A stretch of 64,000 nucleotides of DNA from Actinomycetes bacterium (lineage in GTDB: Bacteria; Actinomycetota; Acidimicrobiia; Acidimicrobiales; Acidimicrobiaceae), in assembly GCA_021850605.1 (NCBI GenBank), contig JAJZLQ010000081.1, positions 13,679 to 77,678 on the forward strand. The letters run 5' to 3'. Shown in pieces: positions 1 through 64,000 of the stretch (positions are counted from its first letter, which is position 1; each line of letters starts with the position of its first letter). The translations under genes and the position numbers were made by a program. Under the pieces are notes generated by a model. That model saw only the letters and a program-made list of their open reading frames with translations. It ran no database searches and was not told the DNA's origin.

Positions 1-279
1 GCCCTCCCAGGTAGGGCGGCTGCGACCGAAGATCGTCTTGATGCCAAGGTTTACCAAGATGCTCTCGGCCAAAAGTGCCGCTGCCGCGCGAACTGCGTAG
101 CGCTCTCCACCCTTTCGCAGTCCTCGAACAGCTGAAAGTGTGAACCAGAGAATGGAGTGGTCAGCAACGTTCGACGCCCCGAACAGGATCCGGTTTGCCA
201 TGGGCAGGCCGCGCAAGGGGGAAAAGATTGTGTCGACCGCATCGTCGAATGGCTTGAAAAGCTCGTGTACGTCCGTCAA
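1..279 (-). CDS. PAP2-family phosphatase, 5' part only (runs off window start)
   Basis: Not in the ORF track. Hand translation from TTG at 279, which overlaps the nuclease stop: LTDVHELFKPFDDAVDT...LVNLGIKTIFGRSRPTWEG. Contains PAP2 motif K-x6-RP after hydrophobic helices. Confidence 0.75.
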   Translation of the reverse strand, partial: MTDVHELFKPFDDAVDTIFSPLRGLPMANRILFGASNVADHSILWFTLSAVRGLRKGGERYAVRAAAALLAESILVNLGIKTIFGRSRPTWEG

Positions 280-1136
280 TTGCTTAGACCGTCCACAGCG
301 CCGCCACCGCGGCTGCCGTCCTTCCTCGAACCACGAGAGACCTTAAAGGTCTCCAGCAGTGAGAGGCTACCCCCTTGGGCGGGGCATAGGTCCTGGTAGC
401 AGCAAAAGCGGCACAACTTCGATGGCCTTGGACGGAAGTCCTCGCGCTCGCAGGCATTGCAGACGGCGCGCCAGACTGCTTCGGTCCGGGAGGTGAGGCC
501 CTTTAGGGTCTGCTCGGTGGGCGAGGCCACGATGCGCGTGGCGTCGCGGAGATAGACAAGCTGGACCCGAGAGGGACGCTGACCAAGCACTTTTTCACAG
601 AGCAGCGCGTAGAAGTAGACGCCACTCAGGCGTTCGTTCTCCTGGACCTCGCCGGGGAGCTTCCCGGTCTTGTAATCGGTTACCGTGAGGGTGCCGTCAT
701 CGTTCAGGTCGAGCCGGTCTATGACACCGCGCAGCGTGACGCCACCCAAGCTGGTCTCCAACCTCAGCTCGGTTGCGATCGCCGTGACCTTGGTGGGGTC
801 TTCAGCCTCGAAGTCCTGTAGTACCAGGGTGCGCATTTCCCTGTGCAGCGAGTGGAGGTTGGTGGCCGTCGATTCGAGTCCGCTCAGCGTTCCTTCGGAC
901 AATGCCTCCGCCCATACCTCTTCGGCGAGTTCCAAGGCTCGTTCGCGGGTGCGGTTGGCGCCGTCATATCTGAAGTAGAGCCTGTCCAGGACGGTGTGGG
1001 CGAGCGTGCCTCTCAGGGTCCAGGGGGTTATCGGCTGGGGTATCTTGTCGATGACCGACAGGCGGAAAGCGAGTCCGCACTCCTTGAAAGAACTAACTTT
1101 GGACGCCGTAATCGAGCCCGGTACCTGTAAACCCAT
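276..1136 (-). CDS. RecB-family PD-(D/E)XK exonuclease (Cas4-like solo nuclease, probable Fe-S cluster)
   Basis: GVIDRLD...DYKTG nuclease motifs; one N-terminal Cys (KECG) and C-terminal CRFCCYQDLC. Confidence 0.85.
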   Translation of the reverse strand: MGLQVPGSITASKVSSFKECGLAFRLSVIDKIPQPITPWTLRGTLAHTVLDRLYFRYDGANRTRERALELAEEVWAEALSEGTLSGLESTATNLHSLHREMRTLVLQDFEAEDPTKVTAIATELRLETSLGGVTLRGVIDRLDLNDDGTLTVTDYKTGKLPGEVQENERLSGVYFYALLCEKVLGQRPSRVQLVYLRDATRIVASPTEQTLKGLTSRTEAVWRAVCNACEREDFRPRPSKLCRFCCYQDLCPAQGGSLSLLETFKVSRGSRKDGSRGGGAVDGLSN

Positions 1137-1215
1137 ATCACTCAGCCAACGTCACCTTTTGTTGGCTTCGATTTTACCAGCTTGATGCCCTGCAGCGGTT
1201 CCGCGGTATTGCGTC

Positions 1216-2091
1216 CTAGCCGAGGAATGCCTCGGCCATTCCCGCAACTTCGGAAGGGGACTCGAAGGGTCCGAAGTGTCCGAGGCCCTCGGCGATCGCC
1301 GGTTCTGCCACCGTACTCCTGGCCGCGAGCAGGGAAATGTGCTCAAAGCTGAACGAGTCGGTGCGTCCCCCGGCCACCAGAAGCGAGCGTGCCTTGAGAT
1401 TGCCCATCCTGTCCCATGCATCGTGGCAGATTGCCTGGGTATAGACCTCGGCTTCGATCTCGCGAGGGCATGTGAGATGGATCTGGCCGTCAAAGCCGCG
1501 GGTCCAGCCCGTCTCGAGATAGAGGTCGATCGTTCGCGGATCGAAGGTGTTCATCGGAGGTTTGGAGGTGAAGTTCGCTGCGGCTTCCGCACGGGTGGAA
1601 AAGGTCTGGCGCCGTTTGCGGGTCAGGACCGCGAGCGAGGCCTCCTCATCCGGTTCGGGCTGGGCGGGTCCGATCACCACCGGCTCGTAGAGGTAAAGAG
1701 ACCTGAACAGCCCCGGGCGCTCCTGCTCCGCGAGGAGGAGTCCCGCGCCTCCGTAGGAATGGCCGAAGCCGTGCCAGGCCTTGCCGCCGATGTGGTGGAT
1801 CGCTTCCTGGATGTCCTGGCTAAGGACGCTCCATGGCAAGTCCGCAGGAAACGCGCCGCCAGAGCCGCCGTGGAATCGGGCGTTTAGTCCCCAGCAGTGG
1901 AAGCGATGCCGCAGTTCACTGGCGATTGGGAGGTACATCCGCGCGCTGAAGCCCGTCGCATGCACGAAGAGCAGGTTGTCTCCCGTGCCGCCGAAATCTT
2001 CCAACACGATGCCCGTTTCATCGGATGCGTAGAATATTTCGGTGTGAAGGGCTCGGAATTTGGTCATTGCAAACGAATTGTAGGACGTCAC
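1216..2091 (-). CDS. alpha/beta-fold hydrolase
   Basis: HATGF oxyanion motif, GHSYGG nucleophile elbow, C-terminal GHFGP His. Confidence 0.85.
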   Translation of the reverse strand: MTSYNSFAMTKFRALHTEIFYASDETGIVLEDFGGTGDNLLFVHATGFSARMYLPIASELRHRFHCWGLNARFHGGSGGAFPADLPWSVLSQDIQEAIHHIGGKAWHGFGHSYGGAGLLLAEQERPGLFRSLYLYEPVVIGPAQPEPDEEASLAVLTRKRRQTFSTRAEAAANFTSKPPMNTFDPRTIDLYLETGWTRGFDGQIHLTCPREIEAEVYTQAICHDAWDRMGNLKARSLLVAGGRTDSFSFEHISLLAARSTVAEPAIAEGLGHFGPFESPSEVAGMAEAFLG

Positions 2092-2143
2092 GGCCCCACA
2101 AGCTCCCAGGAGCCGTGTACTCGCGGCTGCCGAGCCATCTGAA

Positions 2144-3571
2144 ATGCGTGGTCTTGGGCTTTCGCTTTTTCTCTCCGAGCTTCCAGGAACTGGTGGGATG
2201 CCGGTCGCGGATCTTTCGGAGCTTCCCGGCCTGGCGGAGTGGGCTGCACGGTGTGGGTTGGCTTCGCTGTGGCTGGGGCCACTGCTCCTGATGCCGCCCG
2301 GCTTGCCGGTCGGGCCGTACAGCCCGGAGTCGCGCTTCCTGGTGGACCCGCTTTATTTTCCGGCCCTCGGCCCGGAAAAGCCCGATGGGTCCACCATCGC
2401 CCAACGCGTCTTCGCCCAACGCAAGGCGCGCGCCGCCACCTACCTTGCTGCCGGGCCCGAGGCCATCCGGAGCCAACCTGCCTACAACTGGGACGCGGAA
2501 GCACGCATCCGCGAGTTGCTGAAGCCGGCACAAGTCGAATTGGCAGGCCAGGTGTACGCACGTCTGGCGGGCTATGTAGGCCGGGACTTGAACCGGATGC
2601 GTGATGTCGTGATCACATCGCAGGCACTGGCCCACGGAATGATTGCAGCTGCAAACCGGCGGCTCCCCATCGGTCTCGACCTCCCTGTTGGCGTGGTGCC
2701 CGACGGCGTTGATGCGGTTGCGCTGAGCGACTGGGCCGTGCGGGGCGGTGCACTTGGAGCTCCGCCCGACTATTTCAACCCCAATGGTCAGTCCTGGGGG
2801 CTCGTCGGGTTTGACCTCGGAGCTTTTGGCCCAGAGCAGGACTACTTCCCTCTAATCGGGGCTTTGGAGATTTTCTCTTCCACGGCGAGCGGGTTTCGAA
2901 TAGACCATGCGATAGGACTCCAGCGCCTTTGTGTGGTCCGCGAGCGCGAGGACGGCGCTGGTGACGCGGTATTCGTCCCGCAACCTCGCGATGGGACACT
3001 CGCGCGGCTTGCGAAGCTTTCGAAAACGCGTGGGCTGACACTCGTTGCCGAGGACTTGGGGGTGGTGCCGGATGGGCTCCGTGAGGCGCTTTCGGGGGCC
3101 GGCCTTCTGCTCAGCAAGGTACTTTGCTTCGAGCATGAGGCACCCTCCACCTTTCCGGAGGCTTCGGCGCTGTCATTCGGTACTCACGACACGCCGACTC
3201 TGCGCCAGCTGGCCGGATTGTGTGCTGAGCCCGCCGCCTTCGGCGAGGCTGCTGACCTCGTTGCGAGTCATTTGGAGCGTGCCACCGGCGGGAGGGGAAT
3301 CGAGGCGCGTTTTCGGGCGACGGCAGAGGAGCTTGCCGGCCCGAACCCAGCCGGTTACTTTGGCGAAGTCCTGCCACGGGCACTGCGGGTCCTGGAAAGT
3401 TCTCCTTCGAGGCTTGGCCTCATAAGTCTCCGCGATTTACTCGGCTCCTGCGAACGACTTAATCTGCCAGGCGTTGGCCAGGATCATCGGGACAATTTTT
3501 TTCTGCCGCTGGTCGATCGTGCCCAGCTCGGGTCGTTGATCGGCCTTGACCAGATATTCGATGGTTGCTGA
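2144..3571 (+). CDS. malQ: 4-alpha-glucanotransferase (amylomaltase, GH77)
   Basis: GAPPDYFNPNGQSWG, FRIDHAIG, AEDLG, GTHDTPT and NLPG motifs; catalytic Asp/Glu/Asp present. Confidence 0.85.
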   Translation: MRGLGLSLFLSELPGTGGMPVADLSELPGLAEWAARCGLASLWLGPLLLMPPGLPVGPYSPESRFLVDPLYFPALGPEKPDGSTIAQRVFAQRKARAATYLAAGPEAIRSQPAYNWDAEARIRELLKPAQVELAGQVYARLAGYVGRDLNRMRDVVITSQALAHGMIAAANRRLPIGLDLPVGVVPDGVDAVALSDWAVRGGALGAPPDYFNPNGQSWGLVGFDLGAFGPEQDYFPLIGALEIFSSTASGFRIDHAIGLQRLCVVREREDGAGDAVFVPQPRDGTLARLAKLSKTRGLTLVAEDLGVVPDGLREALSGAGLLLSKVLCFEHEAPSTFPEASALSFGTHDTPTLRQLAGLCAEPAAFGEAADLVASHLERATGGRGIEARFRATAEELAGPNPAGYFGEVLPRALRVLESSPSRLGLISLRDLLGSCERLNLPGVGQDHRDNFFLPLVDRAQLGSLIGLDQIFDGC

Positions 3572-3595
3572 GGACCCCGCTAGTAGTGTGATCGC

Positions 3596-4186
3596 GTGGA
3601 AAACTTCATCTCCTCATACGGCCTGCTAGCCGTCTTCGTCCTGATGACACTCGAGTCCGCGCTGATTCCGGTGCCCTCCGAGATTGTTATGCCATTTGCG
3701 GGCGTTCTGGCCGGCCTCGGGAAGATGAACTTGGCGGCAGCGATCCTTGCCGGAACCTTCGGCAACCTTTTGGGAAGCTATATCGCCTGGGCGATCGGCC
3801 GCACCGGCGGAAGGGCGCTGGTGCTGCACTTTGGCAAGTACGTGAGAATCCGTGAAGAGGACGTCCATCGTGCCGAGAAGTGGTTTGCACGCCGGGGCGA
3901 GGCTGCCGTCCTGGTGGGCCGCCTGCTGCCGGTGATTCGTACCTTTATTTCACTTCCGGCCGGCGTAGCCGAAATGAAGCCCGTCCGCTTTGGCGTTTTC
4001 ACGCTTATCGGGGCTCTTCCTTGGTCTGCGGCGCTAGCCCTGGTCGGTTACGCAGTTGGCTCGAACTTCACCTACGTGGCGAGCTACATAAAGTACGCCG
4101 GTTACCTGATTGCGGTGGTGGCGGTAGTGGTGATTGTGCGCTTCTTCATCAAGCGCTTCCGCTCTGCGGACAAGCGTCTGGTTTAG
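3596..4186 (+). CDS. DedA-family membrane protein
   Basis: ESALIPVPSEIVMPFAG and GRLLPVIRTFISLPAG motifs. Confidence 0.9.
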   Translation: MENFISSYGLLAVFVLMTLESALIPVPSEIVMPFAGVLAGLGKMNLAAAILAGTFGNLLGSYIAWAIGRTGGRALVLHFGKYVRIREEDVHRAEKWFARRGEAAVLVGRLLPVIRTFISLPAGVAEMKPVRFGVFTLIGALPWSAALALVGYAVGSNFTYVASYIKYAGYLIAVVAVVVIVRFFIKRFRSADKRLV

Positions 4187-4209
4187 GGCGTCGCTAAGCT
4201 TTAATCGTT

Positions 4210-4284
4210 CGGGGAGTGGCGCAGCGGCAGCGCACCTGGTTTGGGACCAGGGGGTCGGGGGTTCAAATCCCCCCTCCCCGACCA
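4210..4284 (+). tRNA. tRNA-Pro(TGG)
   Basis: Cloverleaf CGGGGAG...CTCCCCG-ACCA, anticodon loop TT-TGG-GA, GTTCAAAT T-loop. Confidence 0.95.
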
Positions 4285-4343
4285 ATGGCCAGGTTGCCTG
4301 GCACGGGGGTTCCGGATGGCCGTCAGGCTAGTATCTGGGAACG

Positions 4344-4418
<75 letters not shown>

Positions 4419-4823
4419 GATTTTCTTCCTTCAGCCCTAAAAGGCCGTTCGAGTCCCCGGGCTCGCCGGTCGGGCGTGCAAATAGCGGATACGAGGTGTA
4501 GGTTGCACTAGGTTGCCACCGTGGACCTGCGGGACCGGCCGTTGGCGGATGGCCTCAGCGCAGGAGACCGTACGCAGTCCCAATGTGACGGTTCCGTACA
4601 TGCGCCCTGCATGCTTCCGAGCGGCGAGCTCCTAAGCGTCAACCGGACCCGTGCTCGGCGGTCGCTTGGTTGGCTTGACTTGCTTGGGTAAGATGGATGC
4701 CCAGCAGTGCCGGGGACCACGCCGGCTCGCAGCTCAGCGCGAAGGGGGCCGCCTTTTGGCGTGCTCTAACCAGGCCAGGCCACGGTCTGCCGGATCGGGG
4801 CCTCGGCGCCCTACTGGGAGGCC

Positions 4824-5420
4824 TTGATGTTCAACGATATCCCGATCGGCATGCTCGAGCGCATGCAAGAGCTTGAGCGCCTTGACCAGGCCGATCGTAT
4901 CGATGGAACTCCCCGGCTTGACCGGCTCCGCCAGATTCCGGAGGAGACGGGGCGCTTCCTTGCGCTTTGGGCGGCCTCGGCCCCAAAGGGCGCATTCATC
5001 GAAATCGGGACCAGTGCCGGCTATTCGACACTCTGGCTCTCGCTGGCCTGCAGGGCGAGCGCTCGCACCCTCACGACCTTTGAGGTGTTGCCGCGGAAGG
5101 TCGCTCTCGCCCGCGAGACATTCTCGCGAGCCGGCGTTAACGACGTGGTCAAGCTGGTCGAGGGCGACTTTCTTGATTACGCAGACGAGTTTGAACAGGT
5201 GGGGTTCTGCTTCCTCGACGCCGAAAAGGAAGTGTACGAGGCCTGTTACAACGTTGTTGTGCCGCGCCTCGTGCCCGGAGGCATTTTGATCGCGGACAAC
5301 GCCATAAATCACCGCGAGACACTGCAGCCAATGCTGGATGCCGCCCTCGTCGATGATCGCGTCGACGCTCTCGTAGTTCCCATCGGCAAGGGTGAGCTGG
5401 TTTGTCGCCGGAAGACTTGA
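4824..5420 (+). CDS. class I SAM-dependent O-methyltransferase
   Basis: [19 protein letters not shown] and IADN motifs. Confidence 0.85.
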
Positions 5421-5673
5421 GCCGCTACGGATGTTGGCGTGACTCAGTGTGTCGTGTGGTAACGGGTGAATCACTCCTGTTGACGGGTGAGCTGCATCCT
5501 CGGGAACGCCGATGGTGAGGGTGACCACCGGATCCAAATCATGCCCTGTGGTGGGAGTTGCGCCGGTGGTGTTTTGGCCACAGGCGCATAGGCCCCCGCT
5601 CCAGATACTTTTGCGAAGGCATCCCGGGCCGACGTAGCCGCCGCCCAGTACCGGCCACGTGCGCGCCGGCCCG

Positions 5674-6009
5674 TCACATACCGCCGTCGGCCTTTGATGC
5701 GTGCCTTTGGGTCGCGTCGCGGCCCGCGGTCGGCTCTAGGTTTCCCACCCAGGAGGTACGACGTGGCGGCAACGCCGCGGCCAACTGTTCGGAGCCAAGG
5801 TACACGCCGATCTTTTGAGACAATGCCGGCCCGCACCCAAAAAGATCGAGGCGGATTTGCTGGCCATGGGTTTCCAACTCGAATGCGCTCAGCATTTGCT
5901 CGACCGAGCCCTTTTCGTCCTGGCGCGCGTCCTTGATGGCAGGTTCGAAGGCCGTAAAGGGTTACGCGGGGTCCCCGTATTGGCGGAGGAAGCTGCTAAT
6001 CGAGTCCAT
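5674..6009 (-). pseudogene. possible interrupted gene of unknown family
   Basis: One frame reads MDSISSFLRQYGDPA*PFTAFEPAIKDARQDEKGSVEQMLSAFELETHGQQIRLDLF... with an in-frame TAA at 5962-5964. Confidence 0.3.
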
Positions 6010-6515
6010 GGAGCCGCCTGTTCCGCCCACTCGTTGGACGAAAGGGCGAGGGGGTTCCGATGTTCGTGTGGGCAACCTTCCGCCAGTGGACGAACCATGG
6101 CACTGCGGCGCATGGCCCCGGAACGTTTGTGCAGCCGGCCTTAGGTACACGCCGGCGTTTGCTCAGGCGCTTATCCAATACGGCCATCGGCCGAGAAAGG
6201 GCCGAGAAAGGGAGGATGTCCAGCCGGTGGAATCAGCCCGGGGATATCCAAGGCGGCAGTCCATACTGGTGCTTCGCAGAATCCGGACGGGGCTGCAGCC
6301 GGGAAGTGCCCAATAGCGGATGCACTCAGGCCCTGGCTGCGCGCTTTCAAATCGAGCGGTGGCGGCCTTTCGCAGACGAGTTGAGCGCCAATACGCCATG
6401 GTGAGGTCATCCCCGCGAAGGCGGTGTTGGATCGCGTGATCGGCTGACTCTCTAATTCAGGCGGCAGCCTTCATTGATGCCAACTCCATCCGCGCTGCCT
6501 ACCTGGGCGGCTAGA

Positions 6516-6531
6516 ATACCCCTAAGGGTAT
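6516..6531. promoter_or_regulatory. CsoR/CstR-type operator upstream of the repressor
   Basis: Palindrome ATACCC-CTAA-GGGTAT just before the GGAGG RBS. Confidence 0.75.
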
Positions 6532-6548
6532 TGATGGAGGCACCAGCG

Positions 6549-6854
6549 ATGAGCAACGATACCGAGTTGGCTGAGCCGCAGCCCGCCGGAATCCAGCTGA
6601 GCGACGACGAAGCCAGGGACCTTTTGCGCCGGCTCGCTCGGGTCGAAGGCCAGGTTAGAGGTCTGGCCAGGATGATAGAGGAACGTCGTGAGTGCGACGA
6701 TGTGGTAACACAGTTCCAGGCAACCCTCAAGGCGCTGGAGCGGGTTGGCTTCAGGATGGTGGCTGCCCAGTTGTTCGCGTGTGCGAAGAGGGACGACGTC
6801 CAGTCGCTGGAGGAGTTCGAGAGGCTGCAGAGCCTCTTCTTGAAGCTTAAGTAG
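6549..6854 (+). CDS. CsoR/RcnR-family repressor, CstR-like (Cys...Cys without the Cu-binding His)
   Basis: RLARVEGQVRGL, RECDDV and QLFAC; Gln occupies the His position of the CsoR HxxxC motif. Confidence 0.85.
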   Translation: MSNDTELAEPQPAGIQLSDDEARDLLRRLARVEGQVRGLARMIEERRECDDVVTQFQATLKALERVGFRMVAAQLFACAKRDDVQSLEEFERLQSLFLKLK

Positions 6855-6901
6855 TGCGTTCGGGCGGCGACGGCGACGCTGGCGCCAGGAGCGTTAACGC
6901 A

Positions 6902-6932
6902 AGACCGCCGCGGCCAATGGCCGCGGCGGTCT
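6902..6932. terminator. hairpin between the convergent repressor and rhodanese genes
   Basis: Perfect 14-bp stem AGACCGCCGCGGCC-AAT-GGCCGCGGCGGTCT. Confidence 0.75.
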
Positions 6933-6954
6933 CTCTGTTCTTGGGATCCGAAGC

Positions 6955-7302
6955 TCAGGCGACGGTTCCGGGCCGACCGTTCCCGGCAACGATGTCGAGT
7001 CCATGCCGCGCCCAGGAGACCATGCCTCCATCGAGATTGTGGACGTTGAATCCGTGCTGAGCAAGGAAGGCTGCGGCACTCGCCGAGCGTGAGCCTCCGC
7101 GACAGACGACGATCACGGGCTTGGTCTTGTCGATCTTGTGGAGGTTTGCCGGGATGGTGTTAAGGGGTATGTGCTTCGCGGAAGGAGCGTGCCCGTGGTC
7201 CCACTCCATCTTCTCGCGAACATCGACAAGCTGAGCACCATCGGAGATCATTCCTTGGGCGTCGCGGGCGGATACTGAGGGAAGCTTGGTTCTGAAGAAC
7301 AA
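6955..7302 (-). CDS. single-domain rhodanese (sulfurtransferase)
   Basis: LVDVRE, GHAPSAKHIPL, active loop VCRGGSRS, NLDGGMVSW. TTG start chosen after AAGGAG; ATG at 7335 is an alternative. Confidence 0.9.
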   Translation of the reverse strand: MFFRTKLPSVSARDAQGMISDGAQLVDVREKMEWDHGHAPSAKHIPLNTIPANLHKIDKTKPVIVVCRGGSRSASAAAFLAQHGFNVHNLDGGMVSWARHGLDIVAGNGRPGTVA

Positions 7303-7336
7303 CAGTCTCTCCTTGGGTCGGGACTTTTGATCCATA

Positions 7337-7352
7337 ATACCCGGGAGGGTAT
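7337..7352. promoter_or_regulatory. second CsoR/CstR-type operator, upstream of rhodanese
   Basis: ATACCC-GGGA-GGGTAT, with the same half-sites and spacing as 6516-6531. Confidence 0.75.
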
Positions 7353-7494
7353 CTTTGACGCCCCGCAATGTACGTACATTTAAGCGTGCTTTAATTTTCG
7401 CCCTAGCTGGCGTCGCGCTGGGACGCGGGCTCGGCCGAGGCCGGCCATGGGCAAATGAAGCAACCTGACCTTGGGCAACTAACTTGGTACCCAT

Positions 7495-8892
7495 ATGCAA
7501 TCCCACACCGAGCAACTCGACAATAACCAGATAAAGCTTCTCGTGGAGGTTCCCGAGGAGGAGCTGGCGCCAGAGGTGGAAAAGGCCTTTCTAAAGGTGT
7601 CACGGCAGGTTCGACTGCCCGGATTCCGACCGGGCAAGGCGCCGCGGCGGGTGTTGGAAGCCAAGCTTGGCCAAGGATTTGCTCGGGCCGAGGCGATAAA
7701 TGACAACGCCGGCCGCTGGGCTGAGCAGGCAATAATCGACAACGAGGTCGAGGCGATCTCCCGTCCGTCGGTGACGGTCACCGAAGGCGAGGACGAGGGG
7801 CCGCTCAAGCTCGATGTGGTCGTCGAAGTTCGGCCGGCGTACGCCATCGAGGGCTACGGTGACCTTCGCATTGAATTCCCGTCGCCGAACGTTTCGGACG
7901 AGGAGATCACCGACCAGATCGAGAGGTTGCGCGAGGCCTTCGGCAGTTACGAGGACGCCGCCGAGCCAATCGGTGAAAACTCCGTTGCCACCATCGACTT
8001 TGAGGTTGCCGAGGAGGGCTCGGACCCAAGTGCGGTGACTGATTACGTGCTCAGGATCGGTGCCGCCGAGCCGGTGGAGGGCCTCGCGGAGGCACTGTCC
8101 GGGAAGTCTGTCGGCGATACTTTCGAGTTCGAAGTTCCGCCTTCGGAAGAGGGCGGCACGCCACGCAAGGTGACCGGTACGGTCAAGGCCCATCAGTCGC
8201 TGGTCAAGCCCGAACTGGACGATGAATTCGCCAAGGACGTCTCGGAGTTCGAGACCCTGGCCGAACTTCGCGAGGATGTGCGGACCAGCCTCGAAAACTT
8301 CCGCCGCTCGCTGCTTAGAAATTCGTGGCGGCAGGTGCTGGCGAACTCCCTTTCCGAGGCCGCAGGCATAACCGACCTACCTGGTTCCCTGGTACAACGA
8401 GAGTTCGAGAACCTCTCCCACGACTTCGGCCATCGCATTGAGAACACCGGTTTGAGCTTTGCGAAGTATCTCGAGATCGCCAATACCACGGCCAACGAGC
8501 TCTCCTCGCGGCTGGCCTCGGAGGCGGTCATTGAGACCCGCCTGGACCTGGCTCTTAGGGCTCTGGCAACGGCGGAGGGCCTCGAAGCCGACGAGGAAGA
8601 GATTGATGAGCAGGTAGCTCAGATCGCCCAGGCCAGCGGACTTGATCTGGACGACGCAAGGGAGCGCCTGCGTCTCAGTGGGCAACTCTTCGCGCTGCGG
8701 GCGGAGATCGCAAAGCGTAAGGCTCTCGACTGGGTTTTCGAGAATGCGCAGCTCGTCGACGACAAGGGCAATGTCCTCAGCCGCGCTGACATTACGGGCG
8801 AGGCCCCCAAGGCCGAGGAACCCGAGGTTGAGGCTGAGCCCGAAGCGTCGACAGGGGCCGGAGAAGTTGACGGGGAAGAGGCGGCGGAGTAG
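7495..8892 (+). CDS. tig: trigger factor
   Basis: [10 protein letters not shown] ribosome-binding motif; upstream of clpP-clpX. Confidence 0.95.
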
Positions 8893-8951
8893 ATCCGCGC
8901 TTTGCGTCGTTGACCTACCCTAGAGTGCTGTCCGGCAAGAAGGAGTCGCAG

Positions 8952-9575
8952 GTGAAAGCTTTCAATTATCTGGTTCCAACGGTGGTGGAGTCTTCCAGCC
9001 GGGGCGAGAGGGCGTATGACCTTTATTCGCGGCTGCTCCGGGAGCGTATCATCATCCTGGGTACCGCAATCGACGACGCCGTTGCGAACCTGGTCTGTGC
9101 CCAGATGCTCTTTCTCGAGTATGAGGACCAAGAGAGGGATATAAATCTCTATATCAACTCGCCTGGCGGTGACATAACCGGGCTGTTTGCCATCTATGAC
9201 ACCATTAAGTTCATCCGGCCTGATGTGTCCACTTTCTGTTTTGGTCAGGCGGCCTCTGCCGCCGCCGTGCTTTTGGCAGCCGGAGCCAAGGGAAAGCGGT
9301 TTGCTCTGCCGCATGCTCGAGTTCTGCTGCACCAGCCCTACGGCGGAGTAGGTGGCCAGGCAACCGACATCGAGTTGCAGGCTAAGGAAATCCTGCGTAT
9401 GCGGGACCTGCTCAACGAGATGCTGGCCGCCGACACAGGGCAGGCCGTGGACAAGATTCAGGCTGATACCGACCGGGATTTCATCCTTGATGCCGTGGAA
9501 GCCCGTGAGTACGGGGTCATCGACGAGGTTCTTTCTTCTAGAGGCGCTGTGGAGGCGGGCGCGATCGCCCGCTAG
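8952..9575 (+). CDS. clpP: ATP-dependent Clp protease proteolytic subunit
   Basis: [23 protein letters not shown] (Ser), HQP (His), DRD. GTG start after AGGAG. Confidence 0.97.
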
Positions 9576-9654
9576 ACAGACTGTGATCTTGGGCCCGGGA
9601 TGTGGCGCCTGGCCCACCGGCGAGGCTAAGGTACCGAATTGGAGGTAGCGGGGG

Positions 9655-10926
9655 ATGGCCAAGTTTGGTGAGAGCCAGGATCTGGTGAAGTGCAGCTTCT
9701 GCGGAATGTCGCAAAAGCAGGTGCGCAAGCTGATTGCTGGCCCCAGTGTCTACATCTGCGACGAATGCATTCGTCTGTGCGTAGACATCATCTCTGAGGA
9801 CGAAGGTTCAAAATCCGATTTCCGGGTGGAGAAGCTGCCCGCGCCCCAGGAGATCTCCGCCTTCCTCGATAACTACGTGATCGGCCAAGAGCGTGCAAAG
9901 AAGGTGCTCTCGGTCGCCGTCTACAACCATTACAAGAGGGTCCAGCAGGGCAACGTGCTAGACAAGGAGGTGGAGCTCTCCAAGTCCAACATCCTCCTGT
10001 TGGGGCCAACCGGATGTGGGAAGACTCTTCTTGCCCAGACACTTGCGCGCATGCTTAACGTTCCCTTCGCCATCGCCGATGCCACTGCGCTCACCGAGGC
10101 CGGATACGTGGGTGAAGATGTCGAGAATATCCTGCTCAAGCTGATTCAGGCTGCTGACTACGACGTTAAGCGCGCACAGACCGGGATCATCTACATCGAC
10201 GAGATCGACAAGATTGCCCGTAAGGCGGAAAACCCCTCGATTACCAGGGACGTCTCGGGCGAAGGCGTTCAGCAGGCATTGTTGAAAATCCTGGAGGGCA
10301 CCGTGGCCTCGGTTCCGCCCCAGGGAGGCCGCAAGCATCCCCATCAGGAGTTCATCCAGATCGATACCACCAACATCCTCTTCATCGTTGGTGGTGCGTT
10401 CTCGGGCCTCGAGAAGATCATCGAGGCCAGGATCGGCAAGAAGAGCATTGGATTCCGTGCCGATCTCAGGGGCGATAACTACGACGAGTCGGAGATGTTC
10501 CACTACGCGCTGCCGGAGGATCTTCTCAAGTTCGGCCTCATACCCGAATTCGTTGGGCGCCTACCCGTCATGGGGGCGGTCTCCAACCTCAAGCGAGACT
10601 CGTTGATCCGGATCCTCGTTGAGCCGAAGAACGCACTTGTCAGGCAATACAAGCGCACATTCGAGCTTGACGGCGTCGAACTCGAGGTCAGTGATGATGC
10701 CCTGGAGGCGATCGCGGATCTGGCGCTACTGCGCGGCACCGGGGCTCGTGGCCTAAGGGCCATTCTCGAGGAGGTTCTCCTGGACGTGATGTACGAGCTT
10801 CCATCGCGGAGCGACGTGCAGCGTTGCGTGGTGGATGCCGAGGTCGTGGCCAAGAGGGCCGCCCCCACTCTGGTTCCGCGCAACGGTGGAAGCGAGCGTC
10901 CCCCGCGGACGCGCCGCGCCTCCTAG
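9655..10926 (+). CDS. clpX: ClpX ATPase
   Basis: CSFC...ICDEC zinc domain, [29 protein letters not shown]. Confidence 0.98.
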
Positions 10927-10954
10927 CTCGGGCCGGCTCGGAAGTCGACGCACG

Positions 10955-12244
10955 ATGGGTTGGACGATCCAGGAAGCTTTGGCTTGGCTAGACGGGCACG
11001 ACAACTTCGAGACCAAGGGCGCATTTGCCAAGGAGCCATCCCTCGAACCTGTAGCCAAGGTCTTAGAGGCGCTCGGCATTTCCTCTACTGAGTTCCGGAC
11101 GATCCATGTGACCGGGACGAACGGCAAGGGATCTGTCTCCCGGATCTGCACCGAGCTCTTGGTGCGGATGGGCCAGAAGGTCGGCACGTTTCTCTCCCCC
11201 CATCTGGACCGCGTAAACGAACGTATTCTGATCGGTGGAATTCCCGTCACCGACGACCTGCTGGCCTCCGAACTTCTGCTGGTCGCCGGGGTGGAGGAGA
11301 AGCTGGGATTAACGCTTAGCTGGTTCGAGGTGCTTACCGCCACGGCCATCTCGCTCTTCTACGCCGAAGGCGTGGAGGCAGCGGTGGTCGAGGTGGGTAT
11401 CGGCGGAACCTGGGATTCGACCAACGTGGTCGATGGCGATGTCGCAGTGGTCACCTCGATTGGGCACGACCACCTTGAGCTCCTGGGACCTGGGCTGGAG
11501 GGTGTCGCCGACAACAAGGCGGGGATCATCAAACCGGGATCCGTGGCAGTGCTCGGGGCGATCCCGGATGACCTGACGACTTATTTTGACAGGCGGCCGA
11601 ACCGCGGCGTCCTGAGGCTTGGATGCGATATCTCGGTTTCTGAACAGACGCTGGCCGTGGGTGGGTGGCGCTTCGATCTGCGAACTCCCAGAACCATCTA
11701 CCAGGAGCTTTTCGTGGCGCTCCACGGCCGACATCAAGTCGAAAATGCCGCGGTGGCGATTGCGGCGGTCGAGGAGCTTGTCGGATCGAGCCTTGATTAC
11801 GACACCGTCGGTGAGGCCTTGGGAAGCGTATCGGTGCCTGCAAGAGTCGAGGTGGTCTACCGCAGCCCGCTTGTGGTTGTTGATGGGGCGCACAATGCCG
11901 AGGCGGCTGAGGCGCTTGCACGCACCTTTGCCGAAGAGTTCTCGGGAATCGAGCCAGCATACGGCGTCGTTGCCATGCTCGCGGGCAAAGATGCGAACGC
12001 GGTGTTGAGAGCGATGAAGTCGCGATTGGCCGGCGTCTTTGTTGCGACCATCGGCGAACAGCGCGCGATGCCTCTTGAGGCACTTGCGGCGGTGGCACTC
12101 GAAGAGGGTTTCTCTGTGCTGGAGGCTTCCTCGGTCGAGGAGGGCGTATCCGAGGCGATGCAGCTGGCCGGTCAAGACGGCGCTGTGGTGGTGTTCGGAT
12201 CTTTTCGGACCGCCGCCCGGGCGCGCCGCTTCCTGCTCTCTTAG
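10955..12244 (+). CDS. folC: folylpolyglutamate synthase / dihydrofolate synthase
   Basis: HVTGTNGKGS, VEVGIGG, DGAHN, FGSF. Confidence 0.93.
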   Translation: MGWTIQEALAWLDGHDNFETKGAFAKEPSLEPVAKVLEALGISSTEFRTIHVTGTNGKGSVSRICTELLVRMGQKVGTFLSPHLDRVNERILIGGIPVTDDLLASELLLVAGVEEKLGLTLSWFEVLTATAISLFYAEGVEAAVVEVGIGGTWDSTNVVDGDVAVVTSIGHDHLELLGPGLEGVADNKAGIIKPGSVAVLGAIPDDLTTYFDRRPNRGVLRLGCDISVSEQTLAVGGWRFDLRTPRTIYQELFVALHGRHQVENAAVAIAAVEELVGSSLDYDTVGEALGSVSVPARVEVVYRSPLVVVDGAHNAEAAEALARTFAEEFSGIEPAYGVVAMLAGKDANAVLRAMKSRLAGVFVATIGEQRAMPLEALAAVALEEGFSVLEASSVEEGVSEAMQLAGQDGAVVVFGSFRTAARARRFLLS

Positions 12245-12309
12245 AAGCCGTTGAGAGCGCCGAGCCATCTAGAGGCAGCGCCAGATCGGCCCGGTAGTCT
12301 CTAAGAGCT

Positions 12310-12717
12310 ATGGATTCAACCTTTTTTATGTGCAAGCCCGACGCCGTCGAACGCGGGTTGGTTGGCGAGATTTTGTCGCGGCTAGAGCGCAGGGGACTTA
12401 CGCTGGTGCGCGCTGAATTGCGCCAGTTGGACGAGGCAATCGCCAAGGCCCACTACGCGGAGCACGATGGCAAGCCGTTCTTCGGTGAGCTGGTGTCCTT
12501 TATCACGCGATCCAAAGTGCTGGTATGTGAAGTGGCTGGCCCTCGGGATACCTGGTCCGTCGTTCGCACGATAATGGGGGCCACCGATCCGGCCAAGGCG
12601 GCACCCGGAACGATTCGCGGCGATCTGGCGATCGAGATCGGCGAAAACCTGGTGCACGGCTCTGACTCGGCTGAAGCCGCAGCTCGCGAGCTTGCCCTGT
12701 TCTTTCCGGAGCAATAA
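12310..12717 (+). CDS. ndk: nucleoside diphosphate kinase
   Basis: KPDAV, PGTIRGD, NLVHGSDS. Confidence 0.97.
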   Translation: MDSTFFMCKPDAVERGLVGEILSRLERRGLTLVRAELRQLDEAIAKAHYAEHDGKPFFGELVSFITRSKVLVCEVAGPRDTWSVVRTIMGATDPAKAAPGTIRGDLAIEIGENLVHGSDSAEAAARELALFFPEQ

Positions 12718-12849
12718 CGGATTAGGTGGATAGACTGTTGGGTCGTGGATTGCGCTGCCGGCAGCACCTCGGCGCCGGTGCCCAAGCTTAAGGCTATTCC
12801 GCACTTTTTTCCACTTCTCTGACCAAGGAACCCTCCGGAGGCACACATC

Positions 12850-13881
12850 ATGGCATTAGGCTCCTCATTTTTAGGGCGCGATATGGCGGTCGATCTCGGC
12901 ACGGCAAACACCCTGGTGTACGTGCGCGGTAAGGGGATCGTCCTCAACGAGCCCTCGGTGGTCGCCATCAACACCAAAGACGGGCGGCCCCTGGCGGTTG
13001 GCCTCGAGGCGAAGCGGATGATCGGGCGTACCCCGAGCAACATCCAGGCGATCCGGCCCTTGAAGGACGGCGTGATCGCGGACTTCGAGATCTGCGAGAA
13101 AATGCTGCGCTACTTCATTCACAAGGTGCATAACTCACGGTTCGGCAAGCCGCGTATGGTGATCTGCGTCCCATCCGGGATTACCGGAGTCGAGCAGCGT
13201 GCGGTTCAAGAGGCGGCCGAGTATGCGGGCGCACGGAAGCCGGCCTACATCATTGAGGAACCAATGGCCGCCGCCATCGGCGCGGGCCTCCCCATCCACG
13301 AGCCCACTGGCAACATGGTGGTTGACATGGGAGGGGGCACCACTGAGGTCGCGGTCATCTCGCTCGGAGGAATTGTCACCTCCAAGTCGATAAGAATCGG
13401 CGGCGACGAACTTGACGAGGCGATCATCACCTACATCAAGAAGGAGCACAGCCTGGCTTTGGGCGAACGCACCGCGGAGGAGATGAAGATGGCCCTCGGC
13501 TCGGCGACCGTCCTCGAGGAGGAGTTCCAAGCCGAGATAAGGGGTCGGGACCTGATAACGGGCCTTCCCAAGACCATCGTCGTCTCGACCAAGGAGATTC
13601 GCAAGGCCATCGAGGAGCCCATCTCGGCGATCGTCGACGCGGTCAAGTACACCTTGGACAACACGCCGCCGGAGCTGGCGGCCGACATCATGGAGCAGGG
13701 AATCGTCCTGACCGGTGGCGGCGCACTTCTGAACGGCCTTGACAGGCGCCTCCACGAGGAGACCGGGATGCCCATTGTCGTCGCGAACAACCCGCTCCAG
13801 TGCGTTGCGCTTGGTTCGGGACAGTGCCTCGAGGAATTCGAGGCACTCAAGCGGGTGCTGATCTCCTCCAGCAGCCGCTAG
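12850..13881 (+). CDS. mreB: rod shape-determining protein MreB
   Basis: [29 protein letters not shown]. Confidence 0.97.
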
Positions 13882-13899
13882 GAGGGACTGCCATTACCG

Positions 13900-14736
13900 G
13901 TGGCCGGTCCCGTTTTCAGACGCCCTCGCATAACGCTTATAGTCATACTGCTGATCTCGCTGTCGCTGCTTACCGCTAGCTATCGGGGCGAGCCACCGGT
14001 GATAACTTCGGCAAAAGGCCTGGTGCGCAGCGTAGTTACGCCGCTGCGCCAGGCTGCTACCGCCGTTGTCTCTCCGGTGTACGACGTCGTGGCAGGAGCA
14101 TTCGAGTACAGCTCGGTCAAGGCGCAGAACCAGCGGCTCCAAAGCGAGGTGGCGACACTCAAGAACCGCCGCATTGCGGACCAGGGTGCCCAGGCGGCGC
14201 TGAACTCCCTGACGGCAACGCTGCATCTGAGTTATGCGGGCAACATCAAATCCACCGCCGCGCAGGTGATTTCCTATACGCCGTCGAATCTTCAGCTGAG
14301 CGTGGAGATCAACAAGGGTTCCCACCAGGGAGTGCATGTTGGCAACCCCGTCGTTGCGGCGTACGGCCTGGTGGGCCGAGTTGTGGCTGTGTCGGCGGAC
14401 AGCTCCACTGTGCTTCTGGTTGACGACCCCAACTTCGCGGCCGGGGTGCGGATCCAGCCCAGCCGCCAACTCGGCCTGGCTGTTGGGCAGGGCTCCGCCA
14501 GGTCGCTCTCTGTGCAGCTGGTCGACCCGGGAACCGTGTTGAAGAAGGGCGAGGTCGCCTATACGAGCGGGCTTCAGGGGGAGATCTATCCGCCCGGCAT
14601 TCCAGTAGGACGCGTGGCCGATGCCTATACCGCCCCGGGCGCGCTGCAGGAGCACGTTGATTTGACCCCGGTCGTCAATCTGGCCAGTCTCTATTTTGTC
14701 TCCGTCCTCGATTGGCTCCCGGCGGGAACGCCATGA
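13900..14736 (+). CDS. mreC: rod shape-determining protein MreC
   Basis: N-terminal TM helix, coiled coil, GLVGRV and GIPVG; follows mreB. Confidence 0.92.
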   Translation: MAGPVFRRPRITLIVILLISLSLLTASYRGEPPVITSAKGLVRSVVTPLRQAATAVVSPVYDVVAGAFEYSSVKAQNQRLQSEVATLKNRRIADQGAQAALNSLTATLHLSYAGNIKSTAAQVISYTPSNLQLSVEINKGSHQGVHVGNPVVAAYGLVGRVVAVSADSSTVLLVDDPNFAAGVRIQPSRQLGLAVGQGSARSLSVQLVDPGTVLKKGEVAYTSGLQGEIYPPGIPVGRVADAYTAPGALQEHVDLTPVVNLASLYFVSVLDWLPAGTP

Positions 14737-15254
14737 CCTTTTCCAAGGTGATCAAGCTCATTCTTCTCGTGCTGACGTTTGGAGTCTTGCAGAGGTCCCA
14801 GCTGGGTACGGTCACCCTAAGTGGGGTCCACCCCGACTTCCTAATCGCAGCCACCGTGATGTTTGGCCTGATCGAGGGTCGCGAGGCCGGCGCGGTAGCC
14901 GGGTTCGTACTCGGTCTATTGGCCGATTCCTTTACCACAGTGCCGTTCGGCGTGTCGAGCCTTGTTTACGCCTCGATGGGTTACCTGGCCGGGATGCTGG
15001 AGGTGACGTCGCTCCCGGAATCAAAGGTGGTTGACGTCGTGGTGGGGGCGGCGTGCACCGGTGGCGGAGAGGTCTTGTTGTACGCCGTTCTAAAAGTGCT
15101 TGGGCTGCATTCGATCCTTGAGCAGCGGCTGGTATCCGCCGTGATGGTGCAGCTGGCCATGGGGGTGCTATTTGCGCTGATCCTGGCACCGGTGGTCAAG
15201 CGTCTCTTGAGGATCGGTGTCGAGGAGCGGCCGCCCTCGCGCAGGGCCTTCTGA
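14733..15254 (+). CDS. mreD: rod shape-determining protein MreD
   Basis: Polytopic membrane protein with HPDF and GFVLGLLAD; ATGA overlap with mreC. Confidence 0.88.
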   Translation: MTFSKVIKLILLVLTFGVLQRSQLGTVTLSGVHPDFLIAATVMFGLIEGREAGAVAGFVLGLLADSFTTVPFGVSSLVYASMGYLAGMLEVTSLPESKVVDVVVGAACTGGGEVLLYAVLKVLGLHSILEQRLVSAVMVQLAMGVLFALILAPVVKRLLRIGVEERPPSRRAF

Positions 15255-15315
15255 CGGCCAGGGGCGTTAACCACCGTCTTATCGGTCTTGTCTAAGTTGG
15301 TTGGAGGGAGGTGTC

Positions 15316-17370
15316 ATGAGCTTCATCGATTCCGAGTCGCCGAACGCGAGTGGTTTGTCCCAGCGCAGGCGGGTTCGAGCCATGGGCTTTGCAGTCTTCG
15401 CCCTCTTCGTTGCCCTGGTCGCCCGGCTGTACTCCCTGCAAGTGCTACAAAGCCCTACTTATCAGGCCCTCGCCAATCAGAACCAGACCCGCCAGATAAT
15501 CACCCCCGCGCCGCGGGGCCTGATCGTGGATCGAAACGAGAACCTTCTGGTGGGCAACCAGGTGGTGGAGTCGATCACGATCGCACAGAACACCACCATC
15601 ACCAATCCTCAAGTACTGCCACGTCTCGCGACGCTACTTGGCGTGCCGCTTGCTCAGATCAAGGCGGCCGTCAACAGTCCCAACAACAGCCCGTATGCGC
15701 CGATTCCCGTTGCCTACAACGTGGGAAAGGACAAGATCATCTACATCAAGGAGCATCCGGCGCAGTTCCCGGGCGTATCCAGCTCCTTGACCACCGAGCG
15801 CGTGTATCCCGAGGGGTCGACCGCGTCGCAGGTCCTGGGATACGTTTCGCAAATCTCGCAGTCCGAGCTCACCAAGCTTGCCGCTCAGGGTTACCAGGCC
15901 GGAGACCAGGTCGGTCAAGCCGGCGTGGAGGCGAGCTTCGAGAAGTATCTGCGTGGCGTGCCCGGCAAGAAGACCCTACAGGTCAACTACGCAGGACAGG
16001 TGGTGGGGACGCTAGCCAATAATCCCCCGAAGCCGGGCGACAACGTGGTGCTCAGCATTGACCTGAGCCTTCAGAAGGCGGTTCAAACCGCGTTGGCCAA
16101 TCAGATCCATGCACTCTCCAACACCTTCGATCCGATCTTCAGGCGCTATCTGACCGGCCTCTCCGGAGCCGCGGTTGTCGAAGACGTCAACAACGGTCAG
16201 GTTCTGGCCATGGCCTCTTACCCGACCTACAATCCTTCGGTTTGGGTGGGGGGAATCTCCCAGGCGGCATACAGCCAGATCACGTCACCGTCCTCGGGAG
16301 ATCCGATCCTGAACCGGGCCATCGACGGCTTATATACCCCCGGTTCCACCTTTAAGCTGGCCACTGCTTCGGCGGCGCTTTCGAGCGGCCTCATTACCCC
16401 GTACTTCTACTACAACGACACCGGTGTGTTCAATATCCCGAACTGCAAGCCCGGAACAGGTCTTTGCAGCTTTCACAACGCCGGCTACGAGCACCTTGGC
16501 CCGATCAACATAGTCACCGCGCTAACGGCTTCTGACGACGTCTTCTTCTACAACCTTGGCTACCAGTTCTACGCCAACATGAACAAGTACGGAAAGACCC
16601 CCATCCAGAACATGGCGGCCAGGTACGGATTCGGTTCCCCGACTGGAATCAACCTTCCGGGCGAGGCGTCCGGCATGGTCGATTCTCCACAGCTGCGGGC
16701 CGCACTGCACAAGCAGTATCCGGCCGCATATCCCTATACCTCGTGGTACACGGCAGACCAGATCGAGATGGCGTTCGGCCAGGGGGAGACGCTGGTTACA
16801 CCGCTGCAGCTTGCCAACGCATACGCGACCTTCGCCAACGGCGGCACACGCTACGTTCCCCAGATCGCGGTGGGTATCGTCAACCAGACCGGGAAGCTGG
16901 TTAAGAAGTTCAAGCCTCAAGTGGTCGATCGTGTCCAGCTCAGCCCGCAGGATCGAAGCGCGATGCTAACCGGTTTTGAAGGGGCGATCGGGAACCGGCT
17001 TGGCACCGCTTACGGCACCTTCATCGGCTTCCCACTCAGCTCCTACCCGCTGGCAGGTAAGACTGGAACCGCGTCGGTTAGTGGCCAGGAGCCCGACGCT
17101 CTTTTCGTGGCCTTCGGTCCCGTGCCAAATCCCAAGTATGTCGTGGCGGTGGTAATCGGCCACGCCGGATACGGTGCAACCGGCGCTGCACCGGCGGCCA
17201 AGGCGATCTTCGAGTACCTTATGACCCACAACGTCGGCAGCCCGGTCTTTTCCATGCCTCACATTCCGGCGGGTGCGACCACCTACGCTCGCTACGGGGT
17301 CGCCACTACGACAACGACATCACCCAAGGGTGGGGCACCGAGCACCACCACCACCACTAACAAGGGCTGA
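15316..17370 (+). CDS. mrdA: penicillin-binding protein 2 (class B)
   Basis: APRG, PGSTFK (SxxK), SDD (SxN-like), KTGT. Confidence 0.93.
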   Translation: MSFIDSESPNASGLSQRRRVRAMGFAVFALFVALVARLYSLQVLQSPTYQALANQNQTRQIITPAPRGLIVDRNENLLVGNQVVESITIAQNTTITNPQVLPRLATLLGVPLAQIKAAVNSPNNSPYAPIPVAYNVGKDKIIYIKEHPAQFPGVSSSLTTERVYPEGSTASQVLGYVSQISQSELTKLAAQGYQAGDQVGQAGVEASFEKYLRGVPGKKTLQVNYAGQVVGTLANNPPKPGDNVVLSIDLSLQKAVQTALANQIHALSNTFDPIFRRYLTGLSGAAVVEDVNNGQVLAMASYPTYNPSVWVGGISQAAYSQITSPSSGDPILNRAIDGLYTPGSTFKLATASAALSSGLITPYFYYNDTGVFNIPNCKPGTGLCSFHNAGYEHLGPINIVTALTASDDVFFYNLGYQFYANMNKYGKTPIQNMAARYGFGSPTGINLPGEASGMVDSPQLRAALHKQYPAAYPYTSWYTADQIEMAFGQGETLVTPLQLANAYATFANGGTRYVPQIAVGIVNQTGKLVKKFKPQVVDRVQLSPQDRSAMLTGFEGAIGNRLGTAYGTFIGFPLSSYPLAGKTGTASVSGQEPDALFVAFGPVPNPKYVVAVVIGHAGYGATGAAPAAKAIFEYLMTHNVGSPVFSMPHIPAGATTYARYGVATTTTTSPKGGAPSTTTTTNKG

Positions 17371-17693
17371 ACAGGCCGGGAGTCATTCGGTCACGCGCCG
17401 ATGCTCCGCGTCCGACTAAACTGGTGTCAAATGGCAGCCTTTGTTCTTTGGATAGTGCTTATTACCGCGGGCTCAGCGACCCGCCGAAGCCTTTCCGCGG
17501 CCCCGCTCTCCGACGCGTGGCCAACCAGCGACGGCAGCCGTGGATCATCAGTTTTCGGCAACACTCCGAATCTTCCGCGTAGCGGCAATCGCCGACTGAC
17601 GGCGGTCGGTGTGTCGACCACGGGGGGGCTCGCGAACTATGGCGCGGGCGCCACCTCGGATGTGGCCGAACCAAGACGAATTGCAGGTTTTGC

Positions 17694-19469
17694 ATGGCAG
17701 ACGAAAACGCACCCCAGGCGGCTCCCGCCGCTCAGGTGAGCCCCACGACCCCGACGGTATCTGCCGACGGGGCTCAAGCATCCGCAGGCCGTGGCCCGGA
17801 GGGTCAAGGCGGGCAAGGCAGAAGAAGGCGGTCCCGGGGGCGCCGGCCTTCTGGACAGGGAAGTGGCGCCCAGGGCGCAGACACCGATACCAAGACCGGG
17901 CCCGGCAACGATGCGAAGGCCTCCGAGTCGGGCGGCGATCACCAGCCACATCGGCCCAGGCTTCCTCATCTGAACCGGGGCGAGGCCAACCAAAAAGAGC
18001 AGGCCAAGGAACCTTCGGCAGCTCAGGCAGTAGCCAGGCAGCGCAACCGGCGGCGCAGGCCTCCTCGCGAGCACGGTAGCGACCTCGAACCGGTGCGCTA
18101 CGCGGTGGACGGCCAGCTCGCCTCGGAAACGAGCAGCGATACGAGATCTTCGCGCCGCGCCAACCAGCGAATCGGCCGCTCCCGCAACGGCAGACCGGTC
18201 GGCCGCTATTTGATGTGCGTGCACCGCTCCGAGGACATGGTGCAGATTGCCGTTCTCGAGGGGCGGACGCTCATCGAGCACTACGTTTCCCGTATCGGGG
18301 CGGATCCGAACCAGATCGACGGCAATATCTATCTCGGCCGGGTGACCAATGTGCTGGCCGGGATGGAGGCGGCTTTCGTCGACATCGGGACCTCCAAGAA
18401 CGCGGTCCTCTACCGTGGCGACGTGCGCTATGACCGCGAGGACCTCATGGACCAGCCGAACAAGGATGTTCGCATCGAGCATCTACTGAGGCCCCGCCAG
18501 GTTGTGCTCTGCCAAGTGACCAAGAATCCGATTGGAACCAAGGGGGCGCGGCTCACCCAGGAGGTCTCCCTTCCCGGGCGCTTCGTGGTACTGGTTCCCA
18601 ATTCCGACAGCTACGGAATATCCAAGCGGCTGCCCGATGATGAGCGTCGGCGACTGCGCAAGATCCTGGGCGATTTGAAGCCGGATGGCTTCGGTGTAAT
18701 CGTGCGGACCGCCGCCGAAGGGGCGTCCGCTGAGGAGCTGGGTCGCGACATAAGCCAGCTGGTCGAGATGTGGAACGCAATCGAGGCCAATGCCAAGACC
18801 GCCCACGCCCCGGCGCTGCTTTACTCCGAACCTAACGTGGCCGTCCGGGTGATTCGCGAAGAGTTCAATCGCAACTATCGGGGCGTGATCATCGACGACC
18901 GGGAAATCTACGAGGAGGTCCACTCCTACGTCTCGAGTATCTCGCCGGAGTTGGCGGATCGCGTCGAGTATTACGACGCCGCCGAGCAGGGGTTGCCAAT
19001 CTTCGAGCTGAACCATGTGCACGAGCAGCTGCACAAGGCGATGGACCGCAAGGTCTGGCTTCCGTCCGGAGGATCCTTGATCATCGACCGCGCCGAGGCG
19101 TTGACGGTGATCGACGTGAACACCGGCAAGAATGTCGGCACCGTCTCGCTCGAGGGGACGATCCACCAGAACAACCTGGAAGCCGCCCAAGAGATCGCCC
19201 GCCAGCTGCGGCTGCGGGACATCGGAGGCATCATCGTCATCGACTTCATTGACATGACGGTCGAGGCCAACAAGGAGGACGTTATGCGCACCTTGAAAGA
19301 GGCACTTGCGCGTGACAAGACCAAGACGCAGGTATACGAGATGTCCCAGCTCGGCTTGGTGGAGATGACCAGGCAACGCGTCTCTGAGGGACTGGTCGAG
19401 GCTCTCAGCGACACGTGCCCGACCTGCAAGGGCCGTGGCGTCGTCTTCTTGGACGTCGACGACGTCTGA
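17694..19469 (+). CDS. rne: ribonuclease E/G with N-terminal Arg-rich extension
   Basis: GNIYLGRV, IDVNTG, RLRDIGGIIVIDFID, CPTCKGRG Zn-link. Confidence 0.93.
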   Translation: MADENAPQAAPAAQVSPTTPTVSADGAQASAGRGPEGQGGQGRRRRSRGRRPSGQGSGAQGADTDTKTGPGNDAKASESGGDHQPHRPRLPHLNRGEANQKEQAKEPSAAQAVARQRNRRRRPPREHGSDLEPVRYAVDGQLASETSSDTRSSRRANQRIGRSRNGRPVGRYLMCVHRSEDMVQIAVLEGRTLIEHYVSRIGADPNQIDGNIYLGRVTNVLAGMEAAFVDIGTSKNAVLYRGDVRYDREDLMDQPNKDVRIEHLLRPRQVVLCQVTKNPIGTKGARLTQEVSLPGRFVVLVPNSDSYGISKRLPDDERRRLRKILGDLKPDGFGVIVRTAAEGASAEELGRDISQLVEMWNAIEANAKTAHAPALLYSEPNVAVRVIREEFNRNYRGVIIDDREIYEEVHSYVSSISPELADRVEYYDAAEQGLPIFELNHVHEQLHKAMDRKVWLPSGGSLIIDRAEALTVIDVNTGKNVGTVSLEGTIHQNNLEAAQEIARQLRLRDIGGIIVIDFIDMTVEANKEDVMRTLKEALARDKTKTQVYEMSQLGLVEMTRQRVSEGLVEALSDTCPTCKGRGVVFLDVDDV

Positions 19470-19490
19470 TACCGCTAGAATGATCGACCT

Positions 19491-19796
19491 ATGTATGCAG
19501 TGATTAAGTCCGGCGGCAAGCAGGAAAAAGTTTCGGTGGGCGCCTCCGTACGCCTCGAGCTCCTCGAGGGGCTCGTCGGCGACGCGGTCGATCTCCGGCC
19601 GATAATGGTGGTCGACGAGGATAACGTCGTGGTCGGCAAAGAGCTTGGCGACGCTGCCGTAAAGGGCGAGATCGTGGGCTTCGAAAAGGGCCCCAAGGTG
19701 CGTGGCTTCAAGTATCGCCCCAAGGCGAATATGCGTAGGCGCTGGGGGCACCGGCAGAAGTACGCGGTTGTCAAGGTTCTAGAGATAACCAAGTAG
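19491..19796 (+). CDS. rplU: 50S ribosomal protein L21
   Basis: MYAVIKSGGKQ...GHRQ. Confidence 0.97.
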   Translation: MYAVIKSGGKQEKVSVGASVRLELLEGLVGDAVDLRPIMVVDEDNVVVGKELGDAAVKGEIVGFEKGPKVRGFKYRPKANMRRRWGHRQKYAVVKVLEITK

Positions 19797-19829
19797 CGAT
19801 TCGCCAGATATTTTCAGGAGAGGCTTCAG

Positions 19830-20075
19830 ATGTCCAAGACCAAGGGCGGCGGTTCTACCAAGAACGGCAGGGATTCCAAGGCCAAGCGCCTGGGTGTGAA
19901 GGTTTATGACGGTATGGCCGTCACGGCCGGTTCCATCCTGGTTCGTCAGCGCGGAACCAAGTTCCATCCGGGAGTGAATGTCGGTCGGGGTAGCGACGAC
20001 ACTCTCTTCGCGACTGCGGAGGGCACGGTCAAGTTTGGCGAGCGCAAGGGCCGGCGACTGGTCGACGTCCTCTAG
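19830..20075 (+). CDS. rpmA: 50S ribosomal protein L27
   Basis: [12 protein letters not shown]...[10 protein letters not shown]. Confidence 0.98.
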
Positions 20076-20113
20076 GTCGTCAGGAGCCGCATGGCGGCAA
20101 AATAGGCTTTGTT

Positions 20114-20143
20114 GAAAACCTCGGCCGTTGGACCGAGGTTTTC
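20114..20143 (+). terminator. intrinsic terminator-like hairpin after rpmA
   Basis: GAAAACCTCGG-8nt-CCGAGGTTTTC followed by TCTTT. Confidence 0.65.
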
Positions 20144-20159
20144 TCTTTGAAAGGGACAA

Positions 20160-21431
20160 ATGGCAGGCTTCGTCGATCAGGCGCAACTGCACGCCAAGGC
20201 CGGTGACGGCGGCGCGGGTTCGGTGTCGTTCCGCCGGGAGGCCCACGTCGATAAAGGTGGGCCGGATGGCGGGGACGGAGGGGGTGGCGGAGACGTGATC
20301 CTCGTGGCGACCGACGAGATGGCGTCGCTGCTCAGCTTCGCCGACCAGCCATATCGCAGGGCGGAGAGCGGAGTCCATGGGATGGGCAAGCAGAGGCATG
20401 GTCGCAGTGGCCGCAACTTGGAGGTCCTGGTACCCACGGGTACGGTCGTCCGCTCCTTGGAAGGCGAGGTTGTGGCCGACTTGGCCGAGGCAGGGATCCG
20501 CTTTGTCGCGGCAAAGGGCGGAGAGGGTGGTCGTGGCAACACGCGCTTCCTGGCCAATAAGCGTAGAGCGCCATCATTCGCCGAGCAGGGGGAGCCGGGC
20601 GAGGAGAATTGGTTCAACCTGGAGTTGAAGCTGAAGGCCGACGTAGCGCTGGTGGGCTATCCCAACGCCGGCAAGTCAACCTTGATCTCGGTGATTTCCA
20701 GGGCGCAGCCCAAAATTGCCGACTATCCCTTCACCACCCTCAAGCCCAATCTCGGCGTGGTTCGGCTTGCCGATGACAGTGAATACGTCGTCGCCGATAT
20801 ACCTGGGCTGATCGAAGGCGCGTCCGAGGGGAAGGGGCTCGGACTGGAGTTCCTGCGCCATATCGAGCGCGCACGAGTGCTGGTCTTCCTGCTGGATGCG
20901 ACCGAGTCCCAGGGAACGTCCGTGGCCGAGCAGTACCGTGTCCTCCTACGCGAGCTCGAGAACTATCTCCCGGAGCTGCTCGATCGCCCCAGGCTGGTAG
21001 TGGTCTCGAAGGCCGACGTACTAGACGAGGAGATATTGCACCATTGCGAGGAGTACCTTGGGGTGTCGGTGGACATGGCGATATCGTCGATTTCGGCTCT
21101 CAACGTGGAAGCCCTCAAGCGCAAGCTTGCTGAGGTTGTCTCGCGCTCCAGGAGCGAAGCGGGATCCACCCGCTCCTCGGACGCCATCTTCATCAACCTG
21201 ACGCCCGACGGCTTCAAGGTCATCCGGCTGGGTGAGCATCGCTTCCGCGTGCTTGGACGAGCCGCCGAGCGCGCCGTGGCTCTCTCGGACGTCACCACGC
21301 CTGATGCGCTGGAGTACATCCAGACCCGACTTCGCCACCTGGGGGTGGACAGGGCGCTGACCAGAGCCGGCGCGACGGATGGCGATGAGGTGGTTATCGG
21401 CACGTTCGAGTTCGACTACACCCGGGATTGA
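20160..21431 (+). CDS. obgE: GTPase ObgE
   Basis: GGPDGGDGG, VGYPNAGKST, DYPFTT, ADIPG, DUF1967-like tail. Confidence 0.97.
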   Translation: MAGFVDQAQLHAKAGDGGAGSVSFRREAHVDKGGPDGGDGGGGGDVILVATDEMASLLSFADQPYRRAESGVHGMGKQRHGRSGRNLEVLVPTGTVVRSLEGEVVADLAEAGIRFVAAKGGEGGRGNTRFLANKRRAPSFAEQGEPGEENWFNLELKLKADVALVGYPNAGKSTLISVISRAQPKIADYPFTTLKPNLGVVRLADDSEYVVADIPGLIEGASEGKGLGLEFLRHIERARVLVFLLDATESQGTSVAEQYRVLLRELENYLPELLDRPRLVVVSKADVLDEEILHHCEEYLGVSVDMAISSISALNVEALKRKLAEVVSRSRSEAGSTRSSDAIFINLTPDGFKVIRLGEHRFRVLGRAAERAVALSDVTTPDALEYIQTRLRHLGVDRALTRAGATDGDEVVIGTFEFDYTRD

Positions 21432-21525
21432 CGGCGGCACCCCGCCGTGCGGCAGGGGCTAGCCTGGCTGGTGCATGTGGCCTGGTCTTGGCGTCTGCGG
21501 TGGGCCGGCGCGAGGGAGCGCATTA

Positions 21526-22620
21526 GTGAATCTGGTCGTGAAGATCGGGTCTTCGTCGGTTACGACCGACGATTTGGACGTGAACCATCAGGTGCTTGAT
21601 TCGATCTGCGACCAACTTGTGGACCTGCACGCCGCGGGGCATCACGTAGCGGTGGTGAGTTCCGGTGCCATCGCCCTTGGCCTGGGTCGGTTGGGCATGA
21701 GGGGCGAAAGACCGGCTGACCTGGTCACCCTGCAGGCCGCATCCGCTGTTGGGCAGGTCGACCTGATGGCCAATTGGGCGGCCGAGTTGGCCGAGCGTGG
21801 CCTGGTATGCGGCCAGATCCTCCTGTCCGCCTCCGATTTCATGGAGCGCCGCCAATACCTTTCAGCTCGGGCGACGCTGTCCCGGATGCTAGAGCAGGGG
21901 ATCATCCCCATCATCAACGAGAACGACGCGGTCGCCGATGACGAGATCCGCCTTGGGGACAACGATAGGATTGCCGCTCTTGTGGCAGGCCTGGTCGGTG
22001 CGGAGGTTCTGGTCCTCTTAACCGACCAGGAAGGACTCTACACCGCAGACCCGCGTCGCTTCGAGGACGCGAACTTGATCGAAGAAGTGCAGGAGGTGAC
22101 TCGGGAGCTTGCCTCGCTGGCCGGTGGACGGGGAACCAGTCGGGGAAGCGGCGGAATGGTTACAAAGATCATGGCCGCCAGGATCGCCGCGTGGTCCGGG
22201 GTCGAGACGCTCATCGCAGCCGCCTCCAACCCCGAAGTGCTGCGCGCTGCACCCTCGCGCAAGCAGGGGGTCGGCACCTGGATTGCCAAGAGCCGCCGGC
22301 GCCTTCCTTCGCGCAAGCTGTGGATCGCCTTCGCTCTCCCGGCGAGCGGATACGTCAAGGTCGACGAAGGGGCGCGCCGTGCTATGCGAGACCGAGGTTC
22401 CTCGCTGTTGGCGGTGGGTGTGACCGAAGTGGGCGGTGCATTTTCCGCGGAGGACGCCGTCGAAGTTCTGGCCGATGACGGCACGGTTATTGCCAAGGGC
22501 CTGGCGCGGCTAGGCGCCCCAGAGCTAAGGGCCGAAGTGCAGCACCGTAGGGCGGGTATGGCGGCGGACTATTCTGCGCTGGCGTTACACCGCGACGACA
22601 TGATCCTCCTGGAGGGTTAG
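21526..22620 (+). CDS. proB: glutamate 5-kinase with PUA domain
   Basis: VKIGSS, VSSGA, INEND, GDND, GGMVTK. Confidence 0.95.
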   Translation: MNLVVKIGSSSVTTDDLDVNHQVLDSICDQLVDLHAAGHHVAVVSSGAIALGLGRLGMRGERPADLVTLQAASAVGQVDLMANWAAELAERGLVCGQILLSASDFMERRQYLSARATLSRMLEQGIIPIINENDAVADDEIRLGDNDRIAALVAGLVGAEVLVLLTDQEGLYTADPRRFEDANLIEEVQEVTRELASLAGGRGTSRGSGGMVTKIMAARIAAWSGVETLIAAASNPEVLRAAPSRKQGVGTWIAKSRRRLPSRKLWIAFALPASGYVKVDEGARRAMRDRGSSLLAVGVTEVGGAFSAEDAVEVLADDGTVIAKGLARLGAPELRAEVQHRRAGMAADYSALALHRDDMILLEG

Positions 22621-22660
22621 CCCGCCCCCGCCAAGGCCGCTCTCATTAGGCTGGAGGGGA

Positions 22661-23923
22661 ATGAAAGATTTCACCGCTGCGAATTCCGAACTGGTTGCAC
22701 TGGCCGGCAAGGTGAAGGGTGCGTCGCGCCACGTCAGGCTTGCTTCCGCCCAGCAAAAGAACGATGCCCTGGGCTATATGGCGGAGGGCCTCGAGCACGC
22801 TATCGACGAGATCCTCACGGCCAATGCCGACGACGTCGCGCGTGCTCGTGGCGAAGGCATGCCCGCCGGCCAGGTGGACAGGCTTGCACTCACCGAGTCT
22901 CGTGTCAAGGAGATGGCGCTACAGGTGCTCGAAGTCGCCGCTTTGGCCGACCCGGTCGGACAGATCACCCGGGGATACCGACTTCCAAATGGACTTGCGG
23001 TAAGCCGCGAGAGGGTTCCTCTTGGAGTGGTGGGGATAATCTACGAAAACAGGCCCAATGTCACCTCGGATGCCGCCGCTCTTTGCCTGAAGAGTGGCAA
23101 CGCGGCCTTTTTGCGCGGCTCCTCGGCGGCTTTCTCCTCGAACCGCTCCATTGCCTCGGTCCTGTCGGAGGCGCTGGTCAAGGCCGGGCTACCCAGGGAC
23201 GCGGTGGCGCTCGTACCGGATGCGTCGCGGGAATCGGCGGTCGCCTTCATGCGTCTGCGGGGCTACGTTGACTGCCTGATACCGCGTGGTGGACGGTCTT
23301 TGATTGCCGCAATCGAGGAGCACGCAACGGTTCCCTACATCATTGACGGTGAGGGGAACTGTCACATTTTCGTCGACGCCAGCGCAGACCTGGATGCCGC
23401 GGAGAAGATAGTACGCAATGCCAAGGTGCAACGGCCAAGCGTGTGCAACGCGGTGGAGACGGTCCTGGTGCACCGCGACGTCGCCGGGGAGTTCCTCGCC
23501 CGCATGGACAGATTCCTGGCCGAGGTGGAGATTCGCGGCGACGATGCGACTTGTGCGGCGATTCCTCGCGCTATCGCGGCCACCGACGAGGATTGGGCTA
23601 CCGAGTATCTGGATCTGAAGCTGGCGGTGCGCGTCGTCGACGACCTCGATCAGGCGGTGGACCACATCTCGCGCTACGGCACCGGGCATTCGGAAGCGAT
23701 CCTTACCAACGATTACGCCAATGCCAGCCGGTTCACGAGTGAGGTTGACGCGGCGGCGGTGCTTGTGAACGCATCGACCCGCTTCGTCGACGGCAACCAG
23801 CTCGGCCTGGGGGCTGAGATCGGTATCAGCACTCAGAAGCTTCACGCACGAGGCCCTATGGGGCTGGAGGCTCTCACCACCGAACGGTATGTTATCGAAG
23901 GCAGTGGGCAAGTGCGCGGCTAG
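22661..23923 (+). CDS. proA: gamma-glutamyl phosphate reductase
   Basis: PLGVVGIIYENRPNVT, PSVCNAVET, NASTRFVDG, ISTQKLHARGPMG. Confidence 0.96.
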   Translation: MKDFTAANSELVALAGKVKGASRHVRLASAQQKNDALGYMAEGLEHAIDEILTANADDVARARGEGMPAGQVDRLALTESRVKEMALQVLEVAALADPVGQITRGYRLPNGLAVSRERVPLGVVGIIYENRPNVTSDAAALCLKSGNAAFLRGSSAAFSSNRSIASVLSEALVKAGLPRDAVALVPDASRESAVAFMRLRGYVDCLIPRGGRSLIAAIEEHATVPYIIDGEGNCHIFVDASADLDAAEKIVRNAKVQRPSVCNAVETVLVHRDVAGEFLARMDRFLAEVEIRGDDATCAAIPRAIAATDEDWATEYLDLKLAVRVVDDLDQAVDHISRYGTGHSEAILTNDYANASRFTSEVDAAAVLVNASTRFVDGNQLGLGAEIGISTQKLHARGPMGLEALTTERYVIEGSGQVRG

Positions 23924-23944
23924 CGCAAGGGAACGGATGGAACA

Positions 23945-24823
23945 TTGAAAGCCACGGGCGAGGGATTTGCAGGAATAGACCAGGTGAGCGAGGCACTCGC
24001 CCAGGCTTCGTATTTGCCGAGCCAGGAGATCTCCACCACCGTCTACCTGGCCACGGTGTTGCATAAGCCCATCCTTGTCGAGGGTCCGGCCGGTACAGGG
24101 AAGACGGAGCTGGCCAAGGCCCTCGCGCGAGCTCTCGATGCGGAGCTGGTCCGCCTGCAGTGTTACGAAGGGCTTGATGACGCCAAAGCGATCTACGAGT
24201 GGAACTACTCCAAGCAGCTGCTGCGAATACAGGCCGCCAGGGCCGCTGGCGAGGATCCCGCCGACTGGGACGCGGTCAAGGAGAACATCTTTTCGGAGGA
24301 GTTCCTGCTTGCCCGCCCGCTGCTGCGAGCTATCTCCTTGGAAGATCCGGCGGTCCTGTTGATTGATGAAATCGACCGGGTCGAGCTCGAGACCGAAGCC
24401 CTCTTCCTGGAGCTGCTTTCGGACTTCCAGATCACCATCCCCGAATTTGGTACCGTCTCGGCCACCCGCCAACCGATCGTGATCCTTACCTCGAACAACA
24501 CTCGCGAGCTCTCCGAAGCTCTCAAGCGCCGATGCCTCTTCCTGCACATCGGTTACCCGAGCAAGGAGAGGGAGAAGGCGATTCTCATGCTCAAGGTGCC
24601 GAGCCTTCCCGAGGAGCTGGCGGCCAAGATCGCAGACTTCGCGGCAATGTTGCGATCCCTGGATCTCAAGAAGCACCCCTCTATATCCGAGACCCTCGAT
24701 TGGGCGGTCACCCTGCTCACGCTGGATGCCAAGGATCTGGATCCCGCGACGGTTGCCTCGACGCTCAACGTGCTGCTCAAATACCAGGCGGACGTGGAGA
24801 AGGCCCGGGCGAAACTCGGATAG
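23945..24823 (+). CDS. MoxR/CoxD-like AAA+ ATPase
   Basis: EGPAGTGKT, RLQCYEG, LLIDEID, ALKRRC. Confidence 0.9.
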   Translation: MKATGEGFAGIDQVSEALAQASYLPSQEISTTVYLATVLHKPILVEGPAGTGKTELAKALARALDAELVRLQCYEGLDDAKAIYEWNYSKQLLRIQAARAAGEDPADWDAVKENIFSEEFLLARPLLRAISLEDPAVLLIDEIDRVELETEALFLELLSDFQITIPEFGTVSATRQPIVILTSNNTRELSEALKRRCLFLHIGYPSKEREKAILMLKVPSLPEELAAKIADFAAMLRSLDLKKHPSISETLDWAVTLLTLDAKDLDPATVASTLNVLLKYQADVEKARAKLG

Positions 24824-24830
24824 GAGACCG

Positions 24831-26234
24831 ATGATCGATCAGCTGGTCTCCTTTGCGGATGCCTTGCGCGAGGCCAAGGTCCCGGTTTCCATGACGGAGG
24901 TGGTCGATGCCACTTCAGCCGTGCGCGCGCTTGGAGAGATCGACCGGCCCACTTTCCGCACCGCCCTTTTTGCGACCATGATCAAGGACGAGGGCCATCG
25001 TGAGGTCTTCGATCTCCTCTTCGACGTCTTCTTTGCCAATCGCCATCCAACCTCGTCGAGGGATGAGGAGCCGGAACGCGGGGAAGGAGGCGAAGTCCCC
25101 CCGAGTGAGGCGCAGCAGCTTGGGGGTGGGGGCGGTGGTGCCGACGAGCTCCGCCGAATGATGATTGAGGCGATGCTCGCCGGCGATATGGCCCGCCTGG
25201 CCCGCCTGGCACGAGCTGCGGTGGCACGTCACGGTGGATTGGAGAAGGGGCGCGCTGTAAGCGGCGTATATTACGCCTACCGCACCCTGAAGCAACTCGA
25301 TGTGGAGATGGTCTATGCGAAGCTCCGCGAGGAGCTGGCCGGGACGGAGGGTGAGGGAGCCATCGGGGAGGCCATCCTGGCTACTCACGTCGAGCAGCTG
25401 GTGGCCGAACTGCGCCAAGCGATTGAGGCGGAAGTACGTCGCATGCTTGTCGAAGATCGCGGTGAGGAGGCGGTGGCGCGCACCCTGCGTCCGCTCCTGC
25501 CAGAGGACATCGACTTCATGCAGGCATCCCGTGACGAGATTCAAAAGATTCGCCACGCCATCGGACCGCTGGCGCGCAAGCTGGCGACTCGGCTGGCCAA
25601 GCGTCGCATGAGCAGGAGGAAGGGACCGCTCGACTTCCGGCGCACGTTTCGCGAGTCCCTCGGCTACGGAGGTGTCCCGGTCAAGCTTGAGTTCCGGCCC
25701 CCGCGGCTCTCCAAGCCCGAGATATTCATCATTGCGGACATCTCAGGATCGGTCGCCGCCTTTGCACGTTTCACGCTCCAGCTCGTCTACGCACTCTCGG
25801 AGGAGTTCAAGAAGGTCCGCAGCTTCGTCTTCATCGATGCGATCGACGAGGTCACCGGTTACTTCGAGAGCGCCGGCTCCGTCGAGGAGGCGCTCAAGCT
25901 TGTGAACACCAGGGCCAACGTTGTCCATGTTGACGGCCACACCAACTACGGCCATTCCTTCGAGCAATTCCGGGAGAACTACCTGCCACAGCTCTCGAAG
26001 AAGTCGACCGTTATCGTCCTTGGCGATGCGCGCAACAACTACCATGCCTCCCGAGCGGATTTGCTAGGTGAGATACGCTCCCGGGCGTCGCGACTCTATT
26101 GGCTGAACCCGGAGCCGGCTTCCTATTGGAACTCAGGCGATTCGGTGATAAACGAATATTCGCGATACTGCGACGCGGTGGTGGAGTGCCGCAACCTGCG
26201 CCAACTCGAGGCATTCATAGAGCTGATCGGCTGA
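24831..26234 (+). CDS. CoxE-like VWA-domain protein
   Basis: ADISGSV MIDAS motif, GHTNYG, LGDARNN, WLNPE; follows the MoxR gene. Confidence 0.88.
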   Translation: MIDQLVSFADALREAKVPVSMTEVVDATSAVRALGEIDRPTFRTALFATMIKDEGHREVFDLLFDVFFANRHPTSSRDEEPERGEGGEVPPSEAQQLGGGGGGADELRRMMIEAMLAGDMARLARLARAAVARHGGLEKGRAVSGVYYAYRTLKQLDVEMVYAKLREELAGTEGEGAIGEAILATHVEQLVAELRQAIEAEVRRMLVEDRGEEAVARTLRPLLPEDIDFMQASRDEIQKIRHAIGPLARKLATRLAKRRMSRRKGPLDFRRTFRESLGYGGVPVKLEFRPPRLSKPEIFIIADISGSVAAFARFTLQLVYALSEEFKKVRSFVFIDAIDEVTGYFESAGSVEEALKLVNTRANVVHVDGHTNYGHSFEQFRENYLPQLSKKSTVIVLGDARNNYHASRADLLGEIRSRASRLYWLNPEPASYWNSGDSVINEYSRYCDAVVECRNLRQLEAFIELIG

Positions 26235-26704
26235 GGCTGTTTCAACGGGCCGGGCTTCGGGTTCCGCCGCTGGCGGATCGCGGTTTCCCCCTCCGTAGAC
26301 CATGTCCTGCTACGGCGAATTGGGTCCGGTGCCATGATAGGGCTTGGCCGTCGGAGAATATGGCGCGGCCGATGCTCCCGCCACGCCGCTTGGCAAAACG
26401 GCGCGAGATGCCGGAACCGAATTCAGGTCCGGTCCTCTACGGGGTTTCTGGCATGGATCGACCTCGAGCTCAATGAATGACGGCCGGTCGACCGATACGC
26501 ACTATCCGGCGTGGCCTGGGCGTTGCGCGCCGAGGGAGTCTCTCGAGTAGTTTGCGCAGCGGGTTCGGCGATGACTGGAGCGCCAGGGATCCACCCCTTC
26601 CCGAACGTGAAACCTGTCGTTTCGAACGAGGTGAGCCGGCCCGAGCGGGGAGCGTCACCAGAGGTGCCTGCGTAGGCCGAGTTCGCAGCTCTTGGACGCG
26701 GCGT

Positions 26705-28171
26705 CTAACAGGAGACGTCGGCGTCGTAGTTGCTCATGAAGCCGGTCTGGATATACCAGGGTATTCCGCCGGCGAATGGGTTCAGGGCGCCCGTGGTGCT
26801 GTAGAGCGTGGTGCAGGCCGAAAGTCCGTCCGAGGAATAGAACCAAAGCGGGATCGGCCCACCCCCGGGACCAAGTATGGTGGCGCCGCCACCGCTGGTC
26901 GTGCCCGTGGTGATCTGCGCGTACATCGTCGCATGGCCAGAGTAGAGGCCGGCAATGATCCCTTTTTGGTTGAAGTAGTCGACCGCGCCTTGGATCGCTG
27001 CGGTGTTGACGGCCGGGTCGGAAGTCCAGTAGGTGCCGGCACCTTCCACGTCTATCCACCAGATCGGCGAGGAGACGCCTGCGGCGTTGGCTTGGGCGAG
27101 CGCGTATGCGGCGTCGTTGTAGCCGTAGTTGAAGGCCTGTGCGGCAAGCGTTGTGGGCGACTGCGGCCCGCTTGTGTACTCCGTGCTCGGCGTCGAGCCC
27201 CAGGAACCGTTGACGATTGGTAGGCCCATGAAGGTGTAGAGCTGGTAGCTGCCTTGCGCCCAGGTCGCCTCCTTTGCCATGCAGGGGTTGGACGAGGTGA
27301 ACGGCCAGCCGTTTACTTCGACCATTACGAAGGTACCGCTGGTTGGCGGGGTGGACAGGCCGCACTGGAAGTTGCTCACGTCGAAGCCGACGGCACCCGT
27401 CATGGACGAGACGATGTAGGTGGCCGAATTGAGACTGACCACCGGCGCAGGGAGTGTGGTTCCGCCCTGGGAGCCAAAGAAGGTGGCATCGCCGAAGGTG
27501 AAGATGCCGCCGTCCGAGGCGACCAGCCAGTACCCCCGGCCATCGGGGGTCGAGGACATGCCGACGATGGGCTTGTTGAGGGTCATGCCGCCCGTGGAGC
27601 CAAAGAAGGTGGCATCGCCGAAGCTGAAGATGCCGCCGTCCGAGGCGACCAGCCAGTAGCCCTTGCCATCGGGGGTCGCGGCCATCCCGACCACCGGCTT
27701 GTTGAGGGTCATGCCGCCCGTGGAGCCGTAAAAATGAGCATCGCCGAAGCTGAAGATGCCGCCGTCCGAGGCGACCAGCCAGTAGCCCTTGCCATCGGGG
27801 GTCGCGGCCATGCCGACGATCGGCTTGTTGAGGGTCATGCCGCCCGTGGAGCCGTAGAAATTGGCATCGCCGAAGCTGAAGATGCCGCCGTCCGAGGCGA
27901 CCAGCCAGTACCCCAGCCCGGTCGGAGTGCTCGCCGAGCCGACGATCGGCTTGTTGAGGGTTATCTGGCTGGTGTCGCCAAAGAAGCGGGCGGCGCCGTG
28001 GCTATAGATGGTCCCGTTGGCGGTGATGATCCGGTAGCCGAGATAGTTGACTGAAGACACCGGCGCCGAGCGCGGCATCGATCTCTTCGCACCTGTTGAC
28101 GGCGCGCCTGAAAACGCTGCCACCAGCAGGATCGAAAAAACGACAATAAGGAGCCTAACAGTGCGCTTCAT
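26705..28171 (-). CDS. secreted protein: signal peptide, 42-aa repeats, GH25-like muramidase domain
   Basis: Hydrophobic N-terminus (MKRTVRLLIVVFSILLVAAFS); repeats GYWLVASDGGIFSFGDA; catalytic-like GFDVS and WWIDVE. Confidence 0.75.
   Translation of the reverse strand: MKRTVRLLIVVFSILLVAAFSGAPSTGAKRSMPRSAPVSSVNYLGYRIITANGTIYSHGAARFFGDTSQITLNKPIVGSASTPTGLGYWLVASDGGIFSFGDANFYGSTGGMTLNKPIVGMAATPDGKGYWLVASDGGIFSFGDAHFYGSTGGMTLNKPVVGMAATPDGKGYWLVASDGGIFSFGDATFFGSTGGMTLNKPIVGMSSTPDGRGYWLVASDGGIFTFGDATFFGSQGGTTLPAPVVSLNSATYIVSSMTGAVGFDVSNFQCGLSTPPTSGTFVMVEVNGWPFTSSNPCMAKEATWAQGSYQLYTFMGLPIVNGSWGSTPSTEYTSGPQSPTTLAAQAFNYGYNDAAYALAQANAAGVSSPIWWIDVEGAGTYWTSDPAVNTAAIQGAVDYFNQKGIIAGLYSGHATMYAQITTGTTSGGGATILGPGGGPIPLWFYSSDGLSACTTLYSTTGALNPFAGGIPWYIQTGFMSNYDADVSC
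27440..28050 (-). repeat. 126-bp intragenic tandem repeat, 4 near-identical copies plus 1 degenerate (ends approximate)
   Basis: GAAGATGCCGCCGTCCGAGGCGACCAGCCAGTA recurs at 27500, 27626, 27752 and 27878. Confidence 0.95.
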
Positions 28172-28500
28172 GCCCGTTGCGTGCCTCTTCGGTGGTCCGA
28201 TTCCTGGCCGCCCGGCCCAAAGTGCCGGGCTCCGTTGCACCGGGTCAATCGGCGCAACGCACTATTGAGTTATCGGTCCAGAGTACGCGCTGCTGAAATA
28301 TAACCGGCAAAATGGCAGGCCTGCAGATGCCCTGGCAGGAGGATTGTTGCAAGCAGCATCGCAGGTGAAAGGTACAAAATGTTCTTCGATGTCGAAGCTG
28401 GTGCCTGGGTGATGGGCGGACATCGTGGGCAGCAAGAGGCGAATGCTTTCGACCTTTGCGGAATCGTGCTGTTATCCAGTGTGCCCGCAGGCCGGGAGCC

Positions 28501-29838
28501 TCAGCTCTGGATCAGCATCTCCGCAACTCGATAGACGAGGTCAAGAGACTGGCGTGCGTTCAGGCGCGGATCGCAGATGGTGTTGTAGGCGGTGTCGAGA
28601 TCCTCGACACTGACCTCGCGTGAACCGCCAAGGCACTCGGTCACGTCCTCTCCCGTAAGTTCGACGTGGATGCCGCCGGGCCAGGTACCGAGCTTTCGGT
28701 GGACTCTGAAGAATCCGGCCACCTCGGCTATGACCGCCTCGAGGTTGCGGGTCTTGAATCCGTTCTCCGAGACGAAGGTGTTACCGTGCATCGGATCACA
28801 CGACCATATCACCGGGTGGCCCGCGTCGGTAACGGCCTTGACCAGTGGTGGAAGCTTGGATGCGACTTGCTCGGCGCCCATCCTGGAAACGAGAGTCAAC
28901 TTGCCGGGGATGCGATGGGGGTTTAGAATTTCGCAGATCTCGAGGGCTTCGGACGGGGTCGTTGACGGCCCGATCTTGCATCCCACGGGATTGGCGATAC
29001 CCCGGGCGAATTCCAGGTGGGCATGCCCTATCGCTCGGGTCCGCTCCCCGATCCACACCGAATGCGCGCTCAGGTCGAAATACTGGCCCGAGGCCCGGTC
29101 ATAGCGGGTCAAGGCGGAGTCGTAACCGAGCAGCAGGGCCTCGTGGGAGGTCCAGAAGTTGACCTCCCTCAGGTGCTCCTCCTGGTTCAGGTCGATGCCG
29201 CAAGCCGCCATGAACTTGAGCGCGCGCTCGATCTCGAAGGCGACCGCCTCGTAGCGCTGCCCCTCTTCGGATGTGGCAACGAACTCCTGGTTCCATGTGT
29301 GGACCTTGGAGAGGTGGCTGAAGCCTCCCTTGGTCAGGGCGCGCAGAAGGTTCAGCGTTGCGGCCGATTGGTAATACGCCTGGATCAGCCGGCGCGGATC
29401 GGGACGCCGTGCCTCCGGGGTGGGTGCGTCGCCGTGCACGATGTGACCGCGGAAGGCTGGGAGGATCTGCCCCCCGATGTTCTCGGTGGCCGACGAGCGT
29501 GGCTTGGCGAACTGGCCTGCGATACGTCCCAGCTTTATAACCGGCACTCCGGATGAGTAGGTCAAAACCACGGCCATCTGCAGGATGACCTTGAGCTTGT
29601 TGCGTACCGTGTCCGCCGAGTAGTCCTGGAACGACTCTGCGCAATCGCCTGCCTGCAGCACAAATGCCTTGCCTTTGGCGGCCACGGCGAGCTGCTGGGA
29701 AAGGTCGCGGATCTCTGCCGGGTAGACGAGGGGCGGAAGCGAAGCGAGTTCTTTCTCGGCCAGCTCAACCTGGCCTGGGTCGTCCCATTCCGGCTGCTGG
29801 AGAATGGGCAGCTCCCGCCAAGAATCCGGTGTCCACAC
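28501..29838 (-). CDS. class II DAHP synthase
   Basis: LQAGDCAESF, GRIAGQFAKPRS, WIGERTR, CDPMHGNT, CDPRLN. Confidence 0.95.
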   Translation of the reverse strand: MWTPDSWRELPILQQPEWDDPGQVELAEKELASLPPLVYPAEIRDLSQQLAVAAKGKAFVLQAGDCAESFQDYSADTVRNKLKVILQMAVVLTYSSGVPVIKLGRIAGQFAKPRSSATENIGGQILPAFRGHIVHGDAPTPEARRPDPRRLIQAYYQSAATLNLLRALTKGGFSHLSKVHTWNQEFVATSEEGQRYEAVAFEIERALKFMAACGIDLNQEEHLREVNFWTSHEALLLGYDSALTRYDRASGQYFDLSAHSVWIGERTRAIGHAHLEFARGIANPVGCKIGPSTTPSEALEICEILNPHRIPGKLTLVSRMGAEQVASKLPPLVKAVTDAGHPVIWSCDPMHGNTFVSENGFKTRNLEAVIAEVAGFFRVHRKLGTWPGGIHVELTGEDVTECLGGSREVSVEDLDTAYNTICDPRLNARQSLDLVYRVAEMLIQS

Positions 29839-29969
29839 GTCAAGTCTCCATCTTCGCCGGCTGACGGGCTCCCCCCAACCATCGCAGCTTGGCGCGGCCG
29901 TAGCTGATCCCGAACGGGTCCAGCTTCTCTGTTACTTATAGGATAAGGCGGAAAGCTTCCGAAGGGTGA

Positions 29970-30908
29970 ATGCCGGTGCGTCAATTCAGGTTCGCCGTCC
30001 AGGTGTCGGCGCTTACGGAGAGCCCGCGGCAGCTGGCGGATCTTGCCCGCCAAGCCGAAGACCTTGGCTACTCCGCAGTGTTCGTTCCTGATCACCTTTC
30101 AGCCGACCAGTGGTCTCCCATGACCGCTCTTGCCGTGATGGCGCAGGCCACTACGGTTGTCTCGCTCGGTGCGCTCGTCTTCTGCAATGATTACCGTCAC
30201 CCGCTGCTGCTAGCCCAAGAACTCGCGACTTTGCACGAGCTCAGCCAGGGGCGGGTTGAGTTCGGTCTCGGTGCGGGCTGGATGAATTCGGACTACCAGG
30301 CGAGTGGGATGGCCATGGACTCACCAGGTATCCGCATCGACCGCCTCGCGGAGGCGATCGAGATCCTGGCAAAGCTCTTCTCCGAACGCAGTTGCACCTT
30401 CGAGGGCCGGCACTACCAGATCGCGGGCGCCCGCCTTCAGCCGAGCAGTCTGGAACGGCCACCCCGGCTGATAGTCGGTGGTGGGGGGCGCAAGATGCTG
30501 GATTTGGCTGCAAGGCGCGCCGATGTGGTCGGGGTCAATGTCAACCTGGCCTCCGGGGCGGTGGGGCCACAATTGGTCGCTGAGGTAGGCGCCGAGGCCT
30601 TCGATCGGCGCATCGGCTGGGTGCGTGAGTCGGCGGGCGAGCGCTTCGCGGAGGTCGAGCTGCAGTGCCTCACCTTCGTTGCCAAGGTTTCGCCGGGTGC
30701 GCGCGAGTGGGTCTCCTCGATGGCTCCCGCCTTCGGGCTGGGGGCCGAGGATGCGCTTGAAGTGCCGATAGTACTGGCCGGCGAAGCCGGCGAGGTTGCC
30801 GAAACCATCGAGAAGCGCCGTGAACGCTACGGTTTTTCCTACTGGGTTGTCCATCAGGCCGAGCTCGAGGAGTTCGCCCCCGTCGTTTCCAGGTTGGCGG
30901 GGCGTTGA
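29970..30908 (+). CDS. LLM-class (probably F420-dependent) oxidoreductase
   Basis: VPDHL, NDYRHP, GRVEFGLGAGW, IVGGGG. Confidence 0.88.
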   Translation: MPVRQFRFAVQVSALTESPRQLADLARQAEDLGYSAVFVPDHLSADQWSPMTALAVMAQATTVVSLGALVFCNDYRHPLLLAQELATLHELSQGRVEFGLGAGWMNSDYQASGMAMDSPGIRIDRLAEAIEILAKLFSERSCTFEGRHYQIAGARLQPSSLERPPRLIVGGGGRKMLDLAARRADVVGVNVNLASGAVGPQLVAEVGAEAFDRRIGWVRESAGERFAEVELQCLTFVAKVSPGAREWVSSMAPAFGLGAEDALEVPIVLAGEAGEVAETIEKRRERYGFSYWVVHQAELEEFAPVVSRLAGR

Positions 30909-31540
30909 GCGGCAGGGACGGTGATGCCGCTCCCAAGCGGATTGGCATCTTTGGGGGAACCTTCGACCCCGTGCACGTGGGTCACCTTGTCGCGGTGGTC
31001 AATGCCATGCACGGAGCCTCCTTGGACAGGGTCCTCATGGTGGTGGCAAACGTCCCCTGGCAGAAGGAGCGCACCCGTGCGATCTCCCCGGCCTGGGTTC
31101 GCTTCGCGCTTCTCAAGGCGTCGATAGACGGTGTCGGAGGGCTGGAGGCTTCGGACATCGAGATCCGCCGAGGTGGCAAGAGCTACACCATCGACACGGT
31201 TCGCGAAACCAAGGAGCATTACCCCGAGGCGGAGGTGTTCCTGATCGTTGGAGCCGACGCGGCACGCGGACTTGCCTCCTGGGAACGCTCGGAGCGCCTG
31301 TCCGAGCTGGTGACTCTGATTGTTGTCAACCGTCCCGGTACGAGCGTGACGTCGGAGGAGCTCTCCGGCTGGAAGACACTGTTCGTGGAAGTGCCGGCGA
31401 TTGATATCTCGTCGACCGACATCCGCGCGCGTGTCCGTGAGAACCGGCCGCTCGACTTTCTCCTTACAAGGGAGACCATTGATTTCATTCACAGATCAGG
31501 GCTGTACGTGGAAGGCTCGGAGATAGCACGAGAGCAGTGA
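30905..31540 (+). CDS. nadD: nicotinate-nucleotide adenylyltransferase
   Basis: GIFGGTFDPVHVGH, SYTIDT, ISST. Confidence 0.95.
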   Translation: MSGRDGDAAPKRIGIFGGTFDPVHVGHLVAVVNAMHGASLDRVLMVVANVPWQKERTRAISPAWVRFALLKASIDGVGGLEASDIEIRRGGKSYTIDTVRETKEHYPEAEVFLIVGADAARGLASWERSERLSELVTLIVVNRPGTSVTSEELSGWKTLFVEVPAIDISSTDIRARVRENRPLDFLLTRETIDFIHRSGLYVEGSEIAREQ

Positions 31541-31598
31541 ATGCGGAAGTGGAGCCGCTGGTAGAATCGAATCAGGCGATACGACTTGCGGAGGTTGT

Positions 31599-31979
31599 TT
31601 GAAAAGCGATATCCCTTCCGGCACCCCGACGACCGAGGCCCTCGTCAGGGCAGCGGCTGATGCGATTCTCGACAAAAAGGGCGAGGATCTGGTGGTGCTG
31701 GACTTGACGGAGGTCACTCCACTCACCGACTACTTCATCATCTGCGCCGGCAACAACTCCAGGCAGATCAGAGCTATTACGGAGGAGGTGGAGACCAAGG
31801 TCAAGGAGGCCTTCGCCGTCTCGCCGCGCTCGATTGAGGGCCTGGGGGACATGAGCTGGGTGCTCATTGACTACGTGGACTTCGTTGTTCACATCTTCCT
31901 ACCCGAGACGCGCGACTATTACTCTCTGGAGCGCCTCTGGGGAGACGCGGCGAGGCTGGAGATACCGGTACGGGTTTGA
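31599..31979 (+). CDS. rsfS: ribosome silencing factor
   Basis: DKKGED, DYFIIC, WVLIDY, YSLERLWGD. Confidence 0.95.
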   Translation: MKSDIPSGTPTTEALVRAAADAILDKKGEDLVVLDLTEVTPLTDYFIICAGNNSRQIRAITEEVETKVKEAFAVSPRSIEGLGDMSWVLIDYVDFVVHIFLPETRDYYSLERLWGDAARLEIPVRV

Positions 31980-31998
31980 GACGGGGGTTTGCCCCGCC

Positions 31999-32631
31999 TC
32001 AGCTGAAGTCGGGGCCCGATGCCTTCTTCCGCTTGAGCTCGAAGAAGCACCCGAGTTTGGCCAGACCGGCGAAGTGCTCGTAAAGTTCGACGGCTTCCTC
32101 GTCGCCGGGGACGCGGCACAGGATGGGTCCGAAGAATCCCTGGGTTGTGCCGGCCGCCTCGATTGCGACGATTGGCACGCCAACATCTTCGCCGGCCATC
32201 TGCATCGCACGTTCCATCGATTTTTCGATCGGTACGTCCCAACCCTGGTCCGAGGCTGCGTCAGCGAACTTCTCCATACCCAGCTCTTCGAGCACGGGCA
32301 AGTAGTCGAAGGTGCGGCCGAGGCCCTGCTGGTGGTAGGCATCGCCGATGCGAGCATACAGTTCGCCGGTGATCCGGTTCGCCTCTTCAGGTTCGAGAGC
32401 GTCGCTGATTGCCGCAACGATCCTCAGCACGCCGAGGCCGTACTCCATCCCGGCCCGATACGCGTCGGGAATTCCGAGTGGGCGGTTCTTGATCAGCAGG
32501 GAGAACGGCAGATAGCGAACCCTAACACCTTTGACGGCGCTCACCCGGCGAATCCATCGAGACGCCAGGTAGGTCCATGGACATGCGGGGTCGAAGTAAA
32601 AATCGACCTTTTCTTCGGTCGCGGTGGTCAT
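31999..32631 (-). CDS. DsbA-like thioredoxin-fold protein (Rv2466c-like)
   Basis: FYFDPACPWTY, DVGVP, FFELKR. Confidence 0.8.
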   Translation of the reverse strand: MTTATEEKVDFYFDPACPWTYLASRWIRRVSAVKGVRVRYLPFSLLIKNRPLGIPDAYRAGMEYGLGVLRIVAAISDALEPEEANRITGELYARIGDAYHQQGLGRTFDYLPVLEELGMEKFADAASDQGWDVPIEKSMERAMQMAGEDVGVPIVAIEAAGTTQGFFGPILCRVPGDEEAVELYEHFAGLAKLGCFFELKRKKASGPDFS

Positions 32632-32683
32632 CGCAGCTCCTCTTTCTCTTGCCAAAGCCTAGCCCCAGCTGCCTGAGGAGTGA

Positions 32684-32712
32684 AAACGCCCGGGCTTGGG
32701 GCCCGGGCGTTT
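32684..32712 (-). terminator. hairpin downstream of the SHOCT gene
   Basis: 12-bp stem AAACGCCCGGGC/GCCCGGGCGTTT with a T-run on the minus strand. Confidence 0.6.
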
Positions 32713-32814
32713 TCTGGGGTTGGGGGAGAGTTCCGACAGGGCCGAGCCGACCGAAGGGGTGTTACAGCCGGCTCGGGCCTTGTCGTTGGGTGGGGACTTG
32801 GTGGGCCTGCCCGC

Positions 32815-33066
32815 CTATTTCCTTGGCGAGTGGTAGCCGAGAACTCCGATGGCCTCTTCGTACTGCTCGCGTGTTATGTCTCCCTGGGCGAAGCGACGAT
32901 CCAGGATCGACTTTGCCTCCGGAGCCTGCGGTTGGGTAGCGTGAGGTCCTCGGTCCCGATTGAGGCCGAAAATCAAATAGATGAGAATCCCGATTATGAC
33001 CAGGAAAAAAAGCATTCCGAAGATCATGCCGAACGGGAAGACGCTATATCCTTGTCCATACCACAT
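32815..33066 (-). CDS. small single-TM SHOCT-domain protein
   Basis: TM helix followed by ILDRRFAQGDITREQYE. Confidence 0.85.
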   Translation of the reverse strand: MWYGQGYSVFPFGMIFGMLFFLVIIGILIYLIFGLNRDRGPHATQPQAPEAKSILDRRFAQGDITREQYEEAIGVLGYHSPRK

Positions 33067-33217
33067 CTTCCCTCCTTTCAAGAGCTCGACCACATTTCCG
33101 GCCGGTGGGCTCATTGCTCAATTTCGCTTTACGTAATCCACTCTGCCTAGCGAAGTTGTGAATCCCTTGTGAGGCACCTAAAGCGTTGCTAGTAGCTTTG
33201 GTGCCGTTTGTGACCCG

Positions 33218-33256
33218 CGCTCCGTCTCGGCGCTCCGTCTCGGCGCTCCGTCTCGG
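33218..33256 (+). repeat. 13-bp tandem repeat x3
   Basis: CGCTCCGTCTCGG three times in the amt1 upstream region. Confidence 0.95.
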
Positions 33257-33273
33257 CGCCGGAGGTGACTTGT

Positions 33274-33311
33274 GTAACAGAGAAGTAATAGTGCGGACTC
33301 CGTTCGGAAAC
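33274..33311 (+). promoter_or_regulatory. GlnR-like box upstream of amt1
   Basis: GTAAC-n6-GTAAT-n6-GACTC-n6-GAAAC, 11-bp periodic. Confidence 0.6.
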
Positions 33312-33381
33312 ATGGCTCCCGTACCTTGATGAAATCCGCGTCGGGCAAAGGCCCTCAGCGGATTTGGGAACAGGGAGGAAA

Positions 33382-35057
<1,676 letters not shown>

Positions 35058-35075
35058 AGGCTGTTGATGGATACC

Positions 35076-35110
35076 CTCGGGTGGCGGGGCCTTGGCCTCG
35101 GCCACCCGAG
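35076..35110 (+). terminator. terminator-like hairpin after glnK
   Basis: CTCGGGTGGC...GCCACCCGAG 10-bp stem followed by AGTTTT. Confidence 0.6.
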
Positions 35111-35114
35111 AGTT

Positions 35115-35152
35115 TTAACAGTGGCTTAACATGGATTCGGCGTATCCGAAAC
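35115..35152 (+). promoter_or_regulatory. GlnR-like box upstream of amt2
   Basis: TTAAC-n6-TTAAC-n6-TCGGC-n6-GAAAC, the same layout as at amt1. Confidence 0.55.
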
Positions 35153-35222
35153 GCCTCTGCCTTTAGCTTGCAGCCCGGGCGCTCTCCCGCGTCCGAACAT
35201 TCTGTCAAGCCGGGGAGGGGCC

Positions 35223-36512
35223 ATGCACTACAGCGCCGGAGACACCGCCTGGGTGCTGGTAAGCGCCGCCCTAGTTCTCTTCATGACCCCCGGGCTGGCC
35301 TTCTTCTACGCAGGCATGGTCCGTTCGAAGAACGTCCTCGGAATGCTGATGCAGAATTTCGCGACCATCGCGGTGGTCAGCCTGATCTGGGTCTTCGGCG
35401 CCTATTCGCTTGCTTTCGGTCCCGACTGGGGTGGGGCCGGGTTGATCGGCACACTCCACTTCTTTGGTCTTGCGCATTCCAGCCAGCCCGTACCGGGGTA
35501 CACCGGCGCCATCGCCCAGCACATTCCTCCTTTGGCGTTCGTGGTGTTTCAGATGACCTTTGCCGTGATCACCCCGGCTTTGATAACCGGATCGACGGCG
35601 GACCGCCTCCGCTTCGGACCCTTCATCGTGTTCGTGGCGCTCTGGTCGGTGCTGGTATACGCGCCCATCGCGCACTGGTCGTTCGACCCGCACGGTTGGC
35701 TTTATCGCATGGGGGCGGAGGATTTTGCCGGCGGCACGGTTGTCGAGATAAACGCCGGGGCGGCGGGGCTCGCCATCGCGGCAGTCGTAGGTCGGCGGCG
35801 AGGATGGCCCCGGTCTCCGATGCCGCCGCATAACGTCCCGCTTGCCCTGTTGGGCGCGGGAATCCTCTGGTTCGGCTGGTTCGGCTTCAATGCGGGGTCG
35901 GCGCTGGGTGCCAACACACTTGCCGCCCACGCCTTTATCAATACCAACACCGCCGGGGCGGCGGGACTCCTGGGCTGGATCGCCATGGAGAAGCTGCGGG
36001 GAGGGAAGTCGACAACCCTGGGCGCGGCCTCAGGGGCGGTCGCCGGACTAGTGGCGATCACTCCGTCCTGTGGATTTGTCGACGCGGTCGGAGCGGGCGT
36101 TATCGGATTGGCCGCCGGGGCGATCTGCTCTGTGGCCGTGTCGGCCAAGTTCAGGATGCGTCTGGACGATTCGCTGGATGTCGGGGGAGTGCACCTCGTC
36201 GGCGGTGTTATCGGCATGGTCTTGATCGGATTGTTTGGAACTGCCGCGACAGGTGGAGTGAACGGACTCCTATACGGCGGCGGCCTGCCCCTGCTCGGCC
36301 ATCAGGCTGTGGCCATACTCGCCTGCGGCGCCTACTCGTTTGGGGCCACCTGGGTCATCGCCAAGGTTCTGGACAGGCTGGTGGGCCTGAGGATGACCCC
36401 GGAGGACGAGCTGGAGGGAATGGACACGGCCTTGCACGCCGAGTCCGCCTATGACTTCGGGGGATCGTTCCTCAGGTCGCTGGGTGGTGGCGGATTCAGG
36501 CCGGCCGAATAG
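35223..36512 (+). CDS. amtB: ammonium transporter 2 (Glu-His variant)
   Basis: Close paralog of amt1; DFAGGTVVEINAG with GAG at 35745-35747. Confidence 0.96.
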   Translation: MHYSAGDTAWVLVSAALVLFMTPGLAFFYAGMVRSKNVLGMLMQNFATIAVVSLIWVFGAYSLAFGPDWGGAGLIGTLHFFGLAHSSQPVPGYTGAIAQHIPPLAFVVFQMTFAVITPALITGSTADRLRFGPFIVFVALWSVLVYAPIAHWSFDPHGWLYRMGAEDFAGGTVVEINAGAAGLAIAAVVGRRRGWPRSPMPPHNVPLALLGAGILWFGWFGFNAGSALGANTLAAHAFINTNTAGAAGLLGWIAMEKLRGGKSTTLGAASGAVAGLVAITPSCGFVDAVGAGVIGLAAGAICSVAVSAKFRMRLDDSLDVGGVHLVGGVIGMVLIGLFGTAATGGVNGLLYGGGLPLLGHQAVAILACGAYSFGATWVIAKVLDRLVGLRMTPEDELEGMDTALHAESAYDFGGSFLRSLGGGGFRPAE

Positions 36513-36521
36513 CGGAGCTCG

Positions 36522-36713
36522 ATGGACCGCCACGGGCTCGGATCGGATGAACGGATGGAGTTTGTGGTCGATGTCTTGACGCTCGTGGTTTCGGCGGCCC
36601 CTCGTGGTTGCCCGTCGCAAGCGCGATCCGGTCGGTTGCGCGTCCCTGTGGTGCCGGTCTCGATGGCCGACGCCGGCTTCGGCCTTTTGGCCCCAGGGTC
36701 GGAGCTGGCGTGA
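36522..36713 (+). pseudogene. probable eroded glnK copy (63-aa ORF coupled to glnD)
   Basis: RMEFVVDVLTLVVSAA resembles Gln[18 protein letters not shown]; GGAG RBS; TGA overlaps the glnD GTG. Confidence 0.45.
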
Positions 36714-39064
36714 ACAGGGAGCGCGACGAGAGAGTGGAGCGCTTCCTGGCTCGCCGGGCGGATCTTTTAGCCGCCGACTGGCGCCGGCTGGAGCCAATGG
36801 CCGAAATGGCTGAGGTGTGCGACGCTTTTCTTGCCGAGTTGGCGCAGGGTGAATCGGGGATCGCCCTGGTCGCAGTAGGGGGCTACGGCAGGCTGGAGAT
36901 GGGCCCCTACTCCGATTTGGATATATTGCTCCTACACAGGCCGCGCGCCAAGGTCGACCGGCTTACCAATACGATCTGGTACCCGATTTGGGATTCCGGC
37001 GTCGCCCTCGACCACTCGGTGCGGACTGTACCCCAGGCGTTGCGCACGGCATCGACCGACCCTCGGGTCTTGATCGGAATGCTTGACGCCCGCTTGGCCT
37101 TCGGCTCCCAGGAACTCTTCCTCGGACTCAAGGGTCGTGCGGAGGCCAGCTTCAGGTCGCAGGCGGAGCACTACCGGAGTGTCTTCCGTAGCCAGGTCGA
37201 GGAGCGGCGTAGCCAATCCGGTGAACTGGCCTTCCTGCTCGAGCCGGACCTCAAGGAGGCTCACGGGGGCATGCGGGACATGGTGGTCCTTGGTCACCTG
37301 CTGCGTTTGGAACCCGAACCCACGCAGGCGCTGGAGATCCTCGTCGGCCACCGGGCTTTGCTGCTGCGCATCAGAAACCTGGTCCAAGCTCGTGCGGGCC
37401 GTGCGCAGAACCGCCTCCTGCTGCAGGACCAGGACTGGGTGGCCGAGGCGGCGGGATGTTCCGACGCCGATGACCTGATGGCAAGGATATCGGAGATTGG
37501 CCGATTCGTCTCCAGGGCCCTGGAGGAGAGCCTGGCTCCCGCCCCCCGTGCCCGTGCGCACCCGCGGGCGGTCGATCGGCGGGAATGGCCGGCGGGGTCT
37601 CTCAGCGTTCAGGCCGGGCAGCTGTTTCTGGACGCGTCGGCTCTGGAGGGCCTGGACGCCCAGTCAGTGATCCACCTGGCGGCTCTGTCCCTCTCGATCG
37701 GCGCTCGCCTATCTTCTGCGACGTTGGAGCTGCTCGCCGAACGGGTGCCACCGATGGAAGGGCAATGGACCCGCGGAACCTTCTCCGCCCTGGTCTCCCT
37801 CCTATCCCACGGCCGGGAATCGATAGCCTTGATGGAGCGTCTCGACCATTACGGCCTGCTCGACAAGGTCATCCCAGAATGGCGCCTGGTCCGCTACCGG
37901 CCCCAGCGCAACGCATACCACACCTATACGGTGGACCGGCATCTGATCGAAGCTGCGGTGGGCGCCGGCAACATGAGGCGGGAAGTGAGGCGTCCCGACT
38001 TGCTGGTGGTGGGGGCCTTGCTGCACGATATCGGTAAGGGGGCATCCGGCGACCACTCCGAGTCGGGCGCCGAGCTGGCCAGGTCAATCGTGACGCGGAT
38101 GGGACTGGAGCAGGGGGATATCGAGGTGGTGGTTCGCCTGGTCCGGCACCATCTTCTCCTACCCGATACCGCCACGCGCAGGGATATCTCGGATCCGAGG
38201 ACCATCCAGATGGTGGCCGAGCGAGTGGTGGACGCAACGACGCTGGAGCTTCTGCAGGTGCTTGCCGAGGCGGACGGGCATGCGACCGGTCCAGCGGCCT
38301 GGTCGAGTTGGAAGGAGGGCCTGATTGACCGGCTATGCCGCCTGACCTTGGCGTATCTGCACGGCGAGGTCGCCCCGGTGGCACCTTCGTTCCCCGGGGA
38401 CTTCGAGCGCGAAATGATCGGGCGCTTCGACGGAGCGCCGAGGGTCGAGGCAGGCGATGACCTGGTATGGGTGGTTGCCCCTGACCGGCTTGGTCTGTTC
38501 GCCAGGGTTGCGGGGACCCTTTCGCTGCTTGGCCTGAGTGTGGTCGAGGCCGATGTCTACTCCGAATCCGGGGTTGCAATCGAGCGTCTCCGCGTGGTTG
38601 CGCCCCACGGCAAGGAGATCCGCTGGCAACGTTTCGAGTCGGAGCTCCTCAAAAGCCTTGCCGATGGCCACCAGCTGGAGAAGAGGCTGGCCGAGCGAGC
38701 GGCCACCAGCTCTCGCCGTCGCCGGGTGGCCCCTTCGGCCGCGCTGACTCCGCGTGTGACGATCCACGGCGACGCCTCCGAGCGGGCGACTGTGTTCGAG
38801 GTGTGCGCACCGGACTCGGTGGGCCTGCTGCACCGCCTTACGAGCGTCTTTGCACGCCACGGGCTGAACATCGTTCACGCCAAGGTGCTCACGCTCGGAG
38901 ACGATGTGGTGGATACCTTCTACGTCACCGGCGCGGACGGACGCGTGGTGGTCGAGCCTCGAGTTATGCACGCCGTCCAAGGGGAGCTGGAGGGCGCTCT
39001 GGAGGATGCGCTCTCCCGGGGGCCCCAACAACCCCAGCCCTCGGCTCCCGCCACGCGAAGCTAG
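36710..39064 (+). CDS. glnD: PII uridylyl/adenylyl-transferase
   Basis: VGGYGR...SDLD nucleotidyltransferase motif, HD domain (LLHDIGKG), two ACT domains. Confidence 0.95.
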   Translation: MNRERDERVERFLARRADLLAADWRRLEPMAEMAEVCDAFLAELAQGESGIALVAVGGYGRLEMGPYSDLDILLLHRPRAKVDRLTNTIWYPIWDSGVALDHSVRTVPQALRTASTDPRVLIGMLDARLAFGSQELFLGLKGRAEASFRSQAEHYRSVFRSQVEERRSQSGELAFLLEPDLKEAHGGMRDMVVLGHLLRLEPEPTQALEILVGHRALLLRIRNLVQARAGRAQNRLLLQDQDWVAEAAGCSDADDLMARISEIGRFVSRALEESLAPAPRARAHPRAVDRREWPAGSLSVQAGQLFLDASALEGLDAQSVIHLAALSLSIGARLSSATLELLAERVPPMEGQWTRGTFSALVSLLSHGRESIALMERLDHYGLLDKVIPEWRLVRYRPQRNAYHTYTVDRHLIEAAVGAGNMRREVRRPDLLVVGALLHDIGKGASGDHSESGAELARSIVTRMGLEQGDIEVVVRLVRHHLLLPDTATRRDISDPRTIQMVAERVVDATTLELLQVLAEADGHATGPAAWSSWKEGLIDRLCRLTLAYLHGEVAPVAPSFPGDFEREMIGRFDGAPRVEAGDDLVWVVAPDRLGLFARVAGTLSLLGLSVVEADVYSESGVAIERLRVVAPHGKEIRWQRFESELLKSLADGHQLEKRLAERAATSSRRRRVAPSAALTPRVTIHGDASERATVFEVCAPDSVGLLHRLTSVFARHGLNIVHAKVLTLGDDVVDTFYVTGADGRVVVEPRVMHAVQGELEGALEDALSRGPQQPQPSAPATRS

Positions 39065-39102
39065 GATCTGGGGCGCGATTCGAGCCGCATCCGGAGGTGG
39101 TC

Positions 39103-39636
39103 ATGGAATCCTTCCCCTTCGTGGTGGAAGTCGGCGACATAGTTGACCAGCGGACCGACGTCATCGTCAACGCCGCCAACAGCTCACTCATGGGTGGCGG
39201 GGGAGTGGACGGGGCGATCCACCGGCTCGGGGGTCCGGCGATACTGGCCGAGTGCATGGAGATCAGGCGGACTATATACCCGCGAGGGCTTCCGGCCGGC
39301 GAGGCGGTGGCCACCTCGGGTGGGAACCTGTCCTGCCGCTGGGTCATCCATACGGTCGGTCCCGTGTATCGCGATCCGAGCCAGTTTGACTTGCTGGCCT
39401 CCTGTTACATTCACTCGCTGCTGCTCGCGGCCGACCTTGGGGCAAGGTCGATCGCCTTTCCTCTGGTCGGAGCGGGCGTCTATGGTTGGCCCGCACCTCT
39501 GGCCAGCCGCGCGGCGATCGAAGGGGCCCGCCGGGCGCTGGAAACAACCGGGGGAGTCTCGGAGGTCCGCTTCGTGCTTTACCGGGATGAGCTCGCCGAG
39601 GTGTTCAGGGCGGAGCTGGAGCGCGGGCCAAGCTAG
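39103..39636 (+). CDS. macrodomain protein (O-acetyl-ADP-ribose deacetylase / ADP-ribosylhydrolase, YmdB-like)
   Basis: GDI, VNAANSSLMGGGGVDGAIH, HTVGP, FPLVGAGVYG. Confidence 0.92.
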   Translation: MESFPFVVEVGDIVDQRTDVIVNAANSSLMGGGGVDGAIHRLGGPAILAECMEIRRTIYPRGLPAGEAVATSGGNLSCRWVIHTVGPVYRDPSQFDLLASCYIHSLLLAADLGARSIAFPLVGAGVYGWPAPLASRAAIEGARRALETTGGVSEVRFVLYRDELAEVFRAELERGPS

Positions 39637-40556
39637 CCGGACGCACCGTCGCCGATCATTTCGTAGACGATCCGGGCCGCCAGCCTGGCGCCGCGGTTGT
39701 CGATGTCGTACACCGGGTTCAACTCGGCCACGTCTGAGAGTATGAGCTTGCCCGAGTCGCGCAGTACGCGCACGCATTCGAGCACCACCGCCGGCGGCAC
39801 TCCCAGGGCGGCCGGCGCCGAGACCGCCGGCATTGCCGAAGAGGGGAGCGCATCCAGGTCAACCGTCAGGTAGATCTGGTCGAATGCGTGGGCGATCTCC
39901 GCGAGCAGCTCACGTGGCACCTCCTGCATCTGCATGTCCGTGAGGTAGGTGGTGCCGATTTCCTCGGCGGTGCGGAAAAGGGCGGCGGTGTTCGCCGCTT
40001 CGGAGACGCCGAGGCAGAAGTAGTGGAAGCGCGCGCCGTCCGACCGGGAAATCCCTGCCATCTGGCGGAATGGGGTGCCGGAGCTGGGCCGGTCGGAGGA
40101 ACGCAGGTCGAAGTGGGCGTCGATGTTGACCACGGCCAACCCCTCGGTGCCCTCCCCCCTGGCACGCAAGGCGGAACGGATGCCAAGATAAGACCCCCAG
40201 GCCACCTCGTGACCCCCTCCCAGCACCACCGGGCGGTGCCCGTTCGCGATAACGGCCGCGATTGCCGTTGACAATTCCGCTTGGGCCTGCTCGAGCCCGT
40301 CCTCGACGCAGGCGACGTCCCCGGCGTCGTATAGAGGGTGGGCAAGGTGAGAGGCCAACCCGCCGAGTTGGGCTCGCAGCGCGGCGGGTCCACCCGCGGC
40401 GCCGGGCCGGCCCTGGTTGCGTACCACCCCTGCGTCGCAGGCGAAGCCGATCACCGCCGTGCCCGGTGCGAGTTCCGCCCCATCGTCGGTGGGGATCGAT
40501 CGCTGGTGCAGTCGAACGGCGTCCGGCGCCTCGGCCGAGTCGTCACGTCCGCTCAT
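39633..40556 (-). CDS. hutG: formimidoylglutamase (arginase family)
   Basis: GFACDAGVVRNQGRPGA, GGGHE, DAHFD, DLD, AELNP. Confidence 0.92.
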   Translation of the reverse strand: MSGRDDSAEAPDAVRLHQRSIPTDDGAELAPGTAVIGFACDAGVVRNQGRPGAAGGPAALRAQLGGLASHLAHPLYDAGDVACVEDGLEQAQAELSTAIAAVIANGHRPVVLGGGHEVAWGSYLGIRSALRARGEGTEGLAVVNIDAHFDLRSSDRPSSGTPFRQMAGISRSDGARFHYFCLGVSEAANTAALFRTAEEIGTTYLTDMQMQEVPRELLAEIAHAFDQIYLTVDLDALPSSAMPAVSAPAALGVPPAVVLECVRVLRDSGKLILSDVAELNPVYDIDNRGARLAARIVYEMIGDGASG

Positions 40557-41793
40557 TTGCGTTTGTGCTGCGGTGATCCTCACGGCGCATGGCTCCTTTC
40601 ACGAAGGTCGAATGCAGGGGGCTGAAGCCAATGTTGTAGCTGAGCTCGGCAGGAGTGTCCGCGTCCCATACCGCCAAGTCGGCACGCATCCCCTTGGCGA
40701 TCGCGCCCCGGTCGGAGATGCCGAGCGCTCGCGCGGCATTGGCCGTGGTGCCCCTTAGCGCCTCTGCGGGAGTGAGCCCGAACAGCAGGCAGGCCATGTT
40801 CATGGCCAGGGGGAGGCTTTCCAGGGGTGAGGTACCGGGATTGTGGTCGGTGGCCACCGCGATCGGCACCCTCGCGGCTCTCAGGGTGGAGACGTCGGGG
40901 GCGCGGCTCTCGCGAAGAAAGTAGTAGGCCCCCGGCAGGAGCACAGCCACGGTGCCTGCCGAGGCCAGCTGCGCGATCGTCTTGGTGCCCGAGTACTCGA
41001 GGTGATCCGCGCTTGCCGCGCCCATGCGGGCGAGAAGGGCACCGCCTCCGGTCTCTGTGAGCTGGTCAAGGTGCGCCTTCACCGGCAGACCCAGCCTCTT
41101 GGCAGCCAGGTAGTAGCTCTCAAGCTCCTCGGCGCCGAAGGCGATCTCCTCGCAGAAGGCGTCGACCGCATCCACCAGCCCCTCGGATACGAGGCGGGGG
41201 AGCACTTCTTCCGCCATCTCTCGCAGGTATTCTTCCTTGGACCGCTGGTAGCCGGGTGGTATGGCATGTGCTCCAAGAAAGGTGGTGCGCACCTCGGCGA
41301 TGCCGATTTCACCCAGGCGCCGGGCCACTCGCAGGATCTTCTCCTCTGTCCGGGCATCCAGGCCGTAGCCGGACTTGATCTCGACTGTGGTGGCGCCGTT
41401 GGCGGACATTCTTTCCAGGCGCGCCTTGGCTCCCTCGAAGAGAGCCTCCTCGCTGGCTGCGCGCGTCGCGGAGACGGTTGAGGCGATCCCCCCGCCGCCC
41501 GAGGAGATCTCCTCGTAGCGGGTGCCCGAGAGGCGGTGGACGAAATCGCCCACACGCTTGCCCGCATGGACAAGATGTGTGTGGCAGTCGACGAGCCCCG
41601 GAGTTACCAGTCTTGCGCCTAGATCGATCTCCTGGTCGGGCCGGAGGCCGGATGGCAGTTTCGCCTCCGGCCCGTACCAGGCGATGAGGCCATCGCGGAT
41701 ATGGATGGCCTGCCCTTGCAGGTGAACGAAGCTCGAATCGGCCGTCGTGTCGCCTATGGCTGCTCCGCGGAGGAGAAGGCTCGGCCCCGTCAC
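40543..41793 (-). CDS. hutI: imidazolonepropionase
   Basis: DCHTH, EIKSGYG, DAFCE, SADHLE, ATDHNPG. Confidence 0.95.
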
Positions 41794-43496
41794 CGCTGTC
41801 CTTTTAGCATTGGCAGGTCGATGCCGGTCTCCTCTGCTGTCCGGATTGCGAGCTCGTATCCCGCATCCGCATGGCGCATTACGCCGGTGGCCGGATCGTT
41901 GAAGAGCACGCGGGCCAGCCGCTCGTCAGCGGCCTCGCTGCCATCGCAGACGATGACCACCCCGGAGTGCTGGCTGAATCCGATGCCTACGCCTCCTCCG
42001 TGGTGCATGGAGACCCAAGTGGCTCCGCCCGCGACGTTCAGCATCGCGTTGAGGAGTGGCCAGTCGGCCACGGCGTCGGAGCCGTCGGCCATGGCCTCGG
42101 TCTCACGGTTCGGGCTCGCGACCGAGCCGGTGTCCAGGTGGTCTCGCCCGATTACGATCGGGGCACTCAGCTCACCTCGCCGCACCATCTCGTTGAAGGC
42201 AAGTCCAAGGCGGTAGCGGTCATTGACTCCCACCCAGCAGATTCGCGCGGGAAGCCCCTGGAAGTGAATGCGATCACGGGCCATGTCGAGCCAGTGGTGC
42301 AGGTGTGGATCATCCGGGATGAGCTCCTTCACCTTTTCGTCGGTCCGGTAGATGTCCTCGGGGTCGCCGGAGAGGGCGACCCAGCGGAAGGGGCCGTATC
42401 CCTGGCAGAAGAGGGGACGGATGTAGGCGGGGACGAAGCCGGGGAATGAGAATGCCCGCTGCACGCCCATTTCGAAGGCGACCTGGCGGATGTTGTTGCC
42501 GTAGTCGACGGTGGGGATCCCCTCGTCGGCGAAACGGACCATGTACTCGACGTGCTCGGCGATCGACCGCCTCGCCGCCGCAATGACGGCTTGTGGGTCT
42601 TCGGCCTGCATGTGGCGCCACTTGGCCAGGTCCCATCCCTGGGGAAGATAGCCGTGCAGCTGGTCGTGTGCACTCGTCTGGTCGGTCACTGCGTCGGGGC
42701 GTATTCCGGCCGCGTAGATTTCCTTGATCACGTCCGCCGCGTTGCCGAGCACCGCCACCGAGACCGCCCTGCCCTGCTCGTGGGCGCGGTTGATGACCGC
42801 CAGCGCCTCTTCCAGGCTGTGGGCCTGGGTGTCAAGGTAGCCGCTCTGCAGACGCATCTCAATCCGGGAGGGGTCGCACTCGATGGCGAGCATCGAAAAG
42901 CCCGCCATGGTAGCCGCCAGAGGCTGGGCGCCGCCCATGCCCCCGAGCCCGGCGGTGAGGATCCACCTTCCCGAGGCGTCACCCCCGAAGTGCTGGTTGG
43001 CCATGGCGTAGAAGGTCTCGTACGTGCCTTGCACGATGCCCTGGCTGCCGATGTAGATCCAGCTCCCGGCGGTCATCTGGCCGTACATCATCAATCCCTT
43101 GCGGTCGAGTTCGGCAAAGTAGTCCCAGTTGGACCAGTGGGCAACGATGTTCGAATTGGCGATGAGAACCCGGGGCGCGCCGGCATGTGTGCGAAAGATC
43201 CCCACCGGCTTACCGCTTTGCACCAACAGGGTCTGATCCGGCTGGAGGCGCCGCAGCGAGGCGAGGATCTCGTCGTAGCACTCCCATGTACGGGCCGCCC
43301 GTCCTATGCCGCCGTAGACCACCAGATCGGAGGGATGTTCGGCCACCTGGGGGTCGAGATTGTTCTGGATCATGCGGTAAGCGGCCTCGATCTGCCAGTT
43401 GGCGCAGGTGAGCTGCGTGCCTTTGGGCGCGTGGATCACCCGGTCCGGATCGTGACGCGGGCCCTTGGGCTGTTCCTGCACTGAATTTTCCTGCAT
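41790..43496 (-). CDS. hutU: urocanate hydratase
   Basis: [37 protein letters not shown]. Start moved to ATG 43496. Confidence 0.98.
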
Positions 43497-43527
43497 CTGG
43501 TGTCTCTCTTCCTGATCGGGACAGGGT

Positions 43528-44235
43528 TCAAAAGTCTCCGGTGAATTCGAACCGGCTGGCGGGATGATATAACTCGGCGACCGTGACGGTCGTGGTGGGG
43601 GAGAAGGTTCTGCGCCACAACACCAGGACCGGTTCGTGCGGCGCCAGGCGAAGCGTCCTGGTGATCGAGTCGCTCGGCGCCTCGGCACGGATCCGGTACT
43701 CGGCCCGTTGCAGAGGAGCGACCTGCAGGAGGTAGTTCGTCGGGGTGACGGAGGTGAAGTCCTGATCGAGGTATCCGCGGGCGGCCGCGGGGTTAACCAG
43801 GCGGCGCTCGAGCTGGATCGGCACCCCGTCCTCGAGGTGGAGCATCTCGGTGGAATAGGCCTGCTGCCCGGGCTCCATGCCCAACTCCGCCGCTTGTGAC
43901 TGGTTCAGGGTCACTACCCCGGAGGTGAGCAGCTCGGCCCGATAGGCATGGCCGCGCGCCATCACATCGCTCCTGATGTCGCGGATCTCGACCAGAGTCG
44001 AGCCGTAGCGCGCCTGAGAGACGAAGGTTCCGGATCCCTTTACCCGGTGGAGAACTCCTTCATGGACCAGGTCCACCACGGCCCGGTTGGCCGTCATGCG
44101 CACCACGCCGAAGAGTCGCGCCAGCTCGTTTTCCGAAGGGACCCTGTCTCCCGAGCGGAGCCTCCCTTCCCCGATCTCGCCTAGCAGGAAGGACTTGATC
44201 TGCTCGTAAACGGGTGCGTCGCCGCTGGTGCTCAC
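43528..44235 (-). CDS. hutC: histidine utilization repressor (GntR + UTRA)
   Basis: PSENEL, RMTANRA, GSGTFV, IRDI; lies inside the hut operon. Confidence 0.93.
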
Positions 44236-45764
44236 GCGGCCGTACCCTTGGGGAAGACGGCCAATGGTGAGAAGGCGGACACGGACCCTGCTTCGACCAA
44301 TTCCTTGGCCCGCTCGATGTCGGCCGCGAGGTAGTGATCGATGTCGTAGTGGGGGACGTGGGCCCGGATCAGCTCCATTACCGGCGCGAGGCCCGGGCTG
44401 GTGGCATAGGGCGCACGAAGATCGATACCCTGGGCTGCGGCAAGCAGCTCTATTGCGATTATGCCTGCCACGTTGGCCGCTATGTCGCCCAGCTTCCGGG
44501 CGGCGAAGGTGGCCATGGAGACGTGATCCTCCTGATTTGCCGAGGTGGGGAGGGAATCGACGGAGGCGGGGTGGGCGAGGGTCTTGTTCTCGGAGGCGAG
44601 CGAGGCCGCCGTCACGTGAGCGATCATGAAGCCGGAGTTCACGCCCCCGTCCTTGACCAAAAAGGGCGGAAGGCCCGACAGGCTTGAGTCGATGAGCAGC
44701 GCGATTCTCCGCTCAGCCAAGGCGCCGATCTCCGAAGCGGCGATTGACAGCATGTCCGCGGCGAAGGCAACCGGCTCGGCATGGAAGTTCCCTCCCGAGA
44801 GGACCTCGGTGGTGTCGGCGAAGACAAGGGGATTATCCGAGACCGAGTTTGCCTCGGTCAGCAGAGTGGCGCCTGCTGTGCGGATCACGTCCAGGCAGGC
44901 TCCCATCACCTGGGGTTGGCACCGCAGGCTGTAGGGGTCCTGCACCTTCTCACAATCCTGGTGGCTAAGCGCGATTTGCGACCCTGTCAGGAGTTGCAGA
45001 TATGTGCGGGCGGTGTCGATCTGCCCCTGGTGCCCCCTCAGGTCGTGGATGCGGGCGTCGAAAGGGACGAGCGATCCAGCGGCCGCGTCAACGGACATCG
45101 AGCCCGAAACGACGGCGGCTCCGAAGAGGCGCTCCACCTTGAAGAGTCCTGCCAGAGCGATCGCGGTGGAGCACTGGGTCCCGTTGAGAAGCGCGAGTCC
45201 CTCCTTGGCGCGCAGCGCCATTGGCTCGAGGCCCGCCAGAGCCAGCCCCTCTCGAGCCGGGCATCGCCGGCCGTCGATCCAGACCTCCCCGACGTCGAGC
45301 AGCACCGCCGCCATGTGGGCCAGCGGCGCCAGGTCTCCGGAGGCGCCGACCGAACCCTTCGACGGGATTACCGGGATCGCGCCCCGGTTGAGAAGCGCGA
45401 GTAGCGCATCGACCACCGTAGGGGTGATTCCCGAGTAGCCGCGTGCCAGGCTTGCGACCTTGAGGAGCATCATCAGGCGCACCACGGGGACGGGCAAGGG
45501 TTCGCCAATGCCGACGGCATGGGAGAGTACGAGGTTGCGCTGCAGCAGCTCCAGCTGATCGCGGGCGATACGCGTGTTTGCCAGCCGCCCGAAGCCGGTA
45601 TTGATGCCGTAGGCGGCGTCCCCTTTGTTGGCGATCCGCTCGACTGCGGCCGCGCCCGCCGCTATTGCGGTTTCTGCGGCGGGGTCGAGTTCCGCACCTT
45701 CGACTTCGAAGTAGGCCAGGCGCAACTCGTCAAGTGTCAACGAACCCGGTTTAATGGTGATCAT
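44232..45764 (-). CDS. hutH: histidine ammonia-lyase
   Basis: [11 protein letters not shown] motif ASG (GASGDLAPL), [22 protein letters not shown]. Confidence 0.98.
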
Positions 45765-45772
45765 CGCAAATC

Positions 45773-45823
45773 CTGTCTATACAACCTTGCGGCAATAATA
45801 CCGAGGCAAAGTTGTCTAGGCAA
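45773..45823 (-). promoter_or_regulatory. hut promoter with two HutC-like boxes
   Basis: -35 TTGCCT (45823-45818), 17 nt, -10 TATTAT (45800-45795). Boxes TTGTATAGACAG (45773-45784) and TTGCCTAGACAA (45812-45823). Confidence 0.7.
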
Positions 45824-45969
45824 GTCTCCCGGCAAAATTCCTTCTCTTCCAGCGGTAGGGCCGAAGGTCCCTATTTCAGGGAAACCGGCGAGGTCCCCCT
45901 TCCCTGGTTTGACTCCGTGGCCGTGCCGGAGCAACATCGAAGGCGGTTGCTTCAGGTGCGGGAGGTTCA

Positions 45970-46899
45970 TTGGCTATGGCTGCGGACGGCCGAGCGGGCG
46001 GCGAGAGCCGTGCCCTGGTCTACACTTCGATTGCCACGGCTGTGCTTACCTATGGTCTGGTGGCTCTCGGAAGCACTGTCAGAGTGACCGACTCGGGTAT
46101 GGGCTGCCCGTCCTGGCCTCTCTGCTACGGCCAGCTCGGCCCGATCTTCCATTATCACCCGATCCTGGAGGAGAGCCATCGCTATTTGGCGGCCATCGTC
46201 TCCGTCTTCGTCTTCGCCACCTTGGCGCTCGCGCTTCGCTCTGGCCGCCTGCTGATGCTCCGCCGGGCGGCGAAGGTTGCCGCCGGGTTGGTCGTGTTCC
46301 AGGTCCTTTTGGGAGGCCTCACGGTGCTGGCGCGCAACGCGCCGTGGACCGTCGCGCTTCACCTGATCACCGGTCTGGTCTTTCTCGCCTCGGTGACGGT
46401 GACGGCCACCTTCGCGGTCCTGGGCAACCGCTATCGCGGTCTGGTATCCACGGCTCGAAGCTGGGGCTTTTGGTCGCTGGGCACCACTTTGGTGCTCCTC
46501 TTCTCAGGGACGCTTGTTGTCGGGTCGGGGGCAGGCGCGGTCTGTCCGACATGGCCGGTCTGTTTCGGGAACGGACCGGGTCGCCTGACATTCATCGCGC
46601 TATTGCACAGAGTTGTCATGGGGACCGCGGGCGTGCTGATCGTAACCTTCCTGTTGCGAGCCTGGCGCGATGGGGACAAGGGTTGGCGCCTGCGCTCGGT
46701 GTTCCTGATGGCGTTGTTGGGCCTGGTGGCTCTGATCGGCGCCGCCGTCGCCATAAGCAAGTCGGCCCCCTCTTGGGCTGATGTGCACCTCGCGGCGGCG
46801 GCACTCCTCTGGATCACGCTCGTGGTGCAAACCTTCACCCTTGGGGCGGCCCCAAGGTCGGTGGAGGCGGATACTCCCGTGGTTCAGGAGGCACGCTAG
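45970..46899 (+). CDS. ctaA: heme A synthase (COX15/CtaA)
   Basis: GMGCPSWPLC, EESHR, second Cys pair CPTWPVC, conserved His residues in TM helices. Confidence 0.88.
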   Translation: MAMAADGRAGGESRALVYTSIATAVLTYGLVALGSTVRVTDSGMGCPSWPLCYGQLGPIFHYHPILEESHRYLAAIVSVFVFATLALALRSGRLLMLRRAAKVAAGLVVFQVLLGGLTVLARNAPWTVALHLITGLVFLASVTVTATFAVLGNRYRGLVSTARSWGFWSLGTTLVLLFSGTLVVGSGAGAVCPTWPVCFGNGPGRLTFIALLHRVVMGTAGVLIVTFLLRAWRDGDKGWRLRSVFLMALLGLVALIGAAVAISKSAPSWADVHLAAAALLWITLVVQTFTLGAAPRSVEADTPVVQEAR

Positions 46900-47942
46900 G
46901 AACCGGCCAGCGCCTTCAACACCGCTTCCACGTCAGCGATGGTGTTGTACAAGTGGAACGACAGCCGCAGGCGCCCTCCGCGGTATGCGGCCGAGACACC
47001 CTCGGCAAGGAGGCGTTCCTCGGGCACGTCGCTGGTGATACTAACTATGGCGCTGTTGTTTTCCGGAATGCCGACACCATCGCAGAAAGCGTTCCCGAGG
47101 GCCACGTTGTGGCGGCGGATTTCCTCGAGATCGGCTCCGGCAAGGAGTTCGAGCGCGATAGCGGCGGCGGGCGTCGAGAGCCAGTCGGGAGAGGCCTGGA
47201 ATCCGCGTCCACCAGGCGCGAGGCGAAGTGGCGCTCCGTAAACCGTTGACCAGGGATCGTCTCCGGAATACCAGCCGGGGAAGAGGGGCTTGACCCATTG
47301 CCTGGCTGCGGGCGAAAGGGCCATAAATCCCGTGCCACGTGGTGCAAGCAGCCACTTGTAGGCGCTTGCGCCTACCACGTCGAAGCGGGAGGCACCGATC
47401 GGCAGCCAGCCCGCCGCCTGGGTCGCGTCGATGAACGTCCGCGTGCCGGTTTCCCTGGCTCTCTCGGCGAGGGCGTCGAGGTCTACGATCCGGCCATCCG
47501 CCGACTGCACCGCGGCGACGGCAACCAGGTCGGTTTGCTCGCTGATCGAATCGATCAATCGATCGAAGGGAACTCCGGCCGCCTGGATTCGTCCGGCCTG
47601 CGCTGCGGCCAGGAAGGGGAAAATGGTGGAGGTGAACTCCTCTTCCGCATAAAGCACGCGGGCGCCTTGGGGCAGCGACGCGGCGACCATGGCCGCTGTC
47701 ACCGAAAGCTGGCCGACGATGCCGACGTCGGCGACCTCGGCTCCAGCGAGTTGGGCAAAGGCTGTTCGTGCGCGGTTGACGTCCTGATCGAAGGCGGCAA
47801 CATCCTGGGTTCCATTGGCCCAGGAGCCCAAGGTGGCATGGAACGCCTCGACTGCACGCCTGGGAGGGATGCCGACGGTGGCGGTGTTCAGGAAGTGGTT
47901 GGCCGGGGAGAATTCCGACCGCAGGTCGTCGATGATGGACAA
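46896..47942 (-). CDS. class V PLP-dependent aminotransferase-like enzyme
   Basis: DATQAAG, SAYKWL (PLP Lys), RLSFHLYN. Confidence 0.88.
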   Translation of the reverse strand: MSIIDDLRSEFSPANHFLNTATVGIPPRRAVEAFHATLGSWANGTQDVAAFDQDVNRARTAFAQLAGAEVADVGIVGQLSVTAAMVAASLPQGARVLYAEEEFTSTIFPFLAAAQAGRIQAAGVPFDRLIDSISEQTDLVAVAAVQSADGRIVDLDALAERARETGTRTFIDATQAAGWLPIGASRFDVVGASAYKWLLAPRGTGFMALSPAARQWVKPLFPGWYSGDDPWSTVYGAPLRLAPGGRGFQASPDWLSTPAAAIALELLAGADLEEIRRHNVALGNAFCDGVGIPENNSAIVSITSDVPEERLLAEGVSAAYRGGRLRLSFHLYNTIADVEAVLKALAGS

Positions 47943-47987
47943 GGGGGCCTTCTTCTGGCGTGTCTCTCTGCTTCTACGGGAAAGACA

Positions 47988-48830
47988 TTAGCCCAGTGCG
48001 CCTCCCAGCACGGAGGCGAGCATGGATGGGGACTCCGGCAGCACCTGGACGGCGGGGATGGTAGCCCACTGGGTGTAGTTCCCGAAGCCTGAGTAGAGAG
48101 CCGTGGCGGTAAGCGATTCCTTGGGCGACCTCGCCCCTGGCAGCGGGGCATTGATGGAGATGCGGCTCACCAGACCGTTGGAGCCAACCCAGACGCTGAC
48201 CTTGGCCGTCTTTACGGGAGGTATCCCAAGGGCTGCCAGGTCCGCACCCGCTTTGCCCGCTGGCAGCGAGAGCGAAACCGAGTAGGCCTCGGTGCCCGAC
48301 GGCGCACCGCGCGCCCGCGTCACGCCGTTGAGTTGGCCAAGTTTCAGCATCGAAAGGAGGGCCGTAGGCTGCGAGGCGACTCCGGCAGCCATCTCGCCCG
48401 CGTTTCCACTTTGCTCCAAGGCGGCGAGCATCTGCGAATAGCTGACGGACACGTAGTGGATCCCAGAGGGGACGAAAGCCTTGAGCGAGGGCGGGACCGT
48501 CACATACAGGGTGGAACCGACGACTGCCAGCTGCACAGTCTGCTTTAGCGGAGCGGTCGCGATTAGGGCGACGTTGTTCAAGTACTGCTTCCCGCTTCCC
48601 GAGTAGCCCGCCTTGGCGCTCAACGCCATGCTGGTGGTGCTGCCCGAGGCCACCGTTTCGCTCGAGAGCACCTCAGCCGCTGGGGTGGCCTCGGTGGCGG
48701 CCACGGCCTTCTCGAGCTTGGGCTGCAGCGAGTTGTGGGTGCCGGCGGACGACGAGCCGCCGCAGGCGGCCGCGACCGTTGCAACGGCGAAGAGGGCGGC
48801 TGCGGTGCCGGCCGAATTCAGGCGACTCAT
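47988..48830 (-). CDS. lipoprotein, possibly LppX/LprAFG-like
   Basis: Lipobox VAAA-C then GGSSS; beta-rich body; KVSVWVGSNGLVSRI. Confidence 0.6.
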   Translation of the reverse strand: MSRLNSAGTAAALFAVATVAAACGGSSSAGTHNSLQPKLEKAVAATEATPAAEVLSSETVASGSTTSMALSAKAGYSGSGKQYLNNVALIATAPLKQTVQLAVVGSTLYVTVPPSLKAFVPSGIHYVSVSYSQMLAALEQSGNAGEMAAGVASQPTALLSMLKLGQLNGVTRARGAPSGTEAYSVSLSLPAGKAGADLAALGIPPVKTAKVSVWVGSNGLVSRISINAPLPGARSPKESLTATALYSGFGNYTQWATIPAVQVLPESPSMLASVLGGALG

Positions 48831-48906
48831 GAGTGGCCTCCTCGGGCTCAATGGCTTGAGAACGAGGATATCAGGGGGTATTTTCGCCTGGTCGTCACCA
48901 TTCCGC

Positions 48907-49716
48907 TTAGCTTTCGGCGTGCTTGCCCATGATCGGGGCAACGTATGCCTCGCAGTAGTAGGGAATCGATACGACCCCGTTCTGGTCTGCCCTCAGGCGC
49001 AAATGCTCCACGGCTTCCTCGATCACTGCAGCCCTGGTGTCGGGCGGCAAGGTGGAAACATGGCTGAAACTTTGGACCAGGCTCCTCGCCCCTTCGAGAT
49101 CGACCCGATGCTCGAAGGTCGCTTTGCGGAGGGTGAATGGGCCGAAACAGCCTGTTGCGGAGATCTCCTCGGCCACTTCGCGATCGACGGTCCCAACCGC
49201 GTAAGCACGCGTGATCCGGTCGAACTGGGCCACCCAGTCGACCTCCAGGGAGCGATGATTCCAAAGGAGCGCCAGCTCCCCGCCGGGCCTCAGCACGCGG
49301 CGGATCTCTTGGGCCGCGGGCTTGAGGTCGAACCAGTGCGCTGCCTGGCCGGCGATAACCAGGTCGAAGTGTTGGTCGGGGAATGGCAGGTGCTCTGCAC
49401 GGGCCACGACTGCGGGAGTTGCGGGAAGGGCCCCGCGTAGCTCTTGGAGCATTTGACGATCGAGGTCCGTGGCAACAAGGGAGGCGAGACCAAAAGAGAC
49501 CAGCGTGCGGGTCAGGAGGCCGGTTCCCGCGCCGAGCTCCAACACGTCGGTGCCGCTGCGTACGATATCGGCGACCAGGGTTTCGGGGTATCGGGGCCGG
49601 GCTGCCGCATACTGGTGGGCTACGGCTCCGAAGCTGCGGCCGAGCCTGTCCTTCAGCCCTCCTTGCGCGTGGTCGTCGTGTCCTGCTGGCACCGGATAGA
49701 GATTAGCTGGGTGCAT
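48907..49716 (-). CDS. class I SAM-dependent methyltransferase
   Basis: YAAARPRYP, LELGAGTG, FDLVIAGQAAHWF, RVLRPGG. Confidence 0.9.
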   Translation of the reverse strand: MHPANLYPVPAGHDDHAQGGLKDRLGRSFGAVAHQYAAARPRYPETLVADIVRSGTDVLELGAGTGLLTRTLVSFGLASLVATDLDRQMLQELRGALPATPAVVARAEHLPFPDQHFDLVIAGQAAHWFDLKPAAQEIRRVLRPGGELALLWNHRSLEVDWVAQFDRITRAYAVGTVDREVAEEISATGCFGPFTLRKATFEHRVDLEGARSLVQSFSHVSTLPPDTRAAVIEEAVEHLRLRADQNGVVSIPYYCEAYVAPIMGKHAES

Positions 49717-49741
49717 CGTTGGCGCCTCGGCAGCCGGGGCG

Positions 49742-50215
49742 CTAGCCGAGAAGGGCGCCTATGTCGTTCTCCACCGCGTTTATGTCGAAGGTTATTTGGG
49801 TGCCGGTCTGCGAAGCTGCCGCCTGGGCCGTAGTGGATCCCTGCACTGCCAGAAGGCAGTCTTTAGCGAAGCTGTTGGAATCCGAGACTGTCGCACCCCA
49901 GTCCTTGGCGAGCGGCTGCGCGCCAGGTTGAGGCTGCTGCTGCATCCTGGTTGTGTCGGATTCAAGCTTGGTGCACTGTGACTTGGCCACGGCGAATTGC
50001 CCCGAGCTCAGTGCGTTGGCCGAAGCCTGGTAGTCGGCTTGGAGCTGCTTTACGTCGGCCATTCCGTATTTCTCGATCCAAGAGGCGACGTTGATCGCCC
50101 GGATCTCCGCTGCCGACTGCGACCCGCACGATGCCGCCACCAGGGAAAACGAGCCTAGGGCGAGCGTTGCTGCCACTTGAAGGAGCATCCTGGTTCGGCC
50201 GACCTGGAGTTTCAT
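49742..50215 (-). CDS. hypothetical lipoprotein
   Basis: Lipobox VAAS-C; helical body; no family recognised. Confidence 0.6.
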   Translation of the reverse strand: MKLQVGRTRMLLQVAATLALGSFSLVAASCGSQSAAEIRAINVASWIEKYGMADVKQLQADYQASANALSSGQFAVAKSQCTKLESDTTRMQQQPQPGAQPLAKDWGATVSDSNSFAKDCLLAVQGSTTAQAAASQTGTQITFDINAVENDIGALLG

Positions 50216-50317
50216 GCCCCCAACATACCGGCGAATGACGACTTCGCGGGGCATCTTTGGCAACGCCTAGCGTGTTTCGCCCAGGCCGTCTCGGTGCGGG
50301 CGCGCGCGTATTCATGA

Positions 50318-50362
50318 CCAAGTCGCCACGCGGGGTAACTGCATCCAAGTCGCCACGCGGGG
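50318..50362 (+). repeat. 18-bp direct repeat x2
   Basis: CCAAGTCGCCACGCGGGG at 50318 and 50345. Confidence 0.9.
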
Positions 50363-50507
50363 AGTTTGGGTCGAAAGTCCCTATTTGGGGTTCGGCGTGA
50401 GTGACAACCGTTTCATATCCATGGGCCGCTCGTCCCTTTGCTGTTTGAATCCGTGCTGCGAAAATCATGCGGTGAGCCGGATTTCTCGGCGCAACGAAAG
50501 GGTTGAG

Positions 50508-51104
50508 ATGCAGAGACGGGTATTTGATACGCTGATGAGCTTGGCGGGTTTGGTCATGGTTGTGGTCCTACTCGTTGCCGGGTCACTACTTCTGGTGGGA
50601 GCCAACTTCGCCAATTCCAACGTTCATGACCAGCTGGCCGCCCAGCAGATCTACTTCCCCACCAAGACCGCATTCGAGCATGCGAAGGCGGGCACTGAGA
50701 TCACTCCAGGGATGATCCCCTACCTGGAAAAGTACGCAGGACAGCAGCTTCTGACCGGTGCGCAGGCAGAGGCCTACGCCAACCACTTCATCTCCGTTCA
50801 TCTTTCCGAGATGCCCTATGGTGGCGTTTACTCGAAGATAAGTGCGGCCGCGATGGCCAACCCGAAGGATGCCAGCCTGCAATCCTTGGTGAACACCTCG
50901 TTCAAGGGCACCACGCTGCGCGGCCTGCTGCTTGAGGCCTATGCATTTTCGGTCTTCGGGCAGATCGCCCTTTGGGCGGCCATCGCAGCCTTCATCCTGG
51001 CGGTCGTCATGCTCTTCCTGGTGATCTTCGGCTTTGCTCACGCTCGCCGGGTTCCCGCGGAGGTGACCATAGGCCAGGCGAAGCGCGAGTTGGTGAACGC
51101 CTGA
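50508..51104 (+). CDS. hypothetical 2-TM membrane protein
   Basis: RBS GAAAGG; TM - extracytoplasmic loop (QQIYFP...AYANHFI...TLRGLLL) - TM. Confidence 0.75.
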   Translation: MQRRVFDTLMSLAGLVMVVVLLVAGSLLLVGANFANSNVHDQLAAQQIYFPTKTAFEHAKAGTEITPGMIPYLEKYAGQQLLTGAQAEAYANHFISVHLSEMPYGGVYSKISAAAMANPKDASLQSLVNTSFKGTTLRGLLLEAYAFSVFGQIALWAAIAAFILAVVMLFLVIFGFAHARRVPAEVTIGQAKRELVNA

Positions 51105-51240
51105 CCCTGGCGCCCGTGAGGCGTGCGCCAGGAATGGCCGGAAGGCCGGTGGACAAGGACCCGGAGCTCGATTCTCCGGGTCCTTTGCCTTGTGGCCCCT
51201 CTGCCCACGCATTTGGAAGAAATATCGTATAATAAGATGA

Positions 51241-52005
51241 ATGGATGTTGGCCGGCTGCCTGAGGGTGACGATAGGAGCCTCTGCGATCGTGTTGTGCGC
51301 GAACTCGGCTCAGCGATCGTGCGCGAGGAATTAGCGCCAGGTGGATGGTTTTCCACCGAGGCCGCTCTGGGCGAGCGCTTCGGCGTGAGCAGAAGCGTGA
51401 TTCGCGAGGCCCTGAAGCGCCTGGAGGGCAAGGGCCTGGTGGAGGCCAAGCCCAAACGAGGGATCATGGTCCTCCCGCGAGATCGCTGGCACCTACTGGA
51501 TCCCGAGGTTGCCTCCTGGCGTTATCGGGAGCTCCGTGAACCGCGGCTCCTACTCGAACTGGTGGGCTTCCGCGAGGTGATCGAACCTGCGCTCGCGGCT
51601 GCCGCCGCCTTGCAGGCAGACGAAAACGATGTGAACCAACTCCGCGAATTGGCCATTGCCATGCGGGAGGCAGGGTCGAGAGCGGCCGAGCTAATCAAAG
51701 CCGACCGTGCCCTGCACCGCGCCGTAGCCCGGATTGCCGGCAACAGCCTCATGTATGCCGCTTTCGCGGCCCTCGAGCCGGGGATGGCCGAGCTCCGTAG
51801 CGTCGGCTCGGAGTCGCGCCTGCGCGGTCCGGGCCACAACGAGGATCATCACCTGCTGGTGGAAGCGATTGCCAACGGCCAGCCCGAGCTTGCGAGGGAG
51901 ACGATGGCACGTATCGTCCACGCTTCACGCCTGCAGGTGATGGAGTTCTTCGACCGGAGCCGGCTGGGCAGCCGGCGAAGCACGTCACGGGGCGGGATGG
52001 TCTGA
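51241..52005 (+). CDS. FadR/GntR-family regulator
   Basis: FGVSRSVIREAL, GLVEAKPKRG, FCD domain; TATAAT just upstream. Confidence 0.92.
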   Translation: MDVGRLPEGDDRSLCDRVVRELGSAIVREELAPGGWFSTEAALGERFGVSRSVIREALKRLEGKGLVEAKPKRGIMVLPRDRWHLLDPEVASWRYRELREPRLLLELVGFREVIEPALAAAAALQADENDVNQLRELAIAMREAGSRAAELIKADRALHRAVARIAGNSLMYAAFAALEPGMAELRSVGSESRLRGPGHNEDHHLLVEAIANGQPELARETMARIVHASRLQVMEFFDRSRLGSRRSTSRGGMV

Positions 52006-52051
52006 GGCCTTCGGGGCGCGTCGGGCGGGTCGTCATTTTCAAGGGGGGCAA

Positions 52052-53002
52052 GTGAATCTGCCAAGTCAGGTCGAAATCGTGGAGGTGGGGCCGCGCGACG
52101 GCCTCCAGAGCCTCCCTCAGCACTTCTCCACGGAGAAGAAGATCGCCATGATCGAGGCGCTCGCATCCACCGGAATCAGCCGCATCGAGGCGACCAGCTT
52201 CATGCGCCCGGAGACGGTCCCACAGCTGGCGGACGCCGAAGCCGTCTTTGCCGGGCTACGGAGCCAGAACGGTTGCACCTACAGGGCCCTGGTGGCCAAC
52301 CGGCGCGGAATGGAGCGCGCATTGGCGACGGGCGTCCGAGAGGTGGTGCTCTTGGCCACTGCGAGCGAGCGCTACGTAAAGATGAATCAGAACACCAGCG
52401 TCGAAGGCAACCTGGCGGCACTGCAGCTGGCCGTCGAAGCAGCTGGAGAAAGTTCGATGCGGCTGGTTGGCGCGATCGCGATGTCGATCTTCTGCGCATA
52501 CGAGGGGCCGGTGCAGACTGACCGCACCTTGGAAATCGTGCGCCGCTACGCGGAAATGGGCGTCACCGAACTTTCCTTGGCGACCAGTACCGGAGTAGAG
52601 GGACCGGCCGAGGTTTACCGCCTGGTATCGGTGGTGCTTGATGCGTACCCGGCAACCAAGGTGGGCGTACATTTGCACAATGCCAACGGCATGGCGCTGG
52701 CCAACGCCATGGCGGCCATGCAAGCGGGTGCGACCGCTCTCGAGAGCTCGATCGGCGGGATCGGCGGCGGGATCCGGCTTCCCGGCGGCGACCAGGATCA
52801 TGGGAATGTCGCGACGGAGGACCTGGTGCATCTTTGTCTCGAGCTTGGAGTGGAGACTGGGGTGAGCCTCCCGGTGCTGCTCGAGGCGTCAGGGGAAATC
52901 GAAGCATTGCTCGGAATCCCTTTCAAGTCCTACGCGGCTCGAGGGGCTACGAAGGATGGCTTGATGTCCAGTGCCAGGACGGCCGGCTGGGAAGGTAGGT
53001 AG
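52052..53002 (+). CDS. HMG-CoA-lyase-like DRE-TIM enzyme
   Basis: EVGPRDGLQ, HLHN, GNVATED; GGCP replaced by GGGI. Confidence 0.85.
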   Translation: MNLPSQVEIVEVGPRDGLQSLPQHFSTEKKIAMIEALASTGISRIEATSFMRPETVPQLADAEAVFAGLRSQNGCTYRALVANRRGMERALATGVREVVLLATASERYVKMNQNTSVEGNLAALQLAVEAAGESSMRLVGAIAMSIFCAYEGPVQTDRTLEIVRRYAEMGVTELSLATSTGVEGPAEVYRLVSVVLDAYPATKVGVHLHNANGMALANAMAAMQAGATALESSIGGIGGGIRLPGGDQDHGNVATEDLVHLCLELGVETGVSLPVLLEASGEIEALLGIPFKSYAARGATKDGLMSSARTAGWEGR

Positions 53003-53004
53003 AA

Positions 53005-54225
53005 GTGGCTGGAAGCGGTGAGCTCATGGGATCCGGGCAAAAACCCCTTGACGGTATTCGGGTTCTGGATCTGTCCAACCTTCTTGCCGGTCCCACCATG
53101 GCAATGCACTTGGGGGACTTTGGCGCCGACGTGATCAAGGTGGAGCAGCCCGGATGGGGCGACGAGCTCCGACGCTGGGGCCTGTCCAAGGACGGGGTCC
53201 CTCTCATGTTTAAGCTGGTGAACAGGAACAAGAGGGTTGTAACCGCTAACATGCGGGTTCCCGAGGGCCAGGATATCGTGCGCAGGTTGGCCGCGACGGC
53301 CGACGTGGTCATAGAAAACTTCCGACCCGGCACCCTTGAGCGCTGGGGGCTGGGCTATGAGCAGCTGTCAGATATCAATCCTCGTCTGGTGATGGTACGC
53401 GTCACCGGCTACGGCCAGACAGGACCGTCTTCGCAACGTCGCGGATTCGGGACCATCATCGAGGGGATTAGCGGATTCGCGGCACTGACGGGTATGCCTG
53501 GAGGGCCGCCGCTTCTACCCTCCTTCGGCTTGGGGGATGCCAGCACGGCAATCTTTGGCGCCTACGCAGCGATGCTCGGACTCTTTCATGCGCAACGCAC
53601 CGGCAAGGGCCAGTACGTCGACCTTGCCCTGTACGACGGCCTTATCATGTTGCTCGGCTCGCACATCATCGACTATGACCAGCTAGGGTTCGTGCAGCCG
53701 CGCCTGGGAAGTCGGACCGCGTTCGTGGCGCCTCGCAACATATACCCCACTGGCGATGGGGAGTGGGTCGTTATCGCCGGCTCCACGCAGAAGACTTTTC
53801 TCGCCATTCTCGATGCACTCGACCTGCAGGAGCTCGGGCAGGATCCGCGCTTTGCGACCAACGCCGACCGCCTGCAGAACGTTGAGGTGCTCGATGAGCT
53901 GATCACGGGGCGCCTGATGCAGCTGACGCAGGCGGAGGTTCTAAAGCGCCTCGAGGATTCCGGCGCGGCGGTAGGGCCAATCTACGACGTCGAAGACGTC
54001 CTGGGGGACGAGCAGATGAAGCATCGCAACGTGGCCGTCGCCGTGGAGGACCCCGAACTCGGGACGATCCGGATGCAGAACGTCGCCGTCAGGCTCTCGT
54101 CCACCCCCGGGGAGGTCCGTTGGAGCGGACCCGGGATCGGCGCCCACAACAGCGATGTGCTGGGTGGCGAGCTCGGTTTCAGCGACGACGAACTCGATGA
54201 CCTGCGTGCGAGGGGTGTCATCTAG
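53005..54225 (+). CDS. family III CoA-transferase (CaiB/BaiF)
   Basis: GADVIKVE, NRNKR, ENFRPG, ITGYGQ-like VTGYGQ, catalytic GD. Confidence 0.93.
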   Translation: MAGSGELMGSGQKPLDGIRVLDLSNLLAGPTMAMHLGDFGADVIKVEQPGWGDELRRWGLSKDGVPLMFKLVNRNKRVVTANMRVPEGQDIVRRLAATADVVIENFRPGTLERWGLGYEQLSDINPRLVMVRVTGYGQTGPSSQRRGFGTIIEGISGFAALTGMPGGPPLLPSFGLGDASTAIFGAYAAMLGLFHAQRTGKGQYVDLALYDGLIMLLGSHIIDYDQLGFVQPRLGSRTAFVAPRNIYPTGDGEWVVIAGSTQKTFLAILDALDLQELGQDPRFATNADRLQNVEVLDELITGRLMQLTQAEVLKRLEDSGAAVGPIYDVEDVLGDEQMKHRNVAVAVEDPELGTIRMQNVAVRLSSTPGEVRWSGPGIGAHNSDVLGGELGFSDDELDDLRARGVI

Positions 54226-54650
54226 GCGCTTTCAAGTGGCATCTCCGTGGTGCTGGCCCCGCGATCCGCGTGGCCGCAAGACCAGGAGGCGCGTCGATCC
54301 AGGGGGCGGATCTTCGCGGCGGGCAGCGACCACACGATCCGATCTGTAGTCCCCCTCATTTCGAGAACTCGCCCGCGGCGTGAGCGCGGCGGGCGCCTCG
54401 AGGGCCCCCGGGCCTGCCTGTACCCTTAAGGCACCTTTACCGGTGGTGCCACGCCATCGGCACCTGACATCGGAGGAGAGACGCACCTCGAGAGACGTTC
54501 GTGACAAGGGTATATGCCAGTCGTGTGCCTCCTTCATCAGCGCGCCGGTTCAGTCGACCGGAGGGTCGCGCGCAGTGAGTGGCCGCCGGGCGCCTTTGCA
54601 GGTTCGCGCCGGATGCTTAGGGCGGTCGAAGCATAAGGATCTATTGGGCC

Positions 54651-54857
54651 ATGGCCCACATCAAGATGCCGGGCTGGGTCACGCTCGAATAAGAGGTATT
54701 CGGTGCTCCCCACGACCCGGTGTTGATGCTCATGATTGGGCTGGGTGCCCAGCGGGTGGCTTGGCCGCGGCCGCTCTTTGAGCGCTTGGCGGCAAAAGAC
54801 CGGTTCGTGATCGCCTCCGACAACAGGGACTTGCAGACTCTCTTCGACGATCAATGA
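54651..54857 (+). pseudogene. truncated alpha/beta hydrolase
   Basis: MAHIKMPGWVTLE*EVFGAPHDPVLMLMIGLGAQRVAWPRPLFERLAAKDRFVIASDNRD. Typical hydrolase N-terminus with an in-frame TAA, ending after DNRD. Confidence 0.75.
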
Positions 54858-54923
54858 CGGTTGGGAGGTGCTCTCGCCGGTCGTAGAGGTCGCGATGAGA
54901 GGAGACCTCCCGCTGGCGACCGA

Positions 54924-55159
54924 TTAGCACTTGGGGCAGAGGACCTCGCCGATTATCTGCTCGATGCCGATCTCGGCCACGGGCCCCTGGCGTTGGTAGT
55001 GAAGGACTCTCGTGCCCTTCAGTCCGACGACGGCGTTGCAGATGTCGTTAGGATCGACAAGGACGGGGGAGCTCGTAAAGGCTTTGTATTTCTTCACAGC
55101 TTGAGAAGCTACAGGTTCCCCCGTCGCTCCTGTTCCCAGGTGGACTTCATTACCGAGCC
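54924..55159 (-). mobile_element. ISL3-family remnant (left end and 57-aa transposase N-terminus)
   Basis: Begins GGCTCGG at 55159. ORF 55097-54924 reads DPNDICNAVVGLKGTRVLH...EVLCPKC*, resembling an ISL3 N-terminus up to the first CxxC. Confidence 0.6.
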
Positions 55160-55224
55160 AGCTTTCCGAGAGCCTCAGACCCCGCTAAAAACTGAAGAAC
55201 CAGCAAACCGTGCAACTCGTTCCC

Positions 55225-55319
55225 GGCGCAACCCTTACGCTCGTCCACGCATGGGACACGACCGCCCTGTACCGCGCAACGGCTTCGCGACCTCGCCCGC
55301 GGCACCGAAACCGGATTAA
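55225..55319 (+). pseudogene. possible decayed tyrosine-integrase C-terminus
   Basis: With frameshifts reads GATLT-LV(A)RMGH..ALY-ATA, like the integrase motif GATL.EL..RMGH...ALIY.HA; points toward the tRNA-Lys 3' end. Confidence 0.35.
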
Positions 55320-55397
55320 ACACAAAGGTCACACCCATGGTGCATTCTGGTGATGCGCGTTTGTTGGTGCGATATTGTCGGCGGTGGGTACGACTTT

Positions 55398-55472
55398 TGG
55401 TGCGCCCCCTGGGATTCGAACCCAGAACCTGCGGATTAAGAGTCCGTTGCTCTGCCGTTGAGCTAGAGGCGC
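55398..55472 (-). tRNA. tRNA-Lys(CTT)
   Basis: GCGCCTC...GGGGCGC-ACCA, anticodon loop CT-CTT-AA. Confidence 0.95.
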
Positions 55473-55608
55473 ATCGGAACAATTAACTTAGCAGGCAGCG
55501 GCCGGGGGCAGTCCAATCGTCGAAATCGGCAATCATGAAAGCGCCTGTAGGGCGGGTCCTGCGCGCGGGCGCCCAGCGACTCTTACCGATCTTGATGTAA
55601 TGAGGAGT

Positions 55609-55686
55609 TGGGGTGACCGAGGGGACTCGAACCCCCGACCTCCAGGGCCACAACCTGGCACTCTAACCGACTGAGCTACGGCCACC
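55609..55686 (-). tRNA. tRNA-His(GTG)
   Basis: G-1 plus GTGGCCG...CGGTCAC-C-CCA, anticodon loop TT-GTG-GC. Confidence 0.95.
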
Positions 55687-55812
55687 GCGCGCCTACAGCT
55701 TAATCGTGGCGTGACGCGACTCTGGCCAGCGGAGGTGAAGCTTTGGCAACTGAGCGCCGATGCGGCGCCGTCTTTTGGGCGGATGGGCGGACATTAGATT
55801 GGTAACCAACTA

Positions 55813-55885
55813 GCCCCTGTAGCTCAGTGGATAGAGCAACTGCCTTCTAAGCAGCAGGTCGTAGGTTCGAATCCTACCGGGGGCG
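55813..55885 (+). tRNA. tRNA-Arg(TCT)
   Basis: GCCCCTG...CGGGGGC-G, anticodon loop CT-TCT-AA; followed by CAA, not CCA. Confidence 0.94.
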
Positions 55886-55891
55886 CAATAT

Positions 55892-55914
55892 AGGACTAGC
55901 TCAGGGCTGGTCCT
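55892..55914 (+). terminator. hairpin after tRNA-Arg
   Basis: AGGACTAGC-TCAGG-GCTGGTCCT followed by TCTT. Confidence 0.55.
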
Positions 55915-56219
55915 TCTTCGATTCTCGAGATTGACTACATCCGGGCGGCATAATGGTTGTCCGGTCTTCCGTGCACCTGGACGATCCTGCACCACGACAC
56001 CAATCGACCCAACTCTGGGCCCGCGAGCCCGTGCGTTGGCGGGTCCACGAATCTGTCGGTTAGCGGTGGGGAGCATGCGGATCGATCGCGTCCCGCAAGC
56101 GGCGGGCCCGCACGAGAACTTCGAGCGCGGCGAACCTCCTGGTGCAGAGGTCAAGGCGCTGACCCGTGGCGGGCTAGTCTCCGCGAGAGAACGGGCAAAA
56201 ACATGGAACGGAGAAGTGG

Positions 56220-56630
56220 ATGAGCGACGCATTTAGCAAAGAGGAGCGAGCCGCGATGAGGGCAGCAGCCTCCGAAGCAAAGGCAGCAAAGGCGGGTGCG
56301 GATATGGAAGCTGCATGCCTCGCTGCAATTGCTGCCATGTCGGGTAAAGACAGAGAGTTGGCAGAAACACTCCATGACTTGGTCAAGGAGCATACCTCTC
56401 TGGGGGCGAAGACGTGGTATGGAATGCCCGCTTATACCAACGGCGACGGCAAGGTAGTCGTATTCTTCCAGAGCGCCGCCAAGTTCAAGGTGCGATACGC
56501 CACCATTGGATTTCAGGAAGCAGCGCACCTCGACGAGGGGAACGTCTGGCCGACCGCGTATGCCGTGTCCAGCCTGACTGCCACCGACCAGCAGCGGTTG
56601 GTGGTACTACTCAAGAGAGCCGTCGGTTAA
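56220..56630 (+). CDS. DUF1801 (YdhG-like) protein
   Basis: KTWYGMPAY, VVVFFQ, RYATIGF, WPTAYA. Confidence 0.8.
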   Translation: MSDAFSKEERAAMRAAASEAKAAKAGADMEAACLAAIAAMSGKDRELAETLHDLVKEHTSLGAKTWYGMPAYTNGDGKVVVFFQSAAKFKVRYATIGFQEAAHLDEGNVWPTAYAVSSLTATDQQRLVVLLKRAVG

Positions 56631-57086
56631 GGGGCAGTTCCGTGCGCTGGGGTCTTTGGGGGGCCGCCCGCACAACCATTGCCCTGGCCCGTCGGCGTTC
56701 CGACAGTTAGCCGTATACGGGCTGGCTCTTGCAGGAGGGTGATGAGATGTGCCTTCCAGACGAAGCGGGGCGCGGATGGCCATACCAGACTTATGTCGAG
56801 TCGAGCCGAGGTGGTATGGCCAGGTAAGCCATTCGGCGTCGCTGATACAAAGAGTTCGTGACCCTGAACTGGCTTTTCGTGCGCCGCGTTGGGGCCCGGA
56901 CGAGTGTGCCGCCGATCTGCAAAGCGGGAACTTTTCGGGGTGGTTGCCGTGCCGTCTAGACCCGGAAGAGCGTTGCGAACGCCAAGGTCTGGCACGTCGA
57001 TTCTGGAGCAGGTACGCAGGGCGAATACTTGCTCGAATCGACGGGGTTCGGCACGTGCGTATCGATATTAAATGGGCTCCAGGACA

Positions 57087-57114
57087 TTGACTGGAGAAGC
57101 CATAGCTATATAAC
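57087..57114 (+). promoter_or_regulatory. housekeeping-sigma-like promoter of the E1 cassette
   Basis: TTGACT-N16-TATAAC, then GGAGG RBS and ATG at 57152. Confidence 0.55.
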
Positions 57115-57151
57115 ATCGGCCACATTCCATCAAGGGGGGCGGAGGTGCCGT

Positions 57152-58126
57152 ATGGACCAGAAGATCAAAATCGAGCTCTATAGGACGATGGTTCTGATCC
57201 GCAGTTTCGAAGAGGCGATACTGCGCGATTATCATGCTGACAAGAAGCCTGCCTGGGATATCGGGGCTGGGCTGATACCAGGCGAGATGCACCTTTCCGC
57301 CGGCCAGGAGCCGGTAGCGGCGGGGATATGTGCCAATCTCAGCTCCGGCGATGGTATCACAGCCACCCACCGTCCGCACCATCTTGCAATTGCTCACGGA
57401 GTGAGCCTCAAGGCACTGGCGGCGGAGATATTCGGCCGGGAGACCGGGCTCGGCAAAGGGCGAGGCGGGCACATGCATCTTTTTGACCCGGCGAGCCACT
57501 TCTCATGCTCGGGGATAATCGCAGAGGGATATCCGCCGGCACTAGGGCAAGCGTTTGCCTTCAAGTGGAAGAAGACCCCGAACGTCATCGTGGCGGTGAC
57601 GGGAGAGGGTGCAGCGAACCAGGGAGCTTTCCACGAGTCGCTCAACCTGGCCGCACTTTGGAAGCTGCCCGTCGTCTTCGTGGTCGAGGACAATGACTGG
57701 GCCATATCGGTGCCTAGGCAAGCCTCGACCGCCATCGCGTCAAATGCCGAGCGAGCCGCCGCCTACGGAATTCCCGGAGAGCGCATCGAGGACAACAATG
57801 TCGAGGCGATCTGGCGCTCGGCCAAAACGGCGATAGACCGTGCCCGCTCTGGTGAGGGGCCATCGCTGCTCGAGATTCACACTGTTCGACTCTGGGGACA
57901 CTTTGAGGGGGATGCCCAGGCATACCGGGATGACCTGGATGCGGCGAGGGCTCACGATCCACTGCCGGCTTACGAGGCGCAGCTGATAGGTGAGGGATTT
58001 CTTGACGCCGCTCAAGCCGAGGCCATTAAGGAGGAGTCTGCTGCCGAGGTAGAGGCGGCCTTGTCCTTTGCGAAAGCCTCACCTTTGCCCGACGCGGCCG
58101 ATGCTCTCCGCTACGTCTTCGCCTAA
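57152..58126 (+). CDS. TPP-dependent dehydrogenase E1 alpha subunit (substrate unknown)
   Basis: HLSAGQE, GRGGHMH, TPP motif variant GEGA...EDND, GHFEGD. Confidence 0.93.
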   Translation: MDQKIKIELYRTMVLIRSFEEAILRDYHADKKPAWDIGAGLIPGEMHLSAGQEPVAAGICANLSSGDGITATHRPHHLAIAHGVSLKALAAEIFGRETGLGKGRGGHMHLFDPASHFSCSGIIAEGYPPALGQAFAFKWKKTPNVIVAVTGEGAANQGAFHESLNLAALWKLPVVFVVEDNDWAISVPRQASTAIASNAERAAAYGIPGERIEDNNVEAIWRSAKTAIDRARSGEGPSLLEIHTVRLWGHFEGDAQAYRDDLDAARAHDPLPAYEAQLIGEGFLDAAQAEAIKEESAAEVEAALSFAKASPLPDAADALRYVFA

Positions 58127-58150
58127 CACCGAGTTCAGGAGGAAATCGAA

Positions 58151-59185
58151 ATGACAGTTACCGAGAAAGAGGCGTCGCCTGCCATCAGGCGGCTCACCAC
58201 CTCGAAGGCGATGGTGGAGGGAATCGCCCAGGAGATGGAGCGCGATCCCTCTGTCTTTGTCCTGGGAGAGGACGTTGGCGCATATGGGGGCATTTTCTCC
58301 TCCACTACTGGTTTGCTCGAGCGGTTTGGGCCATCCAGGGTTATGGACACACCCATTTCCGAGACCGCCTTTATCGGGCTGGCTACAGGGGCGGCCACCG
58401 AAGGAATGAGGCCCATCGTGGAACTGATGTTCGTCGACTTCTTCGGAGTGGCGATGGACCAGATCTATAACCACATGGCGAAGATTCACTTCGAGTCGGG
58501 GGGAAATGTGAAAGTTCCCCTTGTCCTGATGACTGCGGTGGGAGGTGGGTACTCCGATGGAGCCCAGCATTCCCAGTGCCTTTGGGGGACCTTTGCCCAC
58601 CTTCCCGGGATGAAGGTGGTGGTACCCTCCAGCCCTGCGGACGCCAAAGGCCTGATGATCGCGGCTATCCGGGACGACAATCCCGTGGTCTATATGTTCC
58701 ACAAGGGGATAATGGGCCTGCCTTGGATGGCTCCCAACCCGCGGGCCCTGGCGCCTGTGCCTGAGGAGGCCTATGAGGTGCCGATAGGATCGGCTGCGGT
58801 GGTCCGCCAGGGCAACGACGTCACCATCGCTACCCTCTCGCTCTCCGTGCATCATTCCCTCGACGTTGCGGAGGAACTGTCTGCAGAGGGCATCGAGTGC
58901 GAAGTAATCGACTTGCGCACCCTGGTTCCTCTCGATCGCGCGACCATCCTCTCCTCGGTGGCCAAGACCGGTCGGCTGCTCGTCGTCGACGAAGATTACC
59001 AGTCCTTCGGACTCTCAGGTGAGCTGGCTGCAATAGTGACCGAGACCGATCCGCGCTTGCTCAAGGCGCCCTTCCTGCGAGTTGCCGTGCCTGACGTGCC
59101 AATTCCTTACTCACGCCCGCTCGAGTACGCCGTCTTGCCCACCAAGACACGCATTGCGGCGGCGGTTCGAAAGTTGGTGGGGTGA
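58151..59185 (+). CDS. TPP-dependent dehydrogenase E1 beta subunit
   Basis: GEDV, DTPISE, ELMFVDF, AQHSQ, IDLRTLVPLD. Confidence 0.95.
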   Translation: MTVTEKEASPAIRRLTTSKAMVEGIAQEMERDPSVFVLGEDVGAYGGIFSSTTGLLERFGPSRVMDTPISETAFIGLATGAATEGMRPIVELMFVDFFGVAMDQIYNHMAKIHFESGGNVKVPLVLMTAVGGGYSDGAQHSQCLWGTFAHLPGMKVVVPSSPADAKGLMIAAIRDDNPVVYMFHKGIMGLPWMAPNPRALAPVPEEAYEVPIGSAAVVRQGNDVTIATLSLSVHHSLDVAEELSAEGIECEVIDLRTLVPLDRATILSSVAKTGRLLVVDEDYQSFGLSGELAAIVTETDPRLLKAPFLRVAVPDVPIPYSRPLEYAVLPTKTRIAAAVRKLVG

Positions 59186-59415
59186 GTAACGAAGTCCGTT
59201 TTCCGGTGCTTTCCAGTGATCAGGCATCCGAGGGACTGGTGGCCACCTGGTTCGTTGCCGACGGCGAATCCGTCAAGACCGGTCAGCTCATTGCCGAGGT
59301 GCAGGTAGACAAGGTCTCCGCGGAGGTGCAAGCTCCCACGGCCGGTGTCATCCGCATCATTGCAGGGGCACAGGCGACCGTGAAGCAAGAGGCGCTCATC
59401 GCCGTCATCGAATAG
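59182..59415 (+). CDS. free-standing lipoyl-domain protein (77 aa)
   Basis: GESVKTGQLIAEVQVDKVSAEVQAPTAG with lipoyl-Lys in DKV; GTGA overlap with the beta subunit. Confidence 0.92.
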   Translation: MSNEVRFPVLSSDQASEGLVATWFVADGESVKTGQLIAEVQVDKVSAEVQAPTAGVIRIIAGAQATVKQEALIAVIE

Positions 59416-60088
59416 GACCGTTGCGTCCGATTGTGCCGAACGACGGGCGGACTATTTCCACGGGCGTGGCCGGTGCCGAGGTGAAGGTGACGGCTGCGGC
59501 AAGTCGGGTGCCTGGGGAGAAATCCTGCGTCTAATCCCGCTGTGCGTATTTGGGTGCCGCCGTTTCCGACGTCAACGCCGGAGGGAACCACCTTGGGTCG
59601 GGCCGGATCTGTTCGAGTCCGGTTCGAGCCAGAGGGAATCTCTCCTTCGGGTGAACCGGCCGGCGGCCCTTGGCGTTTTCCTGGCCTTACGCCGGGAGAC
59701 TGCGGCGATGACAATTGAGCGATTGATGACCCCGAAGCATGTCCTGCGGACCTCTCAAGCGGCCCGCTTGCAAGCTTTCCGGCCGGGTTGAGGCTGAAGG
59801 CAAAGACCGCCGCCGGCCTTGCTCTTGCTCGCTTCCCGGGAGCTTATGGCCGGGCCCTGGTAGGACGCTGATATGCCGGCTGTGGCGTTCCCGGATTGGA
59901 GGGAACGCGGGTCATCTATTCACGGCTCGTGCAGGCGGTGAGCGGTGTGAAGTGGTGGCCCGCATAGCTCCAGGTGATCATGGCCGGCCTGGCTCCTCGG
60001 ACGTCCCTGCACCGCCCCGTCGAGGGCGGCTATCCTCGCCGAGGCCCCCAGCTTCCCCCTGGCGGCGAATTCGCCGCAGCGGGCGGTG

Positions 60089-61615
60089 TCAATGTGTTTG
60101 GAAAATCCGGTAGTAGAGATCCTCCCCGTTGCTGGTGGGCAGGGGATCAGCCTTCACGAGCTTGTAGGTGCGCCGCCCATTTTCGTTGCGCTCCGCCCGC
60201 ATGAACAGGGCCGTATCGGGGTGTTCGAGTCGCAGGCTTTCCGCCAAATCGTAAAGATGCGTGACATAGACGACCTTTGAACCCGATTCGAGCAGCGCTC
60301 TTACGACCTGCCGTCCGATTTCCGAACCCTCTCGCTCATTGGTCCCGGCGAATGATTCGTTGAAGAGCAACAAGGACTTTGGAGATACCTCGTCGGCGAT
60401 CCGGCCCATCCTGCTCAGCTCTTCGTCAAGGCGGCCACTGGTCATAGACGGGTCTTCCTCTCGAATGAAGTGTGTGAAGATCCCCTTGGCGACTCCGGCA
60501 TCGAAGGACTGCGCCATCACAAACATTCCTGCTTGCATCATGAGTTGAGCCAGCCCGACGCTGCGTAGAAAGGTTGACTTTCCGCCGGAGTTGGGGCCGG
60601 TTATCACCACTAGCGGCTTCCCGTCGGCGTACGCACTGTTGCCCACCACCGGCTGCTCGAGCCGCAGCGCCAGGCATATGTCTCCCAGCTCCATAAAGGA
60701 GAGGCTTGGTGGATCCCAGCTGAGCGGACGAGGGACACAAAAAGTCTCGCCTTTTGCCACCAGGCGATCTCGGAGATTTAGGCACCCTACGTAGAAGCCC
60801 AGCTCCAGCCGGAGCATCGCGAAAAAGCTCCTTATGTGGTCTGCTGACTGCGCGGCCGCGTTGGCCACCAGGTTCAGACCGCGAGCCTCCAGCTCGCCCA
60901 CCGCCTGGGCACCTGCCTCATCACGCGGGGGGATCGAGAACGAGTAGGCATTCCTGGGGCCCAGTCCGAGCCGCTCTCGCCAGGCCGGTCGGCGGCTCCC
61001 GGGTGAGCGCAGGACGTAGTGTACGCCAACGTTCCCACCCCCGAGCTCGGCGCTCATGGTGACTCCGTTCTTGAACCGGAGCTGCTTCAGATGCCGCCTC
61101 ACGGTCTCGAAGTATTCATTGTCAAGCTCGAGCTGAAGCGTGCGGAAAAGATTTGAAAACCCCTCCGACTTGAACTCCGCAGCGTGCTGATCGGCTGTGC
61201 CTCTAACCCGCTTCAGCAGCTCCATGTACATGTCAAGCGCGCGCACTGCGCCTGCGAGTATCGAGGCCGGAAAGTGCGAACTCCAACCCCAAGAGGCCTT
61301 CTTGGGGACGTCCATCGCCTCTGTCGCAATGTCGTAGAGTTCCCGGACCAGTTCGGGTCGAGCAAGGCAATCCGCCAGGACGTGCTGGCGGTAGACGATC
61401 GCGGCTGGGTCATCCAGGCTGGCCAACATTACTCGCATGGCTACTTCGAAGAGGAACCTGTCGCCACGGCTCATGACGTTGAACAGCGTCACCAGCTCCA
61501 GGTCTTGGACGAGGTCGAGTTCGTGGGGCGACAGCTCCTGTTCCAGATCGAGCTTGCGAGGAAGTTCGGCGGGGATTTCGAAGTCGCGGTCTCGATACAA
61601 CAGCAGGGCTTTCAT
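60089..61615 (-). CDS. truncated MutS-family ATPase, subunit B (domains III and V type)
   Basis: TGPNSGGKST Walker A, LLLFNESF Walker B variant, VTHLY, GxR-T-YKL...PLPTS-G; no GxFxE domain. Confidence 0.9.
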   Translation of the reverse strand: MKALLLYRDRDFEIPAELPRKLDLEQELSPHELDLVQDLELVTLFNVMSRGDRFLFEVAMRVMLASLDDPAAIVYRQHVLADCLARPELVRELYDIATEAMDVPKKASWGWSSHFPASILAGAVRALDMYMELLKRVRGTADQHAAEFKSEGFSNLFRTLQLELDNEYFETVRRHLKQLRFKNGVTMSAELGGGNVGVHYVLRSPGSRRPAWRERLGLGPRNAYSFSIPPRDEAGAQAVGELEARGLNLVANAAAQSADHIRSFFAMLRLELGFYVGCLNLRDRLVAKGETFCVPRPLSWDPPSLSFMELGDICLALRLEQPVVGNSAYADGKPLVVITGPNSGGKSTFLRSVGLAQLMMQAGMFVMAQSFDAGVAKGIFTHFIREEDPSMTSGRLDEELSRMGRIADEVSPKSLLLFNESFAGTNEREGSEIGRQVVRALLESGSKVVYVTHLYDLAESLRLEHPDTALFMRAERNENGRRTYKLVKADPLPTSNGEDLYYRIFQTH

Positions 61616-63198
61616 CGGCTGAACCTTTCCCTAAGTCGCTCGTAGGTGACGCCGTGTTTTTCGGCGATCGCCATCGCGTAGGCCAAGCCGTTTGCATCTC
61701 CCCGAACAACCTTGTAGGTGCGTACCGCCGGGTCCTCGGGAACAATGGTCGAGATCATGCTGACCGTCTTGGGCAAAGTGGCCAGCTCGTCGATGAAGGT
61801 GACGTAGACGGCGAGGAGGTCGAGTTCGATGATCCGCTCGAGCATCCGCTGACCAAGAAAACGCGCATCGTGGAGCGTGGTCGAGCTGAACACCTCATTC
61901 AGCACGATGATGCTTTGGCTGGTCGCGGCCGACAGCGTCTCATGGATCCGCAGCAGGTCTGTCTCGAGCTTTCCGGCCAGGTTGTCGAGGTCCTCCTCTT
62001 TCTCGAACTGGGTGAAGAGCTGGTCGAAGTGGAATAGCCTGGCCCGCTTGCCCGGGACCGGGCAGCCAATGTTCGCCAAATGGTGCAATTGGGCAAAGGT
62101 GCGCGCGAAGGTCGTCTTGCCTCCCTGATTCGGTCCCGAGACGATGATTATGCGCTCCGGGTCCTTCAGGAAGAAGTCGTTTACCACGACGTTGTTCTGG
62201 GATCCGAGCTTGTTGGCCAGAGCGAGGTCGAAGGTGGCTTCCGCGAAGACCTCTTTGGACTGGTCCGTGACCTCCGGAAAGCAGAAGGGCAGGCCTGACG
62301 ATCCGATCGGCGCCAGGAATTCAAGGTAGGCGAGGTAGAACTGGACCTCCCGGTCGAAGACGTCGATCCTGGTATCGCGGAAATCGGCGTACTGGAGGCA
62401 GTATTTGTCGAGCGGCTCGAAGACTTCCGGGAAGAGTTTCGCCACCTGCTCGCTGATTTGGGCCTCGACGTGATTCATCTCGGGCAGATCACGGAATGCA
62501 ACCCGGTAATCCTTGGCGGCTCCACGCTTGAACCGATCGAAGGTCTGGAGGATCTCGGCGCTATAGTCCGACTCGCCTTCGTACCTGCTTACGGTTACGC
62601 GGCTGCCCTGGATTGTTACCAAGTAGACGACTCGGGCCAGATCTTCCACGCGCTGACGGGTGTCATCGGCCAGGTTCCGAAACTTCTCCGAGCTCACGTA
62701 GTCGTCCAAGCAGCGAAGGAAAGACTTCAGTCCCTGCGAGTGCAAATCCGAACCGGAAAGGACGCCCTGAAGGGTGGCTACGGCTTCGCAGTACGTTTTT
62801 GCGGCGTCGAGGAAGAAGCCCTCCCTTTGATACTTGTAGCGGACGGCGTGTGCGCCTCGCAAGTAAGAGCGCATCTTGCGCATCTGGGCGCCGAACCTCT
62901 GAACGCCGGAAATGAGGCTGCGGTCCTGGAGATCGCGGAAGATCTCCTGGCGGTAGGAGATCGTTTCCAGGTCCGGCGCCTTGGAGTAGAAGAAGGCGGC
63001 GAGGTCGTATTCCTCACGGCCCTTGCACAGGGACTCGAGCACCTGTCCCAGGTTTGAGTCCGTGAAGTACGGAGGCGGACCGGGCACCTCCTGTCCGCTC
63101 GCGTGCCCGTCGTACATCAGACTTGCAAAGGGCCTGACTCGTGAGTCGTCCTGGATAATTGGCAAACCGGCGGCGTCAGGAATCTTTGGAACGCTCAT
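61612..63198 (-). CDS. truncated MutS-family ATPase, subunit A
   Basis: SGPNQGGKTT Walker A, IVLNEVFSST Walker B variant, RTYKV...AYAMAIA. Start moved to ATG 63198; ATGA overlap with subunit B. Confidence 0.9.
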   Translation of the reverse strand: MSVPKIPDAAGLPIIQDDSRVRPFASLMYDGHASGQEVPGPPPYFTDSNLGQVLESLCKGREEYDLAAFFYSKAPDLETISYRQEIFRDLQDRSLISGVQRFGAQMRKMRSYLRGAHAVRYKYQREGFFLDAAKTYCEAVATLQGVLSGSDLHSQGLKSFLRCLDDYVSSEKFRNLADDTRQRVEDLARVVYLVTIQGSRVTVSRYEGESDYSAEILQTFDRFKRGAAKDYRVAFRDLPEMNHVEAQISEQVAKLFPEVFEPLDKYCLQYADFRDTRIDVFDREVQFYLAYLEFLAPIGSSGLPFCFPEVTDQSKEVFAEATFDLALANKLGSQNNVVVNDFFLKDPERIIIVSGPNQGGKTTFARTFAQLHHLANIGCPVPGKRARLFHFDQLFTQFEKEEDLDNLAGKLETDLLRIHETLSAATSQSIIVLNEVFSSTTLHDARFLGQRMLERIIELDLLAVYVTFIDELATLPKTVSMISTIVPEDPAVRTYKVVRGDANGLAYAMAIAEKHGVTYERLRERFSR

Positions 63199-64000
63199 GG
63201 TGTCTCCGGCGTCCAGGGCGGGCCAAGAGACGAGAGCAGCGCGGTCGTGGCTGGAACGGGAGGATCGATTTGGCGGCGCTGCTGATGTCGCCTGATGCTG
63301 GCGACGGTTGGGAGTGCTTCGGGTCGGACGCCGGTCTGGGCCGGAAAAGAAGCAGCCCGCAATTCCGGCTTGTCCAGCCGCAGGGACCTGGTCTGCCGAT
63401 TGGCTGTGCAGACGGCATACGGAGGTGGCGGCAGGGGTATCTTGGTCGCGCACGTAGTCGCCAAACATGAACCCGGCAGCGGCGGACCAAGGGCGGCACC
63501 AGTCGATGCGTCTGCGGCACGGATCCAATTCGGAGCGGCGCTGCTATGTCGCCCAGACGATTGGATGACTGGTTCGCTTTCGAGCCTCACGGAGGTGGGG
63601 AAAAGCCGAGAGCAATCCGGGGTTGATTCCAGCGACCGGTCATTTGGAATCTTCACTGCATCTCTCCTGCCAAACGAACTTGTCACTTGGTAGGAGCCAT
63701 CACCCTTGCGGGGCTTTAGTGGCGAGCTCCATCGCCGTTATGAGCCATGATAGTGCGCTTCGGCGCCTCGACCAAGGGCTTGCGATCCGCCCTGACCGGC
63801 AAGCACGTGGTTTCGACCAAATCGCCGGGGTTCGTCTCGGGCGCGGATTGACGTCGCCGGCCCGCCGCACCTTGGTGGAAGGAGAATGTGAGACGGTATT
63901 TATGTGCGTTGGCCTTGCTCCGGCCGGCCCGCTGCTGACAATTGGTTCCCGATTACCGGGCCCTTCGAGTCGGCTCCCTTGGCGCCAGGCGCGACGCACT

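Follow-up and report, generated by a model that had tools for sequence, protein, structure and literature searches.

The hut genes of Corynebacterium resistens are under the control of HutR, a regulator of the IclR type. In the sampled Actinomycetota, typical hut loci encode the first three enzymatic steps (HutH, HutU and HutI) in the order hutH-hutU-hutI or hutU-hutH, without a nearby arginase-type hutG and, except for locus L181, without a hutC-like gene. The HutC-repressed hut operons of Pseudomonadota carry a Phut operator and have urocanate as their inducer (PMC12977541, PMC8034625), and the canonical Phut consensus for HutC is TGTA-N2-TACA (PMC12977541). Within this group, the genes of Pseudomonas form three transcription units and serve a five-step HutF/HutG route, with a sigma-54 dependent hutU promoter that needs NtrC/CbrB. 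A further lineage, with the gene order hutH-hutC-hutU-hutI-hutG (H-C-U-I-G), is found in Burkholderiales and Rhodocyclaceae, and includes Beta proteobacterium AAP99, metagenome-assembled genomes of both groups, and Caballeronia sp. M1242 (hutH-hutC).

Here we describe an H-C-U-I-G operon from a window of 64,000 nucleotides, the whole stretch of DNA analysed, whose host is an actinobacterium, as a preliminary description of this DNA had proposed. The host is a member of the Acidimicrobiaceae in the same GTDB genus as Acidithrix ferrooxidans, whose isolate PY-F3 is represented among the genomes compared (G002, by an exact 5-kb match). An ancestor of the Acidimicrobiaceae very probably acquired this HutC-regulated, four-step operon horizontally from a proteobacterium related to the Burkholderiales. 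As an instance of an operon passing between phyla it is clear-cut yet unremarkable, a new example of a known phenomenon; neither operon transfer nor the Hut/HutC system is new, and no long-standing question is opened. Its relevance lies in the passage of a complete regulated catabolic operon across phyla with cis-regulatory DNA that is still alignable between donor-like and recipient lineages, which bears on how transferred operons stay controllable in a new host.

Operon architecture and control region

The five genes are consecutive open reading frames (ORFs) on the minus strand, spanning 39633-45764, and all five products score above their NCBIfam equivalog cut-offs. The features of the locus, from upstream to downstream, are as follows.

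45795-45823, minus strand: predicted sigma-70-type promoter of the operon; -35 TTGCCT (45823-45818), 17-nt spacer, -10 TATTAT (45800-45795)
45812-45823, minus strand: distal HutC operator-like site TTGCCTAGACAA, the weaker site, at -59, overlapping the -35 hexamer
45773-45784, minus strand: proximal HutC operator-like site TTGTATAGACAG, beginning 20 nt upstream of the hutH ATG
44232-45764, minus strand: hutH, histidine ammonia-lyase, 510 aa; TIGR01225 682.6 bits (cut-off 539), NF006871 733 bits
43528-44235, minus strand: hutC, GntR/HutC-family repressor, 235 aa; TIGR02018 258.1 bits (cut-off 220), Pfam GntR and UTRA
41790-43496, minus strand: hutU, urocanate hydratase, 568 aa; TIGR01228 918.7 bits (cut-off 375)
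40543-41793, minus strand: hutI, imidazolonepropionase, 416 aa; TIGR01224 430.3 bits (cut-off 298)
39633-40556, minus strand: hutG, arginase-family formimidoylglutamase; TIGR01227 278.7 bits (cut-off 229), Pfam Arginase

These scores bear out the hutH-hutC-hutU-hutI-hutG operon of the preliminary description, and those of its quoted HutH and HutU peptide strings that were looked up occur in the translations. Its overlapping start and stop codons are present at three of the four junctions. The GTG starts of hutC and hutI lie on the stops of hutH and hutU, each within a 4-nt GTGA overlap, and hutI and hutG overlap by 14 nt from ATG 40556 or by 41 nt from GTG 40583. The likely hutG start is ATG 40556, not the longest-ORF GTG, because it fits the start of the HMM (TIGR01227 position 1 falls at ORF residue 10). 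The exception is the hutC-hutU junction, where a 31-nt gap separates the hutC stop (43528-43530) from the hutU ATG at 43496, which is preceded by its own ribosome-binding site, GGAAGAGAGA; the longest hutU ORF, extending to 43688, was rejected as over-extended in favor of this ATG. Among the products, HutH has the MIO-forming Ala-Ser-Gly (ASG) at residues 141-143, HutU the NAD-binding glycine motif GLGGMGG at 183, HutI an HxH metal motif (HTH at 71), and HutC an N-terminal GntR winged-HTH domain followed by a C-terminal UTRA effector domain (Pfam).

The operon encodes a complete four-step histidine utilisation pathway, with enzyme activities predicted from sequence. HutH would convert histidine to urocanate, HutU urocanate to imidazolone propionate, HutI imidazolone propionate to formiminoglutamate, and the arginase-type HutG would release glutamate and formamide. 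A four-step rather than a five-step route is assigned because all four enzymes are equivalogs and the host genome, at 91% completeness, gave no match to HutF (TIGR02022) or to N-formylglutamate amidohydrolase (TIGR02017).

Upstream of hutH, the two operator-like sites flank the -10 element in an arrangement that is alignable and conserved between Acidimicrobiaceae and Burkholderiales. The predicted promoter has 9 of 12 consensus matches in a consensus scan, and its -10 position aligns with TATACT/TATA elements of Burkholderiales loci. The proximal site lies between the -10 and the hutH start codon, overlapping the AGGA Shine-Dalgarno, and reads TGTA-TA-GACA, one mismatch from a perfect palindrome. 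Of 12 Acidimicrobiaceae loci scanned, 11 have it upstream of hutH; nine further loci of the family carry the identical 12-mer, as do L004, L112 and L113 of the Burkholderiales and, at -20, Caballeronia sp. M1242. The distal site differs from TTGTATAGACAA at two positions and aligns with TTGTATAGACAA and TTGTCTAGACAA, which occupy the equivalent place in Burkholderiales loci. Both candidate operators agree in type with the published Phut consensus (PMC12977541). We infer that HutC represses the operon in this host and that urocanate is the inducer; HutC dimers on both sites would likely block transcription until urocanate binds to the UTRA domain.

The locus shares with the HutC systems of Pseudomonas fluorescens, Pseudomonas aeruginosa and Klebsiella a TIGR02018 equivalog with GntR and UTRA domains, the TGTA-N2-TACA operator type, operators overlapping promoter elements (here predicted), and the enzymes HutH, HutU and HutI. 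Unlike Pseudomonas, the host has a single unit with hutC inside, a pathway that ends with an arginase-type formimidoylglutamase, and a predicted promoter that looks sigma-70-like. Other differences from the Pseudomonadota systems are that the operon contains no HutD or transporter gene, and that the host is a Gram-positive acidophile.

Sequence relationships across phyla

HutU is 67-75% identical to full-length orthologues in 45 of 151 evenly drawn Pseudomonadota and in 22 of 121 sampled Burkholderiales, and 57-64% identical to full-length HutU of Actinomycetota outside the Acidimicrobiaceae, in a phylum sample of 401 that includes the host's own order and class. In that sample the proteobacterial type of HutU occurs only in the host's family (f1), where it is present at 66-98% identity in 19 of 24 genomes. 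HutH is 69-71% identical to Burkholderiales HutH as against 42-52% to that of other Actinomycetota, and HutI reaches 35-47% with the latter. A search of 300 evenly drawn other Actinomycetota for the HutC equivalog (TIGR02018, E<=1e-50) gave no match, in keeping with the earlier statement that HutC control is typical of Proteobacteria; the equivalog is above the cut-off in 9 of 41 relatives, all nine of them Acidimicrobiaceae. The Acidimicrobiaceae genomes searched yielded no hut genes of the actinobacterial type that other Acidimicrobiia carry.

Across all species, a pattern-limited scan yielded at least 80 loci. Among the loci listed, the closest HutH, HutC and HutU from outside the Acidimicrobiaceae belong to Burkholderiales/Rhodocyclaceae H-C-U-I-G loci, and this gene order is present in L004, L009, L011, L111 and L116 of these groups; the resemblance of HutH and HutU to Burkholderiales proteins, put forward in the preliminary description, is thereby confirmed together with an equal gene order. 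The best HutH matches in a plasmid collection lie on named Caballeronia and Paraburkholderia replicons. With the Burkholderiales/Rhodocyclaceae operons the host shares gene order, the layout of two operators about the -10 with the proximal 12-mer at -20 (as in Caballeronia), and identities of 69-71% (HutH), 47-51% (HutC), 73-75% (HutU), 51-55% (HutI) and 45-48% (HutG). Unlike them, the Acidimicrobiaceae genes group in a clade of their own whose branches are longer, most of all those of HutI, HutG and HutC, and they reside in another phylum with host-adapted codon and tetranucleotide usage.

The trees were rooted by other Actinomycetota only, in a sample without Firmicutes, Bacteroidota and other phyla, and the HutG set was without actinobacterial comparators. 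In the HutH tree (C20 mixture model), all 15 Acidimicrobiaceae rows form one clade (support 98) inside a clade (99) with 11 Burkholderiales rows, and are nested in the Burkholderiales group with support of about 90. The HutC tree places the Acidimicrobiaceae clade (99) within a clade sampled from Burkholderiales (99; it includes one Acidobacteriota metagenome-assembled genome), itself within proteobacterial HutC. For HutU (C20), Acidimicrobiaceae and Burkholderiales form a clade (94) within the proteobacterial type (100), and in this tree and a quick concatenated tree the two are sisters, with support of 99 each. A careful search of concatenated HutH, HutU and HutI recovers the Acidimicrobiaceae as one clade (99/97), sister to the H-C-U-I-G Burkholderiales group (100/100), with the joint clade nested among Pseudomonadota/Planctomycetota (100/100) and split from other Actinomycetota (100/100). 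The preliminary description had named branching within actinobacterial clades as the outcome that would speak against transfer; the nearest relatives are indeed actinobacterial but of the host's own family, and the family clade lies inside proteobacterial sequences. The donor lineage is only approximate, since the genes disagree on whether the Acidimicrobiaceae are nested in the Burkholderiales group or sister to it.

The reciprocal monophyly of the two groups in the HutU and concatenated trees leaves their relative order unfixed, and would suit transfer in the reverse direction, in which the H-C-U-I-G operon arose in, or first reached, the Acidimicrobiaceae and passed from them to a Burkholderiales subgroup; a second, different HutU/HutH lineage in Burkholderiales (L125-L130) could then be the native one. 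We consider this quite unlikely, given the nesting of the joint clade among Pseudomonadota and Planctomycetota, the placement of HutH inside the Burkholderiales group and of HutC in its Burkholderiales-sampled clade, and the lack of the HutC equivalog in the 300 other Actinomycetota sampled. Even under reverse transfer, the Acidimicrobiaceae hut genes would still be proteobacterial in type.

Vertical inheritance from two old hut lineages, of which the Acidimicrobiaceae kept the same one as the Proteobacteria, is very improbable. In its favor, HutI alone, whose tree sets the Acidimicrobiaceae as a separate lineage between the other Actinomycetota (96) and the Proteobacteria (84), is without clear nesting in Proteobacteria, and under the simple model of FastTree the Acidimicrobiaceae HutU takes a basal position in the proteobacterial-type clade. 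Against such ancient paralogy, none of the sampled Actinomycetota has both hut types in one genome, both HutH and HutC branch inside one proteobacterial order, and operator and promoter DNA is alignable across phyla, which deep paralogy would not preserve. Vertical descent within the Acidimicrobiia, modelled as a clade of Acidimicrobiaceae with other Acidimicrobiia, was rejected by the AU test (delta lnL 1298, p = 1.5e-48).

Genomic setting and age of the probable transfer

The operon stands mid-contig amid actinobacterial-type genes, including glnD (best model PRK03381), amt-glnK, an F420-dependent oxidoreductase and a mycobacterial-type RNase E. It had been described as tail-to-tail with a nitrogen-assimilation cluster through a 4-nt stop overlap. 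The overlap is there, a single CTAG at 39633-39636 holding the TAG stops of hutG and of an opposite-strand gene, but that immediate neighbor is a macro-domain gene and not glnD, which ends at 39064. Mis-assembly or mis-binning of a proteobacterial fragment might be suspected in a metagenome-assembled genome of 154 contigs and 91% completeness; with the operon set between actinobacterial-type genes, the same junctions shared by the isolate A. ferrooxidans PY-F3 and several independent metagenome-assembled genomes, and a tetranucleotide signature typical of the host, such an artefact is exceedingly improbable.

Among genome windows that signature ranks at the 30th percentile, and operon GC is 66.0% against a genome median of 64.0% (88th percentile), so the compositional check proposed earlier for foreignness gives a host-like result. 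Neither mobile-element remnants nor tRNA genes were found flanking the operon. Host-like composition and these flanks are consistent with an old, ameliorated transfer rather than a recent one. The transfer predates the diversification of the Acidimicrobiaceae, the DNA is fully ameliorated, and the glnD-side position is common to the genus, being found in seven of its genomes, including isolate A. ferrooxidans. The cross-phylum transfer of a whole regulated pathway put forward in the preliminary description is upheld by the trees and the AU test, though not as an event of this genome.

A single entry followed by spread among Acidimicrobiaceae genera, or several entries, in place of strict vertical descent, is unlikely, as the family is monophyletic in the concatenated (99/97) and HutH (98) trees and glnD synteny is kept across the host's genus. 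Some features would fit it: operon flanks vary between genera, L002 from another genus (g5) nests among host-genus rows in all Hut trees, and in a sub-group made up of G017, G021, G014 and the Ferrimicrobium locus L038 hutH lies at a different locus from hutU-hutI, with neither hutC nor hutG nearby; in the HutU tree this sub-group is separated from the other Acidimicrobiaceae at an unresolved fork.

The identities and order of the genes, their placement in the trees, their distribution among taxa, the conservation of the operators and the host-like composition are all directly shown. The donor would have been a proteobacterium related to the Burkholderiales lineage with the H-C-U-I-G order, and the recipient the ancestor of Acidithrix, Ferrimicrobium and probably Acidimicrobium, in which a native actinobacterial-type hut set was presumably displaced. 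The control region would have travelled with the operon, bringing two TGTA-N2-TACA-type HutC operators that bracket the -10. We regard as evenly poised the stronger proposal that promoter, two operators, repressor and four enzyme genes crossed as one unit, replaced the native hut genes and kept their cis-layout almost base for base. If true, a distant transcription apparatus can adopt a foreign promoter-operator module unchanged and retain it over family-level timescales.

Annotation of the histidine catabolism of Acidithrix, Ferrimicrobium and probably Acidimicrobium should follow the proteobacterial HutC model rather than the actinobacterial one, and these iron-oxidising acidophiles are likely to draw nitrogen and carbon from histidine and urocanate. 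In the Acidithrix genus the operon adjoins the amt-glnK-glnD nitrogen cluster, and it is present in the isolate A. ferrooxidans PY-F3.

A hut operon of five genes and its surroundings

Five consecutive genes on the minus strand (39633-45764) each exceed the curated cut-off of their own NCBIfam equivalog model. Catalytic signatures are also present: Ala-Ser-Gly, which forms the MIO group, in HutH, the glycine motif for NAD binding in HutU, and HxH in HutI.

Genes of the hut operon
44232-45764, minus strand: hutH (TIGR01225, 682.6 bits)
43528-44235, minus strand: hutC (TIGR02018, 258.1 bits)
Start ATG at 43496, minus strand: hutU (TIGR01228, 918.7 bits)
40543-41793, minus strand: hutI (TIGR01224, 430.3 bits)
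39633-40583, minus strand: hutG (TIGR01227, 278.7 bits; Pfam arginase family)

The genes and their order agree with the preliminary description, which had also made all of their junctions overlap. GTGA overlaps are indeed found at hutH/hutC and hutU/hutI, and hutI and hutG overlap by 14 nt when hutG starts at ATG 40556, the start that matches the HMM start, but there is no overlap between hutC and hutU: the 632-codon hutU reading frame is over-extended, and the actual start, ATG 43496, lies 31 nt past the hutC stop with a ribosome-binding site ahead of it. Neither HutF nor N-formylglutamate amidohydrolase was found in the host genome, a 2.56-Mb metagenome-assembled genome of 154 contigs that is 91% complete, and the pathway is therefore assigned to the four-step route, which ends in the arginase-type formimidoylglutamase HutG.

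The operon's neighbours look actinobacterial, with amt-glnK-amt-glnD, an F420-dependent oxidoreductase and a mycobacterial-type RNase E. The operon had been described as lying tail-to-tail with this nitrogen cluster across a 4-bp stop overlap; the overlap exists (CTAG, 39633-39636), but the convergent gene sharing it with hutG encodes a macro-domain protein, and glnD ends at 39064. On the other side, divergent from hutH, lies a gene for a 309-aa COX15/CtaA-like membrane protein of the haem A synthase family (45970-46899, plus strand), whose position is kept at loci L001 (68% identical) and L002 (55%) and not in Acidithrix ferrooxidans; a longer reading frame overlapping it (45519-46781) matches no family and is probably spurious. 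No tRNA genes were found near the operon.

Affinity with Burkholderiales loci

The exact order hutH-hutC-hutU-hutI-hutG occurs in the host's genus, in three sister genera and again in five Burkholderiales/Rhodocyclaceae loci (L004, L009, L011, L111 and L116); four others of that type (L006, L112, L113 and L115) have it in part. The resemblance to Burkholderiales proteins described at first is borne out at these loci, where HutH is 69-71%, HutC 47-51%, HutU 73-75%, HutI 51-55% and HutG 45-48% identical to the proteins of the window. Elsewhere in Actinomycetota, other Acidimicrobiales and Acidimicrobiia among them, the order is hutH-hutU-hutI or hutU-hutH; these loci lack a neighbouring arginase-type hutG and, except for L181, hutC as well, and their HutH and HutI are only 42-52% and 35-47% identical.

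The same gap is seen in HutU. Among the matches listed in an all-species scan, three Acidimicrobiaceae metagenome-assembled genomes come first (74-79%), followed by Rhodocyclaceae, Burkholderiales, Trinickia and Beta proteobacterium AAP99 (73-74%), and then by an Acidobacteriota genome, Pirellulaceae and A. ferrooxidans (72%). In even samples, HutU is present at 66-98% identity in 19 of 24 genomes of the host family, and every full-length orthologue in Pseudomonadota (45 of 151 genomes) is 67-74% identical; in Burkholderiales it is found in 22 of 121 genomes at 67-75%. Other families of the host's order reach only 58-60%, and outside the family HutU never exceeds 64% among 401 Actinomycetota, a tally that includes eleven genomes flagged as unpublished (G370, G262, G127, G299, G088, G212, G159, G418, G041, G274 and G058), which are absent from all trees and locus analyses and without which the stated range is the same.

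Phylogenies were inferred under LG+C20+F+G4 PMSF for HutH (80 rows) and HutU (66 rows). All 15 family rows form one HutH clade (branch support 98), within a clade (99) that also holds 11 Burkholderiales rows and one Acidobacteriota row and lies inside Pseudomonadota; other Actinomycetota are separated at 99. The HutU tree joins the family to the same Burkholderiales clade (94) within a proteobacterial-type clade (100). In a FastTree analysis of 175 HutU rows the family had instead branched basally, and paraphyletically, in the proteobacterial-type clade, a placement that we treat as attraction to the actinobacterial outgroup. For HutC, the family (99) falls within a 21-row clade (99) drawn from the Burkholderiales sample, one row of which is an Acidobacteriota metagenome-assembled genome (L005). 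HutI gives a three-way split among groups and does not by itself separate the family's origin, and HutG recovers a monophyletic family and nothing beyond that, because its set holds no actinobacterial comparators.

A careful search on concatenated HutH, HutU and HutI (56 rows, 1498 columns) recovered the family at 99/97 (UFBoot/SH-aLRT) and its union with the Burkholderiales group of the same gene order at 100/100, the pair lying inside Pseudomonadota/Planctomycetota with other Actinomycetota split off at 100/100. Constraining the family with other Acidimicrobiia on this concatenation costs 1298 log-likelihood units (AU test, LG+G4, p = 1.5e-48). Which lineage exactly was the donor, and which way the operon passed between the family and its Burkholderiales partner, rest on a nesting that differs between genes.

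Burkholderiales themselves carry two hut lineages, which lie apart from each other in both the HutU and the HutH tree: one (L004, L009, L011 and L111-L118) has the order of the window and HutU 72-75% identical, and the other (L125-L130) has a divergent hutC, the order hutU-hutH-hutI and 67-70% identity. The Acidobacteriota locus L005 (OFTM268, contig JAJCXQ010000576.1; hutH-hutC-hutU-hutI) is placed within the Burkholderiales clade by all trees, and represents either a further cross-phylum transfer or a mis-binned contig. In a plasmid collection, the best HutH matches are on secondary replicons of Burkholderiaceae (Caballeronia 70-71%, Paraburkholderia 68%). The conjugative symbiotic plasmid pSYMBR3459 of Paraburkholderia phenoliruptrix BR3459a carries a five-step cluster, hutH-hutU-hutD-hutI-hutF-hutG (L194, 612287-619678; HutH 68%, HutU 73% identical), and hut clusters therefore do move on mobile replicons in Burkholderiaceae.

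The regulator and its control region

HutC had been called typical of Proteobacteria, and it does prove foreign to the phylum: at E<=1e-50 none of 300 evenly drawn other Actinomycetota yielded the equivalog, and among 41 relatives the nine genomes passing its cut-off are all family members. Upstream of hutH, two operator-like sites accompany a predicted promoter.

Control region of hutH
Predicted promoter: -35 TTGCCT, 17-nt spacer, -10 TATTAT
45812-45823: distal operator-like site TTGCCTAGACAA, overlapping the -35
45773-45784: proximal operator-like site TTGTATAGACAG, starting 20 nt ahead of the ATG and overlapping the AGGA ribosome-binding site

The sites were spotted by eye, and a pattern scan and an alignment then bore them out; HutC operators have the published consensus TGTA-N2-TACA (PMC12977541). 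A search for inverted repeats with 6-nt seeds found none upstream of hutH, the operator-like sites being imperfect palindromes, and the scan found no such site in the hutC-hutU gap. Of the loci scanned, 11 of 12 from the family and 10 of 12 of Burkholderiales type have an operator-like site ahead of hutH, and Caballeronia sp. M1242 has a 12-mer identical to the proximal site, also at -20. By analogy with the Pseudomonas system, HutC would likely repress at the two predicted sites bracketing the -10, and urocanate would likely relieve that repression.

The entire control region, from distal site through -10 and proximal site to the ATG, can be aligned between the two phyla, and the cis-regulatory module therefore travelled with the genes. 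Together with the trees, the AU test, gene order and the distribution of HutC, this alignment supports the cross-phylum transfer of a whole regulated pathway that had been proposed. Operon transfer and HutC-controlled hut are both well known already, and no report of hut transfer to Acidimicrobiaceae was found in the literature searched; the most instructive feature is a promoter-operator module conserved across phyla.

Two sets of loci differ in the regulator. In a sub-clade of the host's genus (L003, L100 and L101, from G007, G001 and G008), the hutC position is taken by a gene with a mere 33-34% identity to HutC of the window, and its TIGR02018 score misses the cut-off (188 bits in G008; matches split in G007); the HutG branch is very long (2.59), the proximal operator-like site is retained, and the regulator is either fast-evolving or replaced. 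At L181, in a 6.3-Mb actinobacterium of another family (G410), a HutC-like gene (43% identical) adjoins an actinobacterial-type hutU (58%); its product groups with Pseudomonadota in the HutC tree (97), and may represent independent capture of the regulator alone.

Age of the acquisition and variation within the family

A search for SSU rRNA in the host genome found none, and its taxonomy was taken from identity to the A. ferrooxidans contig. One compared genome of the host's genus, G002, is A. ferrooxidans PY-F3 (exact 5-kb match between loci L007 and L102), and the host family therefore corresponds to Acidimicrobiaceae, which also includes a Ferrimicrobium-like group. Seven host-genus genomes, A. 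ferrooxidans included, carry the operon between an aminotransferase/methyltransferase block and glnD; its flanks differ in other family genera, and the family genomes G016, G018 and G023 lack it. Since the same junctions are present in an isolate genome, A. ferrooxidans, a chimeric assembly is rejected. Composition is host-like, the tetranucleotide signature of the operon being nearer the genome mean than in 70% of 6-kb genome windows and its GC content 66.0% against a median of 64.0%; on this and the conserved synteny, a recent transfer is rejected. The evidence supports acquisition at the level of the family, long ago and since ameliorated, from a donor resembling Burkholderiales, rather than any recent event in the host genome. 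No actinobacterial-type HutU was found in any family genome searched; thus the foreign set occupies the place that a native one would have, and it probably replaced such a set.

A sub-group of the family has a dispersed arrangement. G017 (presumably Acidimicrobium ferrooxidans), G021 and G014 have proteobacterial-type hutU-hutI (L105, L103 and L104) and hutH (66%; L191-L193) at separate loci, with neither hutC nor arginase-type hutG nearby. The Ferrimicrobium sp. hutU-hutI locus L038 has the same pair, and HutI of all four is very divergent (40-45% identical to that of the window). In another genus of the family (g5), locus L002 of genome G015 nests among host-genus rows in all Hut trees; these trees may thus depart from the species tree of the family, a hint of exchange within it.

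What the first reader, a model, noticed from the sequence alone, without database searches (positions are those of the whole stretch)
57087..59415. E2-less dehydrogenase cassette: E1-alpha, E1-beta and a free lipoyl domain
Seen: a promoter and three coupled genes, with no acyltransferase core or E3 after them. The TPP motif is GEG...EDND rather than GDG...NN, and E1-alpha has an insert (KKPAWDIGAGLIPGEMH). Known: canonical complexes need E2 and E3; an alpha/beta/free-lipoyl cluster of unclear substrate is described in haloarchaea, and from memory this E1-alpha resembles that subfamily. Inferred: a distinct system in which the acyl group is loaded on a diffusible carrier, like glycine-cleavage H protein, and passed to an unlinked partner.
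Basis: partly seen in the sequence, partly recalled or inferred. Interest (0 to 1): 0.6.

Follow-up and report, generated by a model that had tools for sequence, protein, structure and literature searches.

The report
E1 dehydrogenase with free lipoyl carrier
This is a real and widely conserved three-gene unit (two subunits of a thiamine-dependent dehydrogenase plus a stand-alone 77-residue lipoic-acid carrier protein) of the same subfamily as the Haloferax volcanii oadhA/oadhB/oadhL operon, whose substrate has never been identified; here it most likely borrows the cell's general acyltransferase and lipoamide dehydrogenase.

Summary
E1-alpha (57152-58126), E1-beta (58151-59185) and a 77-aa lipoyl protein (59182-59415, GTGA overlap) are intact. 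No E2 or E3 relic lies in 59416-60088 or anywhere else in the window. It is not a broken E2: all 74 related loci that reach the third gene end it a few codons after the lipoyl domain. The lipoyl lysine is invariant and median dN/dS is 0.2.

The odd ThDP motif (GEG...EDN), the 10-residue insert and GHF mark a whole E1 subfamily. These marks are not tied to lacking an E2. Members exist with a fused E2 (with an AcoX-like gene), with a split E2 (lipoyl protein plus catalytic-domain-only protein) and with the lipoyl protein only.

In Rhodococcus opacus the added catalytic domain is of the housekeeping actinobacterial DlaT/SucB type, and Saccharopolyspora keeps a relic of one. I therefore infer that this E1 loads its own free lipoyl carrier, which is then discharged by the genome's single lipoyl-bearing DlaT-type E2 and re-oxidised by Lpd. 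The substrate is unknown.

This is a new member of a known but uncharacterised kind. First readers noted the same cassette in several other genomes.

The parts
57087..57116 (+). sigma-70-like hexamer pair (TTGACT / TAACAT, or TATAAC with a 16-nt spacer) about 40 nt upstream of the E1-alpha start; a GGAGG ribosome-binding site lies 6 nt before the ATG
   Evidence: 1 match found, 0.8 expected by chance: not significant; sequence read
57152..58126 (+). E1-alpha, 324 aa, ThDP-binding subunit of the OadhA/Aco-like subfamily (insert K-x-P-x-W/F-D-I-x-x-G at residues ~31-40, GEG, EDN, GHF-EGD)
58151..59185 (+). E1-beta, 344 aa (transketolase pyrimidine-binding and C-terminal domains; PISE glutamate present)
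59182..59415 (+). free-standing 77-aa lipoyl-domain protein (lipoyl-lysine in VDKV), translationally coupled to E1-beta by a GTGA overlap
59416..60088 (.). 673-nt non-coding spacer between convergent genes (lipoyl gene and the MutS-like gene at 60089-61615); no E2, E3, IclR or Lpl relic, no Rfam match; one weak terminator-like hairpin at 59659-59674

Best explanation
The three genes encode a self-contained E1-plus-cognate-carrier module of the OadhA/OadhB/OadhL subfamily, an offshoot of AcoX-AcoABC-type (acetoin-dehydrogenase-like) operons.

Shown: the E1 keeps the acidic and Asn Mg-ThDP ligands, both alpha histidines and the beta glutamate. The 77-aa protein is a lipoyl domain with an invariant lysine and is under purifying selection. 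The cassette is conserved as a unit while everything around it varies.

Inferred: the alpha2beta2 E1 cleaves its unknown substrate (a 2-oxo acid or an alpha-hydroxyketone/diketone) on ThDP and reductively acylates the lipoyl-lysine of the free carrier. The acyl-dihydrolipoyl carrier diffuses to an E2 catalytic core encoded elsewhere, here the single DlaT/SucB-type E2 on contig C108, which makes acyl-CoA. Less likely, the lipoyl-less E2 domain of the Kgd/OdhA fusion on contig C9 does this job. Lpd (on C108, next to that E2) re-oxidises the carrier with NAD+. LipB/LplA enzymes encoded elsewhere lipoylate it.

The E1 carries its own lipoyl domain probably because E1 enzymes are selective for their cognate lipoyl domain, whereas E2 cores and E3 are not. 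This would let a horizontally moving E1 plug into any host's E2/E3.
For: Domains and motifs.

Conservation: all 80 related loci have E1a-E1b, and all 74 that reach the third gene stop it right after the lipoyl domain. The lipoyl lysine is invariant in 74/74 and median dN/dS is 0.20.

Module behaviour: similarity to the nearest relatives stops at the cassette borders. The downstream neighbours of 59 loci carry 74 different Pfam families, none shared by more than 3. Only 6 of 400 sampled genomes of the phylum have a close homologue.

Lipoylation link: a lipoate-protein-ligase gene lies directly upstream in 12/80 loci. LipA or a ligase follows the cassette in Rhodococcus, Phaeobacter, Roseibium and Paracoccus.

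A partner acyltransferase exists in relatives: a catalytic-domain-only E2 (220-271 aa, no lipoyl domain, no PSBD) follows the lipoyl gene in R. opacus, Natrialba, Halobaculum, Phaeobacter, Roseibium, Paracoccus and Sphingomonas.

The R. opacus core groups (SH-aLRT 98) with housekeeping actinobacterial E2 cores, sister to this genome's C108 E2. Its best NCBIfam hit is SucB_Actino. A decayed piece of the same type follows the lipoyl gene in Saccharopolyspora oryzae.

The host has the parts: one lipoyl-bearing E2 flanked by lpd and a LipB/LplA-family gene (PF21948) on C108, a Kgd fusion, AceE, a second Lpd-like gene and LplA-like genes. Its other E1 genes (C115, C49) are also unlinked from any E2.

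The free lipoyl protein resembles the subfamily's own lipoyl domains (49-55%) more than the host E2's (32%).
Against: No biochemical datum exists for any member. In H. volcanii only pyruvate and 2-oxoglutarate have been excluded as substrates (PMC8305020, main text and supplement).

Nothing shows that the C108 E2 accepts this carrier. The link rests on one plasmid-borne gene and one relic.

The genome is a 91%-complete MAG, so a dedicated catalytic-domain-only E2 could sit in the missing 9%.

If the E1 docked on the host E2's PSBD it could in principle use that E2's own lipoyl domain, which would make the free carrier redundant. The cognate-domain argument comes from general knowledge of E1 specificity and was not tested here.

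The basal order of the E1-alpha tree (fused forms first) is unresolved.
Confidence: 0.55

Rival explanations
1. The acyl group on the free carrier does not go to CoA through an E2 core. The carrier hands it to another acceptor (water via a hydrolase, phosphate, or a biosynthetic enzyme), or serves only as a two-electron dithiol shuttle between E1 and Lpd. The cassette would then be an E2-independent oxidoreductase.
For: E2cat is absent from 80/80 close loci, and none is found elsewhere in this genome apart from the two housekeeping ones. Haladaptatus and H. volcanii also lack it next to the operon (PMC8305020 supplement). In Sphingomonas an alpha/beta-hydrolase gene follows the cassette. From established knowledge, some AcoC proteins (NCBIfam PRK14875) join a lipoyl domain to a hydrolase fold. 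The lipoyl protein's top NCBIfam hit is that model, though only marginally (48.7 against 46.5 bits).
Against: No conserved non-E2 partner appears next to the cassette in 59 loci. Relatives repeatedly pair the same E1/carrier with a CAT-fold E2 core, fused or split. R. opacus added a housekeeping-type core.
Confidence: 0.2
2. The free lipoyl protein is dispensable. The E1 docks on the host E2 through its PSBD and uses the E2's own lipoyl domain, while the small gene is an evolutionary leftover of a broken E2.
For: The subfamily does include fused E2 forms, so the small gene descends from an E2. The other E1s of this genome work without a lipoyl gene of their own.
Against: A leftover would not be kept in 74/74 loci with an invariant lysine and dN/dS near 0.2. 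It would not stay translationally coupled. It would not be accompanied by dedicated lipoate ligase or LipA genes.
Confidence: 0.1
3. Assembly or sequencing artefact: a frameshift or mis-join hides a full-length E2, or the downstream spacer is a decayed E2/E3.
For: The 673-nt spacer is long for a convergent gene pair, and the genome is a fragmented MAG.
Against: Independent assemblies, including isolate genomes (Ferrimicrobium, Amycolatopsis, Prauserella, Microbacterium, Terrabacter), show the same stop. No E2/E3 similarity appears in any frame of the spacer or the window.
Confidence: 0.02

Closest known systems
Haloferax volcanii oadhA2-oadhB2-oadhL operon (HVO_2595-2597; Wanner & Soppa 2002, J Bacteriol 184:3114; van Ooyen & Soppa 2007; as summarised in PMC8305020)
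   Same: Same gene order: E1-alpha, E1-beta, a short protein that is only a lipoyl domain, and no E2/E3 in the operon. H. volcanii OadhA (P0338) is 51% identical to the window's E1-alpha and shares the insert, GEG, EDN and GHF. Haloarchaeal and actinobacterial members fall in one clade apart from canonical E1-alphas. The substrate is unknown in both.
   Different: The haloarchaeal carrier is 86 aa with an acidic N-terminal extension, against 77 aa here. I assign P0338 to HVO_2595 from its 2002 accession and the literature, not from a locus tag. The phenotype reported for H. volcanii (nitrate-respiratory growth defect) is recalled from memory and has no counterpart tested here.
Acetoin dehydrogenase enzyme system AcoX/AcoA/AcoB/AcoC(/AcoL) of Cupriavidus necator, Pelobacter carbinolicus and Bacillus subtilis
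   Same: Heterotetrameric ThDP E1 with a lipoyl-dependent acyl transfer. The deepest members of this subfamily (L102, L103) have the order NAD-kinase-fold (AcoX-like) gene, E1a, E1b, full E2, and one lipoyl-only member (L105) keeps the AcoX-like gene. Characterised AcoA proteins are the best characterised matches of HVO_2595, at 40-41% (PMC8305020 supplement).
   Different: E1-alpha is only about 40-44% identical to canonical Aco/PDH-type E1-alphas (S. meliloti 43.8%). It has a changed active-site loop (GHF for GHS) and a 10-residue insert just before the conserved alpha-His. Here there is no AcoX, no AcoC and no AcoL. Acetoin as substrate is untested.
Actinobacterial PDH/ODH supercomplex, in which OdhA/Kgd carries a lipoyl-less E2 domain and uses the lipoyl domains of AceF/DlaT in trans (Corynebacterium glutamicum, Mycobacterium; established knowledge)
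   Same: It is a precedent, in the same phylum, for an E2 catalytic domain served by a lipoyl domain on another polypeptide. This genome has such a Kgd fusion (C9) and a single DlaT-type E2 (C108).
   Different: There the lipoyl domain stays tethered to a full E2 within one complex. Here it is a free 77-aa protein encoded with the E1.
Glycine-cleavage H protein and LbpA of the sHdr sulfur-oxidation system (free lipoyl carriers)
   Same: A small, free, lipoylated protein that shuttles between separate enzymes.
   Different: A different family: GcvH/LbpA belong to PF01597, whereas this protein is an E2-type lipoyl domain (PF00364) whose nearest relatives are E2 lipoyl domains.

Membership tests
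OadhA/OadhB/OadhL-type E1 + free lipoyl protein (H. volcanii HVO_2595-2597 type) | Gene order E1-alpha, E1-beta, stand-alone lipoyl-domain protein; no E2/E3 in the operon | tested here: met
   same order in Haladaptatus and as described for H. volcanii in the PMC8305020 supplement
OadhA/OadhB/OadhL-type E1 + free lipoyl protein (H. volcanii HVO_2595-2597 type) | E1-alpha is specifically related to H. volcanii OadhA rather than to canonical PDH/BCKDH/Aco E1-alpha | tested here: met
   51% identity to P0338 with shared insert, GEG, EDN and GHF, against 43.8% identity over 98% of the query and none of these marks for canonical S. meliloti E1-alpha; the subfamily is monophyletic, SH-aLRT 99 (H. 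volcanii itself was not in that tree, four other haloarchaea were)
OadhA/OadhB/OadhL-type E1 + free lipoyl protein (H. volcanii HVO_2595-2597 type) | Carrier is lipoylated and reductively acylated by the E1 | not testable with these tools
   Only indirect evidence: invariant lysine, purifying selection, and linked ligase/LipA genes in relatives
Canonical 2-oxoacid dehydrogenase complex (E1+E2+E3 operon) | E2 with lipoyl domain, PSBD and catalytic domain on one chain, encoded with E1 | tested here: not met
   it is met in the subfamily members L102 and L103
Canonical 2-oxoacid dehydrogenase complex (E1+E2+E3 operon) | GDG-x(24-27)-NN ThDP motif | tested here: not met
   It reads GEG...EDN; the acidic ligand and the second Asn are kept. 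One member (L105) reads GDG
Acetoin dehydrogenase enzyme system (AcoXABCL) | AcoX-like NAD-kinase-fold gene and AcoC/AcoL encoded with the E1 | tested here: not met
   No AcoX-like match in the window or the genome; it is present with L102, L103 and L105
Acetoin dehydrogenase enzyme system (AcoXABCL) | Acetoin-cleaving activity (acetoin:DCPIP oxidoreductase) | not testable with these tools
   No assay is possible; sequences of characterised AcoA proteins were not available for a tree
Glycine-cleavage H / LbpA free lipoyl carriers | GcvH fold (PF01597) | tested here: not met
   Pfam gives PF00364 only; the best solved relatives are E2 lipoyl domains

The most novel reading that the evidence does not exclude
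The cassette is a portable plug-in: an E1 that travels with its own cognate lipoyl domain as a diffusible adaptor, and so can graft a new substrate onto whatever E2 core and E3 the recipient cell already has. Splitting and then shedding the E2 core would be the evolutionary route to this portability. It would also show that lipoyl swinging arms need not be tethered for a 2-oxoacid/ketol dehydrogenase to work in vivo.
Probability: 0.4. Interest if true: 0.65.

Novelty: new member of a known kind. Interest (0 to 1): 0.45.

Why it matters
Textbook 2-oxoacid dehydrogenases depend on lipoyl arms tethered to an E2 core. This subfamily shows one E1 lineage working with fused, split and absent cores in Bacteria and Archaea. 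Its founding member in H. volcanii has had no known substrate since 2002.

The comparison made here does three things. It gives the family a sequence signature that would stop its routine mis-annotation as pyruvate dehydrogenase. It names a concrete partner to test, the DlaT-type E2 core plus Lpd. It also offers bacterial members that can be expressed and assayed (Rhodococcus, Microbacterium, Amycolatopsis, Phaeobacter).

Tried and rejected
- **Contig look-up:** I used the search for related loci, plasmid records and the genome search instead.
- **Relics in the flanks:** I searched both flanks for E2, E3, IclR or Lpl relics and found nothing.
- **Conserved partner:** clustering ORFs of 80 loci and tallying Pfam families of downstream neighbours gave only IclR or a lipoate ligase upstream.
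- **Second free lipoyl protein:** the 74-aa frame on contig C107 is a biotinyl (MKM) domain, not lipoyl.
- **Integration island:** I looked for island borders next to the three tRNA genes. There is no att-like repeat and no repeat of the flanks elsewhere, apart from tRNA-like matches.
- **H. volcanii OadhL:** a search for it through a haloarchaeal carrier did not list Haloferax. The E1-alpha route did.
- **Rfam:** nothing is found in the spacer.
- **Literature:** searches for a described split E2 or a bacterial free E2-type lipoyl protein found none. They turned up only the archaeal class of single-domain lipoyl proteins (PMC3904984) and the H. volcanii work.
- **Not attempted:** structure prediction, because the tools return no coordinates with which to place the insert.
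Full report
**What is there.** The window (contig C100 of a 2.56-Mb, 154-contig, 91%-complete MAG) carries three plus-strand genes.
- E1-alpha runs from 57152 to 58126 (324 aa, PF00676). It starts at an ATG preceded by GGAGG. The longer TTG frame from 57029 is not supported, because homologues align from residue 1.
- E1-beta runs from 58151 to 59185 (344 aa, PF02779+PF02780).
- A 77-aa protein runs from 59182 to 59415 and is a single biotin/lipoyl-type domain (PF00364, E=2.4e-15).

The last two genes overlap by GTGA. Lys43 of the small protein (VDKV) aligns with the lipoyl-lysine of solved E2 lipoyl domains. The promoter-like hexamers at 57087-57116 are no more than chance would give.

**No hidden E2.** The 673 nt up to the convergent MutS-like gene have no coding signature and no Rfam match. 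They show no similarity to E2, E3, IclR or Lpl proteins. An HMM of six E2 catalytic domains finds nothing in any frame of the 64-kb window.

A scan of one genome per species returned 80 loci with E1-alpha 67-79% identical. Nearly all are Actinomycetota; one bin each is labelled Gemmatimonadota and Acidobacteriota. All have E1-beta next. All 74 that extend far enough have the lipoyl ORF, which stops within a few codons of the domain's end. None has an E2 catalytic domain within 8 kb. The lipoyl lysine is invariant in 74/74, and median dN/dS over 187 pairs is 0.20. The gene is therefore a maintained free carrier, not a truncated E2 or an assembly error.

**A self-contained module.**
- Similarity to the nearest relatives begins at the E1-alpha start and ends at the carrier's stop.
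- The only recurrent neighbours lie upstream on the same strand: an IclR-type regulator in 36/80 loci, or a lipoate-protein ligase in 12/80. The window has neither.
- The first downstream genes of 59 loci carry 74 different Pfam families, none in more than three loci.
- In an even sample of 400 genomes of the phylum, only 6 have a close homologue, and none of the sampled genomes of the same order or family does.
- In the window the cassette lies between a tRNA-Lys/His/Arg cluster (55398-55886) and a MutS-like gene pair. No att-like repeats are present.

**The E1 subfamily.** They are a 10-residue insert (K-x-P-x-F/W-D/N-I/M-x-x-G) just before the conserved P-G-E-M/L-H-L histidine, GEG for GDG, EDN for ENN, and G-H-F-x-G-D for G-H-S-x-x-D. 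The clade comprises:
- the actinobacterial loci;
- Rhodococcus opacus plasmid pR1CP1 (67% identical);
- Roseobacter-group, Paracoccus, Roseibium and Sphingomonas plasmids (54-57%);
- haloarchaeal plasmids (50-56%).

The marks are absent from a canonical S. meliloti operon and from this genome's two other E1-alphas. The acidic residue and the second Asn, which bind Mg-ThDP in solved E1s (established knowledge), are retained. One member reads GDG, so the enzyme should be active.

H. volcanii DS2 OadhA was reached through a haloarchaeal homologue and a cluster look-up (P0338; accessions ADE05120.1 and CAD24096.1). It is 51% identical to the window protein and has all four marks. [quoted passage not shown] No substrate has been identified, and pyruvate and 2-oxoglutarate are excluded.

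**Three architectures in one subfamily.**
1. **Fused.** Two Actinomycetota genomes (L102, and L103 from the same class as ours; E1-alpha 58-61% identical) follow the same-type E1 with a normal E2: lipoyl domain, PSBD and catalytic domain in one frame of about 350-370 aa. They precede it with an NAD-kinase-fold, AcoX-like gene.
2. **Split.** R. opacus, Natrialba, Halobaculum, Phaeobacter, Roseibium, Paracoccus and Sphingomonas have the free lipoyl protein followed by a separate 220-271-aa 'E2'. This is only the catalytic domain, with no PSBD. LipA or a lipoate ligase often comes next.
3. **Lipoyl only.** This is the state of the window, the 80 loci, two Haladaptatus plasmids and H. volcanii. 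One basal lipoyl-only member (L105) still has the AcoX-like gene, as first readers noted in other genomes.

In the E1-alpha tree the subfamily is monophyletic (SH-aLRT 99). The fused members sit at its unresolved base. The haloarchaeal and alphaproteobacterial members form one branch and the actinobacterial members another (SH-aLRT 99). The motif and insert therefore belong to the E1 lineage, probably reflecting its substrate or channel, and not to the loss of E2.

**Who takes the acyl group here.** The split catalytic domains of haloarchaea and alphaproteobacteria cluster with each other, mirroring the E1 tree (SH-aLRT 81-86). They also fall in a wider group with the subfamily's fused E2s (SH-aLRT 91-93), but that group also holds canonical and other housekeeping E2 cores and its internal order is unresolved. 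This is compatible with fission of the subfamily's own E2 but does not establish it.

The R. opacus domain does not cluster with them. It groups (SH-aLRT 98; up to 58% identity) with housekeeping E2 cores of Terrabacter, Prauserella and Microbacterium. That group is sister to this genome's C108 E2, and the domain's best NCBIfam model is SucB_Actino.

In Saccharopolyspora oryzae (L053), which sits in the same weakly supported (SH-aLRT 85) group of seven as R. opacus in the E1 tree, a 31-residue relic follows the lipoyl gene. It covers the most conserved E2 motif and matches this same clade best. In at least one actinobacterial lineage, then, the cassette was joined to a copy of the host-type DlaT/SucB core.

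The window's genome has exactly such a core. C108 carries lpd, a 506-aa E2 and a LipB/LplA-family (PF21948) gene in a row. The genome also has a Kgd/OdhA fusion with a lipoyl-less E2 domain (C9), AceE (C58), a second Lpd-like gene (C132) and LplA-like genes. Its other E1 genes (C115 alpha/beta; C49 fused alpha-beta) also lie away from any E2, so sharing one E2 is the rule in this organism. The free carrier resembles the subfamily's lipoyl domains (49-55%) far more than the C108 lipoyl domain (32%).

**Mechanism proposed (inferred).** The E1 reductively acylates its own free carrier. The DlaT-type core transfers the acyl group to CoA. Lpd re-oxidises the carrier. The substrate is unknown. The AcoX link and the alcohol/aldehyde dehydrogenase neighbours in some distant members hint at a ketol or diketone rather than a classical 2-oxo acid, but the evidence is weak.

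The rivals are an E2-independent fate of the acyl-carrier, a dispensable carrier, and an artefact. They are weighed in their own sections; the last is effectively excluded.

**Verdict.** This is a genuine, selected, sporadically distributed three-gene module. It is a new (bacterial) member of the kind first seen in H. volcanii in 2002 and never explained.

Noticed in passing
window 55398-55886: Three tRNA genes (Lys-CTT and His-GTG on the minus strand, Arg-TCT on the plus strand) sit in a 2.9-kb stretch (54226-57151) with almost no coding signature, just upstream of the cassette. Two related loci (L072, L068) also have a tRNA next to their cassette.
   Followed up: partly
window 56220-56630 (+): A small ORF (136 aa) with a weak DUF1801 match has a 43%-identical homologue in a Georgenia locus (L075:9786-10232). 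It is probably a real gene, unrelated to the cassette.
   Followed up: partly
window 60089-63528 (-) and 63684-63745 (-): Two overlapping MutS-domain-V ATPase genes are preceded by a fluoride riboswitch (Rfam RF01734, 46 bits), as an earlier follow-up of this scan reported.
   Followed up: partly
window 51241-54225 (+): GntR/FCD regulator, HMG-CoA-lyase-like and family III CoA-transferase genes in a row, a separate small catabolic operon. No link to the cassette was found in relatives.
   Followed up: no
L053:10260-10634 (Saccharopolyspora oryzae): Decayed fragment of a DlaT/SucB-type E2 catalytic domain directly after the free lipoyl gene, a snapshot of the loss of the fourth gene.
   Followed up: yes
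L008 (bin labelled Gemmatimonadota) and L052 (bin labelled Acidobacteria): These cassettes nest tightly among actinobacterial ones (L008 with a Streptosporangiaceae bin, L052 nearly identical to a Nakamurella bin). This means either recent transfer or mis-binned contigs.
   Followed up: no
G000 contig C49:33434-35893 (L089:4435-6894, -): An 819-aa protein fuses E1-alpha and E1-beta in one chain with an N-terminal extension of about 160 residues. No E2 lies next to it.
   Followed up: no
G000 contig C107:322-546 (-): Free-standing 74-residue biotinyl (MKM) carrier frame near a contig end. It scored as Biotin_lipoyl but is not a lipoyl protein.
   Followed up: yes
L106:6048-6434 (Halobaculum halobium plasmid): The free lipoyl protein has grown to 128 aa through a long, acidic, Gly/Asp-rich N-terminal tail.
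   Followed up: no

What the first reader, a model, noticed from the sequence alone, without database searches (positions are those of the whole stretch)
60089..63198. Coupled pair of truncated MutS ATPases, both with Walker B D-to-N: candidate heterodimeric system unrelated to mismatch repair
Seen: two paralogs (528 and 508 aa) joined by an ATGA overlap. Both have intact Walker A (GPNQGGKT, GPNSGGKS) but NE instead of DE in Walker B (VLNEVF, LFNESF). The signature regions are atypical (GKLETDL, GRLDEEL). Neither has a GxFxE mismatch-binding domain or an Smr/HNH nuclease, and there is no mutL in the window. Known: Actinobacteria generally lack MutS/MutL and use NucS; tandem overlapping MutS-like pairs were noted in phylogenetic surveys (MutS4A/B type) without a known function; MutS2 shows the fold can act on stalled ribosomes or recombination intermediates. 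Inferred: an obligate heterodimeric ABC-type switch with slow or partner-triggered hydrolysis, acting in stress response, anti-recombination, ribosome quality control or defence. This is the strongest candidate for an undescribed system here.
Basis: partly seen in the sequence, partly recalled or inferred. Interest (0 to 1): 0.78.

Follow-up and report, generated by a model that had tools for sequence, protein, structure and literature searches.

The report
Fluoride-switched MutS4A/MutS4B ATPase gene pair

Summary
There are two minus-strand genes, 61612-63198 (528 aa) and 60089-61615 (508 aa), joined by an ATGA overlap. Each has only MutS domain V by Pfam. Both have an intact Walker A and Asn-Glu in Walker B.

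They are not an undescribed system. They carry the published hallmark of the MutS4A/MutS4B subfamily (Lin, Nei & Ma 2007): the stop codon of A overlaps the start codon of B.

This genome has only two such switches. The other one precedes crcB-crcB.

In 80 homologous loci from many bacterial and archaeal phyla:
- 67 keep the 4-nt overlap.
- Walker B Asn-Glu is invariant (80/80 in A, 68/68 in B).
- A always has Phe where B keeps the H-loop His.
- 50 of 77 assessable loci have a fluoride riboswitch directly upstream.
- Neighbours are typical fluoride-regulon genes (enolase, pyrophosphatase, CrcB, DUF190, Na+/H+ exchanger).

Predicted folds keep the MutS lever, clamp and ATPase domains. 23 of 30 host genomes also carry canonical MutS, so the pair does not replace mismatch repair.

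Best reading: a fluoride-induced, asymmetric heterodimeric MutS-core clamp ATPase. Its substrate is inferred to be DNA and is unproven.

This clade also has an unusual 460-790 nt open but non-coding-like leader ORF that links the riboswitch to MutS4A.

The parts
63747..63752 (-). -10-like hexamer TATCAT immediately 5' of the riboswitch (putative promoter element)
   Evidence: Read from the sequence. The block CTATCATG is identical in all five members of this clade. The consensus sigma-70 scan found no full promoter, so this is an inference.
63684..63745 (-). Fluoride riboswitch aptamer (crcB motif, RF01734)
   Evidence: Rfam cmscan gives 46.3 bits against a gathering score of 34, E 1e-9 to 2e-10, over the full model 1-64. 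My own model R1 gives 65.4 bits. It is one of only two in the genome; the other precedes crcB-crcB.
63664..63696 (-). Expression platform: a hairpin in which the aptamer's 3' pseudoknot strand CUCCU(A)CCAAGUGA pairs with UCGUUUGG(C)AGGAG, sequestering the Shine-Dalgarno AGGAG (63664-63668)
   Evidence: The hairpin is in both the MFE and centroid folds. The stretch is 100 % conserved in the window, L004, L006, L007 and L008. No terminator-like site follows the aptamer. The switching itself is inferred.
63195..63655 (-). Leader ORF (GTG 63655, 153 codons, TGA 63195-63197 overlapping the MutS4A ATG). It is open but not protein-like and C-rich (C/G 1.41).
   Evidence: The GTG lies 8 nt after the SD. 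It is in frame with an uninterrupted ORF ending in ATGA in all four distinct relatives, with 152-262 codons after the GTG. There is no codon periodicity in composition or in substitutions. Dinucleotide shuffles stay open in 8 %, 2.9 %, 2.0 % and 0.9 % of trials. The DNA is confirmed by an independent assembly.
61612..63198 (-). MutS4A (528 aa): MutS core/lever, clamp and ATPase domains. Walker A GPNQGGKTT (62110-62136), Walker B N434-E435 (within 61888-61905), GKLETDL in place of the MutS S-T-F motif (61954-61974), H-loop position Phe468 (within 61786-61803).
   Evidence: Its own SD GGAGAC lies 3 nt before the ATG.
60089..61615 (-). MutS4B (508 aa): same architecture. Walker A GPNSGGKST (60572-60598), Walker B N419-E420 (within 60350-60367), GRLDEEL (60416-60436), H-loop His453 retained (within 60248-60265).

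Best explanation
The locus is a fluoride-inducible operon: promoter, fluoride riboswitch, long leader ORF, mutS4A, mutS4B.

Shown:
- The two proteins carry the defining signature of the named MutS4A/MutS4B subfamily.
- Each keeps the MutS lever, clamp and ABC-type ATPase domains but lacks the mismatch-reading and connector domains.
- Both have Asn instead of the Mg2+-coordinating Asp in Walker B, and this is invariant across phyla.
- A has Phe where B has the H-loop His.
- The pair sits behind a fluoride riboswitch here and in about two thirds of homologous loci, usually inside clusters of other fluoride-riboswitch genes.

Inferred:
- A and B form an obligate asymmetric heterodimer with one degenerate site (on A) and one more competent site (on B).
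- With weakened Mg2+ coordination, it works as a slow ATP-gated clamp or switch rather than a fast motor.
- It is made only when cytoplasmic fluoride rises. This organism lives in mine drainage, and low pH drives HF into cells.
- It most likely clamps nucleic acid, probably DNA at stalled or branched replication and recombination intermediates, under fluoride poisoning of Mg2+-dependent enzymes.

In this clade the switch appears to be translational. Fluoride binding frees the SD of a leader ORF. Translation of that ORF then reaches MutS4A through an ATGA overlap, and may also shield a C-rich leader from Rho. MutS4A is coupled to MutS4B by a second ATGA.
For: Identity:
- Pfam finds MutS_V only.
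- ATGA overlap equals the published MutS4 signature (PMC2190696; PMC5742357).
- 67 of 80 loci keep the same overlap.

Fold:
- AF2 pLDDT is 84.9 for A and 87.9 for B.
- Foldseek aligns 470-585 columns to MutS, MSH and MutS2 chains, TM-score (query-normalised) up to 0.60-0.62.

ATP site:
- Asn-Glu is invariant, 80/80 and 68/68.
- Asn aligns to the Walker B Asp of MutS2 and MSH3; Phe (A) and His (B) align to the H-loop His.

Regulation:
- RF01734 at 46.3 bits.
- The genome's only other copy precedes crcB-crcB.
- 50 of 77 assessable loci have a same-strand riboswitch within 900 nt upstream, median gap 111 nt. 7 more have one farther upstream, and 37 loci have two or more.
- Neighbours: enolase 14 loci, PPase 10, CrcB 6, DUF190 17, Na+/H+ exchanger 8, Usp 8.
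- The crcB motif was reported upstream of 'mutS' genes in 2010.

Not mismatch repair: 23 of 30 host genomes also have MutS domain I.

DNA link (weak):
- The M. yongonense MutS4 operon raised recombinant yield about 2.5-fold in M. smegmatis.
- rarA in the P. putida crcB operon matters for fluoride tolerance.

Leader.

Habitat.
Against: - No experiment links MutS4 to fluoride tolerance, and none shows what it binds.
- No transcript data were found for this locus.
- Heterodimer formation could not be modelled; no multimer prediction was available.
- The conserved clamp-region motifs are not clearly basic (B has an invariant R-D-E-x-G motif), so DNA binding is not evident from sequence.
- 14 of 77 loci have no riboswitch within 5 kb. 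The pair is also patchy even within the genus, 5 of 12 genomes.
- MutS4A has its own good SD, so leader-ORF coupling may be unnecessary. The window's own leader stays open in 8 % of shuffles.
Confidence: 0.6

Rival explanations
1. Ribosome or translation quality control, like MutS2. Fluoride-metal complexes trap translational GTPases, ribosomes stall or collide, and the MutS4 heterodimer senses or splits them.
For: The best sequence match among solved structures is the MutS2 core (7vuf; E 3e-27 for A, 7.5e-21 for B). Foldseek also hits the MutS2-disome complex 7qv3. The MutS2 precedent shows that the fold can act on ribosomes (established knowledge).
Against: There is no KOW or Smr domain. No ribosome-related gene recurs among neighbours. 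MutS1 and MSH structures match the fold equally well.
Confidence: 0.13
2. An ATP-driven reactivase or chaperone for fluoride-poisoned Mg2+ enzymes such as enolase or pyrophosphatase, analogous to the MutS-type ATPase KamC that reactivates lysine 5,6-aminomutase. No nucleic acid is involved.
For: B scores 72.6 bits against NCBIfam KamC, about equal to its MutS2 score. Enolase and pyrophosphatase genes recur next to the pair, in 14 and 10 of 80 loci.
Against: The KamC match covers only the ATPase domain and is far below the family cut-off of 300 bits. No single enzyme is a constant neighbour. The window itself has no such neighbour. The lever and clamp typical of nucleic-acid-encircling MutS proteins are retained.
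Confidence: 0.12
3. A substitute mismatch-repair sensor for a lineage that has lost all known mismatch repair.
For: The whole family of this genome lacks NucS (0/25) and MutS domain I (0/41 in the order), and the genome lacks MutL. MutS4B is enriched in that family, 12/25 against 1/16 (Fisher p=0.006, not corrected for phylogeny).
Against: There is no mismatch-binding domain I. The pair is present in only half of the family's genomes. It coexists with canonical MutS in 23 of 30 carriers elsewhere. A fluoride-gated switch is an odd control for a housekeeping fidelity function.
Confidence: 0.06
4. Anti-phage or anti-plasmid defence ATPase pair.
For: Patchy, HGT-like distribution. Only weak P-loop-level PADLOC hits.
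Against: No PADLOC hit is better than E 5e-4, and all cover only the P-loop. Neighbours are fluoride-regulon genes, not defence genes. Control is by a fluoride riboswitch.
Confidence: 0.03
5. A and B act as independent homodimers that are merely co-expressed.
For: Bacterial MutS and MutS2 are homodimers (established knowledge). Each protein has complete Walker A and a catalytic Glu.
Against: Overlap and co-occurrence are strictly conserved. The complementary H-loop asymmetry (Phe in A, His in B) is fixed across phyla. No solitary A or B was seen among intact loci; the apparent exception L005 is a frameshifted A.
Confidence: 0.05

Closest known systems
MutS4A/MutS4B subfamily (Lin, Nei & Ma 2007, Nucleic Acids Res 35:7591, PMC2190696; mycobacterial MutS4 operon, Kim et al. 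2017, PMC5742357)
   Same: Two adjacent MutS paralogues with only the C-terminal MutS ATPase region recognisable by sequence. The stop codon of A overlaps the start codon of B. Distribution is patchy and HGT-like in bacteria and archaea, and the function is unknown.
   Different: Nothing essential differs; this is a member. Added here: the fluoride-riboswitch context quantified over 80 loci, invariant Walker B Asn, the H-loop Phe/His asymmetry, predicted lever and clamp domains, and a clade-specific long leader ORF.
Fluoride riboswitch regulon (crcB motif RF01734; Weinberg et al. 2010, PMC2864571; Baker et al. 2012 Science, recalled from memory, not held in the library)
   Same: The aptamer scores above the Rfam threshold in the 5' region of the operon. 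'mutS' genes were already listed among crcB-motif-associated genes. Neighbours in related loci are the classic regulon members.
   Different: Most described fluoride riboswitches use an overlapping terminator. Here the platform looks translational (SD sequestration) and is followed by a 460-nt open leader ORF before the first real gene.
MutS2 (Thermus thermophilus core 7vuf; Bacillus subtilis MutS2-disome complex 7qv3)
   Same: Lacks mismatch-binding domain I, keeps core/lever, clamp and ATPase, and is the closest solved relative by sequence.
   Different: MutS2 is a homodimer with Walker B Asp-Glu and has C-terminal KOW and Smr nuclease domains. MutS4 is a two-gene pair with Asn-Glu and no KOW or Smr.
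E. coli MutS D693N mutant (PDB 3k0s)
   Same: It carries the same Walker B Asp-to-Asn change that MutS4 has naturally. The structure appears among the fold matches. From memory, that mutant loses Mg2+ coordination and is locked in its ATP-switch behaviour (Lebbink et al. 2010).
   Different: It is an engineered single-site mutant of a homodimeric mismatch sensor. Its biochemical behaviour is recalled and was not tested here.
Eukaryotic MSH heterodimers (MSH2-MSH6, MSH2-MSH3)
   Same: Paralogous MutS subunits forming an asymmetric heterodimer with non-equivalent ATP sites. They are the top Foldseek matches (8r7v, 8olx).
   Different: MSH proteins keep domains I and II and Walker B Asp, and they act with MutL homologues in mismatch repair.

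Membership tests
MutS4A/MutS4B subfamily | Both proteins contain the MutS C-terminal ATPase (MutSac / domain V) | tested here: met
   PF00488 at 63.3 and 76.1 bits, cut-off 30.2
MutS4A/MutS4B subfamily | No MutS-I or MutS-II domains | tested here: met
   No Pfam hit. Fold matches begin at the core/lever domain.
MutS4A/MutS4B subfamily | Two adjacent genes, with the stop codon of A overlapping the start codon of B | tested here: met
   ATGA at 61612-61615. The same overlap occurs in 67 of 80 homologous loci.
MutS4A/MutS4B subfamily | Clusters phylogenetically with the named MutS4A and MutS4B reference sequences (Thermoplasma, Ferroplasma, mycobacteria) | not tested
   No reference sequence from the 2007 or 2017 papers was fetched. 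Assignment rests on architecture, the overlap signature and the A/B paralogue split.
Canonical MutS (MutS1) mismatch repair | N-terminal mismatch-binding domain I (Phe-X-Glu) | tested here: not met
   No PF01624 in the proteins or anywhere in the genome or its order.
Canonical MutS (MutS1) mismatch repair | MutL partner in the genome | tested here: not met
   No MutL_C in the genome, which is 91 % complete.
Canonical MutS (MutS1) mismatch repair | Walker B Asp-Glu | tested here: not met
   Asn-Glu in both proteins, invariant in homologues.
MutS2 | C-terminal Smr nuclease (and KOW) domain | tested here: not met
   No Smr or KOW hit in Pfam. NCBIfam mutS2 scores 54-73 bits against a cut-off of 400.
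Fluoride riboswitch (RF01734) | Covariance-model score at or above Rfam's gathering threshold over the full model | tested here: met
   46.3 bits against 34, model positions 1-64.
Fluoride riboswitch (RF01734) | Located in the 5' region of genes on the same strand, with an expression platform | tested here: met
   Minus strand, upstream of the operon. An SD-sequestering hairpin is predicted and conserved in the clade.
Fluoride riboswitch (RF01734) | Binds fluoride and switches expression | not testable with these tools
   Needs in-line probing or a reporter assay.
Known anti-phage defence systems (PADLOC) | Significant match to a defence-system protein model | tested here: not met
   The best hits have E 5.7e-4 to 0.06 and cover only the P-loop.

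The most novel reading that the evidence does not exclude
MutS4A/B may be a fluoride-proof ATP switch. By replacing the Mg2+-coordinating Walker B Asp with Asn in both subunits and the H-loop His with Phe in one, the heterodimer could bind ATP with little dependence on Mg2+. It would then escape trapping by ADP-Mg-fluoride complexes and could keep clamping and protecting stalled replication or recombination intermediates (or another target) while ordinary Mg2+-dependent NTPases are poisoned.

In this clade, its synthesis would be gated by a three-step translational relay: riboswitch-controlled leader ORF, then A, then B. The relay could also act as a Rho-sensitive transcriptional check.
Probability: 0.2. 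Interest if true: 0.75.

Novelty: new member of a known kind. Interest (0 to 1): 0.4.

Why it matters
MutS4A/B is very widespread. There are at least 8000 sequence clusters, found in Actinomycetota, Chloroflexota, Acidobacteriota, Proteobacteria, Bacteroidota and Nitrososphaerales archaea, with about 45-60 % identity across phyla. Yet it has had no assigned function since 2007.

Its tight association with the fluoride riboswitch gives a concrete, testable condition under which it should matter. The invariant Asn and the Phe/His asymmetry give precise mutants to make.

This particular copy adds little beyond a clean example. It does show that the fluoride regulon of a small acid-mine-drainage actinobacterial genome consists of just crcB-crcB and mutS4AB. 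It also sits in a lineage with no recognisable mismatch-repair system, and it has an unusual long leader ORF between switch and gene.

Tried and rejected
- **Leader as a real protein gene:** rejected. There is no Pfam hit, no codon-position GC bias, no third-position bias in substitutions, in contrast to MutS4A, and no conservation between the window and its relatives beyond the first 20 nt.
- **Conserved third protein partner:** rejected. No neighbour family is consistently adjacent to A or B. Genes flanking the window's pair are unrelated metabolism: His phosphatase, E1 dehydrogenase, glycerol-3-phosphate oxidase.
- **Defence system:** PADLOC gave only P-loop noise.
- **Transcript evidence:** three metatranscriptomes from the same study hold nothing real from this locus. 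The single 18-nt pieces are spurious.
- **Consensus promoter and terminator scan:** no promoter, and terminator-like sites no more than in shuffles.
- **Literature:** no paper in the held library links fluoride and MutS4 functionally. Baker et al. 2012 could not be opened.
- **Multimer modelling of A-B against A-A:** not possible with the tools. Only monomers were predicted.
- **My model R1:** it used the pseudoknot helix as its structure, which was not ideal. It nevertheless reproduced all Rfam-verified hits in the benchmark loci.
Full report
**Observation**

The minus strand carries two long ORFs. The other runs 60089-61615 and gives 508 aa. The junction reads AGCCGATGAAAGCC, so the ATG of the second gene overlaps the TGA of the first.

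Pfam finds only MutS domain V in each protein (63.3 and 76.1 bits), with no MutS_I, MutS_II, Smr or HNH. NCBIfam gives sub-threshold hits to MutS1, MutS2 and the MutS-type reactivase KamC, limited to the ATPase region. PADLOC gives only P-loop noise.

The window lies in a 2.56-Mb, 154-contig, 91 % complete genome. That genome has no other MutS_V, no MutL_C and no NucS_C.

A note from an earlier scan of other genomes said that MutS4 pairs often sit behind fluoride riboswitches. I treated this as a lead and tested it.
- Rfam finds a fluoride riboswitch (RF01734, 46.3 bits, gathering 34, full model) at 63684-63745 on the minus strand, upstream of the first gene.
- The whole genome has exactly two such riboswitches. 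The other one precedes a crcB-crcB pair on another contig.
- In this organism the recognisable fluoride regulon is therefore the fluoride channel genes plus this MutS-like pair.

**Is it a known family?**

[quoted passage not shown] Kim et al. (2017) used the same signature for mycobacterial MutS4 (PMC5742357). Weinberg et al. (2010) already listed 'DNA repair (mutS)' genes among those downstream of the crcB motif (PMC2864571).

The pair is thus a member of a named but functionally uncharacterised family. Its link to the fluoride switch is published at the level of a gene list. I did not build a tree with the 2007 reference sequences, so that membership criterion is untested.

**Comparative evidence**

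The second protein has at least 8000 homologous clusters. The top hits are 58-63 % identical across Acidimicrobiales, Streptosporangiaceae and Dormibacterales.

A scan of one genome per species returned 80 loci. They come from Actinomycetota, Chloroflexota, Acidobacteriota, Alpha- and Betaproteobacteria, Bacteroidota, Spirochaetes, Nitrososphaerales and others.

In these loci:
- 67 have exactly the 4-nt overlap.
- Walker A Lys is invariant.
- Walker B is Asn-Glu in 80/80 A and 68/68 B sequences.
- The MutS 'S-T-F' trans motif is replaced by G-K-L-x-x-[DE]-L-x-R.
- At the H-loop position A has Phe in 79/79 sequences, while B has His in 65/67.
- A and B profiles align over 440 columns (hhalign probability 100 %, 20 % identity), so they are old full-length paralogues.

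It also adds a fixed asymmetry of the kind seen in heterodimeric ABC-type ATPases that have one degenerate site.

**Structure**

AlphaFold2 models built from 63-row alignments are confident: pLDDT 84.9 and pTM 0.83 for A, pLDDT 87.9 and pTM 0.86 for B.

Foldseek against the PDB aligns 470-585 columns to MutS, MSH2/3/6 and MutS2 chains, with E down to 1.6e-17 and query-normalised TM-scores up to 0.60-0.62. The roughly 300 N-terminal residues that sequence methods cannot assign are therefore the MutS core/lever and clamp domains. Only domains I and II are missing.

By sequence, the closest solved relative is the Thermus MutS2 core (7vuf). The engineered E. coli MutS D693N structure (3k0s) is among the matches. 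It carries the same Asp-to-Asn change. From memory, it loses Mg2+ coordination and behaves as a locked ATP switch; this was not tested here.

**Fluoride context elsewhere**

Rfam on 12 loci found the riboswitch directly upstream of A in 7. I then built a covariance model from 16 Rfam-verified copies and ran it on all loci. At E<=1e-3 it found 120 copies in the 80 loci (828 kb).
- 50 of 77 assessable loci have a same-strand copy within 900 nt upstream of A (median gap 111 nt).
- 7 have one farther upstream.
- 6 have one only elsewhere in the locus.
- 14 have none.
- 37 loci hold two or more copies and 16 hold three or more.

Clustering of neighbouring ORFs, followed by Pfam annotation, gave these recurrent neighbours:

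| Neighbour | Loci (of 80) |
|---|---|
| Dynamin-like GTPase | 22 |
| DUF190 | 17 |
| MFS transporter | 14 |
| Enolase | 14 |
| Inorganic pyrophosphatase | 10 |
| Na+/H+ exchanger | 8 |
| Usp | 8 |
| NADH-dehydrogenase/hyf-type subunit | 7 |
| CrcB | 6 |

Most of these are classic fluoride-regulon members. None is consistently fused or adjacent to the pair, so A-B is a self-contained module.

**Relation to mismatch repair**

- 23 of 30 carrier genomes also encode MutS domain I. The pair therefore coexists with canonical mismatch repair and does not replace it.
- In the window's own lineage, no genome of the order has MutS domain I (0/41), and no genome of its family has NucS (0/25).
- MutS4B is present in 12 of 25 family members, 5 of 12 in the genus, and 1 of 16 in other families of the order.
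- The enrichment is real in a raw count (p=0.006) but is confounded by phylogeny and habitat. A gene present in only half the family cannot be its general mismatch-repair system.

**Regulatory anatomy in this window**

A conserved TATCAT hexamer (63747-63752) precedes the aptamer.

Directly after the aptamer, the 3' pseudoknot strand CUCCUACCAAGUGA can pair with UCGUUUGGCAGGAG. This hides the SD AGGAG (63664-63668). The hairpin appears in both the MFE and centroid folds, and the stretch is identical in all five clade members. No terminator follows. This is the layout of a translational ON switch.

The SD serves a GTG at 63655, and what follows is unusual.
- Instead of MutS4A, there is a 153-codon ORF that ends in a TGA (63195-63197) overlapping the MutS4A ATG.
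- In the four distinct relatives of this clade (window, L004/L008, L006, L007) the leader is 458-788 nt long. Between the window and the others it is largely unalignable.
- In every case the conserved GTG is in frame with an uninterrupted ORF ending in the same ATGA.
- The ORF has no codon-position GC bias and no third-position excess of substitutions, unlike MutS4A in the same genomes. It has no Pfam hit.
- Dinucleotide-preserving shuffles leave the frame open in 8 %, 2.9 %, 2.0 % and 0.9 % of trials.
- The RNA is C-rich (C/G 1.41 in the window).

My reading is moderately confident. The leader is kept translatable for the act of translation, not for its product. That would relay the riboswitch decision to MutS4A by coupling, and perhaps by shielding a Rho-loading region. 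MutS4A has its own SD (GGAGAC), so this relay is not proven necessary. In most other lineages the riboswitch sits about 20-300 nt from A, without such a leader.

**Function**

What is shown: the pair's identity, architecture, conserved active-site changes, asymmetry, fluoride-riboswitch control and independence from canonical mismatch repair.

What is inferred:
- The proteins form an obligate heterodimer.
- The Asn weakens Mg2+ coordination and slows hydrolysis, so the complex acts as an ATP-gated clamp.
- Its target is nucleic acid, most likely DNA at stalled or branched intermediates.

Support for the DNA target is thin:
- The lever and clamp are retained.
- Expression of a mycobacterial MutS4 operon raised homeologous recombinant yield about 2.5-fold (18.3 against 7.3 colonies per trial) and lengthened tracts.
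- rarA, a fork-associated ATPase gene in the P. putida crcB operon, is important for fluoride tolerance by Tn-seq.

Ribosome rescue (by analogy with MutS2) and enzyme reactivation (by analogy with KamC) remain open rivals. Defence and mismatch-repair substitution are unlikely.

**Ecology**

The sequence is held in mine-drainage, tailings, coal and aquifer metagenomes. An independent assembly reproduces the pair and the leader without differences. Low pH drives HF into cells, so fluoride stress is plausible in this habitat. Many other carriers come from peat, acid soil or acidophile lineages, judging by record titles and by the Thermoplasma and Ferroplasma examples. No transcript data could be found.

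**Verdict**

This is a real, well-conserved operon. It is an ordinary member of the known MutS4A/MutS4B family under the known fluoride riboswitch.

The open question of what MutS4 does under fluoride stress is of real interest and is now sharply testable. However, it is not specific to this window, and earlier follow-ups in this scan reached the same point.

The clade-specific leader ORF is the only feature that looks new.

Noticed in passing
window 63195-63655 (-); also L004:3927-4421, L006:4222-5004, L007:1949-2740: There is a long open leader ORF (153-263 codons) between the fluoride riboswitch's SD/GTG and the MutS4A ATG, ending in an ATGA overlap. It is open in all four distinct clade members. 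It shows no coding signature in composition or substitutions and is C-rich. It may be a translation or Rho relay.
   Followed up: yes
whole genome G000 and 40 relatives: The genome's entire family (25 genomes, one of them a single 99 %-complete contig) has neither NucS nor MutS domain I, and the window's genome has no MutL. The lineage therefore appears to lack every known post-replicative mismatch-repair system.
   Followed up: partly
L029:3162-4946, L005:1583-4096 and 20 further loci: A dynamin-like GTPase (PF00350, about 595 aa) is the commonest neighbour of MutS4 pairs (22 of 80 loci). 7 of 24 copies have their own fluoride riboswitch. In L029 it ends 19 nt before MutS4A with no riboswitch in between. 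It may be an unrecognised fluoride-regulon member.
   Followed up: partly
G000:C82:10470-11782 (loci L087-L089): The genome's only other fluoride riboswitch precedes two tandem crcB genes, consistent with a heterodimeric Fluc-type channel.
   Followed up: partly
L017, L038, L074, L026, L049 and others: Some MutS4 loci are dense 'fluoride islands', with three or more riboswitches (up to five) within about 11 kb, on both strands.
   Followed up: partly
L005:4465-5977: In this metagenome contig MutS4A is split by a frameshift near 5483-5499. It is either a pseudogene or an assembly error. The gene caller therefore reported only a 123-aa fragment before MutS4B.
   Followed up: partly
window 55401-55885: Three tRNA genes are clustered here (one on the + strand, two on the - strand), between the CoA-transferase/HMGL genes and the E1 dehydrogenase genes. 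Two more tRNAs lie at 4210-4415.
   Followed up: no
window 59739-60113 (+) and 59283-59714 (-): Two ORFs with no Pfam match lie just downstream of MutS4B. The + strand ORF converges on and overlaps the MutS4B stop by 25 nt. No terminator-like site was found between them.
   Followed up: no
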